A DNA stretch of 63,888 nt, filler included, from Dugesia japonica (Eukaryota): assembly GCA_001938525.1 (NCBI GenBank). It is 5 parts of 5 records of this genome, joined end to end, with 100 filler letters (N's around TTAATTAATTAA, not from the genome) between each part and the next. Parts side by side here need not be neighbours in the genome. Positions count along the whole stretch, not along the records: positions 1 to 9,314 come from MQRL01554210.1; 4 more parts are not named here. One strand, given 5' to 3'. Both the position numbers and the translations under genes were made by a program. Shown one piece after another: positions 1-63,888 of the stretch; position 1 is the first letter of the stretch, and each line of letters opens with the position of its first letter. The notes beneath the pieces are model-generated. The model was not told the origin of the DNA and did no database searches. It saw only the letters and a program-made list of their open reading frames with translations.

Positions 1-692
1 TTAAATAAAGTATAGAAATATTTTGAATTTTTAAATTTAAGTAATAAATCAATAATAGTAGATTGAAATAAAATATTTTAATAATAATAATATTTTTAAT
101 AATATTTAATAATATTTTATAATAAAGAATTTTTTGAATATTTAAAATGAAGTAAAAAAATTAATAAAAGTAAAATTAGAATAAATATTTTAATAAAAAA
201 TTTAAAATTGCAAGNNNNNNNNNNNNNNNNNNNNNNNNNNNNNNNNNNNNNNNNNNNNNNNNNNNNNNNNNNNNNNNNACAACTCAAGTGTTAATTTTTA
301 TGGAACCAAATAACAAAATAGAAGATTCTGAGGAAACTACTTACACCATTGACGAAAACATAAGTTTTTTTTGTGATTCTGATTTTTACTAATACAATTT
401 TAATTCGATGAGTTAGTTAAACATGGGACAAAAATTTATGTTTAGATGTAAATTTAAAAGGTAAGATAGGATTGTCTCATGTATTTGTATCCTAAAATGC
501 TTCCTTCCAGTCGAAAAATGGTATCAAAGAAATTTAGTATTTCACTGACTTCTATTTGAAATTTGAACGTTTTCCTTTTTCCCCATTTTTTGACTATTTT
601 TATAGAAAATTTCCATTCATTTATGAAATTTTTAAAGAAACGTTTCACTTTGAATATTTCTTCATGTAAATATCAATTTACTCTTCTCTTAG

Positions 693-1070
693 GTTATTTT
701 TAATACATATATATTTGATGATACAAATATGAGTAAAGATAACAATGTTATATGTAGTGATTCATCTGGATACCCAGATGATTATGATTACAATTATCCA
801 TTATGGGTGGTGGATTTTGGTAAGTCCAATTTAATAAAAAAAATTGTAATTTATGGAAGAACTGATTGTAGTGTAGAAAAATTATAAGGGACAATTCAAG
901 TAACGGAGAAAGATAGATATGTTTCATGGGTATCTANTAAAGAGAAACGCGATGATATATATATATATATATATATATAGAATTGATTGTGAAAANAGAT
1001 CACATTGGGTGATAATAACAGGAATACTAAACATTTGGTATTCTGTGAAGTGCAAGTGTAGGGAACAGAG
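693..1070 (+). pseudogene. F-type lectin (fucolectin/F5-8 type C-like) domain pseudoexon
   Basis: After a splice acceptor (ttctcttag) it reads ...YPLWVVDFGKSNLIKKIVIYGRTDCS... and later HLVFCEVQV*, matching the WxVDLG / I.I.nR.dC / LxxCEVxV pattern. Stops and a (TA)n expansion interrupt it. Confidence 0.55.
955..979. repeat. (TA)n microsatellite
   Basis: Seen directly. Confidence 0.95.
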
Positions 1071-1764
1071 TAAAATAATGAAATATTAATTGATTAATAA
1101 ACATTTTGTAAAAATAATTCTAATAATCAATAATAATAATAACCCAATTTGTTTAATGATATAATAAAAATGTTAATAATTTTCCAATTTTGTGCAGAAA
1201 GTTTAAAGATTTTTTTGGAAAGATGGTGTGTGAAGTACCAAATATCTTTTCTCGTGATCAAGAGATTAATGTTCAAACTGGTCTTCCCAGATACTAACAT
1301 TAGTTGCGCCTGATAATATTAATCTTATTTGTAAGATCCAAATGCTTATTATTCGGAATATTACAGTGGATATCATATGGTTATTATAAGACAACTCATT
1401 TTATCTAATTTTATTTCTTCCGTTTCAGCTTATCCAATTTATTAAAAAAATAACTATAGCAACACTAATTGTGTTTTTAAACAAGTTAAATTCCTGTTTT
1501 AATTTGGTGATCGTTTCTTAAAATCTTTTAAAATCTATTTAAAGTCATTTGACTTTTAATTCAGATTTTAAAATAAATTTTCAATTTATTTATTAAAACT
1601 TAATTTCAAAATTTAAAATAATTACTTNNNNNNNNNNNNNNNNNNNNNNNNNNNNNNNNNNNNNNNNNNNNNNNNNNTAATTTTTCTTTTCAATTTAAAT
1701 CTTTTTCAAAAAAGATTTCAAAAAAACGATCAACAACCACACAAAAAACTCGCTTCAAAACAAA

Positions 1765-1924
1765 CTCAGATTCCCATTTTTAAGAAATTTTTTGATCTCC
1801 TCTATGTTTGTTTCGAGAATTTTTCCGTTTGTATCTTCAAGGATGTACAGTCTGTCGTGCACCTGTCAATTGATCTTATAAGAACCGTCAAAACGTCTTG
1901 TTTTTTGTTTCAACTTTCACTAAA
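1765..1924 (-). pseudogene. Gypsy integrase C-terminal fragment (distal half of the interrupted target)
   Basis: Minus strand LVKVETK..RFDGSYK..VHDRLYILEDTNGK; clearly homologous at DNA level to 31562-31732. Confidence 0.8.
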
Positions 1925-3010
1925 AGTAGATAGATAGTGGCACACGGGCACAATTTATTTTGGGCACCATTTTATAAATCACCCCCTTCCCCCGGGGGCT
2001 CGGAAACACACAATGATTGAAGTGCGTTTTCCTAGACATGATTTTTGTGCTCGTTTTTTTTCTAATAATTTTGGGATCAAAAATTTTTTGATCAAATCAA
2101 ATTTTTTGATAGAATCAAATTTTTTGATCGGATCAGTTTTTTGTCCTGAAAGTATGTGTGTGTATTTTTAAATTTTAAATTTTGTGTGTGTTTGAGTTGA
2201 TAAGGTGGTTTATAAAAAGTAGGTCAAGTTGAGTTTGTGTGTGTGGTTAAGTGTATGTGTAAGGCTGGAAAAAACGAGGATGAGAAGCTGGAAATCTTCG
2301 AGATTTATTCTTTTGTGGTTTTGAAGATTTGGTTGTGGTTGGACAAAAATTTGGTCAATATATTGTCTTAAGGACTTATGAGTTTGGATGGATGGTTTGT
2401 CCTACAAAGGTAGTGGCACACGGGCACGGTCGTATGAGTTATTGTGGATAATTTTTATGGAAGCTGTAGGTTTGTATGTGGTTGATGGAATTTGTTGGTT
2501 AATGGTTTGTTGGATAGATAATGTTATAAGAAATATGTTGGTTCTCGAATGTGCTTTGATTTTTTATTTTAAGGGCTACTATTTGATTGGCTTATTTTGA
2601 AGGTAGTATAAGTGTGTTAAAATTTTTTGGTGAGGTGGAGGTTGGTATGTGTGGATAGAGAAATTATTATCGGATTTTATAAGATTTATTTGAAATTTTT
2701 CTGTCTTGTGGTTATGACGTCATAATTTTTTGAAATCCTTATTTTGCTAAAAAATGCTGTATTATGCTTAAATTAATGAATTTAATGAAATTAATGTTAT
2801 TTTAATGTATTTGATGTAATTTTGGTTATTTTTTCAGTATTTTGAACAGGGAAGGGTTGTTTTTTATTTTTTCAAACATGGAAGAGGGGAGTCTTGATAT
2901 TTTTGAAAATTATTTTTGGCAGGAAATCTAAAAAATCATTTTTGGCAGGAAATCTAAAAATGATTTTTTGCGAGAAATTCAAAAAAAATATTTTTTGGAG
3001 GGAAAATAAA
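1925..3010 (+). repeat. Left terminal inverted repeat of the mini-Polinton
   Basis: Reverse complement of ~7740-8675; inner end has TTTTTGGCAGGAAATCTAAAAA-type short repeats. Confidence 0.92.
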
Positions 3011-3535
3011 AAGTATCATTAGCTATGCAATATCTAATAAAAAACATTGGTTGAGAACATTTCTGAGAACAAAATGATAAAAACGTAGGATTTTTTTCAT
3101 AAAAGTCATAAATTCATAGAACCTTTCAAGACATTTATACCTAATAAGATTATACAACAAACTTATAAGAAAATATTTTCATGATTGTATAGAGTTTATG
3201 AGTATATTATTTGCATAGTTACTTTGTATTATTTACATAGCAACAATGTACTTTAAAGATTATGAGTATATTATTTATATATTAACCGTGAAATAAGATG
3301 TCACCATGCAAAATGGATGCGTGCGTCATGTTCATGAGTAATTTAGATAACAAATCATATCATTTTAAACAAATTACATTCAATCATATTAATTAATAAT
3401 AACCATTTATTTCTTTTAAAACATTTAATGATCAATAAAAACTAACAAATAACGAGTATGTTTGTATTGCAGCAAGTATATAAACAGTTACTTTTGTAAA
3501 ATAAGTCGCATTTACATTTTAAAGTTGAAAACAAA

Positions 3536-3818
3536 ATGAACCAAATCGAAAGGGTAATTAAACAAATTACAGATGCAATTATCAGTGTATCAGTTGAGGA
3601 AATGAATGAAGGGGAAAGACAAATTAAAAAAATTGGCAGATGAAATTCATTTCATAAGCAGGATAGTGGCCCTATTGAGAAAACATGAGTCTGTTGAACT
3701 CATTGTCCGTTTAATATTCATGGAGGAAATTAAAGAAGAATTAAAGAGACATAAGAGAAATAAACTTATTGCTGGTATTTTATTGACATCTGTTGTGATA
3801 TTTTATTTATTTGGTTGA
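3536..3818 (+). pseudogene. Polinton accessory gene: small helical protein with C-terminal membrane anchor (one frameshift in an A7 run)
   Basis: TATATAAA ~3477, AAAATG at 3536, AATAAA ~3850; C-terminus KRHKRNK-LIAGILLTSVVIFYLFG. Confidence 0.55.
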
Positions 3819-4196
3819 AATTAATGTAATTATTATTATTTTCTTGTTTAATAAATAGATTTGAATAATAATTTTGTTTTTCTTTCACATTATGTATAAA
3901 AAAATCTTATAAATAAATAGTTGTTTTATTTAACTAAAATTGGTTTATAAGTGCACTATTTACACAGTTACCATATATTATAGGGTTTTTATTTACATAA
4001 TAACTATGTAATAATGTAAATGCATGCTATGTTCACGAATTTAAATAAATAAAAGTATTTTTGTTTCTTAGTATTATCAAAAAATGAAGACATTTTGATA
4101 ATAAAGCATATATTTTTTTAAAATACAAATACATGCTAATAAATATTTCATGTGTTATGTTGCTTCGTTTATTGTAAACTACTAAAGAAGGAATAA

Positions 4197-4346
4197 TTAG
4201 CCTAAAAACATCCTGGCAACTTCCAATCTACCATCCATATAAATTGGATTTTGAAGCTCAGCAATGGAATTACTAGCAATATTATTTGGATGAACTAGTG
4301 GACTACTATTACTCGGTAAATTAGTATAGAAATTATTTGATTTCAT
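4197..4346 (-). pseudogene. Polinton minor capsid (penton/PX) N-terminal fragment
   Basis: MKSNNFYTNLPSNSSPLVHPNNIASNSIAELQNPIYMDGRLEVA matches the FYxTLPSNSS..P.N..S...L..PI.L.G.WEV N-terminus; truncated. Confidence 0.8.
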
Positions 4347-4369
4347 CTGAATTTTTGTCTTGTTATTTT

Positions 4370-4810
4370 ATTTGTGTTGCTACTAATCAAATTGGTTTTT
4401 TCATTTTGCATACTATTGTTTATTTTTTTAGGTTCCCTTTGATTAAAATGGAACAGCTCTTGTAAATCTAATGAATACAACGATAAAAGACAAAAATATA
4501 CTTNTAAAATTTATTATTCGTTTCAATTAGATACATTTACCTTAAATCATCAATACCATAGACTTTATATGGTCTTGTTGAAAATCTTTTCGACATTGGC
4601 TTGTTCAGACTGTACAGTAGATGGCCATATAACACCTTTTTTGTCTGTCTTATCAATTTTGGGCTGTTTTCATCAATTTTTCTATGCTTCAAAAACTTGC
4701 CAAGTTTTTTGAATCCGTCTATATTGTCTTCATTTTTGTCTCCATTACAACAATTTTATGCAAATTTCAAGTCAAAATTAGGTAATGATTGCAATCTACT
4801 CATTGTTCAT
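4370..4810 (-). pseudogene. Polinton retroviral-like integrase N-terminal remnant
   Basis: YSLNKPMSKRFSTRPYKVYGIDDL and frameshifted YILSFIVVFIRFTRAVP resemble YTLHKP.R.RF.R..V.GIDD.WQ.DL and YILTVIDVFSK.AWAVP; the rest is deleted. Confidence 0.7.
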
Positions 4811-4844
4811 TTGAGTTAGGGTATTGTTATATTTCAACCATTGT

Positions 4845-5168
4845 TTATTTGAAATGAGTTAAGCCTAATGCAGCTAATGCAATTAGTAGCAATGCTGATA
4901 TAAAAGTACNACCTTGATTGTTCATTACTCGTCTCATTGACTTTCTATTTTTTGTGTTTACAAGAGTTAATAAAGTTTTTTTATGTTTCTTCAATGTTTT
5001 CGTTTTGGCTGCACTTAAATCTACATTACCACGAACACTATTTATAATAATTTCAAGTAACTCATCTATAACATACGGTGGGAATGATTGTAATATTCTC
5101 ATTCTAAAAGGTTTTGATGATTTAATCAAAGCTGTAAAAAACGGAATGCTTCTTTGTAATTTCATCAT
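4845..5168 (-). CDS. Conserved small Polinton protein with QxGG-like site and hydrophobic C-terminus
   Basis: EIIINSVRGNVDLS..K..LKKHKKTL...NQGXTFISALL resembles the small Polinton ORF usually adjacent to the ATPase. Confidence 0.7.
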   Translation of the reverse strand: MMKLQRSIPFFTALIKSSKPFRMRILQSFPPYVIDELLEIIINSVRGNVDLSAAKTKTLKKHKKTLLTLVNTKNRKSMRRVMNNQGXTFISALLLIALAALGLTHFK

Positions 5169-5201
5169 TATTTATTAAAATAATACGTACCATTTATTTG
5201 T

Positions 5202-5423
5202 TTATAATCGTTTTTTATTCATCATTCGCAGCTTCTTTCGACTTCTTTTTGCAAGTTTTTTAAACATATTCCTTTTATTTACTTGTTGCTTTTTATTTGC
5301 GTGTTTTTTCTTATGCGATTGTTTCTTCTTTTTTCCATACTTTTTCTTCTCAAAAAATATTTTGTGACGCTTAACAACACCATCAGTTACTTGATCAACT
5401 ACAAATTTCTTTAATTTTGTCAT
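5202..5423 (-). CDS. Very basic 73-aa protein, candidate DNA-condensing core protein
   Basis: Open K/R-rich ORF, co-oriented between the ATPase and the 4845-5168 ORF; function inferred. Confidence 0.5.
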   Translation of the reverse strand: MTKLKKFVVDQVTDGVVKRHKIFFEKKKYGKKKKQSHKKKHANKKQQVNKRNMFKKLAKRSRKKLRMMNKKRL

Positions 5424-5444
5424 TTTTTGAAATATTATGAAAAA

Positions 5445-6072
5445 TTACCTATTTTGTTTATATACTGTGATACCATTTGGTTTACACATATCTGTTCTTA
5501 CTATATAATCATCTGGACATTGTTGTGTAAAGTCGAAAAATAGATATCCATGTGGTTTTTGTGGCATCTTAAAAGGATTCAATAAGACATTGTCTGTCAT
5601 TCGGATATGGTTGTCTTGCTAGAAAATCAACAACAGTTTGATCTCTAGTATATTTGAATAGAACCAAATATTGCACGTTTAAATTACGAGTTCTATGAAT
5701 ACTTCCCTGATGACATAGATTTTGTGTAATACATATCACAGTTACATTGTGATGTCTTGATATATTTGTGAATAAATTATTGAAATCGCTTTCGTTGTTC
5801 GCCTCCTGATACAGATCATCAACAACAATAACATCACCTCGTCTTAATCTTTTGCTCCAATTAGAATCCAAACCATTGATAATTTTCATTTTAATATTAG
5901 AAAATTCAGATTTAGTCAATCCATNCTCCTCATCTGCGCCCCTATGCCAGTACATGTTTTTAAATTTAGACTTGATTAACTTTGATTTTAATAATTGACA
6001 TACAAACAAAGTTTTCTCGCTACTACTAGGTCCTTTAATTTGATAGACTTCGTCATTTCTTAATCTTTACAT
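5445..6072 (-). pseudogene. Polinton A32/FtsK-like packaging ATPase
   Basis: Degenerate Walker A GPSSSEKT, Walker B VIVVDDL, SRHHNVTVICITQNL, RTRNLNVQYLVLFK, frameshifted C-terminus PHGYLFFDF..CPDDYIVRT. Confidence 0.9.
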
Positions 6073-6139
6073 CTTCTTTTCTTTAATTTATTCATAATTT
6101 ATTACATTGTTTAAATTTTTTTTAACGAATTAAATAAAT

Positions 6140-6826
6140 TTGTCCTTCAAAACCCAAATGTTCCTCATTAATTCATTAATTAGGATAACCAATATTGATG
6201 AAAGAGGTGAAGTGCCACAAGAAGTTACAAAGAAAATGAGCTTTCCTACAGGCAAACCATGTCAATTCCAAGTTAAAGTGACAAATATACAATTATATTC
6301 TTTAGATCAGGAAAATGTAGAATAATTGGTTGTTAGAAACCATCGGAACCATTGATTAATCATTGATTCATCAGAACCATGACATTAACCATGAAGAAAT
6401 AGAAAATATAATGGAAGCTAATGATAACGGAAAAGTCAATATTAATAAAGAAATAAATGAAGAAACAACTATTGAAGATGAAAAGGTGGAAGATACATGT
6501 AATGATAATGGTGACGATATTGGTTAATTTGAACTTGAAGATAAAAATTATGAAAATTATTATGGTAAAAGTTTTAGTTATTATTGTTTAATTTAATTAT
6601 TTTTTAGAATTACAGTTGGAGATATTACATGAAACCTTTCCAGAATTACTTCATGAATACATGCTGTTGATGATGATTGAATATTTTAAGCATTTATTGC
6701 AAACAAAAGCAATATATATGTTTCAAGTCATGGACAATTTCATCATAGAACTTCTTGCAGGTTTCACTTTCAAAGAAAACAAGAACCATTATGAAGTCGT
6801 AAAATAAAACAATTTGAAGATGACTG
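6140..6826 (+). pseudogene. Degraded acidic accessory gene with a candidate 43-nt intron (6565-6607)
   Basis: Removing GTAAAA...TTTTTAG joins ..YENYY-E-LQLEILHETFPELL in frame; AATAAA ~6853. Confidence 0.4.
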
Positions 6827-7429
6827 AAGAATATTATAAAAAATGTTTAATTAATAAATGTTTTATTGGATAATTGTTTTCTTTTTTTAAAGTAAATAAA
6901 TACAATTTTTTTATAATACCAAGTAAACAAAAAACAATATTTTAAATAAATTAATTTATGATAACTAATTTCATTAACATACATTTTAAGTGGAAAAATA
7001 CATCGCTAATTAGACTTTTTATGAAAAATTGCAACACTAATGAGACATTTTATTAAATATTTCATCACTAATATTGCATCACTAATATGTTTTTAAAGGA
7101 AATTACCTAGTTAATGTTTTTTTTATGAAAAAGTTCTATTTTTTATCATCTTGTAAAGAAAAGTTTTAATTTAAATTTTGTATCATGCAAATATTGCATA
7201 GAGTCCCCTCTTTGAACTTTTTTATTTGAATATTTTAATAAAAGTTATATTTTATTATGCAAATATCACAANNNNNNNNNNNNNNNNNNNNNNNNNNNNN
7301 NNNNNNNNNNNNNNNNNNNNNNNNNNNNNAGACTCTAAGTCTTTGAAGTTTTTTGATAGATGTATTTTCATAAATGCAACTCAGAAGCATTTCACCTGCA
7401 ACACTCAAACACTGAAAATTACTTGTCTA

Positions 7430-7660
7430 TGAATTTTAGACTGCCTCATACCTTGCAAAATAGTAAGCCTTTCCCATCCCGTGCTGAATATAGAGGCTCC
7501 CCATGTTAAATATAGTGACTCCCCATGCAAAATATCAAGACTACCCATACAATGCATACATTTCTTGTAATAATATCTTTAAAATATCAAGACTGTCATA
7601 TATCTTGTAATAATATCTTTAAAAATCTTATGCAAAATAAATAGACTCTGCATACAAAAT
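7430..7660. repeat. Subterminal imperfect tandem repeats (AGACT-CCCATGCAAAATAT type)
   Basis: Several degenerate units just inside the right TIR. Confidence 0.7.
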
Positions 7661-7739
7661 AAATTAATTTAATTTAATTTAATTTAATTATAATAAAAAA
7701 AATTCCTCCATTGAAATAAAAAGTTTTCAACCAAAATAT

Positions 7740-8675
7740 TTTTTTTTAATTTCCCACTAAAAAATTGTTTTTTTGAATTTCCTGCCAAAAGAATTTTTTT
7801 GAATTTCTCGGTAAAAGTATTTATTTTGAATTTCATGCCCCAAAAAGTTATTAAAAATATAAAGACTACCCTCTTCTCTGTTTGAAAAAATTAAAAAACA
7901 AGCCTTCCCTGTACAAAATAAAAGGAATAACCAAAATTAAATCAAATACATTAAAATAACATTACTTTCATTAAATTCATCAATTTGAGCAAAATACAGC
8001 ATTTTTTTAGAAAAATAAAGATTTCAAAAAATTATGACGTCATAACCACAAGACAGAAAAATTTCAAATAAGTCTTATAAAATCCGATAATTAATTCTCT
8101 TTCCACACATACCAACCTCCACATCACCAAAAAAATTTTTAACACACTTATACTACCTTCAAAATAAACCAATCAAATAGTAGCCCTTAAAATAAAAAAT
8201 CAAAGCACATTCGAGAACTAACATTTTCCTTACCTATCCAATAAACCAGCAACCAACAAATTCCATCAACCATATACAAACCTACAGCCTCCATAAAAAT
8301 TATCCACGATAACTCATACGACTGTGCTCATTTTTTCACAGTCTTAAACACACACATACACACAAAACCACACAAACAATCTCAACTTTACCTACTATTA
8401 AAAAACATCCTTAGCAACCCAAACACACACAAAATTTAAAATCAAAAAATACACACACACTTTCAGGATCAATAAACTAATCTGATCAAAAAAAATTTGA
8501 TCAGATCAAAGATTTTTTGATCCCAAAAATATTAGAATAAAAAACGAGCACAAAAGTCATGTCTAAAATAAAACAGTTCAAGCATAATGTGTTACCGAAG
8601 TCCCCCGGGGGGAGGGGGTGATTTAAAAAATTGTGCCAAAAATAAATTGTACCCATGTGCCACTATCAACCTACT
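7740..8675 (-). repeat. Right terminal inverted repeat of the mini-Polinton
   Basis: Reverse complement of 1925-3010, lacking about 145 bp present in the left TIR. Confidence 0.92.
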
Positions 8676-8960
8676 ACTAAAACCTTATCACCGACCTCAA
8701 ATTGTATTTTGGTTAGTTTCTTTTCATCATGTTCTTTGTATACTTTTGAGTATCTGTTTTGTACAATTTTTCTCGGCTTATTTTATTCCTAAATACGATT
8801 TCAGCAGGTCTTTTCAAGATGATCTTTTGTTTTTTAGCATTCAATATTAATTCCATCTCAAGCAACTCATCAGGGAAATCTGAGGTTTTTTTCTTTAAGT
8901 GTCCCATTTATAATATCTCGCATTGTCTTAAACTGCCTTTTGACGTCAAAATCTTTTGAA
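8676..8960 (-). pseudogene. Gypsy integrase fragment (proximal half of the interrupted target)
   Basis: LEMELILNA..RPAEIVFRNKISREK..FEVGDKVLV, homologous to 27167-27394 (PEIEFALKAT..IVFRKKVSREKW). Confidence 0.8.
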
Positions 8961-9314
8961 GTCTTTTTTTGTGTAAAAATTTTGTATTTTGCTCGAAAAG
9001 ATGAATTAATTTTAAATAATAGTATTTTTCTAAAAATGATGTATTTTTGAGTATTTTGAGTGGGAATGGTTGTTTTAAATAATTTTTTATGGGGAAATAG
9101 GGGAGTCTTGTTTTTTTTGTTAGCGGGAAATTTGAAAAAAAATTTTTGGAGAGAAATTTAAAATATTTTTTGCCGATAAATTTAAAAATTTATTTTTAAG
9201 AGGGAAATTTTTGTTGCGGGGAAAACCCGTTATAAAAGGAAATCAGGCCGAAAAGCCTGAATCAACAGAAAAGAACAACAGAACCATCATATTTACCAAT
9301 AATAAAGGTGTTGG

Positions 9315-9414
9315 NNNNNNNNNNNNNNNNNNNNNNNNNNNNNNNNNNNNNNNNNNNNTTAATTAATTAANNNNNNNNNNNNNNNNNNNNNNNNNNNNNN
9401 NNNNNNNNNNNNNN
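9315..9414. other. Artificial contig spacer N44-TTAATTAATTAA-N44
   Basis: Exactly 100 nt; six-frame stop linker; recurs four times in the window. Confidence 0.95.
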
Positions 9415-21749: not shown

Positions 21750-23367
21750 GAAATATGGTTTTGTATATCGCAGCGTATCAATACGTGTAGTCCTTGTCGA
21801 CTTATTTTACATTTTGTTTTTTCTATAACTTTTTATCTATAAGGTTTGGTGATTGTTAACTATGTTTGTCTTACTCAAAATAAAGTTTTCTATTGAATAG
21901 ATACTTTGATGTTGAAATTCAAATTGCTCTTTCCAAAATTTAAAATTTCCTCCCAGACTCCCAAAATGAAGTACAAGTGTTTTCTATATAACTTTTTATC
22001 TATATGATTTGATGATTTTTCATTTACATATTTGGAAATATTGGAAGATTCTCTATTGAATAGATACCATTTTTCGAAAAACGTTATCAAATCCGAGAGG
22101 GCAGCTGAATATTTTTGTTAGGAAGCATTTTTACCGAGACGATATTTTAACTTTGCATAGTTACTTTTTCCTCCTGAGTCAAATGATACAAATTTGAAAC
22201 CATACGAGTTATGTACGCAGAGAAAATTGAGACCGAAATTCAAAATTTGAGATTTTTTACCACAAAACATTTATTTCATCCGGATAAACTTTGGTGATTT
22301 TAGGTTTGTATATTTGGAATCAGCGGATAAATCTCTATGTAAAGATGAGAAATGATTTTTTCGAAAAGTTTTATTTGTGAATAATAATCTCCATTGAATT
22401 CTGCATCGATTACTGTAAAAATCTCGACAAAAATGTTTTCAAAAAGTGTCGAAATTTCAGATTTCCCGGATTCCCATAAAAATTTAATTAAAAAATTTTT
22501 AAAATCTGAAAATTTAAACAAAAATGACTTAATTTAACCAATTTACCACAAAAGTTGAAAATATTTTTTAAAAACTTGAAAATTTAAACAAATTCGACTT
22601 TTTCAATGAATTACGTAGAAATTCATCCTAAATTGACCAACTCAGAGAAATAAATGACCAAAACGCCCAAAGATTAACTAAACTGATCAGTCCCGAGAAA
22701 ATATTTGACTAATATTGTCTAAAAATTAACTAAGTTACCATTCCCGAGTAAATAATTTACCGAACCACTCAAAAATTACCCAAACGGACCAAAACCGAGA
22801 AAAGATTGGACGCCATCACTTAAAAATTACCATTCCAGAGCAAATATTTGACTAATTTCACCTAAGCCAGCCAAAGATTGTCCACATTTGATCTCACCAG
22901 GAAAATTTTCGACCAAATATACTTGGTTCAATCAAAAATAGACCTCATTCGACCTCATCAAAAAAATTCCCAACACATAAAAAATTCTGCCACTTAAAAG
23001 CCTAAAAAATTCTCCTAAATACACATTAAAATTTCTACTGCTTAAAAAGCCTAGAAAAATTTTCCCAACTAAATACACATGAAAAATAAAAAATATTGGA
23101 TCACTTAATCCGATTACGTAAATTTCTCGACGATGAAATTAATTTTGTACACATAGATTTTGTTCATCGCCAAAATACACATAAAAAATACTGGCTCTCT
23201 AACGTAATAATGTCGCGACAAAATTAGTTGCATTATGCAACGCACACAAATGTGTGCTGCCACCTATTTACATTGAAAAAATACTGGCTCACTTACGTTA
23301 TAATCCCATTACGTCTGGTGGGGGAGGGTGGCACACATAATAGTCAGTCAACTACTATTCTACTACT
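21750..23367 (-). mobile_element. Repeat-rich terminal fragment, probably a Polinton TIR
   Basis: Ends ACTACTATTCTACTACT (reverse AGTAGT...); internal tandem repeats; inverted homology to 56960-57420. Confidence 0.55.
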
Positions 23368-25214
23368 TCTGATGTCTTGCTTTAAAAGAAAAGTGGACGA
23401 ACTATGATACGTACGACATATCAACAGGAATATTATAAAAGAAGCCCAGCATTGGAAGCAAATGACCATGCTTAAGGATATGATAAAAATTAAGTAGCCA
23501 AGACGGACTAGCGAAAAGATTAAGTAGAAGATTTAGAAAACAAGCTTAAAACGGTCCAGGAAAAGCTAAGCCTGCTAAAGTCTAACGTGGGTAAATTAAA
23601 CAACGCACAAAACAGATATCAGAGATGTGGACCGAAAGGAATCTGCCAAGTAGGCTGATAGCAGAAAGTAAGGAAAACAATATATTGGACGCTATGTTGA
23701 CCCAGGAAATCATGCAGCGAGCAATGGCAAACATGAGAAAAACATTGTGCGGAATGGTGAACTAGAGGTCGTTAAAGAGTGGGATAAAAGAAAAGAAAAG
23801 AAAATCGAGAAACCAAAACAAAAAGGAAAAGAGTTGTCATCGAGAGATGTCGAGTTACTAGAAAAACTGGAAGAAAAAGATGAGGAGATACTCTATCTCG
23901 AATATCTCTACGATACCATTTATCATGCGATTGCAAATCAGAAGCTGCTCAAGCAAGACAATACACCCAACGGCCAGGTTACAATTTAACAATTTTTACA
24001 AGAAATCTTTATCTAACAGGTGTGATAATCCTTTGATTTAAATAAACTATATGGAACTGATCGAAAAGTTACAAGAACTATTTATTTCTGTGTTCAATTT
24101 ATGTATATACTCAGTTATATAACTTTCATGTCTTGCTTCTTCTTGATTATTCTTATCTTATAGCCATGTAGTACTAATCTGTCCATATATGATATATAAT
24201 TAAATGCTCATGTAGTTTTTATGATTTAATTTTTTTTTTGATGACTATGCTTGGAAACTCAATTCAATCCAATCCTAACCAATCCAATTCAGGTCACCAG
24301 TCGAATTCTCTAGAATACTGATTTGGGGACCGAATCTCAACGGACACCGGAATAATCTGTTGGGACAGAACCCAATCAATGTTTAAATAAGTGTAAACGA
24401 GTTCAGTAAAATTCAAATTAAAGAGCGGATAAATTAAGTAAAAAACGAGAATTAAAACAAACTTTACTTTTTGAAAATCAATAACAAATCACAGAAAATC
24501 TCAAAACATTCAGATGAATTTCAATTAATATTCAAGTCATTTGGATTCCAATCAGAAAATAACAAATAAATCTAAACAAATGGTAAAATTAAAAAGTAAA
24601 ACAAAATAAAATTACCATAAAATTGTCATATAATCGCGAAAATTGATTAATTGTTGGAATAAGTCGAATAACCTAGAACGAATAACCAATGAGGTTGGAA
24701 TTGAAACCATAATCGACTATAAAAAAGTCCTGAAAAACACAAAAATTAATTCATTTTTAAAACAAAACTCAAAGCTTACCGAGTTAATTGTTCCAATTAA
24801 TCAGAGGCATAACTAACAGAATCAATTTCTAGTGAAACCAATTTTAGATTTTTAAAATTAAAATTCTAACCATTTTCAAAATTTTCAATTCGTCACGCAA
24901 GCTTCCGTGGAAAATTCAACTTGCTTCAGGAATCGCAAAATCAATCGACAAGTCACGAACGTTTCATCGAGCAAATAGAGAATTAATTCCAAAATCCAGG
25001 AAATCAGTCTGTCAAAATCAAAAATCTCTCTTTGATTTTTGAATATAAAAGTTATTTCAATTCTTCAGCAAATTTAAGAAAATTTAACTATTAGCAGTAG
25101 AATTATTGCTCCAAATAGAAATAAAATCAAGAGTAGAATCGTAAGAAGAAATAGAAATAGTGGAAGAAAAACAATTCTAATTTGCGTATCATTTGCTTAC
25201 ATAGAAAAATTCGG

Positions 25215-25650
25215 AAATACTAAAACCGGAGCTTTCATTAGTTCAGCTTTTAAATTTTTAAAAGAAATTTCACACTCATATGTCCAGTATATTTTTTCTG
25301 GTTACTACCACATAGATTTTCTAAACATTTTGAATACTGTGTGTAATCCTTTATAAATTTCCTATAATAATTTACGAGGCCTAAAAACCTTCTCAACTTT
25401 TTAACACATTTTGGGGTTTCAAAAATAAAAATTGCTTCAATTTTTGGTCTATCAGTATGAATTCCTTTTGAATTAATAATATGACCCAGAGTTTTTATCT
25501 CGATTTTCATGAAATGGCATTTAGATGGACTTAATTTTATACCAGCTTCTTTTATAAGTTTCAAAACATTGTCAACTCTCTTATAGTGTTCTTTAATAGT
25601 TTCGGAAAAAATTAAAATATCATCTAAGTAAACCACTGCTTCCTTCCAAT
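25215..25650 (-). pseudogene. Gypsy reverse transcriptase fragment
   Basis: VYLDDILIFS, KLSPSKCHF, LGH, RFLGLVNYYRKFI. Confidence 0.93.
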
Positions 25651-26739
25651 TTAATGGACATAAAACATCAAAACATAAGACATCAAATTTTTATTTGAAT
25701 AAATATACAATTTACAAAAATAAATCTTCGATCAACTTGGCGAATTTTTTCAAAATTGTATTTGTTTATATACTTATCATACACACCAAACCTCAAATTC
25801 ACAAAGAGAAAAATCCAATGAAATGTTTTATCAAATTATAATTTATCTAAAACTTCTTGCATTCATGGTTCTACCAATGAAAAATTGATAAATATAAAAT
25901 TCTCAAGATCATTCTCTATTTGTAAATCTACCAATAAAAATGATTTAGCCATGCTGATCACTCATTGGTTGCACGTCAACTCTTCTTTGACGAAACAAAA
26001 GAGGATTCGGGATCTACTCCGAAAAAAACTTTATATTGATTCTATTTTCAAATATATTTGTCATAAAACTTTATTTATTTTAATTACAAAATTTGATCGA
26101 TTTTGCTAAGGGTTTAGATTGTTATTTAATCAGTTGAAGTTTTTATTATATTTACTGAACTGTGGATCATATATTGAATGGATCCTCACCATTTGAAATG
26201 ATTTGTGCTTTTTTTACAGGTCTATTTTCATCTATTGCAATTACTCGGCCATATCATTAAATATTTACAAAGTACATGAATGTTTTTTCTCTTTTCATAT
26301 TCAATTAAATCGTTTTGTTATTAAAAGAATTTTATAATTTACATAATCTCTCGGGATAAACAACATTCATTCATAGATTTTACGATTTCATAAATTATAT
26401 TCACTATTTACATTAAANNNNNNNNNNNNNNNNNNNNNATAATTTAACTACTAATTACTGATATGTATTATTGAGCCTTTGTTTAGGGCCTTACAGGAAT
26501 GTAGCTATTTTAATACTTTGTTTTGTAATCACTAATTATCTAATATCTTATTATTCATGATTGCTACAACTTTATTTATAACCAAACTAAATCAAAAAGA
26601 TTTACTGCTTTGTTTTTGAGTAAGGTACAACTGGATTTGGATTTACTTCTATTAGAAAAGTTCTTTTAGTTTTCAAAAGTTCTTCTTTTTTTTAATAAAG
26701 TCGTTGTAAAATTATCATTAATTATTTTTCGATTACTAC

Positions 26740-27400
26740 TTTTTGTCTTGATTAGTGCATTGAAAATAAATTAAGTATAAAGTATGTTACAGACATGCTT
26801 CGCAAAACGAAAAAAGAAATGAAAGTAACACCGCCAGCCGACATTTTCGAGTTGTTATTTGTAGATCTGTGTGGACCATTGCAGGAGGCAACAGGCCAAA
26901 AAATATGTTTACGGTATAATAGATCAATGTAGTAAGTATCTAACCTTGAAAGCAATGACAAAACAAGATGAAGATACTATACATAAAGCAATAATGGAGA
27001 AGTAGATATTAAAGTTCGGTGTCCAAGAAAAATTAGAGTTGATTGTAGAAGAGCATTTCAGTATAAATCTATGAAAGATTTTGCAACTGAACATGTAATT
27101 AACCTCTAGGTTTCAAGTCTATATCATTATAAAACAAATGGACAAATCATGATGTAGTATAGAACTATGCTAAATTTGATAAATGTGACACTTAAAGAAA
27201 GGAAAACCTTAGAATGGGTGAATGTATTCCCTGAGATAGAATTCGCTTTGAAAGCTACAAAACTTGTGAAAATCGTATTTAGGAAAAAAGTAAGCAGAGA
27301 AAAATGGTACGAAAGAGATATTCAAAGAGTGCACAAAGACCAAGAAAAAAAGATACTGTTAGATAACGGATATAATATATGGTTACGTAATTAGAGGAAA
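26740..27400 (+). pseudogene. Gypsy integrase core remnant
   Basis: FELLFVDLCGPL, IRVDCRRAF, YHYKTNGQ, W..VFPEIEFAL across frameshifts. Confidence 0.85.
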
Positions 27401-27849
27401 AGTCAAATAAATAATGAAGTTAAATAATATATTTTTATTTCTAAATAATATCTTTATATTTAAATTAATGAACAATTAGTACTAATGAGTAATACTAATG
27501 AGTACTAATAATGAGTAATTTAATTATGTAAACACTTTAATTATTCAAAAAAACAAGTGATAAATATAAGCCTACAATAAATTATACACTAACGTGAATA
27601 TTACATCTGTTTCTAATAATAATAATTAAATTGTTAATTCCAAGTTAATGATAATAAACGCAATTGATAATACTCTAGTTAGTAATTCAAGGTTCAATTA
27701 ATACAATGAATCAGATTAATAATAATTAACAATTACAATTCTTTTCAAACATCTTAAGTCTCGTGGCTATTCATTATTTCTACCTTACTGTCTCATTTTT
27801 CAAACAACTTCAGATCAAAACCAAATAAAAAATTTCTATATTTTACTAA

Positions 27850-30800
27850 TTTTGTTACGTTTTTAGGATTTTATTTATAACAGAAAGTCTATGTCAAACT
27901 TTATGTAACTCGCTTTCATCTTTAACAATTCATTGCATCTTTTAGAGGCATACCTTAAATCCACAGGCATTTGTGCTACCTCTGTGACATGCCCTTCTTT
28001 CCACGGATACAGCGCGACTTTGTGGTATCGCGTTTTACTTACTAAACCTATGAACCTCAACAGTAATCTTGCTCAGATGCTCAGTTAATATTCGACTTAT
28101 GATAACACTTTATCAAACACAATCATAATTCAAACAACCCTATTGACATCAATTAACATTTCTTTTGATTTTTACAATTTTCTTTTTCATTTACTTTTCT
28201 GCGTCCAAATCGACTGTTTTATCCGTCGTTTTGGCTAACTCCTCCGGTGTCCGATAATTCAACCACAACTTTCGCAGAGTGAATAGCATTGTGGCCTCAC
28301 GGTCCGCATATATTTTGATGACGATTGGCCTGCTTGAGAGCCAATTCTTTCTACTTCAATTGAGCATGCTTGCCCTCTGCTTTCATATTGACTCCTTTTA
28401 AACGGAGGATCTCGTTCCACATCTCCCTATTTTCCTCCTTCCATTTTTTCTGAGCGGCCAACACCTCCTGTTTTGAAATCATTTCTTCATTAAACCTGTT
28501 CACTAAATCATAAGAGAAGTTAATTTTAATTTAATATGTACAAACACATGTATTAATAATCAAATAAAACATTTTAATTTTATTTTTATTTAATTCTAGC
28601 ATGTTAAATTGTTTTGTTATTCCACGGTACCTGTCACATCTAACTGTAACCAAAATTTTATTTCTCTATTTTAACACAATTACAAAATCAAAATAATTAA
28701 TAATAAAAGTTTTGCATTGTTTCACTACTGCCTCTGCCGCTCATTTAATTTCACAAGTAAAATTATGTGACTTACATATCACACTCAAATATTCAAACAA
28801 ATGACCAATGGCCAAATTAATATCAAACATTTATTGTTCACAATGACATTTATTTATATTTTTTTTGACTGGCCGATTTACATTCAGACTCATAAGTCCT
28901 CGTATTATTTGTAGTTCTTCTGCTTCATCAACAACCTCGCTTGTGTTGGAGAGAGATTGTATATCTGTTATCTTTAAGAAATCGTTGGACAACTTCTCTT
29001 TGAGCAGTTTTAAATGGTACGTAAAGACTCTCGTGTCTTTTCAATTTGGCACTCGAGAGATTTAATACGAGTGTTTTTTATTGCTAGTTGGAGACAAGCT
29101 GTTTCTTTGTCGGCTTCCAAATCTCTAATCTCGTCGCGAGAAACTTAGGCCTCTTTTTCCAAGATCGTTTGCACCTCTGACCACTCAATATAGTATCTTT
29201 CCGATTCATTGATGTAGAGCTAGATGCAACGAGGTCTCTTAAGCGTTCTCTGTCGTTTGAGCATCTATGAGATTCAAATTAAACAGTATTTATAAATTAA
29301 AATACAAAAAAGTTGATAAAAAATAAAAAAAATTGATTAATTTTGTTTCGATTCTTTGGTCTACGGCCTAACATTTTCTGGTTCTTCCGCTTCTATAGCA
29401 CGGATCAGAGAAGATGTCAATTAACGCAGCCATCGTATCTAATCCTTGCTGCTCTATGCTCTCTCAAGAATTTCCTTAGCGGTTTATTTTATATAACAAT
29501 AAATAAAATGAAATAAAATAAAATAACAAAATTTATTAGGCAAAATGATTCAAAAAAATTTGCATAAAATATTACGATACTCAGGTCATGATGTTACTGG
29601 AATTTGAACATAATTACTTTAAGATAAAAATTTATGAAAAATAAAAATAAATATCTTTTATCAACAAACGGGAATAGGATTTGAAATAAAATATTTTCTT
29701 TCTACAGTAAAAAAAATCTTTAGATGATACCATGACAAAATAAAATCAATTTAGGAGGGTCAGACAACTTCCAACGATGATAACAGGTAGAATGATAATC
29801 GATTTCCCAGAAAGCCAAACATTTCTCTCATCCCTTGTCGACACCGTGTAGTGATCAAACACAAAATTTTCAGATAATATTCATATTAATTGCTTCGTGA
29901 TTTTCCATTTTTAATTACTGATCGCGTTCTCATAATGATTATAGTGATTTATCATTTGGACTTTCATAATAATTTTTGACAAGATTTTTCCAATCACCCC
30001 TTTGGATGTCTTAAATTATTTACGATACTATTCATCAATTGACACTTTAACTTTCTTCCGTAGCCTCTCATGATTCTGACCATTGTCATTTTAGCATTTT
30101 CACAAATGATTTTATCGGGATCACTCTGATTGATACCTCGATTTTTCACAGACAACACTTATGGCTCTAATAGTTTTCTGGATTTTTTTCAACAATTTCA
30201 TCCTGACCTCAGTTAGTTAATATGCTGCCTTTCATCAACTACTGATACTCCGGATTCCCTCAAAATCGTTATAGTCGGATTGTCACAAATTAATACTCCG
30301 GGTTTTCATATAATTTCTTATTTTATCCGTTATTAGTTTGAACTTTTATTCTTCCTCATTTTATCAATTAATAGTATGATCTTATATTACTCCCCATTTC
30401 ATCATTTAGTAGTCGGAACTTTCAGCATTTTCCATTTCACTAATTAACAGTCCAAACTTTTTCAAACGATCTCAAATCGATTTAGAGAAGCAAAGTTTTA
30501 AATTTTCTGAGAACACAATCAGCAGATTCCATCTGATGGGCACTTGGAACACATGAAGAATTTTTTATAGAAGGTTTAACATTTAAGCGAAATCAAATAC
30601 ATAAACATAAGATTTACTTTTTATTTATTCTCATAAAATATGTCGATATCCAAATAGATTGTCACTCGGATCCAAATTAATAGCGATAAGTAAAAAATCC
30701 GAGATATATTTTTTCTTTAAAACTTTTAATCAGATTGAAATAAAAATTGTCCTCTTTTCTGCTGGTATTGTCCAGTTTTATTGCAACTGGCAAACATGAA

Positions 30801-31100
30801 AATTGAGAAAATGAACTGCTGGTTAGCCAGCAAATCAGAACGGTTAATTCTCCTTTTACTATAGCTGATTGAAGGCCAGTCAATATTTTCTTGGTATGCT
30901 TCTCTCTCTTTGTTGGGTGTGATTTCATCCAACACATCAACTTACATTTTCCAAATTATTCAGCCGGTCACCTCGTATGACTTCTGAATAATCGGTTTTG
31001 TTTCTATGCAAAGTCCTTGTCTGAATCATGGTGAATAAGCTGTTTTTGTTGTTTATTTGAGATTTTTTCGCCTGATTCAAACAATGCACGACGACTTGAC
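27850..31100 (-). pseudogene. Highly degraded retroelement-like coding relics
   Basis: Knuckle-like ICGP*GHNAIH (~28290), LDEITP.KER and FDHYT fragments; weak. Confidence 0.3.
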
Positions 31101-31561
31101 CAAAAATAATTGATGAATTATTAATAATATCAAACGCTAAGTAGCGTTAGTATACTAATTAAAAATTGTCGTAGAGACTTTTTTAATATATTATTATATT
31201 ATTGTAATTTATTTTTATTATCTAACTATTTGTTCGCTTCTTGTACATATAATTTTCATTTCTGTATTTATAAATTAGGGTGTCTTACGCTCCATTTTCA
31301 TTTTTTTCGATATATTATAATGATTCTATAAAAATAATAATAATTATACAATAATAATGATAATCGTAACGCTAATTTCTAGTTCAGAGCATCGTAATTT
31401 TGTGTTTTAATTGTTTTTTCCAAACTTTCGTTCATTATTATTCTATTTAGATCTCTTTTCTTTCTTTTCTCAAATTTACGTTTTGTTTTGTGCGTTCTAG
31501 CCCAACAATTTTAATCTGAATATATTTTTTAACTTTTACTCACAAATACTTATAAATACAA

Positions 31562-31745
31562 TTCAAGGTTGATGATGAGGTCTTGGTAAAAGTTGAAACA
31601 AGAACCAAGATCGATTTGAAGGACCCTATATGATCAGTAGGAAGGTTCAAGACAGAAGTTACATCTTGAAGATACAAACGGAAAAGTCTTAAAAGAAACG
31701 TAGAGAAGATCAAAAAATTCTTAAAAGGGAAATGTGAGATATAAT
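31562..31745 (+). mobile_element. Gypsy integrase C-terminus, polypurine tract and start of 3' LTR
   Basis: FKVDDEVLVKVETRTK..RFEGPY; AAAAGGGAAA (31723-31732) followed by TGTGAG. Confidence 0.75.
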
Positions 31746-32099
31746 CAAATTTCTGATTTTCAACAAAATATATTTTCTATTGTATTTTTAAAATTTTACG
31801 TAATTTATTAAAATTTTAAATAATATGTAATATTTATTTTTATAAATATTTTTTATTTTTCGTTTAGAATATAAATTTTTAAATGTTTTTGAATAAAACA
31901 AATTTGCATTCATTGTTTTTGTTTTGTAAATATTTTATAAAAGCTAGTTGTGAATTTAATTCTTCGATGAGTTTTCCAAACTATAAATTTTTTTAATGAA
32001 TATAAACTATTAATTAATTAAAATAAATTATCTTAATTCCTATTGATTGAAATTCTTTCTTATAATTTCCATAAATGATGAAATAAGAATTTGCTTAGA

Positions 32100-32996
32100 G
32101 TAAAGATTGTTAAATGACGTTAAAGCAAGACCAATCTTTTCTATTTCAAATGATGAGGAAATGATGATCATTTTATATGGAGCTAAATAATTAACTTAGA
32201 TATATTTAGGTGATGCTTGCTATCATAGAAATAACATTTGACTCAAAATGTAAAATTGCTTTTTTTGGCAAAAAGATGCTCTATATTATTTTAAAAGAAT
32301 GCCAATTGGAATTGCTGATTCTTCTGCAACTTTTCAGAAATTGATGAATAAAGTTTTAGATTCCGTAAATTGAAAAATCAGTGATTTATCTAGATAATTT
32401 TTTCAAAACTTTTAAAGACTATAATAAAATAATTGATAATATTTTAAAACGTAAAAAAGAAACTAGTTAAGAAATAAGTCCATCTAAATGTCCTTTCATT
32501 GAAAACTAAATCAAATTTCTGAATTTTTTTATTAATTTAAAAGGTATTCATACTGAAGACGACATAATTGAAGCAATATTTAATTTTAAAACTTTAAATG
32601 TGTTAAAATGTTGAGAAAGTTTTCAGGTCTCGCAAATTAGGACTATGTTCAGAAAGAAAAATCAAACTGTTCAGAAAATATTTATTGTAATAACCAAAAT
32701 AAATTATACTGGACAAATAAATGCAAACACTCCTTTCAAAATAGGAAAGTCGGACAAATGAAAGCTCCAATTTCGATATTTCAAAGCTTTTCTAAAGAAT
32801 TTACATTGTATACTGATGCCAGTTTTGATAGAATAGTTGCAATTTTAAGTCAAATTTTTAGTGATGGTAAATAAATAGTTATTGCTTATGGATCCTAAGC
32901 AATGAGTTAACACGAGTTGGGTTATTGCCTTACAAGGAAAGAACTTTTAGCGATTGTTTACTTCACAACATTTTAAACGTTATTTTGTTTGGCGGA
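32100..32996 (+). pseudogene. Gypsy RT-RNase H remnant
   Basis: RMPIGIADSSATFQKLMNKVL, VIYLD, FTLYTDAS..IVAILSQ, YCLTRKELLAIVYF. Confidence 0.85.
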
Positions 32997-33005
32997 GATA
33001 AAAAT

Positions 33006-34513
33006 GGTAACCGGAAAGAACAGAACAAGAAAAAACAGAACACAAAAAATAGAACAAGGAAAGAACACAACATGAAAAAGCAAAAGAGAAGAAGGAGAAC
33101 AATGAAAAAACAGAACTAATAAAAAAAGAAGACCTTGTATTTATATTTAAATAAGGTATGACGTAAATTATGGCATTTAAAGTATTTTAATTTATTGTTT
33201 TGCATGTGTTCTATTGGTTTTATGACCTAGATATGTTCTTTAAATATTGAAAATACTAATGAAAAATTATTTTAATTAAAGACTTTGTTGTTAATATAGT
33301 TTAAAGAATTGTTGTTTATTCTAAAATTTTAATTTAATAAATGACCAATTTCCTATATCTTAATTTCTTTTACAATTATAATTATAATTCTAAAATTGTT
33401 AAACATAGAAAAATCTAGAAATTATAGAAATTCAATTTATTTTCAATTCTATAATAGCCAAACGACACAAAAAGAAAATAGATCTCTTGTCTACCAAGGT
33501 TATGAATATGCAAAAAATAGAAAAAAACCAGAAAGAAGTGACTAAGTGAAGATGCAGAGTTTATTTTTCCACAAAATGCAACGCCTTTTAAAAACGCAGA
33601 AGGGAAACATTAATGGCGAAATTCCCAATCACTGTCATGATTCGAATCCACAGAAAGCAGAAGCAAATATTTTGAAGACTAAAATGAAGGATGCTATGAA
33701 GGCTGTGTGGACTACTCCACGAAATCTAATGAGTAATGCATATATTCAAAATCCAACTACAACTGAATTTTTTAAACCTGAACAATATTTGGATCTAATT
33801 TTACATGATAGGTAGAGATGATTCCGATAGAATTCTAGCAATTGGAAGTGTATATTTGCTTAAAGAATTAAACAAAGATGTTATTTTTGGAGATGGAACT
33901 TTTGATAAAGCACCAAACATTTTTTACAAACTTTATACATGTCACGCTAAAGTTGGAAATTCATTTCTACCCTGATTTTATTTTCTTCAAAAAAAAGGAA
34001 TTTTTATGCATAACGTCGAATGTTTGCCATTCTGCAACAGTTAATACCGAATATGGCGCAAGATAAAGTTCTTTTGGATTTTGAAAAAGCTTTTATGTCT
34101 GCCGCTCAGGCCGCTTTTCCACTGGCAGAAGTAAAATAATGTTATTTGCACCTTACCCAAAGTTTAATTAGAAAAATTAGCAAGGTTGGCTTAAAAGTGT
34201 GTATGAATCGGACATTAATATGAGACTAAAACTAAAATCTCTTTCCGCTCTGTCCTTTGTTCTATTAGAAGATGTAAGAAATATATTTGATGAATTTTTT
34301 GTGACATTCCCCAACGATAAGCATTGTAATGAAATTATCACTTATTTTTTTCAACTTATATCGAAGGAGCCACAGAAAGATTATCTCAATTTTCCATTAT
34401 GATTTGGAACCATCATGAAGCTATTTCCAAAAAATGTCCGTAAACTACAAACTGCTTTTTCTTGTTTTGTTTTATGTGTTATGTATTTTCTTGTTCGGTT
34501 TTTTCATGTAACC
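33006..34513 (+). mobile_element. Mutator-like element (MULE) with TIRs and 9-bp TSD
   Basis: GATAAAAAT at 32997-33005 and 34514-34522; GGTAACCGGAAAGAACAGAACAAGAAAA versus TTTTCTTGTTCGGTTTTTTCATGTAACC. Confidence 0.9.
33440..34455 (+). pseudogene. FLYWCH-MULE transposase
   Basis: LVYQGYEY..HCH, FGDGTFDKAP, LLDFEKAFMSAAQAAFP, CYLHLTQSLIRK, WNHHE; multiple frameshifts. Confidence 0.9.
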
Positions 34514-34598
34514 GATAAAAATACGTGAGAAAAACTGAAAAATTCTAATTCAAAATTTCTTCGAAAATTTAAGTTAATTATTATTGTGAGTTCTTATT

Positions 34599-34698
34599 NN
34601 NNNNNNNNNNNNNNNNNNNNNNNNNNNNNNNNNNNNNNNNNNTTAATTAATTAANNNNNNNNNNNNNNNNNNNNNNNNNNNNNNNNNNNNNNNNNNNN
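34599..34698. other. Artificial contig spacer
   Basis: N44-TTAATTAATTAA-N44. Confidence 0.95.
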
Positions 34699-35623
34699 TT
34701 TCTTCTTATTCCATGAAATTAATATTCGATATTACAAATTTCATGTAAAACTTTTTGTTAGTATTTTCAAAATCAAATGAAATTTCTTAATTCTTTTTAT
34801 TAGGAATCAGTTTTTAATAAGCATTTTTAATTATTTAAAAAATTTTAGGTTTTTACTTTGATTATTATTTTTTTATTAGATCTGAACGAATCATTTCAAC
34901 ATAAAGTGATTTTCAATAAATGTATTTTGAGTTAATTTCTTCTAATCTAATTATACCCTAAAATTAATGCCATTAACTTTATTTGTAATCATCATTTAGG
35001 GAATCACACAAAATTTCAGTTGTAATACTTTTAGAAAACATTATTTGGAAAATAAATTCCAAAATTTATTTAAATAAGTTCAAGCTTAGTAAATCAATAT
35101 TTACATTATGCTTGATAATCATGATAATGAAATACGGAAAAGTCAGTAGATATATTCGCATAATATAATAATAGACTGCAGTAATACAATTACAGCACAC
35201 AAAATAAATGGGTAAAAATCAAATTTTCTTACAGAATTAATTAGAAATTTGATGAAGAAAAATCAAAATTAAAATCACTATTTTTGATTTATGTAAAAAA
35301 AAANNNNNNNNNNNNNNNNNNNNNNNNNNNNNNNNNNNNNNNNNNNNNNNNNNNNNNNNNNNNNNNNNNNNACTCGGACAGTATCAAAGTTTTACAGAAA
35401 TTATTTTTGAAATTTAGTCCAATTATGCTTTTTTATGCTAAGAAATAATTTTTATGGATTGTTTTAAATTTTATTGAATTTATGTCTTTTTGATCCATTA
35501 TTTTAAATTCACAAAGTTTCTATGCCAAATTTTTATAAATAAATTTTTTGTTTATTGAGAAAAATTATTTTTTATTTATATACATTGAATATTCTTTGTT
35601 TGTTAATCAATAAATTTTAACAG

Positions 35624-35659
35624 ACCCAATTTATGGATGAGACATGCAACTACTCATGA
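35624..35659 (+). CDS. Candidate 36-nt exon of the MARK/PAR-1-like gene
   Basis: CAG acceptor and GTAAGT donor; phase-compatible with the next exon (PNLWMRHATTHE). Confidence 0.6.
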   Translation, partial: TQFMDETCNYS

Positions 35660-35883
35660 GTAAGTGTAAACTGTTTTTTTCTAATTTCCTTATTTAGTAA
35701 TTGTTTTGCATGCTTTTCAATCGCTTATTTCCAATCAATATATTGATAAGCACGGTATTGGATTTTTTTGGTTGAACTGGGATAGAGTTGTTGCGTTTAT
35801 AGAAAATTATTTGATAATTTATTTTGTTTAATTGTTTTATTTGAGTTCAATTTTTTGACTAGCAGTCATATTTCTTATTATAG

Positions 35884-36385
35884 GAAATTATCCAATCCAT
35901 CTCCTAGTATAAATCGGTCTCCATCCAATCAGGATTCCGCATCAATGGGTCAGGGAACAATGCAAAGACCCCATACAAATCAGAATCGTTATATTGATAC
36001 AAAAGAAAAATGGTCTAATTTTCCTACTGAAGCATCACCATCCCCATCTCCTTATTTTCTCGATCGAACAGGACGATACGGACAGTCAAATAAAGCCACT
36101 AATTACGATATGGAAAATCTGATAACAAGTAGCTGTGCAACAAGTCTTACCAGTAGTGGTTCATCTCTAGCAAATCACAGTAATAAAATCCAAACCAAAC
36201 CGAGAAATTTTCGATTTTCTTTCCGTACAGAAGTTACTAGTAAAAAGAATCCAGAGGAACTCATGGCAGAAATTAAAAGAGTATTGGTAGCATTCCACAT
36301 TGACTATGAACAACGTTCAAGTTTTGTGCTGTTTTGTACATACGGTGAAAGCACTGGAGAAGCAGTTATCCAATGGGAAATAGAG
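35884..36385 (+). CDS. MARK/PAR-1-like kinase penultimate exon (Ser-rich spacer plus first part of KA1)
   Basis: KPRNFRFSFRTEVTSKKNPEELMAEIKRVL...DYEQRSSFVLFCTYG...VIQWEIE aligns with MARK KPRSLRFTW...VQWEMEV. Confidence 0.9.
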
Positions 36386-37839
36386 GTTGTAATTTTAGTG
36401 AAAGTTTTTTTGATTTAATTAATTATTAATTTAGTTTGAAATCATACATTTTTGTTTAGAAATATAATTTTAATATTTTACAAATATACTATTTTTACAG
36501 TATACTAATTATATACCAAATTTCATCAAAATCCGAATGGGACAGTTTGCGGACTTTCTTGGTTAATATTTTCTTGTTATTGTATGATAATGTTTATCTT
36601 ATTAAATAATAAGTTCAGTATGTTTCCCAAGTTGATTTTATAATATGTCTTTTTTCCAAATTCATACAGCTTTTTGTGGTAGATTTATTTGATTAATGAT
36701 AAATACACCACCAATATTTTCATTGTTTCAACATATATGTTAATATATGTCAATTAAAAAATTATCATGAAATGGATGGTAATTATAGTATTTTCATTTA
36801 CATGTTTTTGAACAAGGCTGTCACTCTCAATTAACACTCCAATGAGACTCAGGTTTTTTGGTGATTGATTTATTTTTAAAAAGTGATAAATTTAATTAGA
36901 AATTTATATTTTTGTTTATAATATTTTTATTAACGACAATTATTTGGAAATAATTTTAATACAATAATCCATTTCGAAGGTTTTTTGATTTTTTTATTAT
37001 GAAAATTATTAGGGATATAATTAATTAATTTAAATAATATATATATGTATTTATATTTCGGTCGGATAATTCCTCTAATTAAACTCTTCGATGGAATTTT
37101 AAATTAGTATATAATGATTTAACCTATACTATTTGTTAGTGACTGATAAATTTTCAGAAAAATCCATTTGAGTCAATAATTATTTTATTAATGAAAACTA
37201 AAATTCAAATCTTCTTTTCTTCTTTAAAACTGAATATTTAAACATCGTTTCTAAATATTTTAAAAAAATTTTTAAATCTTTTATAAAATTTTCTTTATAC
37301 TTTTAATTGTAATTTTCAACTTTTAATCCTTCCACTTTATTTATATATAGTTTTCTTATTTGTTTGTTTTCAAAAATATTTTTATCAAATTATTTTTTTT
37401 ATTTCAACCTAACAAAAATAAATTTAAATTAAAGTTATTTTTTTTAACCACTGAATTGGTCACATAATATTGTGAACTTTTTTGAAATGGTTTTTCTCTT
37501 TTTTTATATTTATTAAAATAATAAATTATTTTTTTAAAATAAATAAATATCGAAATTAATTACATAATTACAACGAAACGTCTAACAATATTGGACAAGC
37601 TAGAGAAAATTTAGATGACAAAAGCATTTTTGATGAAAAAATATTTTATTTAAAATTTCTTACAAGCAATATCAAAATTGGTCTTCTATTTTATAAATTG
37701 TTCAATATTTCGACTATGCCTTTTTAGGAAACTATTGTTCAATTAATTATGTTTTTAAATTTCCAAATGCAAACACAATTTGCATTAATCCGATTAAAAT
37801 TAATTTTTAGTTGATTGGTAAGTGTAATATTAAATTTTT

Positions 37840-38091
37840 TGAAAAGATTCTAGGTTGTTTGTTGCTAACATATAAATAATACTTTTTCTTAAATTTTTAA
37901 AATTTAAAAAAANTTTTAACCATTGATCTGTAAATAGAAATATCTGTAAATCATAAATCAAATGTTTGTAAATATTTGTAAAAAAATATCTGTAAATCAA
38001 AAATATTTAGTTACAAAAAAATTTTTAATTTTAAAAATTTTTTAAAAAGTATTATTTATATGTTAGCAACAAATAACCAAGAATATTTTCA
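37840..38091. mobile_element. MITE-like foldback element in the intron
   Basis: About 75-bp inverted arms (GTTGCTAACATATAAATAATACTTTTT core) around ATCTGTAAAT repeats; no TSD identified. Confidence 0.7.
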
Positions 38092-38639
38092 CTAAATTTA
38101 ATGTTATAAATACCAACCAATGACAAAAGAAACTGAAAGTTTCGAGATGAAAGATGGTACTATAATCAGAGAAAGATAAAAATAATGGTGGAGTGAAAAA
38201 GTTAGAGAAGATTGAAGAAAATACTTGGAAAAGTGTCGAGAAAGATGAAATAAATATCAAAAACAGAAGTGTAAATTTAAATCTAAAAGAAAAATTGCAT
38301 ATAAGAAACAAGAAGAAAAATGTATACTATGTGAATACAAAGCAAATTTAAGTAAAGAAAGAAATAGATACATTATAAACTGTCATACTGAAAAAGAGAA
38401 AGATAAATAAGATGGTGTATAATAAATGTGTTATATGGATACAATATAAAAGTATTGCTACAAAAGCACATTGAGAGCTTCCACAAATCTGAGAAAAGTT
38501 TGGAGAATAACTCTTATAATAATGAAAATGAAAAGCATAATGCAAAATTAGAATTAAGATAATAGAAAAAAAAACGAGGACATGACGAATAATAAAAATA
38601 CTAAAAGCAAGATAAAAGTAAATCATAATAATCAAAAAA

Positions 38640-38880
38640 CCAAGAATTCAAAGGTCCACCATTTAAATGTCCATTCAAAAAGTGCATGAAACTAACAAGT
38701 AATCTTAGAGAAATGCTGAGCCATGAAACCAAAGACCATAGGTGGTCATTTTCAATTTGGTCTATTGTTAGACTAAAAAGACATAAGACTACTCACAATA
38801 AGTGGTGAGGAGACGAAAGTGTAAAATACAGTTGCAAATTCGGTTAATTGGAAATCATCTAAAGCTCATAAAGTTTCATA
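38640..38880 (+). pseudogene. C2H2 zinc-finger-like relic
   Basis: FKCPFKKC......MLSHETKDH, LKRHKTTH, NHLKAH. Confidence 0.4.
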
Positions 38881-40289
38881 TCTTTCTTCTGAAGAAGGTG
38901 CCCCATTGCTAGCTCAAATTTATGATCTAAAATTCATATTATTGCGAGAATAATTGTTGGACTTAACAATTGATCGGGTTTTTAATGTTTCAATAAATTA
39001 AAAAAAGTTTCTATTAAAATGTTATTGTTAGTACTTCGAATTTTCGACAATTTTCTTCTTCAAGAATTAAATCCAGAAATGAAATTCTTAAATTTTAACA
39101 CTTCGGAATGAAGTCTTTTTAATTCTAATAAAAATGAACTTTTAACAATTAGTTTTAACTAATTTTTAGAAATTATGAAATCATAGCAAAATATTTTTTC
39201 TCGATATGTAAAAAATTAATTTTTATATTTCCATTGAATTATTGGAATTATTAATCAATTTTTAAAATGAAACTTGATTTTTCAACTCTAATAAATATTT
39301 CAATAAATACATAATTAAATAAGTTTGTAATATTATTTTCAATATAATCAAGACAAATAGAAATCATCTTCATCACCATCAACCAAAATAATAAGTTACT
39401 ATTCACTAAAACTTGTGTTATTAAACACGTGATTTTTTCAAATCATTGTCAATCATTATTATAGAGTTACTAATTTAAAGTTTTACTCTATCTATGTATT
39501 TAAAATATTTTTATTGATATTTTTTCGAAGTTTACCAAATATTGTAATTTAGCTATTTGATTAATATTATTCCATAACCAAAATTGAATTCATGAACTGT
39601 AATAATTAATGTATTCGTTAATAGTGGTAGTTGTTCCTTTATTATTTTTAGAATGATAATTAATTGCACTTTAGACAACATTCACTATATAAAAAATGTC
39701 TACTTGTAACAAATATGTCGCACTAAAAATATATTATTCCAGCATTTTATTCAACTTCAAATTTATTTCAATTACTAACAAATATATTACACATTAGAAA
39801 AAATATCACTTGAATTAATGTGGTTACTATTTAAAAATATGACATATGAATTGTGTTTTTATTAAAAATAGTATAAACAATTTCAGTTTATGATAAAATG
39901 TGAAAATATTTTAATGTAGAAAGTATTCAAATTAAAGTACAAAGTATATGAACCAATGTGCGGTTATGTATACCCCATATTATGTATAGTGTAAAATCAT
40001 TTAAATATTATTTAAAATTAAATTTTTTAATTATTTTTTAATTAAATTAATTTTGTGTCTAGATTAAAACCCTTTTTCGGGTTCCAAANNNNNNNNNNNN
40101 NNNNNNNNNNNNNNNNNNNNNNNNNNNNNNNNNNNNNNNNNNNNNNNNNNNNAAAAAATTAGTATTATAATTACAACTTTAAAATGAATAATAATAGTTA
40201 TAAATATATCACAAATAAGAAAAGTACAAAGTATTTTAATTTTCCATGTTTGAATGGAAATTTTTATATTTTCAAATATAATTTATAAC

Positions 40290-40470
40290 TTTTGCAATTA
40301 CAATTATTCTGAAAGTCATTGGTGATATCGTAGATTTATTCATAAAATGTAAACTGCGACAATCATTACTGTTAGATATAATATTTAAGCATATTTCATT
40401 AAAATAAATGCTTCGATCAATTTTTTTGTTTTTGATAATAATTCGACTTAGTCTTCGTCAGGAATTGACT
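40290..40470 (-). repeat. Penelope-like terminal repeat copy with partial hammerhead core
   Basis: Minus strand AATTC-CTGACGA-AGACTAAGTC-GAA followed by a tail shared with the 42900 and 59634 copies. Confidence 0.65.
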
Positions 40471-42905
40471 TTTTATACATATTTGTTTAATTATTGTTGA
40501 TTTATTAAATTTTAATAAACTTAAATAATTATGATATCTACTTTTGAAATACAAAATCTAACTGGCCACCATGTAGAAGTTAATGTCATTACTAGGCAAA
40601 GGAAAAACATAGCTAGTTAACGAGTTAATAATAATATTAATAATNNNNNNNNNNNNNNNNNNNNNNNNNNNNNNNNNNNNNNNNNNNNNNNNNNNNNNNN
40701 NNNNNNNNNNNTTTTATCGTAGTAATATAGAAAAATCCATGGTTTTGATATTCTTTTATTTTTTGTGTAAGATTGCCAATATTTATAGACATAAAAATAT
40801 TATTTACGAGAAATTAATTCATTGGTCAAATTTTAAAAAGCAAGAAATTGTCTATATTTTTAATTTTTTTTAGAAATATAGAAGAAATATATTAGACAAT
40901 ATCTGCTATAATTTCTTGACAGTTCATTTGTTTCTGGTGATTATTTTATCAATAACCAATTAGTTTATCATATTAATTTAAGAATGTTTTAATTACATTT
41001 TAATAAAATTTGATAAATGTTTCTAAAGATTTCATTAATTCTTTATTTTAATGAAATCTGAAATGTGATCAATGGTTAAGTCAAACAATTATTCTAACAA
41101 TAATTGTAATTATAAGTTTTTAAGGAATTCTTGTAAATCATAGCAAAATAATTTAAATGATTAGCATTCATACTGTGCTCTCGATGTACAAATTGATTTT
41201 GTACTGTCATTTTATTAGTACTAGCATTACTAGATTTTTATAAATTTGAAACTGATAAACTTATTATTTTCACACCAAAGTCCTTTGTAATACATGCTTT
41301 TACATGTTATTAAAATATCAATTTTTGAGATTTAACATTCGAATATTAAGTTTTTAATATTAAGTTGAGTGCCACAATGTTAAAAAAATTTTACTCTCAA
41401 ACCCACCTATTTTTTTCTTTTAATTAACTCAAAATGAATTCAAAAAATAATATTGCATTGGTTTATATTTAATTATGTATTTCAATCGCGAATGAGCTGT
41501 GCACTACGCGGCCTAGAAAAAATCTTCTGTGAATCATACGTGATTCACACGGCTTCCAACGTGTTAAACATGAAACATTATTAATTATAATTTTAAATTA
41601 TGTAAAATCAAATTTTTTGTATTTGATAAATACAATGTTGAATAATTTGACAACCACTATATAGATTTTTTTAAAAGTTTGTTTGTATTATAAAAGCAAC
41701 ATTAAGCTATTATGTTTAACATCTATGATAATTTATTAAAACCATATTCTGATGAGAAACATGAAAAATCTCAGTTTTAGTTTGTATTTTTGGGGAAAAT
41801 AAAATTTAATAAATATTTCCTTAAAGTCTGTTAATATTATTTTATTTAATAGTCTTACAAAATTATTCAACTGTCGAATAGAAATAGTTGACAATTAAAA
41901 TTATTGTTTAGATTTATAAAATCTTTTCTAAATAATGCGCTTTGTTTAAATGAAAATCTGTAATGTAGATTTTTATTATTGGTCTAATTCAATTGAATAA
42001 AAGTTGAAAAAAATGTGACTCCCTTATTTTTATAATTTTCTACAGTTGAGNNNNNNNNNNNNNNNNNNNNNNNNNNNNNNNNNNNNNNNNNNNNNNNNNN
42101 NNNNNNNNNNNNNNNNNNNNNNNNNNNNNNNNNNNNNNNNNNNNNNNNNNNNNNNNNNNNNNNNNNNNNNNNNNNNNNNNNNNNGGACCCGACTTTCTAT
42201 TAGATTCAGGTTTAAAATGATGAAAACTCATTATTCGATTTTGCCTATTTTCTATGAACTGTATTACGATTATGATTGTAATTTTCTTACAATTAAAGTA
42301 TTTATAAAATAATCTGAGAAAAAGAATAAATTGCAAACACCAAACTTATAGATTCTTTCTCTTCATTATAAAAAGTTGGATTTTCTTTTATTGCCAAAAA
42401 TTACGAATTTTCAGGTTCCGGAAATTCTTTAAACTTGGTCAGTTGATTATCTCAAGTAGCGCTATTTATTAGAAATGAAATTATTGAAATATTTCTACTA
42501 CGTAAAAAAATTAATTCTTGAATTTCACTACATAAACTAAAATGAGTTCTACAATATGCAAAATTAAAATAATTATTACATAGATTTGAGAACAATTGAC
42601 ATATGAAAATGAAACTATTTGTTAATATTATTTTATAAAATACAGCACTATTTCTATGTAATTTAATAGAATATAGATTTGATAGAATATCCTAATAATT
42701 CTAATAATAAAAATACATTTTTGTTTTATTTATAAAATTAGACTTTGTAATTATACTTTTTGAAATTTTTTATTTAAATCCTAATAAACAATTGAATAAT
42801 TAAATTTGATTGTTTTAGGATTATTATTATTATTATTATTATTATTGAAATATTCAAAAAAATATTTCCATTATAAACATAAATCTTGAATAAATCAAAA
42901 AAGTA

Positions 42906-42940
42906 AATTCCTGACGAAGACAAAGTTGAAAATTCGAATT
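42906..42940 (+). ncRNA. Minimal type I hammerhead ribozyme motif (Penelope-like repeat 42900-43050)
   Basis: AAUUC CUGACGA A GAC AAA GUU GAAA AU UC GAAUU: both core boxes, stem I and stem II. Confidence 0.6.
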
Positions 42941-43116
42941 ATTATAAAAAACAAAAAAAATTTAGATCGAAGCTTATCTTTTAATAAATTCTGTAAAACG
43001 ATCAATTGTTACGCCCAACAATTATTTTCGCTATAATTGTAATATTATTATTATTATTGTTATTGACTTGAATTTTGAATCTGAATTTGTTTGTTAACTG
43101 ATGTTTACTAATTTAG

Positions 43117-43230
43117 GTAGTTCGGCTCAATTCTAAATCTTTGAATGGGATACGTTTCAAAAGACTATTTGGTCCTCAAATCAAATTCAAAGAAATTTCG
43201 AAACGTATAATGGAAAGATTGCAATTGTAA
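43117..43230 (+). CDS. MARK/PAR-1-like kinase last exon (KA1 C-terminus)
   Basis: Branch point and acceptor TACTAATTTAG; VVRLNSKSLNGIRFKRLFGPQIKFKEISKRIMERLQL* versus MARK VCKLPRLSLNGVRFKRISG...ELKL. Confidence 0.92.
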   Translation, partial: VVRLNSKSLNGIRFKRLFGPQIKFKEISKRIMERLQL

Positions 43231-44927
43231 TTTCAATTGCAATTGTTTTTCAAATAACAATCTGTCTCGCCTTACTAAACGCTTTCTGTTTCTGTAAATC
43301 AGTTGATTGAATAATTTTTCACTCATGATTTCTGTTTAATTAAAATTGTGTATAGCTCCTCATCAGTTATCAATATACTTGCTTCCGATTGAAAATCGCT
43401 GCAATTTTGTTGATGATAACTCAGCATTTCTTGTCGACTTTTAATTTACAATTGACTATTATACTAGTGAATACTTGTAAAGAAAATTTATCAAATTTGA
43501 GAATTTAATCGATTTAATATCAATAATTATTCCTACTGATATTGATCACTTTGGTCATATTTTGTGAAATTATATTTATGAACTATTATTGATCTTATAT
43601 AGTTTTGTATATTTATTATATCACATCATGCTTTCACATTTTAACATGTATAACGATTGGGAACAATTATACGATTTCGCTTTTGATGCAATTTTTATAT
43701 TAATGATTCACTCATGTTTATGGAAATGAGAAAAATGTATTTTTTTCAAAATATCTCTAACACTTTCAAATGTCTCATAATCGTTATTATATTTCCATAT
43801 GATAATTAATAATAATATTATTATAATAATAATAATGATTAAATTGAATTTTATTCAATATTCATGTAATTATTATAATAATTATTATCAATATCACACT
43901 GTTATTAATTTGATTGATTAATGGATTTTGAAAATTTTCTTTTATTTTGCATGAAATAGGGATGACTTTGTACAGTTTTTTTATTTTATTTTACTTGTGT
44001 ATTTGATCTATTTTCGCTACCATCATGAACTGTTGGAGCTTTGATGATGTTGATTATGATTTGTTGATGATAATCAATTTAGTTCGACAATATTTTACAA
44101 AAGCGGGGTGATAGATTCAATAAATGTGTTGTTAACATGCTTAATTGTTGAAGTTTGAAAATATTAAAATATTTCTACATTATTTCTAAAAATTTAGCTC
44201 AATGATTTATAATTTCAGTTTTAAAATTTTACGACCAATCAAATTTGCTGTTGTCATGTATCATTTAAAATATTGAATTTATTTCGTTAATCTCAGTATA
44301 TATTTAACAAAATGGTTTTTAGATTTGTAAAATCTCGAAATAGTAAAACAAATTGTTATCTAACAAACAAGAATTTTAATTTATTTAGTTAAAGTGAAAT
44401 TATGGTCTCGTAAAAGGTTTTATTTTAAAGGATTTCTTCATTTGATTTGATAATGTTATTAAAAATTAATAATACTGAAAATAATGTTCACTCTCAGAAA
44501 AAATCAATATTTTAAAAAGCAACAAAAATTAAATATGCAATAACTAACCATAAAAGTTGTATTGAAGTATTGAAAAATTTATTAATAAGACTCGAAAAAC
44601 GTAAATAATGTAAATAACTAGTTAATTAAAAACAATCATGTAATTGGATAATTAATCCAAGGAAAATAAGTGAATTCAATTACTTTCAAGATTTGACAAA
44701 TTTGACAGTTTTGAGTAACTTCTTTCAAGCAACTATTTGAGTTTCTAAAGATAAAGAACTGATAAATGAATTCACCAAAAAATGAAACCAATTTTTTTGT
44801 TAAATAATGGAAATTATTGAATCAAAATTGGCATTTTTGTTAAAAACAAATATTAAAAATATTCTGGGAATTATTTAGAAAAGTATGAAAATCGGTCAAT
44901 CTATAAATATATTGAGTTTTAAAAATA

Positions 44928-46127
44928 TTGAGTTGTGAAATGAGTTCTGTGCTGTTTCTTCATCAAAAAATAGAAGACAAAGTTAAGATATGCAAATATT
45001 ATTTTAATCGCATAACCATTGCCCATTTTCACGGTTAACCTGTTATCAGCGTTGTAGTGATGTCATCATTCTTTTCTCATAAAACTTTATAGTTTTCCTG
45101 TTAAAATGTGTACAAGCACTATTTGACATCATCTGAAGAATAAAATCGTTATGTATTTAGAGGATTTTGTACCTAGCGAGTGTTGGGGGTGCTGCATTAC
45201 TTTCCAACCCAAGTTTTTAAATTAGACTTGGTCGTTAAAGCAGTATGAGATCTAACATTGTCGTGGTGAATGAGTACATTTTCCCTACTCGCCAATTCTG
45301 AATTTTTCTTTGGTACTATCTTCTTCAATTCTTTAATTTATTGTATTGATAGTCTGACCACTTGAAAGCAGCTCGTAATAAAGAATGCACTTCCAATTCC
45401 ACCAAACGCATAGCATTACCTTCTGTAAATGCAAATCAGGTTTGGGAATTGACTGAAACTCTACCATGAGCGTCAACGCCTGTTGTTGTAATGAACAACC
45501 CATTTCTCGTACCAACATATTATTCGTTGAAGAAATGGATCTAATAAATTCCGTTTTAGCAAAGAATTACATGTCAAAAATCGATTCATTATGTTTTTTC
45601 TGATAAATCATGCGGGATCCATACATCGAATTTTTTGTAACCCCTTTAAATTTTAACCACTTTGCAACTAATGAATACTCAACTCCCATGCACTGTGTTA
45701 TTGCTCATGTCGTTATATGGCGGTCCAATTTGATTTCAGCCAAGATTTAATCGTCATCAGTGGTCAGAGCGCGACCGGTACTGGAACTGTTTTTAAACTG
45801 ATATCTCATGAACAGACGCCCAAAAATAATCTCTTGAAGCTATCATATCATTTGACTGAGTTACTATAAATTGTGTCCAGTTCATGCATTGCTTCTGTTG
45901 CTTTTAACCTTTATCTGAATGAAAACAATAAAACATTTTTTAATGATTTTCATGTCTTTGGTTTGATAAATTTCTTGCATTTTGAAAATAATGTTAATTT
46001 AAATTTTTTTGTCATACAATTATAATACCACAAAATATATATGAATATTATTTAAACAACTTATGATTGTAAATTTATGTTTCAATTTATTATGTGAGAA
46101 AAAGTGCAGAACTTATTTCACATCTAT
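44928..46127 (-). mobile_element. Degraded mariner transposon
   Basis: WIPHDLS, KVMLCVWWNWKCILYYELL..GQTIN, HHDNVRSH, GWKVMQHP; imperfect TIRs TTGAGTTGTGAAATGAGTTC / GAACTTATTTCACATCTAT. Confidence 0.88.
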
Positions 46128-46386
46128 CAAAAATCAATAGCGTAAACTAGGATACGTTTCTTGGCCAATTTACCTTCATGAATATCAATTGCTACCGATT
46201 TTTGAAGAAGTTGATAAATAGGTTTTTTTCGATAACGTGGCTTGTAGGATATCGTGGAGTTCTAGTTCCAAGTTATCACAAACAACATCAAGGGCAAGAT
46301 TGTGCCTTAAAAAGATAAGTCTTTCAGCTAGGTGAAATTTTAGAGGTATCTCATTAAAATAAGAAAAGGCTTCGATCAAAATAAAA

Positions 46387-46486
46387 NNNNNNNNNNNNNN
46401 NNNNNNNNNNNNNNNNNNNNNNNNNNNNNNTTAATTAATTAANNNNNNNNNNNNNNNNNNNNNNNNNNNNNNNNNNNNNNNNNNNN
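46387..46486. other. Artificial contig spacer
   Basis: N44-TTAATTAATTAA-N44. Confidence 0.95.
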
Positions 46487-46538
46487 TTTTTATACACAAA
46501 AAATACTTTTTCCTTTTAGTGAAAATGTATTAAAGTTT

Positions 46539-46832
46539 TTGGACATGCAGATAAAATGGAAACGAAGTAATTCAAAATATAGTGGTTTAATAAAAATAAA
46601 ATTAAAATCAAAATCACTTGAATATTTATTTCCTCCAAGAAAAAGAAAAATTCTAGGGAACGAAGTCACAGGGGATGCAATAAATTTATTTGAAAAATTA
46701 ATAGTTTTACTTTCTGCTAAAAAAGCCGGTCATGAAAATGTTGGCCCAGAAATAAAATTAGTTTGTAAAAAATTAAAAAATGAAAAATTAATTTCAAAAG
46801 ATAAATATAATAAATATCAAAAATATTTTTAA
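46539..46832 (+). CDS. Conserved Polinton hypothetical protein, C-terminal part
   Basis: LFEKLIVLLSAKKAGHENV..EIK.VCKKL...KLISK. Confidence 0.65.
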   Translation: MDMQIKWKRSNSKYSGLIKIKLKSKSLEYLFPPRKRKILGNEVTGDAINLFEKLIVLLSAKKAGHENVGPEIKLVCKKLKNEKLISKDKYNKYQKYF

Positions 46833-46836
46833 TAAA

Positions 46837-47480
46837 ATGTCTCATCAGTTTTTAGTTACTGGTAAAGGTTCAAAATTAGAAGTTTATTTAAAAAGGCCAT
46901 TAGATTTAAAAGAAGAGTATGAAATTGCTTTAATTTGTTTTTTGGTTTATAATACAATTCTTAATGTAGAAGCAAAAGATGTAAATTTTACATTTAATGG
47001 AAAACAAGAAAAACTTCATCCGGGTGCTTATGAGGTTGAAGAAATTTCAGAGAAAATAAAAGACCTAGGAATTGAAATAACTGTAGATACAATAAAATTT
47101 TAAAATTTGATGATAAATCTTTCTTTCATAAACTTTTGGGTTTTAAACCAAAAGAGTACACAGCAGGAAAATATTATTCCGATGAAAAAATTAATATTTC
47201 TGAATTTAATACAATAAAATTACTTGTAATATTGTAAAGGGAAATTACATAAATAATAAACAATCTAATTTATTATATTCATTTCTAACAAACACTGTAA
47301 ACTTTGGATATAAAATTATTGAAAGACCATCACCACCTATTTACTCAAGAATATCTTCTAGTTATATTGATGGTTTTAGATTTGAAATTATTGATGAAAA
47401 TTTTAAACCTATTGATTTTAATAATGAAACAATTGCATTAATTGTTCATATAAGAAAATGCCTCATATTGGCAAAGTCTT
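46837..47480 (+). pseudogene. Minor capsid (penton-like) protein
   Basis: MSHQFLV.GK start as in fragment A; PLDL..EYEIAL, PGAYEV, GYKIIERP, IDFNNETI.LIVHIR. Confidence 0.82.
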
Positions 47481-47859
47481 AGATTTTTTAAAAACATTTG
47501 GAATTACAACAACAACAAATTTTGATCTTAATTCCATTGTAGACTTTTTAAAAATTCCATTAGAAATTTATATGAAAAATGAGTTGCCTGATAAATTTGA
47601 AAATAATATGAATTATATTTTTAATTATCAAAATACAAATCAAAAAGGAGGTCATTGGGTCGCTTTGAAAAATAAACATTATTTTGCTTCTTTTGGCTTA
47701 AATCCTTTTCATGAAGATCTTGAGAAACATGTAATAAAGTTTAATGAAAAACAAGTTCAACCTTATGAAACAAAAATTTGTGGTGTACTTTATATTTATT
47801 TTCTTTATAGTTTTCCTGAAAAATCTTTTAATGAAATTATTTCTGAAATAAATGAATGA
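47458..47859 (+). CDS. Adenain-like cysteine protease (catalytic Asp appears mutated)
   Basis: GGHWVA, YFASFG, QVQ...ICG. Confidence 0.88.
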   Translation: MPHIGKVLDFLKTFGITTTTNFDLNSIVDFLKIPLEIYMKNELPDKFENNMNYIFNYQNTNQKGGHWVALKNKHYFASFGLNPFHEDLEKHVIKFNEKQVQPYETKICGVLYIYFLYSFPEKSFNEIISEINE

Positions 47860-49226
47860 ATATGGACGCCGCTCACAGGCGAGGAATGAGTAAAAAAGTA
47901 TTAATGCTGTTTATGCAAAATTAAGAATTCAAGATGCAAGCAATGAAAAAAGATTTGTAAATGAAACTGGAGATTCTGTTAAATTTCTTAAAATTTTCGA
48001 AAAATGACCACCTAAAAATGACCTGGATACAGTAAATTTTAAATTTTTAAAAAGTTTAAAAACCATTAAAATTTCTAATAACCCTAAAGAAGAAGATGAT
48101 CCTGTAAATTTAAAATTTTTAAATTTAACCAACACACTAAATTTAAAATTTATAGAAAGTAAATTAAAAACTAATGATTTAGAAAATTTAAAATTAATTG
48201 AAAGTAAATTAAAAAATTTAAAAATTCCTAATAAACCCAAACATGATTATGATCCTATAAATTTAAAATTTTTAGAAAGTAAATTAAAAACTGTGGGTGA
48301 ACATTCTTCTGAAATTTCTACTTTAAAATATCAACTTGAAAATCTAGAAAGTAAATTTAAAGTAGATAATATGGAAAGTAAATTTAATATATTAAAAGAG
48401 GATATTATTAATTTAAGAAATTATATTGTTCACGCCATAAAATATTTAAAAAGATTTGAAGAAATTAAAGAAAAGCGTATTGAAAAAATTCCCCCAAAAA
48501 TGAAAGGAGATTCTATTCTTCTAATTTCTTTAGAAAGAATTTTTAATAAAATAAAAGATTATCTTAACCCAGATTATGCAAAAAAAATTAATGATAAATT
48601 AATAATATATAAAAAAGAAAAATCCCCTGAGGTATTAGAAAATTTAAATGAATTAATTAATAATTATTTACTATGGAATGATATTCGTTTAGAAGAATAT
48701 GTATTTTTTAAAATGCATTTTTTTCGCAGGCATGGAAATAAATTTCCTTATTATACTGACAACTCAATTTATGCGACCTTAGAAAAAGTAATAATAAATG
48801 GATCTTGGGAAAAACTTAATAATCAAAAATTATATTTTTTTCTTTGGGGTCTGTTAAAACTTTCTTTTAAAGAGGCCGGCCATGTTGGTCCTGTATGTAT
48901 TTTTATTTCGGGATATACAAAAACACCTAAAATTACTATTAGTATTAATTATATTGGTTCTTAAGAGATTTTAGATTTTTCATTAAAAAAAGTATTTTAA
49001 ATTGGAAATAAATACGATGAAACTAAAATATGGAAGAACTGGGCAGTCTGCCACTATAAAAGAGATTTTAAATGATAAAGGATCTGAGTGGTTAATAAAT
49101 AGAATAGAAAGTGTACAAATAAAAAAATTTCATTTAATTTTACCAGCAAATATTTATCTTTCTAACCTTATTATTCTTCATACTTGTCTTGAAGATCATA
49201 CAAAAAAAATATTCAATGAACTATGA
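47852..49226 (+). pseudogene. Long fibre-like gene with repeated neck motifs and coiled coil
   Basis: Frame from 47852 with stops at 47891 and 48005 runs into the 48293-48964 ORF; three P..D.D.(V/I)N.KFL repeats; homologous C-terminus in 49002-49226. Confidence 0.62.
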
Positions 49227-49243
49227 AAATTTTTCTATGTAAA

Positions 49244-49888
49244 ATGGCACACGAATTCTTGTATCCAGATTTAAAAATTATAAGCAAGAAATAAGTAATT
49301 ATACACTTGAAGATTTAAAATCAAAATTGTCATCTCTAAGAATTAAAGATTTTGAAAATGACTTATATTTCATAAATGATAAAATAAAACATTATCGAAA
49401 ATNNNNNNNNNNNNNNNNNNCCGCCGATGAAGGAATAAAAGTTGCTCAAATTATAATTGGAACCGGCGTGGCCATTGTTGGTGTAATTTTTGCAACTCTT
49501 TTTGGAATAGGAATTACTACAATTGGTCTTCCCATAATAACTGGAATAGGTTCTACAATTCCAATTACTGGTGCANNNNNNNNNNNNNNNNNNNNNNNNN
49601 NNNNNNNNNNNNNNNNNNNNNNNNNCTGGAATAGGTTCTACAATTCCAATTACTGGTGCATTAAATTCATCTTTAATTCAAAAGAAGAAAAAGAAGTATA
49701 CTAATTTAATTTTAAAATTAGAGGCTGTAGAAAGTAAACTTTTCCTATTTCAACAAAAGGCCTTGAATGATAATATTTTAACTGATGAGGAAATTACTAC
49801 AAGTAAAAACATGATTTGGGAAGTTCACGAAATAATTTTAAAATCTAAAGTTGAAAGTCCAAAGTTTGATTTAAATAAATTAACTTAA
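49244..49888 (+). pseudogene. Helical hydrophobic-hairpin protein (GasderminX-type candidate)
   Basis: LYPDL, LRIKDFENDLYFINDKIKHY, hydrophobic segments, KALNDNILTDEE. Confidence 0.6.
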
Positions 49889-49893
49889 ATAGA

Positions 49894-52542
49894 TTAAAGA
49901 CAATCTAATCTATCCCATAAAAGATCTAATCTAAAATGCCAATCTTCACATCTTTCACACCAAAATTTATTTCCATGTGGCCAAGTTATAATTCCGTTTA
50001 ATTTTATCAAAGCTTCATCATTGTAAGCAGTCATTATTATTTTATTTTGAGAAGTTAATTCTATTTCGTGCCTATCTGATTATAAACTATAATTCACTCC
50101 AGAAATCACTTGTTGCGCATCTTCTAAAATTTTATCATAATCCATCATTTGTACATCATTAGTTTTTGATGCGCCCTTGTGTCTCTTGTAATACTCAATT
50201 AAATGATTTACTACATAATTAAAAGCATTACATTTTGCCCTTATAAAATCAGCATGTGTAATTTCTGCGTTTGGTTGTTCGTCTTTCATTTGAAAGAGTT
50301 CATTTCCAAACAATGTTGAAAACTTGTCTAAATTTTCTTGCCCGCTTATTTCCACGAAAAAGAAATCTGTGTCTGTGTAATGAATTTTATAATTTCCTGT
50401 TCCAATTAATGGTTGCATTTGAACATATACAAAATTATACATAATCTCTTTCGCATATATTCTAAAATAGCAAAACCAATCATTGGAAATTTATTATATT
50501 TTACATTGCTTTTTTGCATGTGCATTGCTGCTAAATATCTTGAAAATATTTTAAAATATCTAAATGATAATTTTGCAGATTCCCTTTGAAACTCTGTATT
50601 ATTTGTAAGAAATACTATAGACTGTCTTTTAAAAACATCTTCAAGACATTTTCCATAAAAGACATTATTTAAAAGCTTGAAAAATCAGATGCAAAATTCA
50701 TCTCCATTTCTTTTTGCTTCATTTCTCTTTTCAATGTTTAAAAGAATATATGGTTTTAACCATCGTGATGTTGGAACTTTCGCTTTATAATAAATTTTTT
50801 TCTACTTCATGCCTTGTTCTTAATATAAGTCTAAAGTACTTCCTTGAATAAAGTAAGTAAACTTATCAAATTGAGTAAGTACTAATTTTGTATTATACTT
50901 TGGAAATCTTTTATTAAAATTAGCTTGATATGGTGCTTCCATATTTTTTCGTATATTTAACCTCTCTGGACCTAGGTTTTTCGCGAATCTCGGGAGGATA
51001 CTCTAAATCCACCTCATACATAAAATTATAATCCTCCGTTGCTCTTTCATGTGTTAAATCTTTACATTCGATGTAATCACCTATTGGAAGAGGTTTTGTC
51101 ATACATGCCGCATATAAAGAATTTTGATCTAAATATTTTAAAAATGTTTTTTTGAAAAATTCTTCTGGAATTTCTTCTCCTCGTTCTAAACATTTTTTAA
51201 TTTCTTCTTTTTGTGCTTTTGTAAATTNCCTTTCTGCTATATTTTTATTAAATGGAAAAACTTGTCTTTCACCAGTTACTGCAGAAACTCCATCACGACT
51301 TGCTCGTTGATTTTTTAAACAATATTCATAACTTTTTTGTTTTGGATATCTTAGTTTAACGCGAGTAAATTTTATTCCTGCTATCCAAGTAAGTCCTGGA
51401 GTTGAGTAGCAAAAGCATGAATCAATCCCATAATATTCCATAGAAATTTCTCTAAGATTTTCCATGAAATCTGCAAGAATTAAAACATCAAGTTTTAAAT
51501 AATGAAGCATGTGTTCCCACATATTTTCTAATTTAAAAAATTCTTTTAAAAATTCCTTATATTCTTTAAAAGTTATTTTTTTCTGTCTTAAGGTAGTAAA
51601 GAAATCTTACATTGAGTGTATTTTATTACTTTTTAATAATTGCTCAACTTCTTCCACATTATCTCCTTTTAAATATTCATAAGGAAATGAAATCTTTTTT
51701 GCTTTTGAATTAAATGATTTTAAATGTGGGTATTTTCCATTTTTATTTAAAACTATGTCCATTTTTTCTTCTGATGTGCCTGGGCTACACATCCTGTAAG
51801 AATCTAAAAATCTAATTTTTTTAAATGAAAAAGAAATATATTCTTCATCAGTGTGTGGTATAATTTTTTTTGTATTATCCTGGTGTTTTTTATAAGTTCT
51901 CTAAAAAATAAATGATTGTCATAACCAGATGCGTTATGAAAATAAAATGGTATAAAGAAATGTTTCTTAATTTTTTTATATTTTTTATTACAATTTTCGT
52001 GAGCACCTCCCATAAATTCTCCACTGAAAAAGTTGTAAACTTCTTCTGGATTTTCACCAAGTGTTTTCTTACAGTAAAAACATTCATCATTTAAAATTCT
52101 TGGTTGTGGNTTAATAAAATTTGTTTCAAGAAGCTCTTCCACTTTTAAATTTTCCAAGTAATTTAAAAAATCATTTAACACATTTTCCCCTGTGAAAACA
52201 GTATATTCTGTTTTAATTAAATCCTCTTGATTACTTTTAAGATAAATACCGAATGCAATTGGTTTTTGTTTATTATCAATTGTGTTGGTGTATGCCTCAA
52301 AATCCGCATATATTGAAAATGGATTTTTTATCATAAAATTAAAATCAGAAAATTCATGAAATTCTTTTTTTTCAAATTTAATTTTTGCTGGTTTTTGATG
52401 AACACACTCTTCTTGATGTCTTTCAACTTTTTCTTGTGTGGAATATGCATTCATACAATTCATACACATGGATTTTTCGCTTCCGTGATAACTAATAAGT
52501 GTATTTAAATTTTTACACAGGACATAATGATTTTTATAACAA
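49894..52542 (-). pseudogene. Protein-primed family B DNA polymerase (5' truncated, frameshifted)
   Basis: YADFE, HNASGYDNHLF, YLKLDVLILAD, YLDQNSLYAACM, KLLNNVFYGK, YTDTD. Confidence 0.95.
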
Positions 52543-52714
52543 TTATTTTTGTTTAAATGAAGTAAAATTACTGATTTTCTTTGTTTAAATTAATCGAAAT
52601 TAATGATCATTTGTTTAAATTTAATGAAATTAATAATTTTCCAGTTTCTTAATGGAAATTAATTGAAAAGGTTATGTTTGTTTAAATTAAACAAAATTTT
52701 ATTGTATATGATTT

Positions 52715-52985
52715 TTCCACGGCAATATTAACATAATATATTTCCCCAGGCAATATTTTATAATAAATATTCCCCGGGCAATATTGATATTAAATATTCC
52801 CCGGGCAAAATTGCCATTAGTTGTTCAAGTTTCATACTAATAGATGTTTAATGGCTCATACTATTAGTTACTCTAGGGCTCATACTATTGGATTTTTAAT
52901 GCATCATACTATTAGTTGCTACAGGGCTCATACTATTAGATGCTCCGGTGATCATACTATTAGATGCTCCGACATTAGATGATCA
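52715..52985. repeat. Two adjacent arrays: CCCCGGGCAATATT x4, then 24-bp TCATACTATTAG unit x6
   Basis: Seen directly. Confidence 0.85.
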
Positions 52986-53274
52986 TTTCCTTATTAATAT
53001 TAACTGCTCATCCGAGGAAATTCATTGTTAATATTTATATGTTTAAGTAAACGTTTTCTGTCCTAGTATAATTAATGAAATCAGTATATTATTTATATTC
53101 TAAGTAAACTTATTAACAATAATATTATTCAAATTATTTTCATACATTGTGCCAATAACAGTTTTGATTGAATTCCATAACATTACATTACCTCCTTTGA
53201 TATGTACACTCCGACGGAGAGAATCTATCAAGGTCCGTTAGCATCCAATCGAGTCTATTCATGATTGAACTTAT

Positions 53275-53430
53275 CGACTAAGCTCGATTACAGTATGTGC
53301 ATTTCTGGTAGCAATGCTTCTGACCGTTCACATCCGGTTTCAAATATACATTGCTACAACTGTATCTCTATAAGATAAAAACAGTTAGTCGTCAATGTCA
53401 TTATTTGGATAGACACAGATCGGGAAAATG
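53275..53430 (+). repeat. Dispersed repeat, copy 2
   Basis: Homologous to 18490-18640. Confidence 0.8.
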
Positions 53431-55293
53431 TTAAAGAATCCAATGTCAACTGTTATAAATTCTATGAATGATATTAAATCTTTAAATTAAATCATTACAG
53501 AAAATTATTACTTATTATCATTAAAAATAAAAGCATTACTTAAGTTTCATTAAATTAAATCATTAAAGAAAAACATTATCGTTAAAATAAAATTATTACC
53601 ATTTAATTTAAATAAAATAAATCCTTATTTATTGTCAAATAACAATGATCATAATTCGTAATAATTTACCATATTTCCAATAACTTTAATCATAGTATTA
53701 AGAATTCACAACAATTAATATCTGAAAATCAATTTATTAACTGAAAAGAAATTAATAATTTTAAAACATTACACTCTAAATTTTAACTTTAAATAAAATC
53801 TTTACGAAAATTATTACAATTTAAGGAAATCATTACCGTTTAATTTAAATAAAAATAAATTCTTACTTATTTTCATAATTGATCAAATTTTATAATAACA
53901 TTGATGAAAATAAATTTTCATATTATTTATAACAAATCATAATAGGTTTTCTTAAATAATCTAAAATAAAATTAATAATATAGCAAATTAAATAAAAAAT
54001 CTTATTTAATATTGTTAAATGGCAAAATAATATAAAATTATTCCATTCAGGCCATATTTAATTAATATGTTTAAACAAATTTTTTAATAATAAATAATTG
54101 TTTAACATATTTTAATAAATTCATTAAATTTAATTTAACAAAATCAATTTTTAAAAACATTAATTCTAAATGATCTATTTTAATTTATTAATTATATTAA
54201 TTTTAAACTGTTTAATTTGATTTGTATTAATTTTAAGCAGATAAAATTTGATTCATGTTAAATTTAAATTGATCAATTTTAATAAATATTAATTATAAGC
54301 TGCTTAACTTTGATTCATATTAATTTCAAACTGTTAAATTTGTTTCATACTAGTTTCAAACTGATAAATTTTAATTTTTATTAATTTAAACTTTATAATT
54401 TTGATTCTTATGAATTTTATGCTGATTTCTTTTTATGCTGAATTTTATGAATTTTATTTTAAGTTGATTCTTATTAAATTGAAACAGATAAAAGGTTTAT
54501 GATGAAAATTGTATTTTAAATGACGAATTATATACTTTATATGTAGCTGTCTCTAATTTTCAATGATGACTTGTGTATTTATCATGATGATACATGTATA
54601 TTCTATGATGAAGTGTCTATGTTTGTGATGACATTATAATTTTTCATGACAAAGTGATTATTTCTATGTTGAAATGTTTATTTTCAATAATGAATCCAAT
54701 ATTTTACATGTGACTTAGAAATTTTATGTGTTGTTTTAGAATTTTATGTGATGAAATGTACTTTTAAAACGTTGACTTAGAAATTTCAATGTGGTTAACT
54801 ATATATTTACTGTCATAGATTATAAGTTTCACTTGTTGGTTTGAATTTTTATCTGCTGGCTTAGAAATTTTATTATTTCTATGTAGTTTTTGAATGTTAT
54901 TGAATACCTCTGTGAGTATAATTATAATCCCGAGGTGCAGCTTTTTTTTAGTTACCTTTTGTATTTTTTTTCAATCAATTAAAAATGAAAAAAATAAAAA
55001 AAGCTCTATTTCCTAATAAAAATGTAAAAAGCCCTATTTTCTATAAAAATTTAGAAATGAAAAATTTTCGATTTTTTACAAAAAACCGAAAATGTAAAAA
55101 GTGTTTTTTTTTACAAAAATTTAGAAATGAAAAGTTTTCATAAAAAACTCCTCCTAAAGAGGATACCCTCATCTTTTAAAGTAAAAAAAAGTAGGGGTTT
55201 CAAATTTTTATAAAAATGAAAAAATTTTTAATTTATAAAATGGAATGTAAAAAATGTAATCGCCCATTTTTAAATAAATGGGAATTAGCTCGA

Positions 55294-55393
55294 NNNNNNN
55301 NNNNNNNNNNNNNNNNNNNNNNNNNNNNNNNNNNNNNTTAATTAATTAANNNNNNNNNNNNNNNNNNNNNNNNNNNNNNNNNNNNNNNNNNNN
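55294..55393. other. Artificial contig spacer
   Basis: N44-TTAATTAATTAA-N44. Confidence 0.95.
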
Positions 55394-56137
55394 CATAATT
55401 TTCTTTTTTTTCAAAAATCAAAAAATCTAAAATGGAAATAATATTTTTTGGGAATAAAAATCATTTAAAAAAATGTAATCCTTATTTTTATGCGGCATTT
55501 GTAGCTTGTTTTAACACAAAGAGTTACAAATAAGGCGCCTAATGCAATCTAATGACGATGCAGATGGGGAACCACAAGATACATATTTCCATAAGTGAAT
55601 AAATTAACCATCATGCGTCAGCACACTTTTGCATTATCTTTATTTCAGGCCACCACTGGCCAGACCCTCCCATAAATGTATCGACCTTGTAAAACTAGAT
55701 ACAGAGTAAAACGCATCAATATAATAAAGTAAGTATTCATCGGCATATTATTAAAGCTGCTAGGTAAATTTCAGTTGCATATATTGTGATAGCGTAAATA
55801 GAATTGAGCGATCAGCGCTAGAAAGATGTATCGAATCAACATTCTATGTGAATTGATCATAGCCAGTAAACAGGTCGCTGGAAATTGCTTGATTGAAACA
55901 TGTATCGACTCCAGAAAATCGGCTTCCCTGAAGTTCGCTTCAGTTCTCAAACAAATAATACTCGAATATTTAACAAGAAATTATCGAAACTATGTGTAAT
56001 ATACTGACCATTATTTTTCAAGTAACTTTATGCGATGACACTTTCACATAGACTTACATTATTTAGACTTTCGTTGATGTTTATTTAACTTAAATAATTA
56101 TGAATTATTTATCATTATCTTTCTAAGAATTTTAATG

Positions 56138-56197
<60 letters not shown>
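56138..56197. repeat. (AAT)n microsatellite
   Basis: Seen directly; runs into a gap. Confidence 0.97.
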
Positions 56198-56657
56198 NNN
56201 NNNNNNNNNNNNNNNNNNNNNNNNNNNNNNNNNNNNNNNNNNNNNNNNNNNNNNNNNNNNNNNNNNNNNNNNNNNNNNNNNNNNNNNNNNNNNNNNNNNN
56301 NNNNNNNNNNNNNNNNNNNNNNNNNNNNNNNNNNNNNNNNNNNNNNNNNNNNNNNNNNNNNNNNNNNNNNNNNNNNNNNNNNNNNNNNNNNNNNNNNNNN
56401 NNNNNNNNNNNNNNNNNNNNNNNNNNNNNNNNNNNNNNNNNNCAAAATTTAATTATTTTAAAAATAACTATTGAAAGTATTTCTTTGAAATTATGTATAA
56501 AATTACTTAAATGTTACTTTTAAACATATTTATCCGAAGTTTCGAAGTTTAAATCGAAATATTTATTTCTTTTCATTCTATAAATTCTAACTATTTAATG
56601 CTTGATATAATCAGAAAAATAAAAATACAATTGTTGATTTTCATAATTGTTTATATT

Positions 56658-57420
56658 AGTAGAGGGATAATGGTGAACATCCTTAGCACACATTCAGTAA
56701 CCCGCCCCCCAGGAATAGTGATGTAGTGAAACTTAATCCTAATTCATTTAGTTGAGAAATTAAAAATGACATCATATTAGGTAATTATGTCAGAGAGGTT
56801 GTTTTTTTCCCTGCGCATTTAATTGGGAAATTTTATTGCACACAAATTATGTCATGAGATCAATTTAATTGGTGAAATTTAATTTAATGTTTAAAAGAGG
56901 CTAGTTTCTCTGTTTTTAGTTGATAAAAATTTTTGCACATAAATTATGTAACTTTTAATCGTATTTTGAAAAGTTTGGCGAATTATTTTCAAAGTTTAGG
57001 CTTTTCAAGTGGCAAATTTTTGTCAAGCTTTTTAGTTGGGAAAAATTTTTAATTGGAAATTTTTATAGGAATCCGAGCAAACCGTTCATGTTGTTTAAAT
57101 ACTATGAAAATTTTAATTCTTTTTAAATCAATTTTTTATGGGAATCCGGAACATCTAAAATTTTCAAAAAAAATATTATCAATTTTTACAACATAATTAT
57201 TTTTAGATATATCGACGGGATCATTTTTGGTTTTCCCAGTATTTTACACAGAATTTTACGAAAGTCAAGATTCTGAAATAAATGAGGTTATGTAGTGAAA
57301 AAATCTCAAAATTCAAAGTTTAGTGCTAAGATCTCTTTGTGCAGATAACTGTGATGGACTCAAATTTGGGATTATTTTACTCAGGAAGAAAAGGTGACTG
57401 TGCAAAGTTAAAATATCGTC
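56658..57420 (+). mobile_element. Terminal fragment related to 21750-23367 (inverted)
   Basis: Starts AGTAG; 57270-57420 is the reverse complement of 22138-22280, e.g. TGCAAAGTTAAAATATCGTC. Confidence 0.6.
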
Positions 57421-57423
57421 ATG

Positions 57424-57492
57424 TACACCATATTGTGCATTTATCATACATACTTACATGAAGTATGTATGATGAATGCACAATATGATGTA
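57424..57492. repeat. Near-perfect hairpin with 32-bp arms and 5-nt loop
   Basis: One C-A mismatch and one G-T wobble. Confidence 0.9.
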
Positions 57493-58704
57493 TTACATAC
57501 ATAATATGAGTCCACTACAAGTGCAAGATTAGTGCAATATAAATACTACTCACATAGCATTCTAATATTATTCAAGGAAACTTTTATGTAACTCCTTTTA
57601 TGTATCTCCTGTATTTGATAACTTTTCCCGAAAATATTACAAAAGCAACTCGAAATTTATCGACATTGATACTATTCGATAGTAAAGTTTACGATGAGTA
57701 CGAATAACACGGTTAAAAATCAACAAATCTTTAACATTAAAAGTTATATAGAAAAAACAAGTACAAAAACAAAATCATTTAAAATGATAAAAACTTACTG
57801 TAAAATTAAATAATAAATAAAGTTATTTTCAAACTAAAAATTTATTTAATAAAAAATCTGATCGAGCTGTCTGTTTCGTTTGTTTGTTATCTGGTTGACT
57901 TTTTCAAATATTTTAAGTGAGTATAATTTTTTGGTTCATTAATTCGTAAGCTTCTTAGTTGATGATAATTTTCAAGTTATTTCGATGGTTATAATTTTTT
58001 TAACTTTTTAGATTGCAGTAGTGGATCAATCAATCAACCCCCAGAATACCATTCCATTAAAATTAGTTAATTTTATATCATAATAATATAAGTCGCTCTT
58101 GTGTACATTAAATATTAGTTTACCTTAATTAATAAAATGATAATAAAACTTTATGCTTTAGAGAAAACTTTTTTCAATTTAAAATTTCATCGATGAAGTT
58201 GATTATAGTTAATTATGGGTAATTATTATTTAGTTTTAATCTATTTGATCAGTCTCAATGACTATTTTAGTTGATTAATTAATCATGGAGATCAAATCAG
58301 GTCAATTTTATGTCAATTTGCTAAGTAGATTCCTGGTGAGTGCCTGTTTGCTAATGAAATTCCTAGGAAAAGGTCAAATGTAAACTTTAACATTAGTCAC
58401 TTCCCATAGAAGGTTAAAATTGATTGTTATAAAATGATAATAATTTTAAACTAAATAAAGAACAAATTTTCTAAATTATTAAATAAATAGTTAATAATAC
58501 ATTATTAATTAATAATTTTCATACATTATTTTCAATTATAGTTTGTTTTCTTTCTATATCATTACATTACCTCATCCAGTTATTACAATTGAGATATTAT
58601 TCAGACTGTTCACATCCCGTCTCAAATTTTAAACCATCAAGACCATTAGCTTCCAATCAAGTCCGTTCAGTTATGAACGTATCGATCAGCTTATATAGTT
58701 TTAA

Positions 58705-58855
58705 CTAGGCTAAGCTCGATTATGGTATGTACATCTCCGGTAGCAGTCATTCAAACCGTTCACACCTGATCATGAATGTACACCACTACAACAGTCTTTA
58801 TGAAATAAAAAAAATTAGTCGTAATCGCCAATACTAGGCTAAACACGTATCCGTG
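58705..58855 (+). repeat. Dispersed repeat, copy 3
   Basis: Homologous to 18490-18640. Confidence 0.8.
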
Positions 58856-59070
58856 AAATTATATAAAATTTCAACTCACTATTATCAAACCCCTTGTATG
58901 TATTAAATTAAATTAAAATAATAAATAAAGACAATAATAATCAAATAATAATTAAAATAATAATAATATTCATAATAGAATTCATTTAAAATAAAGGCTT
59001 CTATCAAAATTTGTTTTTTTAACGAAGTGAATTCCTGAAGACTAAGTGGAAATAAAAAAATTGTCTTAGA

Positions 59071-59492
59071 AAATTGTCTTAGTGGATTTTGGGATAACGC
59101 GGCTTTGAAGACTCATGAACCAACTAGTGAAAAAATACAAACAAGAACCATTATTTATAAAATGCATTTTAAAAAAATTAATATTTACAGGCAGTCAATT
59201 TTTTCACTGGAATATCTCCTGCATACCAACAGCAAGCAAAAATGGCACACTTGGGAAAAGTAACTATAAAGTTCATTGATTCACATCGATTTATCAATAC
59301 ATCATTTTACTCAGCTGTTAAAACTATCAGAACAACTCCATTTACAACAAAGAAGTTTAATGATTATAGAATCATAAAAGCAAAGAAAATTTTCACATAT
59401 GACTTTGTTACATGCCTATCGGTGATGAAAAAGATCAAAAGTATGTCATCAATATAGACAGATGTCAATGAAGAATCGTATCTTAAGGCATT
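59071..59492 (+). repeat. Apparently exact duplicate of 63467-63888 (probable assembly artefact)
   Basis: Identical 71-aa ORF; both copies end at the same base. Confidence 0.85.
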
Positions 59493-59579
59493 NNNNNNNN
59501 NNNNNNNNNNNNNNNNNNNNNNNNNNNNNNNNNNNNNNNNNNTAATCAAATAATAATTAAAATAATAATAATATTCATA

Positions 59580-59780
59580 ATAGAATTCATTTAAAATAAA
59601 GGCTTCGATCAAAATTTGTTTTTTTAACGAAGTGAATTCCTGAAGACTAAGTGGAAATAAAAAATTGTTATCAAAAACCAAAAAAAAAATTTTTGATCGA
59701 AGCTTTTATTTTAAATGAATTCTGAAAAACGATCAATGGTTATTTCCAACAAAAATTCTCGCAATAATTGCAATTGTAAA
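59580..59780. repeat. Penelope-like repeat with inverted partial copy upstream
   Basis: 59582-59620 is the reverse complement of ~59690-59725; degenerate core at 59634-59660. Confidence 0.6.
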
Positions 59781-61439
59781 ATATTCATATTAATTCAAAT
59801 AATATTTATAATAATAAATCGTCAAAGAAAATTTAATACCAATATTAATTAAAAAAGAAAAATAATAGTAAAATTTTAAATAAGGAAATTCTAGAAACTT
59901 AAAATGCATAACTAATTATAATAAAAAAAATACAAATTAAAAATGTCTGTCTATTAAAATAAAGAAAATTCTAGAATTTAAAAATGGTTATATAAAATTA
60001 ATTTAATTTAACTAGTTGAATATTAAATCAAGTAGTATTTGTAATAAAACAATTAGTCGACTTTTAAAATTAAATCTTAATTTCAATTAAAAATCGAAAT
60101 TTCAAAATTAAAGTTACATTATAAGTTTATTGCTTAATACTAAATTAATTTCAAAAAATTCTATTTCTAAAACCTTAAATCATATTTCAAAATTAACTTT
60201 TAAAAATTATATTTCATAAATTAAATTATTGTTATTAAATTTATAGTAAATAAATTATATATTATAACAATCAATTAATAATAATCAATTACAAACCTTA
60301 AAGATTCATTAAATTATCAATAATTAATAATTATAATTATAATTAAATTAATAATTATCATCACAGGTTTACATATTTGGAATCAGTATAAAAGTCTATA
60401 TCGAATATTTTGTAATTAAATTTGAAATACTTTTTATTTTTAATTAATTATTGAGAATTAGAAACTTTTCACCATTTCAAAGTAATTTGATTTTACAAGT
60501 TTCTTCAGTATATATTCTTGACCAGCGTAAAATTCTCTATCTAATAGTACACAAATCATTAAATTTGGATGAATATTATGAAAAATAATTTTTTTTGTGT
60601 GGTTTGAGTTTTCAGGATTTTTGACCATGTTTTTTCGAATTTATAATTAATTAAGTTTAAATTATGATTATAATTAAATTTGAGAACAAAATAATTTTCG
60701 AATAAATTATTTTTAGCTAAAAATGATCCCGAGGTCATTCTGAATCGAACCCTTAAACATAATGAACCTATACATTCAATTCATTCATAAATGTACATTG
60801 GATTCATTCAATTTAACCATTTAAATCTTGTATTCAATCCGTTCATTTATCTTAATCTAATAGTTTAAATCCATCAATACACCCACATAATATATTTAGT
60901 ATACTTAATTTGATCCGTTAGTTATAACTCTATAAGTAAGAGTCACTATTTTCATTAAAACAAACACTAAGCTGAGTCTAATGTTCAATGGGGGTCAACA
61001 TCATTTTAAATTCTACTATCATAGCCCATTTCATTTAGCAGCTAATGATAAAGTTAATCAACTTAAAAAGGTAGATACTGGCGCACTGAGGCACCACTCC
61101 TTTCCCCAACAAAATGGCTTAAAAATTCAGTGGCTTGAACTTTGAACTAGCTTACAAATTTAGTGGTATGTACTTTGACCTGGCACAGTATACTCGATTC
61201 TGATTGGACGAATTATTGTTGCTATTTATTAGTGACTCAGTATGTTTGATTGTGATTGGTCAAGAGCTTGGTACTTTTTTTAAGTGACAATATATACTCA
61301 TCTGTAATTGGTTAAATTATGCGAGCAACTTATAATTAAAAAGTTAAATTTAATTGAATGTCTTGTTTTAATTAACCAAAATTATTTTTTTGTTTTACTT
61401 CATCAGAAATAAAAGTTCTTAAACTCATAAAAAAAACTG

Positions 61440-61880
61440 TCATGGTATCGTTGGATGTGTATTGACGCGGTGGATCTCATGGTGCATTAATAGAGTCAAT
61501 CAAGCGTGACCGTGAACAGTGATTAGGCATCAAAGAATGAAAACTTGCCTCGCCCACAATTTCGATCGGGTCAAGTTAATCTTGTTATTATTCTAATTGA
61601 ATTTAAAAAGTACCTATACATTTCCTAAATGACCTTGGTCATAAAATGCTTTTTCCTCGCCTGAACTATATTCAATCTAAACCAAAGAAGTTTTTAAAAT
61701 TGAATTTAATATGAGTAAATACTTGGTATGACGACCGTTATGGTATCGCTTGAATCGTATAGACGCGATGGATCTTAGCGTTCAATCCTTTATTCAATGA
61801 AGCGTATCGATGTAAAATTGATCACTTGGCCAGCCTCCATATTAAATCGGATCAAGTCAATCTTGGTTATACTAATAGAA
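61440..61880. repeat. Diverged direct dimer, period about 297 bp
   Basis: ATGGTATCG..GACGCG.TGGATCT..AAGCGT..ATCGG.TCAAGT.AATCTTG occurs twice. Confidence 0.75.
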
Positions 61881-62589
61881 TAAATGTAACTGAATTTTGT
61901 ACGAATGGAAGTTTAAATGCAACCGGATTTTATGATTTTAAATGAAATTATTTATAAAATAATAATGATTTGTAATAATTTCTTGTAATGATTTTGTAAA
62001 AGATTTTACTTAATTGTAATTTTAATTGAAATAACATTCTCATAATTTTTAACAACGAAAGTCACTAATGATAAGTAATTGATAATAATTAATTTTAAAT
62101 TATTTTGATTTTTTCAATTTATAATTAATAGTTTGGATAATGATGATTTTACATTATTTGATTTTTAATTAAATTTATGATATAACGATTTTATAATTAA
62201 TATGTTGATAATGATTTTAATTTATAATAAATTTGTTTAAACATATCTATAAACAATAAAAGATTAAATTCATTTCTTTTCAGAAACTTGTAAAATGCAT
62301 ACTAACTATTGTGGAAGTTCAACAACAATCTCTGTCATAAGAAAATGGAAAATTGCGGGGGAAAATATTATATATGTCCGGCATGCACCACAATATGTTT
62401 AAGTACATATCAAGATTTTTATAGGTCACATAAACATTAATTGACACAACTTAATTTAAGTAAGAAGCAATTGTTGATAAAAATTCTCAAAGGTCCAAAA
62501 TTTAAGAAATTCAAACTGGAAGTAATTGTTATAAAGGATTATATTATCAAGAATGGATAATTTGTTATCAAACCAGAGGTTGCCAATTA

Positions 62590-63888
62590 AAAAATGAACT
62601 GGAATAATATTCAAATAATTGAATACCTAAATGAAGAGAACCTTGATGATTTAGATGGTCCACAAGTTGGTGGTTCTATAGACATATTTGTTATTGAAGT
62701 CAACATGTACAGATATCACCAGATCTTGAAATTAGATGTTTCAAGATTTAAGATGAGAAAGATTATTTTATCAGATACTTTGGTATAAAAACTACTTAAA
62801 ATAATTGAAGAAATAAAGGATGTAAAAATTTATTTTGGAATTTATGTTAAGTTGTATGTTAAGATCATGAAATAAAAACTTGTTATTTATCTAATAGTGC
62901 TGCAGTACTTATTGATTAGTTCTTCGAAGAGGGATTTAGGATATTGAATGAAAAGATCGTTGTAAGAAGCAAAATAAGTAGATTGTCAGACCGTAGTCAT
63001 ATCCCAACTCCAGAAAATCTAAAAGTGAAAAAACCTATTGTTAACATCAAAAATAGTGATAATAAATGTTACATATATAGTATTCTCTATATTCTTAAAC
63101 GAGACGTAGTAGTCAAAAAGAGCAGGAATCCTACAATACAATATAATGAGTTTATGTTAGAACTTGTATTCAGTAAAAGAGAAATACCCATGAAATTTGT
63201 AAATATTCCAAAATTTGAAAAACAAAACCCTTAATTGACTATCAACGTGCTATCATAGCAACAAAATGAAGATTATGAAAATGAGGTTGTCATGAAACAT
63301 CCTACTTTTGATATTCATAAACCTAGGGTTGAAGGTGGTAAGAAAATAAATTTATTATTATTTGAAGATGGGGTAAACTTCATTACACAGATGTAATGAA
63401 TTTTAATAGATTGATAAACAGAGATATTAAAAAGAATGGTGTTTAAATTCTTTTAATTTGTTGCGAAAATTGTCTTAGTGGATTTTGGGATAACGCGGCT
63501 TTGAAGACTCATGAACCAACTAGTGAAAAAATACAAACAAGAACCATTATTTATAAAATGCATTTTAAAAAAATTAATATTTACAGGCAGTCAATTTTTT
63601 CACTGGAATATCTCCTGCATACCAACAGCAAGCAAAAATGGCACACTTGGGAAAAGTAACTATAAAGTTCATTGATTCACATCGATTTATCAATACATCA
63701 TTTTACTCAGCTGTTAAAACTATCAGAACAACTCCATTTACAACAAAGAAGTTTAATGATTATAGAATCATAAAAGCAAAGAAAATTTTCACATATGACT
63801 TTGTTACATGCCTATCGGTGATGAAAAAGATCAAAAGTATGTCATCAATATAGACAGATGTCAATGAAGAATCGTATCTTAAGGCATT
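62590..63888 (+). pseudogene. Third, distinct pPolB relic (N-terminal and exonuclease region, internally deleted)
   Basis: IVNIKNSDNKCYIYSIL, IPKFEKQNP, INLLLF, CENCL, IKFIDSHRF, KKIFTYDF. Confidence 0.8.

Follow-up and report, generated by a model that had tools for sequence, protein, structure and literature searches.

The window analysed here, a stretch of 63,888 nucleotides from the Dugesia japonica assembly GCA_001938525.1, contains a ~6.75-kb Polinton-type element which, taken alone, is an ordinary decayed insertion. It probably descends from a lineage, now itself decayed, which retained its capsid genes and depended on complete relatives for enzymes; the 6.75-kb copy would have lost its capsid and TBP blocks later. 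The initial annotation hesitated between a satellite-like derivative mobilised in trans and a full element shrunk in place. Each of the two ideas applies at its own level: the 6.75-kb unit appears to have shrunk, and its ~11.4-kb parent family to have been trans-mobilised. The starting point of the shrinkage was not a full element, since the parent family already lacked pPolB and carried the integrase deletion.

Organisation and insertion site

The element spans positions 1925-8675, from AGTAG to CTACT, between two copies of ACTAAA (Table 1). Its terminal arms, annotated initially as ~1-kb TIRs, indeed align with each other in two blocks of 76-79% and 87% identity. Being only 76-87% alike, the arms are old rather than fresh. 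The inner left arm measures 40 bp in this copy and 279-1198 bp at other loci, and the sub-terminal repeats of the right arm are mirrored at the left end in other copies. Among the retrieved loci, Polinton ends gave 44 distinct terminus-plus-flank strings, 34 of which begin with AGTAG; this terminus is a family-wide feature.

The element interrupts a Ty3/Gypsy-type retrotransposon (Integrase_H2C2, RT_RNaseH) at its integrase end. Twenty-one paralogues of this flanking repeat pass uninterrupted from left-flank-like to right-flank-like sequence with the target present once (exactly ACTAAA in 6/21). Thus, the duplication of ACTAAA is a true 6-bp TSD, as had been proposed.

Table 1. Features of the 6.75-kb element and its flanks (positions in the window)
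Feature	Positions	Strand	Basis
Left flank, 3' end of Ty3/Gypsy-type retrotransposon split by the element	1678..1918	-	
Left TSD, ACTAAA	1919..1924	+	single copy at empty sites
Left TIR with AGTAG terminus; this copy has a shortened inner part	1925..3012	+	arm alignment
Region A, family-specific spacer; contains a broken small ORF around 3560-3818 (+)	3005..4104	.	comparison with copies
Presumed adenain-like protease scrap, ~26 codons; gene already truncated family-wide	4105..4184	-	homologues
MCP relic, 24 bp, between two successive deletions	4185..4208	-	sister pieces; intact homologue
Penton (minor capsid) gene, 5' end, residues 2-52	4209..4367	-	homologues; fold of intact homologues
Integrase remnant; family-wide ~630-bp internal deletion at 4438-4444; stops common to other copies	4368..4800	-	
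Conserved small ORF, presumably PZ-like	4845..5171	-	40-51% identical to ORFs in intact relatives
Short basic ORF, Lys/Arg-rich	5202..5444	-	
Packaging ATPase, A32-like; gene disrupted in this copy	5445..6066	-	
TBP-like gene, 5' part, ends abruptly at 6349	6170..6349	+	
Filler of 29 bp, composed of local repeats, at a ~1.8-kb deletion private to this copy	6350..6378	.	
Region D, small broken ORFs, common to many copies	6379..6990	+	
Right arm: sub-terminal repeats and TIR (7743-8675) ending CTACT; scaffold gap 7272-7329	6990..8675	+	
Right TSD, ACTAAA	8676..8681	+	
Right flank, same Ty3/Gypsy-type retrotransposon (C-terminal region of integrase)	8682..8940	-	

No pPolB was found inside the 6.75-kb element, and the absence of a major capsid gene (MCP) and a protease, already recorded in the initial annotation along with the truncation of integrase and penton, is confirmed down to the relic and scrap listed in the table. 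We take the scrap to be protease from a His motif and its position. The MCP relic was also considered as repair filler, an idea which was rejected because its sequence is that of MCP. Near it, ~2.86 kb is absent from this copy (the protease start, the MCP gene, a core-like ORF and most of the penton gene), and region A occupies the place of the protease end, spacer and pPolB of complete relatives. Internal junctions had been located at ~4200 and ~4370: the former is found at 4208/4209, and the latter does not stand, the integrase break lying further in. A second large break (6349/6379) and the shortened inner left arm were absent from the earlier description. At 13 loci the sequences flanking the scaffold gap are separated by -1 to 57 bp, and at one further locus by 182 bp (plus five records of the same contig); the gap therefore hides no genes.

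PDB sequence searches gave no match for the MCP piece or its profile and one chance match for the penton profile; both identities were settled by folds. The penton is identified from the fold of intact homologues, and the family MCP is modelled, from an intact homologue, as a double jelly-roll protein. The Pfam profile PF00770 (protease) has no match in the genome, an uninformative result since the controls likewise gave none; homologues served to locate the protease.

The parent family and its complete relatives

The family has a layout of ~11.4 kb, with capsid, penton, ATPase and TBP-like genes, a truncated protease and the integrase deletion, and without pPolB. Its virion module consists of MCP, penton, ATPase and the truncated protease, of which the 6.75-kb copy keeps the ATPase and scraps. 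Long TIRs with AG...CT ends and a 6-bp TSD, as expected of an autonomous Polinton, are present, and both pPolB and a complete retroviral-type integrase are missing from the 6.75-kb copy and from the family.

The junction pattern of the integrase deletion occurs at 54 or more places in this fragmented assembly (648,594 contigs), a count which haplotype duplicates can inflate, and a control pattern occurs at none; searches scored the best 40-150 candidates. The break is spanned by 39/39 non-self top matches of a query biased towards it. None of the 31 loci with a full integrase matches the pattern, and all 17 measurable ones have 624-625 extra bases between the break points. The integrase junction and the protease/spacer boundary co-occur on 10 loci, which represent 8 contigs. 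An MCP-only query returned 30 loci: 14 lead to region A, four to a related spacer and one to pPolB, and 11 are uninformative. These junctions recur at numerous sites whose flanks and TSDs differ, few contigs having both a junction and a terminus. A common integrase deletion at so many places, with different flanks and TSDs, therefore indicates a trans-mobilised family, and since this family kept its MCP, the capsid-less mini-Polinton was not the mobilised unit.

Pfam gave no match to a helicase or an alternative polymerase that could stand in for pPolB in the scanned family ORF pieces, where broken small ORFs could mask weak homology. Loci in which pPolB adjoins family genes (L013/L062, L014/L061) were rejected as parts of the family; they are other subfamilies or separate elements. 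One RNA run contained six partly fitting reads. The literature titles and abstract openings searched, a scope outside which Repbase, subscription journals and bioRxiv supplements fall, contained no pPolB-less, capsid-retaining non-autonomous Polinton family. Repbase includes non-autonomous Polinton entries.

Complete-type elements are co-resident in the genome at 75-87% identity (C613622, comprising L467+L462+L468; C595985; C598334), all decayed. Their order is ATPase-integrase-penton-core-MCP-protease-spacer-pPolB-TIR, several contigs being covered in part. Intact metagenome relatives have a 348-389-aa integrase, a protease and pPolB alongside the same genes. The same ends are found on complete-type relatives, on pPolB-only derivatives and on a 1.2-kb ends-only copy. 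Apart from the window's element, TSD-flanked copies measure 1,185 bp (AATCAG) and 6,980 bp (CAGATC). The complete-type elements would have acted as helpers.

The integrase remnant has stops common to 37/38 and 28/31 copies; the most-shared stops of the other genes reach at most 2/17 copies for MCP, 4/17 for ATPase and 2/13 for penton. Since plain dN/dS is open to mutation bias, it was recomputed with the empirical spectrum, leaving out codons which differ at more than one site; copies with fewer than 20 aligned codons, near-identical duplicates (>97%) and stop codons were dropped from the counts. The resulting values are 0.64 [0.53-0.79] for MCP, 0.52 [0.40-0.67] for ATPase, 0.58 [0.41-0.87] for the C-part of penton and 1.32 [0.97-1.77] for the integrase remnant. 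The excess dN on the family stem is +0.101 [0.057-0.155] for integrase, -0.017 for ATPase, -0.015 for the core-like ORF and +0.003 for MCP (a test with only three helper-type copies). Penton and the PZ-like ORF have a small positive excess (+0.03 to +0.05), with higher dS. The integrase remnant evolves neutrally, and the measured values, with these caveats and those discussed below, point to purifying selection on MCP, penton and ATPase after the death of the integrase. The ATPase stop common to 4/17 copies and the common frame switches in MCP (6/21) and the PZ-like ORF (11/32) suggest that certain sub-lineages multiplied with these genes already broken.

Decay in place, alternative readings and proposed history

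Junctions recurring with different TSDs, put forward initially as the mark of a mobilised family, were not observed for the 6.75-kb form. The 4208/4209 pattern has one genome match at <=3 mismatches, and 6349/6379 is spanned, among 40 scored candidates, solely by the window's own contig. At four breakpoints, other copies run on into the missing blocks (23/24, 17/18, 21/21 and 28/28 rows). Two sister pieces (L032 and L218) have the same flank and TSD as the 6.75-kb copy, at 90-91% identity, and L218 retains the block upstream of 6379. Another piece (L094, 94%) and one contig of the public run X6 have the first small deletion and then continue into MCP; L094, which has no flank, presumably lies at the same insertion site. 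Given single-copy junctions and sister pieces which retain the lost DNA, the 6.75-kb unit therefore shrank in place, where it likely lost its capsid gene.

The idea of a mobilised mini-Polinton family made up of the capsid-less 6.75-kb form is hardly credible: it fits the perfect TSD, the two ends and the existence of other short TSD-flanked forms, but both big junctions are single-copy, the sister pieces retain what is missing, and the arms have diverged. The private joins could also be chimeras of repeat copies, produced in a short-read draft which is fragmented and has a scaffold gap inside the element. Indeed, no contig bridges 4208/4209 in four public runs, so that this join is known from GCA_001938525.1 alone. 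An artefact is nevertheless very unlikely, as neither join has extended homology, local repeats make up a filler at the second, an independent run also has the first small deletion, the TSD matches on both sides and sister ends occur at the same site.

At the level of the family, recombination with an unsampled, closer helper could mimic selection on the capsid genes, and the family would then be an ordinary defective derivative, a passive passenger. Simple within-family selection predicts equal divergence between copies; the observed/expected ratios are unequal (0.98-1.19 at synonymous sites of ATPase, MCP and penton, 0.56-0.74 at all sites of the dead integrase), which may partly reflect recombination with other lineages. 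The MCP of close protease-intact sisters lies at a dS of 0.21 from that of the family, compared to 0.18 within the family, and two chimeric loci join a family-like MCP (88%) to pPolB (85-89%) in L402, and likewise in L366. There were therefore close complete-type parents, from which some of the "family" MCP copies may originate. Passive carriage is, however, rather unlikely: both lesions flank the capsid block on the same molecules (the 8 contigs above), so that replacement needs double exchanges; the family ATPase, penton and core-like alleles differ mutually by a dS of 0.15-0.19, compared to 0.37-0.70 to sampled helpers; and no MCP, ATPase or penton stop is present in >=40% of copies. A distinctly improbable reading is a split genome, in which a capsid/penton/packaging segment and a pPolB-only segment, each under purifying selection, would have multiplied through mutual complementation and borrowed integrase from dwindling complete elements, the window element being a fossil of the capsid segment. 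Four loci (L359, L361, L367 and L371) have pPolB between two sub-terminal arms, without capsid genes; a spacer/MCP-relic junction is common to 7/30 loci (five by a strict probe); pPolB has a dN/dS of 0.48 [0.44-0.53] in 58 copies and 0.41 [0.27-0.60] in four junction-bearing copies. The two families have common ends and a similar age (82-91% between copies). But a working integrase is missing from both types; complete elements, needed for this reason, could supply everything. Such elements are present in the genome, and the pPolB-only elements show several different junctions.

In the favoured scenario of a helper-dependent, capsid-retaining lineage, the ~11.4-kb type derives from the complete type by loss of pPolB, truncation of the protease and one integrase deletion, and it reached many sites. 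A helper pPolB would copy the linear DNA from the common ends, and a helper integrase would insert the copies, generating the 6-bp TSDs. After the death of its integrase, the lineage likely continued for some while to rely on the capsid genes it carried. Comparison with the sister pieces shows that the 6.75-kb copy then underwent internal losses of ~0.34 kb, ~2.5 kb and ~1.8 kb, and the templated filler at 6350-6378 points to repair by end joining.

Whether animal Polintons move as particles is described as an open question, for which the main argument given is purifying selection on capsid genes (PMC8097293). If true, a selected capsid without polymerase or integrase would mean that making particles is advantageous even to a helper-dependent genome. 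The ~11.4-kb lineage would provide a natural experiment in how Polintons are complemented in trans and, with its pPolB-only sisters of the same ends, a candidate record of segmented genomes arising from deletion derivatives.

Comparison with known systems

Polintons/Mavericks are described as having AG...CT ends, long TIRs, a 6-bp TSD, a double-jelly-roll MCP, penton, an A32-like ATPase, a protease, a retroviral-type integrase and pPolB, most genomic copies being decayed (PMC8097293, PMC6431247, PMC5499653). The complete type found here matches these ends, TSD and gene set. In contrast, the family has multiplied although pPolB is missing and the integrase is dead, these being the two Polinton-defining genes; it also has a TBP-like gene.

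Trans mobilisation of non-autonomous TIR derivatives, MITE-like or internally deleted, is covered in PMC6431247. Like those, the family keeps cis-acting ends, has common deletion junctions at different sites and would need helper enzymes. It differs from the derivatives described there by its size (~11.4 kb), its retained virion module and the apparent purifying selection on that module once the genes for replication and integration had been lost.

Polinton-like viruses (PLVs) and Tlr1, the latter sometimes termed a non-autonomous Polinton, are reported to have a capsid module and an ATPase without pPolB, PLVs also lacking integrase or protease, and to have a helicase or other replication protein in place of pPolB (PMC5499653, PMC11161782). 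Such a replacement gene was not found in the family ORF pieces scanned, and the family, unlike the elements of those accounts, is a deletion derivative of co-resident complete Polintons.

In defective-interfering genomes and multipartite viruses, deletion derivatives keep their replication ends and rely on complementation, and complementary types co-occur. Similarly, the capsid-only and pPolB-only types found here have common ends, but neither has an integrase and complete types exist in the genome. However, they are fixed as germline insertions, and complementation between the derived types is putative.

Insertion, ends and gene content

The 6.75-kb Polinton-like element (1925-8675) is a genuine insertion with a true target site duplication (TSD). 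ACTAAA is present at both 1919-1924 and 8676-8681, where it encloses AGTAG...CTACT ends, and the terminal arms (1925-3012 and 7743-8675) align with 76-87% identity. The element sits in a Ty3/Gypsy-type retrotransposon, whose integrase end forms the flanking DNA, and 21 uninterrupted paralogues of this flank carry the target once (exactly ACTAAA in 6 of them), so the insertion and TSD described in the initial annotation are real. The genome searched comprises 854 Mb in 648,594 contigs, the element lying on C554210. Among the best 40 of 3,033 candidates scored, the element terminus is common to many copies with differing flanks, and the fetched loci contain 44 distinct terminus-plus-flank strings. 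Past the retrotransposon piece, the right flank (8938-9209) is 67-69% like the inner arm repeats; another related end therefore adjoins the element. Elsewhere in the window, 18131-18324 is about 70% like the arm, and fragments at 693-1060 weakly match F5/8 type C (discoidin-like; E 0.01, below the cut-off) and are possibly host-gene exons.

Genes and gene remnants of the 6.75-kb element
Feature	Position	Strand	Basis of label
Protease scrap	4105-4184	minus	position and motifs (presumed)
MCP relic, 24 bp	4185-4208	minus	
Penton start	4209-4367	minus	
Integrase remnant	4368-4800	minus	
Conserved small ORF (PZ-like)	4845-5171	minus	position and motifs (presumed)
Basic ORF	between PZ-like ORF and ATPase	minus	
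A32-like ATPase	5445-6066	minus	
Start of TBP-like gene	6170-6349	plus	

The genes were identified through intact relatives from metagenomes. The MCP of these relatives is modelled with a double jelly-roll fold (pLDDT 87) and is closest to iridovirus and PBCV-1 capsids (E 6e-16); their penton matches that of mavirus (E 1.6e-8), and rve and chromo are both matched in their integrase. The core-like label, like those of the protease and the PZ-like ORF, is presumed from position and motifs. The TBP-like gene occurs regularly in this Polinton clade, metagenome relatives included (Pfam TBP, E 8e-8 in one copy, L015, and 5e-18 in the intact relative L307). Some intact metagenome relatives (L306, L307, L308) have two penton-like genes in tandem and, between protease and pPolB, a small ORF that opens with D-x-Q/E-G-F/Y and is, by this motif, putatively DEDD exonuclease-like.

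The integrase and penton are truncated and the major capsid gene and pPolB are missing, as first described; the protease, reported as absent, has left a scrap. The missing genes do not lie in the scaffold gap (7272-7329), which is too small for genes, since the equivalent span measures -1 to 57 bp at 13 other loci and reaches 182 bp at a further one.

Shrinkage of the 6.75-kb copy

At 4184 and 4209, 23/24 and 17/18 other rows run on into a block of about 2.86 kb that is absent here (protease start, MCP, core-like ORF and penton). Similarly, at 6349 and 6379, all other rows (21/21 and 28/28) continue into a block of about 1.8 kb, which holds small ORFs besides the remainder of the TBP-like gene. 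The 4208/4209 join has a single genome match, with up to three mismatches allowed, and 6349/6379 is spanned only by the element's own contig (40 scored). An assembly error behind the first join keeps a small probability, because no contig of the four public runs screened bridges it.

Two loci, L032 and L218, share flanks and TSD with the element (90-91% identity); L218 retains the block before 6379 and carries its own separate deletion. L094 is 94% identical to the element (median of other copies, 79%). A first deletion of about 0.34 kb also occurs in L094 and in one contig of the public run X6, both of which continue into MCP; the element's capsid gene was therefore lost after it had split from a sister copy. 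These comparisons indicate that the 6.75-kb form shrank in place, and it is an ordinary decayed copy. Mobilisation in trans of the 6.75-kb form itself, which the initial annotation had envisaged, is not borne out. Its alternative, decay in situ of a full element, is right as to the shrinkage (single-copy junctions, lost DNA kept in sisters) but not as to the starting point, since the parent already lacked pPolB and had a broken integrase. The observation is thus confirmed and its interpretation partly supported.

The parent family and its capsid module

Overlapping contigs give a family layout of about 11.4 kb, from which pPolB is absent: arm, region A (a family-specific spacer), truncated protease, MCP, core-like ORF, penton, broken integrase, PZ-like ORF, basic ORF, ATPase, TBP-like gene, small ORFs, arm. 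The integrase break is spanned by 39/39 non-self top matches, although the query favours such matches. Its junction pattern occurs at 54 places in the genome (none for a control pattern) and in 0/31 full-integrase loci; 17/17 measurable full-integrase loci have 624-625 bases between the break points, giving a family deletion of about 630 bp. Spread in trans, rejected for the 6.75-kb form, is likely for this parent. The fetched loci yield 45 different integrase-junction sequences and 32 different ones for protease/region A, and both boundaries stand together on 8 contigs. Of 30 loci found with an MCP-only query, 14 continue to region A, 4 to a related spacer and 1 to pPolB; the other 11 are uninformative. 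Complete-type elements with the same ends are present (75-87% identity), e.g., C613622, ordered ATPase, full integrase, penton, core-like ORF, MCP, protease, spacer, pPolB, arm. A sister type (L383, L385, L394, L405) has full-length protease homology and, in the last three, a spacer leading directly into sub-terminal repeats without pPolB; it may represent a step that preceded the family's own reduction.

The parent is a polymerase-less, integrase-dead, capsid-retaining Polinton family. A family without pPolB and a working integrase must obtain both in trans, and this one is likely helper-dependent and spread by helpers. The combination of pPolB and integrase defines a Polinton (PMC5499653), and dependence on enzymes in trans has been stated in general terms (PMC6431247).

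Stops in the integrase remnant are common to 37/38 and 28/31 copies. No stop in MCP, ATPase or penton is common to at least 40% of copies (maxima 2/17, 4/17 and 2/13). Pairwise dN/dS among junction-bearing copies, under an empirical mutation spectrum, is 0.64 (0.53-0.79; 28 copies) for MCP, 0.52 (0.40-0.67; 20) for ATPase, 0.58 (0.41-0.87; 19) for the penton C-part, 0.69 (0.46-1.06; 13) for the TBP-like gene, 0.89 (0.65-1.35; 35) for the PZ-like ORF and 1.32 (0.97-1.77; 42) for integrase. Relative to integrase-intact relatives, the family's excess dN is +0.101 (0.057-0.155) for integrase, -0.017 for ATPase, -0.015 for the core-like ORF, +0.003 for MCP (from just 3 relatives) and between +0.03 and +0.05 for penton and PZ-like ORF. 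Judged from these sequences, the capsid module appears to have outlived the integrase. Three observations count against this reading: the capsid genes differ more at synonymous sites than the dead integrase differs overall, a hint of recombination; certain gene breaks are common to sub-groups of copies; and a family-like MCP is joined to pPolB in two loci (L402 and L366).

Other derivatives and known systems

Four loci (L359, L361, L367, L371) have pPolB alone between the same kind of arms. A pPolB-only junction with a short (about 115-bp) MCP relic is common to 7/30 loci, so this type is a second multiplied deletion family. For pPolB, dN/dS comes to 0.48 across 58 copies and to 0.41 across 4 copies that bear the junction. 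Further pPolB-only loci (L442-L444, L446, L449, L458, L459) have ends of this type as well. In polymerase versus capsid, the two large derived types are complementary, as partners in a split genome would be; such a partnership is nevertheless improbable, integrase being missing from both, and either could have relied on complete types. Smaller derivatives include a 1,185-bp, MITE-like ends-only copy (L040/L072:931-2115) with its own perfect TSD, AATCAG, and a complete 6,980-bp copy (L174:199-7178; TSD CAGATC) with a different deletion, which keeps MCP and has lost integrase, ATPase and most of penton.

Other Polinton families have left broken distant pPolB genes (22-37% amino acid identity to this clade) and protease-like ORFs in the window (9416-12412, 13745-13930, 47611-47805, 50442-52571, 62693-63572). 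Genome-wide, many pPolB matches are stop-free, with open frames above 1,000 codons; younger Polinton families are therefore present.

Published accounts describe Mavericks as mostly decayed (PMC8097293), C. elegans copies with pPolB and TIR without integrase as remnants (bioRxiv 10.1101/2024.01.15.575659), and non-autonomous Polintons as not seen in the anole (PMC3014272). At the level of titles and abstracts, Repbase being outside its scope, a literature search returned no account of a pPolB-less, capsid-retaining Polinton family. Repbase has non-autonomous Polinton entries.

By descent the family belongs to the Polintons, yet it lacks both defining genes in working form. Polinton-like viruses and Tlr1 likewise have a virion module without pPolB, according to PMC5499653 and PMC11161782; they differ in that no replacement replication gene was found among the ORF pieces of the family scanned. 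Functionally, the family resembles non-autonomous derivatives with TIRs, or defective viral genomes.
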